Shown: positions 1-6,932, counted from the first letter of the stretch. The stretch is DNA of 6,932 nt from Candidatus Odinarchaeota archaeon (GCA_038826135.1 JAWBON010000060.1:1-6932), one strand, 5' to 3'. Numbers and translations are program-made. Notes: generated by a model from the letters alone, not told the origin.

Positions 1-1380
1 GCTGTTAATGAATTTATCCAACTCTTCTTTCGACTCTGTCTCAGTGGGTTCAATCATAAGCGCCTCGCTTAAAATCAACGGGAAGTAATTAGTGGGTGCG
101 TGAACACCTAAGTCCAAGAGGTTTTTAGCTATATCTAATGCGGATACCCCGGTTTCTTTCAGTAAAGGTGAAGCGCTGAACACAACCTCGTGTTTCCTAG
201 GTGTTTGAGGAGAGTATTTAAGGGAGAGTCCTCTTGTTTTCTCTAGTTTAGCCTTGATATAGTTAGCGTTTAAAACAGATGCTTCAGCGGCTTCTTTTAA
301 ACCGTCAAAACCCATAGATAGAATATAACAGTACGCTCTCACTAAGACGCTTATGTTACCGTAAAATCCTTTTATCTTACCAATAGAGTACGGTAGATCA
401 TAGTTAAGATAATATTTCGATCCATCGTATTCCACCACCGGTACTGGTAGAAATTTCGTTAAACGCTCGCAGACTGCTACAGGACCAGCCCCCGGGCCTC
501 CGCCGCCGTGAGGTGTTGAAAACGTTTTATGAGTGTTTATGTGAATTATATCGAAACCCATATCTCCAGGTCTCACCTTCCCCAGTATCGGGTTAAGATT
601 AGCCCCATCATAATATAATAGAGCGCCGGCGTCATGCACTATTTTAGCAACCTCAACAATATTTTTCTCAAATAACCCTAGTGTATTAGGATTAGTGAGC
701 ATTAACCCTGCTGTTTTATCTGATACGCTGCTTTTCAAAGCTTCCATATCTATTAAACCGTTCTCATCTGATGGTAATACTACAACTTCGAAACCGCCCA
801 TTCGAGCGCTTGCAGGATTAGTTCCATGAGCTGAATCCGGTATAAGCATCTCACTTCTCTTATCTAGTTCACCGTTATATTTATGATATGCTCTTATTAA
901 CAGGGCTCCTAACAGCTCTCCGTGAGCTCCAGCAGCCGGCTGAAGTGAAACAGCAGCAGCCCCTGTTATTTCTGCAAGCCATTTTTGAAGAGTATATAAT
1001 ATTTCTAGTAATCCTTGCATTGTTTCAGAAGACTGGTATGGGTGAATATTAGTAAGCTCCATTAAACCTGTGATAGCTTCATTAATCCTAGGATTATATT
1101 TCATAGTGCAGCTGCCTAAGGGGTAAATGCCGCTGTCAACACCCCAGTTCATCTGGGATAAGCGCGTGTAGTGCCTGGTCACGTTCACCTCTGATACTTC
1201 CGGTAAACGCGGCGGCTTGCTGCGAATCATATTAGTCGGAATCAGCTTCTTATAGTCTCCCACCTCTCTTTCAACAGTTTCATCTAGTTCAGGCAGTCTA
1301 TATCCAACTCTGCCTTCCTCCGATAACTCGAAGATAAGCGGTTCACTCCACTTAGCTTGTCTATATGTTCTTCTATCCAT
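1..1380 (-). CDS. gcvPB: Glycine dehydrogenase (decarboxylating) subunit 2, glycine cleavage P protein beta; 3' end lies beyond the left edge of the window
   Basis: Not in the ORF track. My manual translation gives 460 open codons: MDRRTYRQAKWSEPLIFELS...RHYTRLSQMNWGVDSGIYPLGSCTMKYNP...QPAAGAHGE...PDSAHGTNPASA...LTNPNTLGLFE...YYDGANLN...HINTHKTFSTPHGGGGPGAGP (PLP lysine motif)...HAPTNYFPL...LMIEPTETESKEELDKF. Start is ATG 1380 or the in-frame ATG 1383, which overlaps the gcvPA stop as ATGA. Confidence 0.97.
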   Translation of the reverse strand, partial: MDRRTYRQAKWSEPLIFELSEEGRVGYRLPELDETVEREVGDYKKLIPTNMIRSKPPRLPEVSEVNVTRHYTRLSQMNWGVDSGIYPLGSCTMKYNPRINEAITGLMELTNIHPYQSSETMQGLLEILYTLQKWLAEITGAAAVSLQPAAGAHGELLGALLIRAYHKYNGELDKRSEMLIPDSAHGTNPASARMGGFEVVVLPSDENGLIDMEALKSSVSDKTAGLMLTNPNTLGLFEKNIVEVAKIVHDAGALLYYDGANLNPILGKVRPGDMGFDIIHINTHKTFSTPHGGGGPGAGPVAVCERLTKFLPVPVVEYDGSKYYLNYDLPYSIGKIKGFYGNISVLVRAYCYILSMGFDGLKEAAEASVLNANYIKAKLEKTRGLSLKYSPQTPRKHEVVFSASPLLKETGVSALDIAKNLLDLGVHAPTNYFPLILSEALMIEPTETESKEELDKFINS

Positions 1381-2798
1381 CATTTTTCAACCACCTCCCG
1401 GAGGCTGTTTACAAGAAAGTCAATATCCTCTTTCATATGCACTTCAGTGGTGCAGAGGAGAATTGTTTTACCCAGATCAGGATACTCTTCTTCCAAAGAT
1501 TTGCCGAAGATTAAACCTTTCTTTAACAGTTTTTTCTGAAGCCCTATGCATGAAATCTTCAACCGGTCAATGTTAACCGTGAACTCTTTAAAGTGAACAC
1601 TGTGAAAAACAGGGCATGAAAGCTCGCGGAAGCCTTGAAGCTTCTTTATTAAATACTGAGTATTATAGAAAATATTCTTGCTAAGTTTAATAATCCCATT
1701 TTTACCAAGCGCCGCCATATATATTGCAGCCGCTGCTGTTAGAAGACCCTCATTCGAGCAAATATTAGACGTGGCTTTCTCCCGTTTTATATGCTGTTCT
1801 CTAGATGTTAAAGTCATCACGTACCCTCTTTCACCACCTTCCAGGCTTGTAGTCATACCTATTAGGCGACCCGGCAGCTGGCGCACCATCTTCTTATCAT
1901 CTCTGCAACCGAATATTCCAAGCAGGGGGCCTCCGCAGTTTAACGGTGACCCGAAAGGTTGACCTTCACCTATAACTATATCAGCGCCGTAAGCGCCTGG
2001 AGGTTTAATTATACCAAGAGAGGTTGGATCAACCCCTACCACGAAAAGAGATTCATTATTCTTACATATCGTTGAGATCTCATCAACCTGGTCTTCTATA
2101 ACTCCAAGATAGCTCGGATTCTCAACATATACTGCGGATACATCACCGTTCATTTTAGATTTTAAATCGGATAAATCGATTTTACCAGTATCTGGAATAT
2201 ACTTAATCTTCTGAATTTCAATACCAGCACACTCAGTATATGAACGAAGTGTAGCATACCTGTCAGGGTGAATTATTTCAGGGATGAGAAACTTTTTCCT
2301 CTTATTTAATCGATTACACATCAACGCGGCTTCGCCTAAAGCTGAAGCCCAGTCGTACATAGATTCATTAACAACATCGATTTCTAAAAGCTCAGCCATC
2401 ATACTCTGATACTCGTAGAATGTTTGGAGAATTCCCTGTGATGCTTCCGCTTGATATCCCCGCCGCACCTGACGGTGAAGCGGCTATGGGGTGTAAGCGG
2501 TTAGGAATTCCCCACGGCTTAGCAGAGCAGGTATTATTGAAGGAATAAGATGAGGCCACACACCGGCGCCTACAAATATCTTAGAGTAGTCGACTGCTGT
2601 GTTTTTTCTGAGAAGCCGGATAGCTTCACGGTAAACTTCACTCTCCGACATTGATTCAGGCAGGTTCAGATCTCTTCTAAGAATAACACTGCTAGGTATA
2701 TCAGAGTACAGTTGATCTATTGACTTAACACCAATCTCATCCAGCATAGCCTTCTTCACCTTATCAGGAAAGTTCGGTAGATAAGGGTACTCTTTCAA
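1380..2798 (-). CDS. gcvPA: Glycine dehydrogenase (decarboxylating) subunit 1, P protein alpha; two exons, join(2798..2486, 2455..1380), 462 aa after splicing
   Basis: The two track ORFs (2484-2813 and 1380-2468) are in the same frame and encode consecutive parts of GcvPA (YPYLPN...FVGAGVW...RGEFLTAYTP | YQAEASQG...SMYDWASA...REQHIKREKATSNICSNE). Removing 30 nt restores YTPYQ. I prefer TTG 2798 as start (SD-like AGGTGA 5 nt upstream); GTG 2813 is the alternative. Confidence 0.93.
1391..1399 (-). promoter_or_regulatory. Shine-Dalgarno-like site for gcvPB inside the gcvPA 3' end
   Basis: GGGAGGTGG lies 7 nt upstream of ATG 1383 and 10 nt upstream of ATG 1380. Confidence 0.65.
2456..2485 (-). 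other. Candidate 30-nt bulge-helix-bulge intron in gcvPA mRNA
   Basis: mRNA reads ...CCGCUU-AC-A-CCCC-AU^A-GCCG-CUU-CACC-GUCA-GGUG-CGGC-GGGG-AU^A-U-C-AAGCGG... Central helix is CCCC(2491-2488)/GGGG(2461-2458), with two 3-nt AUA bulges on opposite strands and intron helix GCCG/CGGC. Cutting after nt 2 of each bulge joins CCA U + AU CAA, giving Pro-Tyr-Gln. Intron is 21/30 G+C. Confidence 0.88.
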
Positions 2799-2802
2799 AC
2801 AT

Positions 2803-2811
2803 CTCACCTTC
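2803..2811 (-). promoter_or_regulatory. Shine-Dalgarno-like site for gcvPA
   Basis: GAAGGTGAG precedes TTG 2798 (MKEYPYLPN). Confidence 0.55.
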
Positions 2812-2813
2812 AC

Positions 2814-2954
2814 ATCTAAGGGTTTTTATTTTAGCTATTAAACAAATTTAACTTAATAAGTTTTCACACAATCTTACACCGAAATTAAATATTTATATAT
2901 GTAGCTTTCAGATAATAAAAAACTAATATTTCACACTATAACCAGCTATGTAAG
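2814..2954. promoter_or_regulatory. AT-rich divergent promoter region (gcvP operon / ribophorin-like gene)
   Basis: Non-coding AT-rich gap between divergent genes. TATA-like TTTATATA at 2892-2899 (+) follows a purine-rich GAAATTAAA. TTTAATA- and TTATTAA-like elements occur on the minus strand at about 2836-2860. Exact boxes are uncertain. Confidence 0.5.
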
Positions 2955-4649
2955 ATGTCCGGGGTTTTATGTTTGAATAAAAAACTCGCTATACTCACGT
3001 TATTAGCTTTCATAGTTTTCATAACTGTACCTGTTAACTTATCCCAGCAAGCCTCTTACACACCGCAAGATTATCTTACAGTTTTAACCTTGAACCGCCA
3101 GATCAACGTGAACACATACGGTCAAATAATAATAAATGATACAATGTTAATAGCGAATAATGGAAGCACACAAACAAATTATATTATCATAGGCAATCAT
3201 GCTGATTTTAATGATTACTTGTATTATATATCAGGAGAATCCGACGGCACTAGTTTACAGGTTTCAGACAGATTCACTATTAACAGTAATATCTCTGGGT
3301 ACGCTCTCATACTACCGCAGGCTTTAACACCCACATCAACCGTTAAGATAACCGTTACCTTAGTCTACAGTAGCTTAATAATCTCTAAGGGAGTGGGACA
3401 GTACTCTTTAACTATCCCCCGCTACCCAATCCTCCCATATAATATAACCCAGCTATCTGCTAAAATCACTACTCCAGGTGCTAGAACAACCCCAACATAC
3501 TCCACCTACACAGCTTCAAACCTTACAGCTTACAATTATACAAGTCTTAAAATAGAATACACTTACAGTGGAACACCCTTAGCCGAATATAATCTATTCC
3601 AGAGAAGTTTAGAGGTTAACCCCTGGCTTGGTTTAAAAATAACAGATAAACATAATATTACAATATTAAACACCGGAGTCTCATCTGGAATAACCCAGCT
3701 TCCTGTAAACACTCTCCCGCATGCTCAAAGATTCAGAGTATATGATGATGCGGGGCGCCTCAGCTTCGATCAAAACGTTAATGAAAATATCACGGTAATA
3801 ACGGTGAAGTTCAGATACACGGTCTACAGCAATCAAAGCTATATATTCTATGTGGAATACTGGCTGCCTACTGAACTATACCGTGGAGCTGCGGCGGATA
3901 GTATTAGACTACAGACAAATCCACCCCAGTACACTACTAAACTATATTCATTGAATATAATACTCTCAGCTTCATCAACCATCACCAGTTATAACACTCC
4001 TTCAGGATACACTGTTCAAACCGGTTTTAACACACTCACTATTACAAGAGAGAACATAACAGCCTATAATACAGGAGCAGTCGAGTTCACTTATACACTA
4101 GGATTCACAGACTTAATAGGAAGACCCCTCCTTATCACTGCGATAACTGGAATATTATTAACCGCGTTCCTTTACTGGAAGATCAGAACAGGAAAAGAGA
4201 AAGACGCTGTAGAGGTTGAGAGAGAGAAACCTAAAGAGTTAATCAGCGAGTTCTGTAAACTCTACGAGGATAAAGCGGCTATAATTGAAAGACTTGACCG
4301 GTTAGAAGTAGACTACTTGAAAGGTAAGATTAGAAGATTAGACTATCAGAAGAGAAAGACTACATATATTAACGAGCTTGGCCGCCTTGACCGTGAATTA
4401 AAACCGTTAAAAGAGGAGTTAAGTAAAGCCGGCGCAGCTTATAGTAAAACAGTAAGCAGCTTAGAACGGCTTGAACTGGAGAGAGATAACACGCAAAGAC
4501 AATTAGAAGATTTAAGATACAGATACAGGGAGAAACGGATCACAACAGCCACCTACACTAAAATAAAAGAGGAGCTGGAGAAGAAAATAATGAAAATATC
4601 ACAGGACATAGATAAAAAGATAATCGGGTTAAGACAAGAAGCCTCGTAA
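2955..4649 (+). CDS. Ribophorin I (oligosaccharyltransferase subunit 1, RPN1/Ost1)-like type I membrane glycoprotein
   Basis: 564 aa. N-terminal hydrophobic signal, then a ~360-aa beta-rich S/T/Y-rich ectodomain with two similar module starts (TLNRQINVNTYG; FQRSLEVNPWLG, resembling RPN1 RVIEVSHWG) and a VKFRYTV segment resembling RPN1 RPRFPLFGG. One TM helix (LLITAITGILLTAFLYW) and a charged coiled-coil tail follow. 11 N-x-S/T sequons, all N-terminal to the TM. Family call is by recall, not by search. Alternative start TTG 2973. Confidence 0.75.
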   Translation: MSGVLCLNKKLAILTLLAFIVFITVPVNLSQQASYTPQDYLTVLTLNRQINVNTYGQIIINDTMLIANNGSTQTNYIIIGNHADFNDYLYYISGESDGTSLQVSDRFTINSNISGYALILPQALTPTSTVKITVTLVYSSLIISKGVGQYSLTIPRYPILPYNITQLSAKITTPGARTTPTYSTYTASNLTAYNYTSLKIEYTYSGTPLAEYNLFQRSLEVNPWLGLKITDKHNITILNTGVSSGITQLPVNTLPHAQRFRVYDDAGRLSFDQNVNENITVITVKFRYTVYSNQSYIFYVEYWLPTELYRGAAADSIRLQTNPPQYTTKLYSLNIILSASSTITSYNTPSGYTVQTGFNTLTITRENITAYNTGAVEFTYTLGFTDLIGRPLLITAITGILLTAFLYWKIRTGKEKDAVEVEREKPKELISEFCKLYEDKAAIIERLDRLEVDYLKGKIRRLDYQKRKTTYINELGRLDRELKPLKEELSKAGAAYSKTVSSLERLELERDNTQRQLEDLRYRYREKRITTATYTKIKEELEKKIMKISQDIDKKIIGLRQEAS

Positions 4650-4654
4650 ATAGT

Positions 4655-5845
4655 TCAGCCTGAGACACGTATATTATAGTTAGCCGCGATCTCCTTAAAA
4701 GATTCAGCTACATAGCGGATTTGATCCCATGTTAAACCGTAAACGTTAATCTTAAAATTCCTCGTAGCCCCTGGAAAAATCCCTGTAATATTCCGTCTAT
4801 CTAATTCATGGTAGAGGAAATACCCTTTTTTCTTATGCGCCTGCGCGATCTTATCAAAAGAGCCTGTCGTGTCAAGCTTCATAAGAGTGTGCATACGAGG
4901 CTTCTGGCCGAGAACCCGGTTGCCCTCAATCTTCTCAAATTCGCCTACAAAAAACCGGGCTTTTTTAACCTCTTCATCCCATCTCTTAACCCGCTCTTTC
5001 ACATAAGGGAAGCTTGCCATCATCGCAAGAAGCGGCGCGCCCATCACAGTGCATCCTAAAAGATGAGTCTCCTTAATACCGAAGCTGCGACCACTGACAT
5101 CCCCTTTCATACGCGTGGTTGAAAAAATTCTGGAAGCCCACTCCTCAGACATAGCTAAAACCCCTGTAGGCGCCGGTGAAGCCATACTCTTATGACCTGA
5201 CCCTACTATGAAATCAGCACCCAGTGTTTTACCGTCAACCGGCATAACACCAACCGTGTAAGCTCCATTATATAGAAAAGGCACCCCATACTCTTTAGCA
5301 ACTTTAATAAGCTCCTGTATCGGATGCATGTTCCCGAAAAGATAGTCAACATGACTTAAAATAACAAGTTTAGGCTGATCTTTACCTTTAACACGCCGAA
5401 TCTCCTCGATTTTACTAGCTAAAAACTCAGGTCTCATAACATAATTTTCATCAACATTAACCTCGGCCAGACTAGCACCAGCCTCCTCAACAGCTAGAAA
5501 AACAGTGTAATGTGATAAAACAGAGCCTACAGCAATATCCCCGGGTTTAAGAAGCGTTAAAGCTACAGCTTGAAAACCACGCCGAGCACCAGGCATAACA
5601 CGTGCAACATCCATATTAAGCCATTCAGCCAGCTCCTGGTAAAACTCTCCTATAGGAGGCTTACTAATCTTATCAAGCCTGAAAGGTTTAAGACATAAAT
5701 CACAAGTAGAGTAACCGTCCCCGTAAGAGATAAGCGCCTTCCTAGCCGCGCTGGTAAGCACACCCGCTCTTTGAATAGGATTCAAATTAATATAATCCTC
5801 CTCCACACGTCTAACATTATCAACCTCACATACATCCCAAGGCAT
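4655..5845 (-). CDS. pscS: O-phospho-L-seryl-tRNA:Cys-tRNA synthase (SepCysS)
   Basis: 396 aa with INLNPIQRAG, GDGYSTCDLC (CxxC), the PLP lysine motif VGSGHKSMASPAPTG, the third cysteine in LLGCT, and ASFPYVKERVKRWDEE. Confidence 0.95.
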   Translation of the reverse strand: MPWDVCEVDNVRRVEEDYINLNPIQRAGVLTSAARKALISYGDGYSTCDLCLKPFRLDKISKPPIGEFYQELAEWLNMDVARVMPGARRGFQAVALTLLKPGDIAVGSVLSHYTVFLAVEEAGASLAEVNVDENYVMRPEFLASKIEEIRRVKGKDQPKLVILSHVDYLFGNMHPIQELIKVAKEYGVPFLYNGAYTVGVMPVDGKTLGADFIVGSGHKSMASPAPTGVLAMSEEWASRIFSTTRMKGDVSGRSFGIKETHLLGCTVMGAPLLAMMASFPYVKERVKRWDEEVKKARFFVGEFEKIEGNRVLGQKPRMHTLMKLDTTGSFDKIAQAHKKKGYFLYHELDRRNITGIFPGATRNFKINVYGLTWDQIRYVAESFKEIAANYNIRVSG

Positions 5846-6022
5846 TCAAACCATCCCCTTCAATTCAACTATAATCTTCTCCAAATCGGATAAAATACGC
5901 TCCGCCTTACCCTTAACATCCCCTGTGAAAACGTGTTTAGGAGCTGTTTCACGTAAAAGCTCCCGAAAATCCTCTAATAAAAACAATGCCTTGAACACCA
6001 GCTCAGTTTTACCGTCACTCAA
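5846..6022 (-). CDS. Small SepCysE N-terminal-like / SepCysSN helix-turn-helix peptide upstream of pscS
   Basis: 58 aa from TTG 6022 (SD GAGGTGA at 6034-6028); the track gives 61 aa from GTG 6031. KALFLLEDFRELLRETAPKH...AERILSDLEKII resembles the helix-APKH-helix segment I recall from SepCysE. It abuts pscS directly. Confidence 0.72.
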   Translation of the reverse strand: MSDGKTELVFKALFLLEDFRELLRETAPKHVFTGDVKGKAERILSDLEKIIVELKGMV

Positions 6023-6027
6023 CAAAC

Positions 6028-6034
6028 TCACCTC
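6028..6034 (-). promoter_or_regulatory. Shine-Dalgarno-like site for the SepCysSN-like ORF
   Basis: GAGGTGA lies 5 nt upstream of TTG 6022. Confidence 0.6.
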
Positions 6035-6105
6035 TTAACAGGATACTAATATGTAGAGAACACAAAACCTTAAAAACTTAAATGTTAAAATCATTCCTAA
6101 CCTAC
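6035..6105. promoter_or_regulatory. Divergent promoter region (pscS operon / tRNA-Gln)
   Basis: AT-rich gap with AAAACC-TTAAAAA (6064-6076) and CTTAAAT (6077-6083), about 25-35 nt upstream of the tRNA. The same tract reads TTTTTAAG on the minus strand. Confidence 0.45.
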
Positions 6106-6143
6106 AGCCCGGTGGTGTAGCGGCCAAGCATAGAGGGCTTTGG

Positions 6144-6164
6144 AACACTTTAAAGTGTAAAGAA
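6144..6164 (+). other. tRNA intron 1, canonical 37/38 position, 21 nt
   Basis: Strict BHB: central helix CUUU(6138-6141)/AAAG(6159-6162), bulges GG^A and AA^A, intron hairpin ACACU/AGUGU, exon helix formed by the anticodon stem. Confidence 0.92.
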
Positions 6165-6174
6165 ACCCTTAGAC

Positions 6175-6195
6175 CCCTTATTAAAAAGGCTAAAA
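6175..6195 (+). other. tRNA intron 2, non-canonical position at the variable loop/T-stem junction (48/49), 21 nt
   Basis: BHB-like: central helix UUAG(6169-6172)/CUAA(6190-6193), bulges AC^C and AA^A, intron hairpin CCUU/AAGG, 2-bp exon helix CC/GG. Splicing yields CCCUU-AGAC-AGGAG-UUCGAAU. Confidence 0.85.
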
Positions 6196-6252
6196 AGGAG
6201 TTCGAATCTCCTCCGGGCTACCATCATATCTACGACAGGTAATGAAAACAGC

Positions 6253-6932
6253 ATGAAAGTGGAAAAAATGCAATATGAAGAGATCCTTAGGAGACTGAAA
6301 TTATTATCCAATCCTAAGGCAGTAGAAGGCATGGCAAGGTTCGGTATTAACCCGGAGAATACTTACGGAGTCTCCATCCCTAACCTGAGAAAAATAGCAA
6401 AAGAAATTGGAAAGAACCATTCTCTCGCTCAACAGCTTTGGTCATCAGGTATTCATGAAGCACGTATACTTGCAAGTATGATAGATGAACCGGATCAAGT
6501 GACAGAAAAACAGATGGAACTGTGGATAAACGATTTTAACTCATGGGATGTCTGCGACCAGTGTTGCATGAATCTGTTCAGTAAAACATCAATAGCATGG
6601 GAGAAGGCAGTGGAATGGGCGAAGCGTGAAAAAGAATTCGAAAAACGCGCTGGTTTCGCCCTAATGGCGTGTCTAGCATGGTACGATAAAAAATCACCAG
6701 ACACTAATTTTTCAGCATTTCTACCTGTGATAAAACAGGAATCCGGTGACAATAGAAATTACGTTAAAAAAGCAGTCAACTGGGCGTTAAGAAACATCGG
6801 AAAATGAAACCTTAACCTGAACAGGAAAGCTGTTGAAACTGCAAAAGAAATTCAAAAAATAGATTCGAAAAGCGCTAAATGGATTGCCTCCGATGCGATC
6901 CGAGAGTTAACAAGCGAGGAAGTTCAGAAGAG
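6253..6932 (+). pseudogene. DNA alkylation repair protein (AlkD-like HEAT-repeat family) with an internal in-frame TGA at 6805-6807; runs off the right edge
   Basis: Motifs GMARFGI, YGVSIPNLRKIAK, LWSSGIHEARILA, DFNSWDVCD, EKRAGF and RNYVKKAVNWALRNIGK. After TGA the same frame stays open for 41 codons to the window end (NLNLNRKAVETAKEIQKIDSKSAKWIASDAIRELTSEEVQK), which looks like the normal C-terminus of this family. Likely start ATG 6268 or 6253. Confidence 0.75.

What the first reader, a model, noticed from the sequence alone, without database searches (positions are those of the whole stretch)
2447..2500. tRNA-type (BHB) intron inside the gcvPA protein-coding gene
Seen: a 30-nt, 70% GC insertion splits the GcvP motif YTP|YQ and places UAG (2486-2484) in frame. 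The RNA forms a BHB: 4-bp CCCC/GGGG helix, two 3-nt AUA bulges, a 4-5 bp intron stem with hairpin, and an exon-side A-U pair plus 6-bp CCGCUU/AAGCGG helix. Cutting after bulge nt 2 on each strand, the established EndA rule, rebuilds UAC ACC CCA UAU CAA (YTPYQ) to the nucleotide. Established: archaeal splicing endonuclease processes tRNA and rRNA introns, and the classic mRNA case is crenarchaeal cbf5. Inference: this is archaeal pre-mRNA splicing in a central metabolic gene, probably in an Asgard-like host, and automated pipelines would mis-call it as a split gene or pseudogene. I cannot check whether this case has been published.
Basis: partly seen in the sequence, partly recalled or inferred. 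Interest (0 to 1): 0.95.

Follow-up and report, generated by a model that had tools for sequence, protein, structure and literature searches.

The report
tRNA-type intron inside Asgard gcvPA gene
The glycine-cleavage gene gcvPA of this hot-spring Odinarchaeia (Asgard) archaeon is interrupted by a 30-base insert shaped like an archaeal tRNA intron, so the enzyme can very probably be made only after the mRNA is cut and re-joined, which published work reports for hardly any archaeal protein gene.

Summary
gcvPA (minus strand, 2813..1380) carries a 30-nt, 70% GC insert (2485..2456) with an in-frame TAG. The minimum-energy fold is a bulge-helix-bulge motif. Cutting after the second nucleotide of each bulge restores YTPYQ and a 467-aa GcvPA.

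The insert sits at the same codon in 8 distinct Odinarchaeia sequences. It is 28, 29 or 30 nt long, so most copies also shift the frame. Twelve of 20 base pairs show compensatory changes, including one in the central helix and two between synonymous codon positions of the two exons. No interruption was seen in the listed matches from 240 other Asgard genomes.

Both exons are under purifying selection. gcvPB, gcvT and gcvH are intact. Two EndA subunits and RtcB are encoded.

I verified similar 25-29-nt introns in three other genes of this genome: gatA, citG and an adenosine-kinase-family gene.

No RNA data covered the locus, so splicing itself is inferred.

The papers I could search report coding-region introns of this type only for crenarchaeal cbf5. 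This scan had already flagged the same gcvPA intron in another Odinarchaeia genome (e1-2929216).

Verdict: a real mRNA intron with about 0.88 confidence, and a new member of a known kind.

The parts
2486..2813 (-). gcvPA exon 1. It ends with ...UAC ACC CCA U, the first base of the Tyr codon. The start codon is uncertain: GTG at 2813, or a start 5 codons in, as in the 104-aa public gene calls.
2456..2485 (-). 30-nt BHB intron (phase 1), 70% GC. The in-frame stop UAG straddles the 5' splice site at 2486-2484. The splice sites are 2486|2485 and 2456|2455.
1380..2455 (-). gcvPA exon 2. It starts with AU CAA GCG and includes the stop at 1382-1380.
2488..2491 (-). Central 4-bp helix, exonic 5' strand CCCC. 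It pairs with 2458-2461.
   Evidence: CUCC/GGAG in L055
2458..2461 (-). Central 4-bp helix, intronic 3' strand GGGG.
2485..2487 (-). 5' bulge AUA. Cleavage falls after its second nucleotide.
   Evidence: invariant in 8 sequences
2455..2457 (-). 3' bulge AUA (AGA or AAA in relatives). Cleavage falls after its second nucleotide.
2480..2484 (-). Intron stem (h'), 5' strand GCCGC. It pairs with 2462-2466. The 13-nt loop lies at 2467-2479.
   Evidence: 9/9 stem pairs covary
2462..2466 (-). Intron stem (h'), 3' strand GCGGC.
2492..2500 (-). Exon-exon helix (h), 5' strand: CCGCUU (2500-2495), then AC unpaired, then A2492 pairing with U2454.
2447..2454 (-). Exon-exon helix (h), 3' strand: U2454, then C unpaired, then AAGCGG (2452-2447).
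1..1383 (-). gcvPB, cut by the window end. It is intact and is the immediate downstream partner of gcvPA.

Best explanation
This is a genuine archaeal bulge-helix-bulge intron inside the coding region of gcvPA.

Inferred mechanism: the pre-mRNA folds so that exon 1 (CCCC plus CCGCUU) pairs with the intron's GGGG and with exon 2 (AAGCGG). This presents two 3-nt bulges 4 bp apart. The two-subunit splicing endonuclease EndA, of crenarchaeal/Asgard type, cuts after the second nucleotide of each bulge (2486|2485 and 2456|2455). RtcB ligates the exons. The 30-nt intron is released, probably as a circle. The spliced mRNA encodes a 467-aa GcvPA that works with the intact GcvPB, GcvT and GcvH.

The intron arose in, or before, the common ancestor of the two sampled Odinarchaeia families and has been kept since.

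Shown here: the structure, the conservation, the covariation, restoration of the frame and motif, and the presence of the enzymes. Inferred: actual cleavage and ligation in the cell.
For: 1. The MFE fold equals the BHB, z = -3.76.
2. The spliced product is a full GcvPA: Pfam GDC-P 345.8 bits and NCBIfam GcvPA 550.6 bits, each one stretch across the junction. It aligns without a gap to intron-less Asgard homologues at YTPYQ.
3. There is an insert at the same codon in 8 distinct sequences, 28/29/30 nt long. In 5 of the 8 sequences it also shifts the frame. Spliced ORFs are 461-483 aa against 104-125 aa unspliced.
4. Covariation: 93.1% of cells are paired against 35-51% in slid controls. Twelve of 20 pairs change on both sides. 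All 9 intron-stem pairs covary. The central helix changes CCCC/GGGG to CUCC/GGAG. Two exon-exon pairs covary through synonymous third positions (ACC GCU..CAA GCG versus ACU GCC..CAG GCA). In 0 of 500 shuffles was the score reached.
5. pN/pS is 0.13-0.42 in both exons.
6. gcvPA is single-copy. gcvPB, gcvT and gcvH are intact.
7. Two EndA paralogues are encoded. One is closest to the A. pernix / S. tokodaii / P. aerophilum EndA chains. RtcB is also present.
8. The same genome has BHB micro-introns in gatA, citG and an Adenosine_kin gene, and ARAGORN calls introns in 23 of 31 tRNA genes.
9. In my genome-wide BHB plus broken-ORF scans this site was the best short-intron candidate among the 4 that passed the strict scan and had the second-lowest energy of the 16 that passed the relaxed one.
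Against: There is no RNA-level evidence. The two raw-read metatranscriptomes laid gave 0 reads on the locus, so they are no test. One contig from a library labelled metatranscriptomic, but probably DNA, carries the unspliced form. The exon-side helix next to the 3' bulge is only 1 bp before a 2x1 internal loop, so the motif is not the strictest hBHBh' form. In this window alone, a GTG inside the intron (2468) is in frame with exon 2.
Confidence: 0.88

Rival explanations
1. Split gene: the insert is never removed. A 104-109-aa N-terminal fragment and a ~340-360-aa C-terminal fragment are translated separately and assemble non-covalently into GcvPA.
For: Gene callers produce exactly these two ORFs. 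In this window a GTG at 2468 inside the insert is in frame with exon 2.
Against: In five of the six sequences checked by script there is no in-frame start inside the insert; the first one lies 53-56 nt downstream of the junction. Separate translation would therefore drop the YQAEASQGILQ.FYEYQS segment. That segment is nearly invariant at the protein level. This model does not explain the conserved BHB geometry, the covariation in three helices, or the synonymous-site covariation between exons.
Confidence: 0.05
2. Regulatory cleavage only: EndA cuts the BHB but the exons are not, or only conditionally, re-ligated. The element would then act as an off-switch or decay signal for gcvPA mRNA.
For: The BHB is well supported. 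A BHB in a 5' UTR affects expression in Haloferax (PMC7714728).
Against: The only gcvPA copy would never yield a functional protein. Yet both exons are under purifying selection and the rest of the pathway is kept. RtcB is encoded.
Confidence: 0.04
3. Pseudogene or recoding: either the gene is decaying, or the stop and frameshift are bypassed by readthrough or ribosomal frameshifting.
For: There is an in-frame TAG and, in relatives, a frameshift.
Against: The interruption is fixed at one codon across two families, while both exons stay open with pN/pS of 0.13-0.42. Recoding would need both readthrough and a -1 or -2 shift in the 28/29-nt variants but only readthrough in the 30-nt ones. Translating the insert would add about 10 residues in the middle of an invariant motif.
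Confidence: 0.02
4. Assembly or sequencing artefact.
For: None was found.
Against: The insert is present in contigs from other samples and in 7 further distinct sequences from independent assemblies: GTDB genomes, JGI, ENA and Logan.
Confidence: 0.01

Closest known systems
cbf5 pre-mRNA BHB intron of Crenarchaeota (Watanabe 2002; Yoshinari 2006; Yokobori 2009, PMC2738675)
   Same: It is a BHB-type intron inside a protein-coding region. It is removed by the tRNA splicing endonuclease of hetero-oligomeric type, with no spliceosome. It has been gained and lost within a lineage.
   Different: The gene differs: a metabolic enzyme (gcvPA) rather than an RNA-modification enzyme. The phylum differs: Asgard, class Odinarchaeia. 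cbf5 itself is uninterrupted here. This intron is one of several mRNA micro-introns in the same genome.
Non-canonical archaeal tRNA introns (hBHBh' and relaxed HBh' motifs; Marck & Grosjean 2003; Asgard tRNA intron abundance, PMC11291895 and bioRxiv 10.64898/2026.10.13.758758)
   Same: It has the same motif geometry (3-4-3), the same 2|1 cleavage rule, a similar size, and presumably the same enzymes.
   Different: The host RNA is an mRNA. The exon strands of the helices are built from codons, so RNA structure and protein coding constrain the same nucleotides. This shows as synonymous-site covariation.
BHB intron in the 5' UTR of Haloferax volcanii HVO_1309 mRNA (PMC7714728)
   Same: It is an EndA substrate within an mRNA.
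   Different: That intron lies in the untranslated leader and does not interrupt the reading frame.
HAC1/XBP1 unconventional mRNA splicing in eukaryotes (IRE1 cleavage, RtcB or Trl1 ligation)
   Same: It is protein-only, spliceosome-independent excision of a short intron from a coding mRNA. Ligation is by an RtcB-type enzyme in metazoa.
   Different: The endonuclease (IRE1) and the recognition motif (twin stem-loops) are different. The eukaryotic case is stress-regulated. No regulation is shown here.

Membership tests
Archaeal BHB intron (EndA substrate) | Two 3-nt bulges on opposite strands, separated by exactly 4 bp | tested here: met
   The MFE structure shows it. The 4-bp helix is 100% paired and the bulge lengths are invariant in 8 sequences.
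Archaeal BHB intron (EndA substrate) | Intron-side flanking helix h' | tested here: met
   The helix is 5 bp here and up to 9 bp in relatives. All 9 pairs covary.
Archaeal BHB intron (EndA substrate) | Exon-side flanking helix h of at least 2 bp directly adjoining the bulge (strict hBHBh') | tested here: inconclusive
   There is only 1 A-U pair, then a 2x1 internal loop, then a 6-bp helix. This fits a relaxed motif. EndA with the L1 loop, as reported for Asgard (PMC5829648), accepts relaxed motifs.
Archaeal BHB intron (EndA substrate) | Cleavage after the second nucleotide of each bulge yields a functional product | tested here: met
   In silico splicing restores YTPYQ and 461-483-aa ORFs in the six sequences spliced by script. 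The other two (L054, L055) restore the same motif when read by hand.
Archaeal BHB intron (EndA substrate) | Host encodes the splicing endonuclease and an RNA ligase | tested here: met
   PF01974 matches in two genes: one at C45, and one across C48 and C72, which is a single gene spanning contig ends. RtcB matches at 494.6 bits.
Archaeal BHB intron (EndA substrate) | Spliced RNA or an excised intron is observed, or in vitro cleavage is shown | not testable with these tools
   The RNA raw-read runs gave 0 reads on the locus. No RNA holder was listed.
GcvPA (NF001696, glycine dehydrogenase subunit 1) | Full-length match above the curated cut-off | tested here: met
   550.6 bits against a cut-off of 364. 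Residues 9-466 match profile positions 2-446 of 447 in a single stretch across the break.
Group I / group II intron or intein | Ribozyme core, or an in-frame protein-splicing domain | tested here: not met
   Thirty nt is far too short. Rfam finds only a tRNA in the window. The insert carries a stop and, in relatives, a frameshift.

The most novel reading that the evidence does not exclude
Protein-only (EndA/RtcB) mRNA splicing may be a routine, genome-wide part of gene expression in Odinarchaeia. Many housekeeping and metabolic genes would then carry 25-31-nt BHB micro-introns that must be removed before translation. Verified here: gcvPA, gatA, citG and an adenosine-kinase-family gene. Flagged by other notes: kae1, pyrG, a radical-SAM gene and UPF0147. 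This would make an Asgard lineage the first prokaryote known to have a sizeable set of interrupted protein genes. It would imply some way of keeping ribosomes off unspliced mRNA. It would also give a living model for how intron-bearing coding genes can be tolerated without a nucleus.
Probability: 0.6. Interest if true: 0.9.

Novelty: new member of a known kind. Interest (0 to 1): 0.78.

Why it matters
Papers I could search state that cbf5 of Crenarchaeota is the only archaeal mRNA with a BHB intron in its coding region (PMC7714728, 2020). Recent work on Asgard introns covers tRNA genes only (PMC11291895; bioRxiv 10.64898/2026.10.13.758758).

A conserved, covarying intron in a central-metabolism gene of an Asgard archaeon, alongside several others in the same genome, has three consequences:
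1. It widens archaeal pre-mRNA splicing to a new phylum and a new class of genes.
2. It shows that annotation pipelines systematically mis-call such genes as two ORFs or as pseudogenes. This distorts metabolic reconstructions of Asgard MAGs. Here the glycine cleavage system would look broken.
3. It offers a testable system for how transcription-coupled translation copes with interrupted genes in the closest prokaryotic relatives of eukaryotes.

Tried and rejected
- **RNA evidence.** No RNA holder was listed. Raw-read metatranscriptomes X12 and X13 laid 0 reads on 1300-2900, so they are no test. X4 is labelled metatranscriptomic but is probably DNA, and it holds only the unspliced form at depth 2.
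- **Genome-wide BHB plus broken-ORF scans.**
  - The strict version kept 4 sites. gcvPA was the best short-intron candidate. The other three, with 193-284-nt 'introns', look like chance hits.
  - The relaxed version gave hundreds of hits, mostly junctions between adjacent genes. It is not usable as a census.
  - Two candidates were tested and rejected. C36:6995-7020 is the junction between complete UbiD and AcnX genes. C15:1739-1767 is not a break, because MoxR reads through in another frame.
  - My filters missed the true gatA intron, so the scans undercount.
- **Search for other copies of the intron in the genome.** blastn-short found none beyond chance 10-12-mers. The intron is not a repeated mobile element.
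- **Rfam on 6080-6250 with gathering filters.** This returned nothing, although the whole-window E-value search gave tRNA at 39.1 bits.
- **Metagenome-contig scan.** It added only one Odinarchaeia locus. The word-index search with exon 1 alone was more productive.

Full report
**What is in the sequence**

On the minus strand the window encodes gcvPA from 2813 down to 1380. The frame reads ...L T A Y T P, then stops at TAG (2486-2484). It resumes 30 nt later with Y Q A E A S Q G.

The two ORFs listed mechanically are 2484..2813 (109 aa) and 1380..2468 (362 aa). Joined with an X at the break, the protein matches two families, each in a single stretch that runs across the break:
- Pfam GDC-P: 4.7e-103, residues 18-461 on profile positions 9-428 of 429.
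- The NCBIfam GcvPA equivalog NF001696: 550.6 bits against a cut-off of 364, residues 9-466 on profile positions 2-446 of 447.

The insert is 70% G+C. The window averages about 41% and the genome 38%.

**The fold**

I folded 2505..2440(-) with RNAfold.
- Outer exon-exon helix CCGCUU/AAGCGG.
- A 4-bp central helix CCCC/GGGG.
- A 3-nt AUA bulge on each strand.
- A 5-bp intron stem GCCGC/GCGGC with a 13-nt loop.

The energy is -26.7 kcal/mol, z = -3.76, and none of 200 dinucleotide shuffles folds as well. The MFE leaves the single A-U pair next to the 3' bulge (2492/2454) open; that pair is invariant in all 8 sequences.

The arrangement is the one used in archaeal pre-tRNAs: exon strand of the central helix, then bulge, then intron stem on the 5' side, and intron strand of the central helix, then bulge, then exon on the 3' side. 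That comparison is from established knowledge of the BHB motif.

Cutting after the second nucleotide of each bulge (2486|2485 and 2456|2455) removes 2485..2456. This yields ...ACC CCA U|AU CAA GCG..., a 467-aa ORF with the motif YTPYQ.

One caveat concerns the exon-side helix that directly adjoins the 3' bulge. It is a single A-U pair, followed by a 2x1 internal loop and then 6 bp. The motif is therefore slightly relaxed on that side.

**Whose genome**

The window is contig C60 of a 1.26-Mb, 105-contig assembly that is 93% complete. Record titles of the nearest relatives name Candidatus Odinarchaeia / Odinarchaeota. Runs holding the sequence are hot-spring metagenomes.

The neighbouring genes are gcvPB, a ribophorin-I homologue, SepCysS and a DNA-alkylation-repair protein.

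**Not an artefact**

A contig from an independent sample covers 2140-2543 without gaps (X2, record 4). Another covers 2424-2574 (X4, record 14).

**Comparative evidence**

Among 40 relatives, gcvPA is broken at the same codon in the three same-genus genomes and in the one genome of the sister family in which this part of the gene is assembled. All 26 other Asgard genomes with the gene read through it.

A wider search used a 108-aa query spanning the junction against 301 Asgard genomes. It found the gene in 245. Among the rows listed, only the five Odinarchaeia genomes showed a stop or a two-piece match. 140 weaker rows were not listed.

I then searched the protein database with exon 1 alone. 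That gave six clusters of 104-aa truncated GcvPA N-termini.

Altogether there are 8 distinct sequences, and the inserts are 28, 29 or 30 nt long:
- Six were spliced in silico by the 2|1 rule. This gave ORFs of 461-483 aa against 104-125 aa unspliced, and restored YTPYQ with no gap relative to intron-less homologues.
- The two added later (L054, L055) restore the same TPYQAEASQG when read by hand.

In the 28- and 29-nt variants the insert also shifts the frame. Readthrough alone could therefore never rescue them.

In the relatives the 3' bulge is AGA or AAA. Only the BHB register, or the one a single base further, rebuilds the Tyr codon. This removes most of the register ambiguity that the AUA/AUA repeat creates in this window.

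**Covariation**

On the 8-sequence alignment A2 I scored the structure I had written by hand:
- 93.1% of cells form standard pairs, against 35-51% when the 3' partners are slid by 1-3 columns.
- 12 of 20 pairs change on both sides, and 0 of 500 shuffles reached that.
- The covariation score is 0.502 against 0.218 +/- 0.034 for shuffles.
- All 9 intron-stem pairs covary, and the stem sequence is almost entirely replaced between lineages.
- The central helix is CCCC/GGGG in seven sequences and CUCC/GGAG in one.
- Two pairs of the exon-exon helix covary: C-G to U-A, and U-A to C-G.

The last point is the most telling. The exon-exon changes are synonymous third-position changes in codons on opposite sides of the intron. 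Thr-Ala is ACC GCU versus ACU GCC, and Gln-Ala is CAA GCG versus CAG GCA. Only selection on the RNA helix explains that.

The eight sequences are related, so the shuffle counts overstate independence. The slid-partner control does not have that weakness.

**Is the gene needed and functional?**

Uncorrected pN/pS between this window and five relatives is 0.15-0.42 for exon 1 and 0.13-0.34 for exon 2. gcvPA is single-copy in the genome; the only other match is the gcvPB paralogue. gcvPB, gcvT and two gcvH genes are intact.

**The machinery**

The genome has two genes with the tRNA-intron endonuclease catalytic domain.
- One is split over the ends of contigs C48 and C72, which share an identical 42-residue overlap. 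It is closest to the 186-aa chain of the Aeropyrum pernix enzyme and to the Sulfolobus tokodaii and Pyrobaculum chains.
- The other is 185 aa on C45 and is closest to the M. jannaschii enzyme.

This fits the (alpha-beta)2 enzyme with the L1 loop reported for Asgard and TACK archaea (PMC5829648). Assigning alpha and beta is my inference.

RtcB is present, in a 995-aa open frame with a roughly 1.4-kb in-frame insertion that looks like an intein.

ARAGORN with intron search calls introns in 23 of 31 tRNA genes. Some of those calls are certainly imprecise.

**Not alone in this genome**

Notes from the first stage listed BHB inserts in other genes of this genome. I checked three independently:
- C3:14102-14128(-), 27 nt. 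The joined protein is one stretch of Adenosine_kin PF04008, profile positions 1-153 of 154.
- C79:1196-1220(+), 25 nt. The joined protein is one stretch of CitG PF01874, positions 4-283 of 284.
- C35:9457-9485(+), 29 nt, in gatA. By hand, the helix GCGG/CCGU, the bulges UAU and AGG, and an 8-bp stem give GSDTGG-S-VRQPA after 2|1 cutting.

An essential gene such as gatA being interrupted in the same way argues strongly that these inserts are removed.

cbf5, the classic case, is uninterrupted here.

**Rivals**

- **Separate translation of two fragments.** This is unlikely. Only this window has an in-frame start inside the insert (GTG at 2468). In the five other sequences checked by script the first start lies 53-56 nt into exon 2, which would delete a segment that is nearly invariant in protein sequence.
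- **Pseudogene.** This is excluded by the purifying selection and by a conserved single break across two families.
- **Recoding.** This cannot serve 28-, 29- and 30-nt inserts alike.
- **Cleavage without ligation.** This would leave the pathway without its only GcvPA.

**Literature**

A 2020 study of Haloferax EndA substrates states that the only BHB intron reported in an archaeal mRNA was cbf5 of Crenarchaeota, and adds one in a 5' UTR (PMC7714728). Other sources:
- The cbf5 papers are Watanabe 2002, Yoshinari 2006 and Yokobori 2009 (PMC2738675).
- Papers on Asgard introns deal with tRNA genes (PMC11291895; bioRxiv 10.64898/2026.10.13.758758, which never uses the word mRNA).
- Searches combining Asgard or Odinarchaeia terms with BHB or intron found no report of introns in protein genes.

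The library lacks most subscription journals, so absence of a report is not proof.

Within this scan, the same gcvPA intron was already flagged and supported in another Odinarchaeia genome (e1-2929216).

**What remains open**

No RNA reads covered the locus. Cleavage, ligation, the fate of the intron and any regulation are therefore inferred.

My attempts at a genome-wide census were either too strict or too noisy. The number of mRNA introns in this genome is at least four, and it is otherwise unknown.

Noticed in passing
window 6106-6220 (+): A tRNA gene (Rfam RF00005, 39.1 bits, full model 1-71) spans 115 nt, so it must contain about 40 nt of intron(s). ARAGORN's call of 'tRNA-Stop (tta), intron 21 nt at position 37' is probably a mis-parse.
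   Followed up: partly
G000:C35:9457-9485 (+); G000:C3:14102-14128 (-); G000:C79:1196-1220 (+): Three further BHB micro-introns lie in protein-coding genes of the same genome. They are in gatA (29 nt, inside GSDTGGSVRQP), an Adenosine_kin PF04008 gene (27 nt) and citG (25 nt).
   Followed up: yes
window 2495-2500 / 2447-2452 and the homologous positions in L054 and L055: Synonymous third-codon positions of Thr-Ala (exon 1) and Gln-Ala (exon 2) covary across the intron to keep the exon-exon helix. This is an example of RNA structure constraining codon choice.
   Followed up: yes
G000:C16:2586-5357 (+): The RtcB ligase gene is a 995-aa open frame. About 1.4 kb is inserted between Pfam positions 50 and 49-426, which is probably an intein. 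The splicing ligase is itself interrupted, at the protein level.
   Followed up: no
G000:C48:1-420 (-) and G000:C72:2-274 (+): The catalytic-type EndA gene is broken across two contig ends that share an identical 42-residue overlap. This is an assembly break, not two genes.
   Followed up: partly
window 2955-4649 (+): A 564-aa ribophorin-I homologue (PF04597, E = 3.7e-10), a eukaryote-like oligosaccharyltransferase subunit. It is divergently placed next to gcvPA, and the same neighbourhood occurs in the JGI contig L054.
   Followed up: no
window 4655-5845 (-): SepCysS (TIGR02539, 442 bits). This indicates the tRNA-dependent route to Cys-tRNA.
   Followed up: no
L053, L054, L055 (public contigs): Gene callers annotate the interrupted gcvPA as two ORFs, 104 aa plus 339-350 aa. 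The second starts at an internal ATG, so the YQAEASQG segment is lost from the databases.
   Followed up: yes
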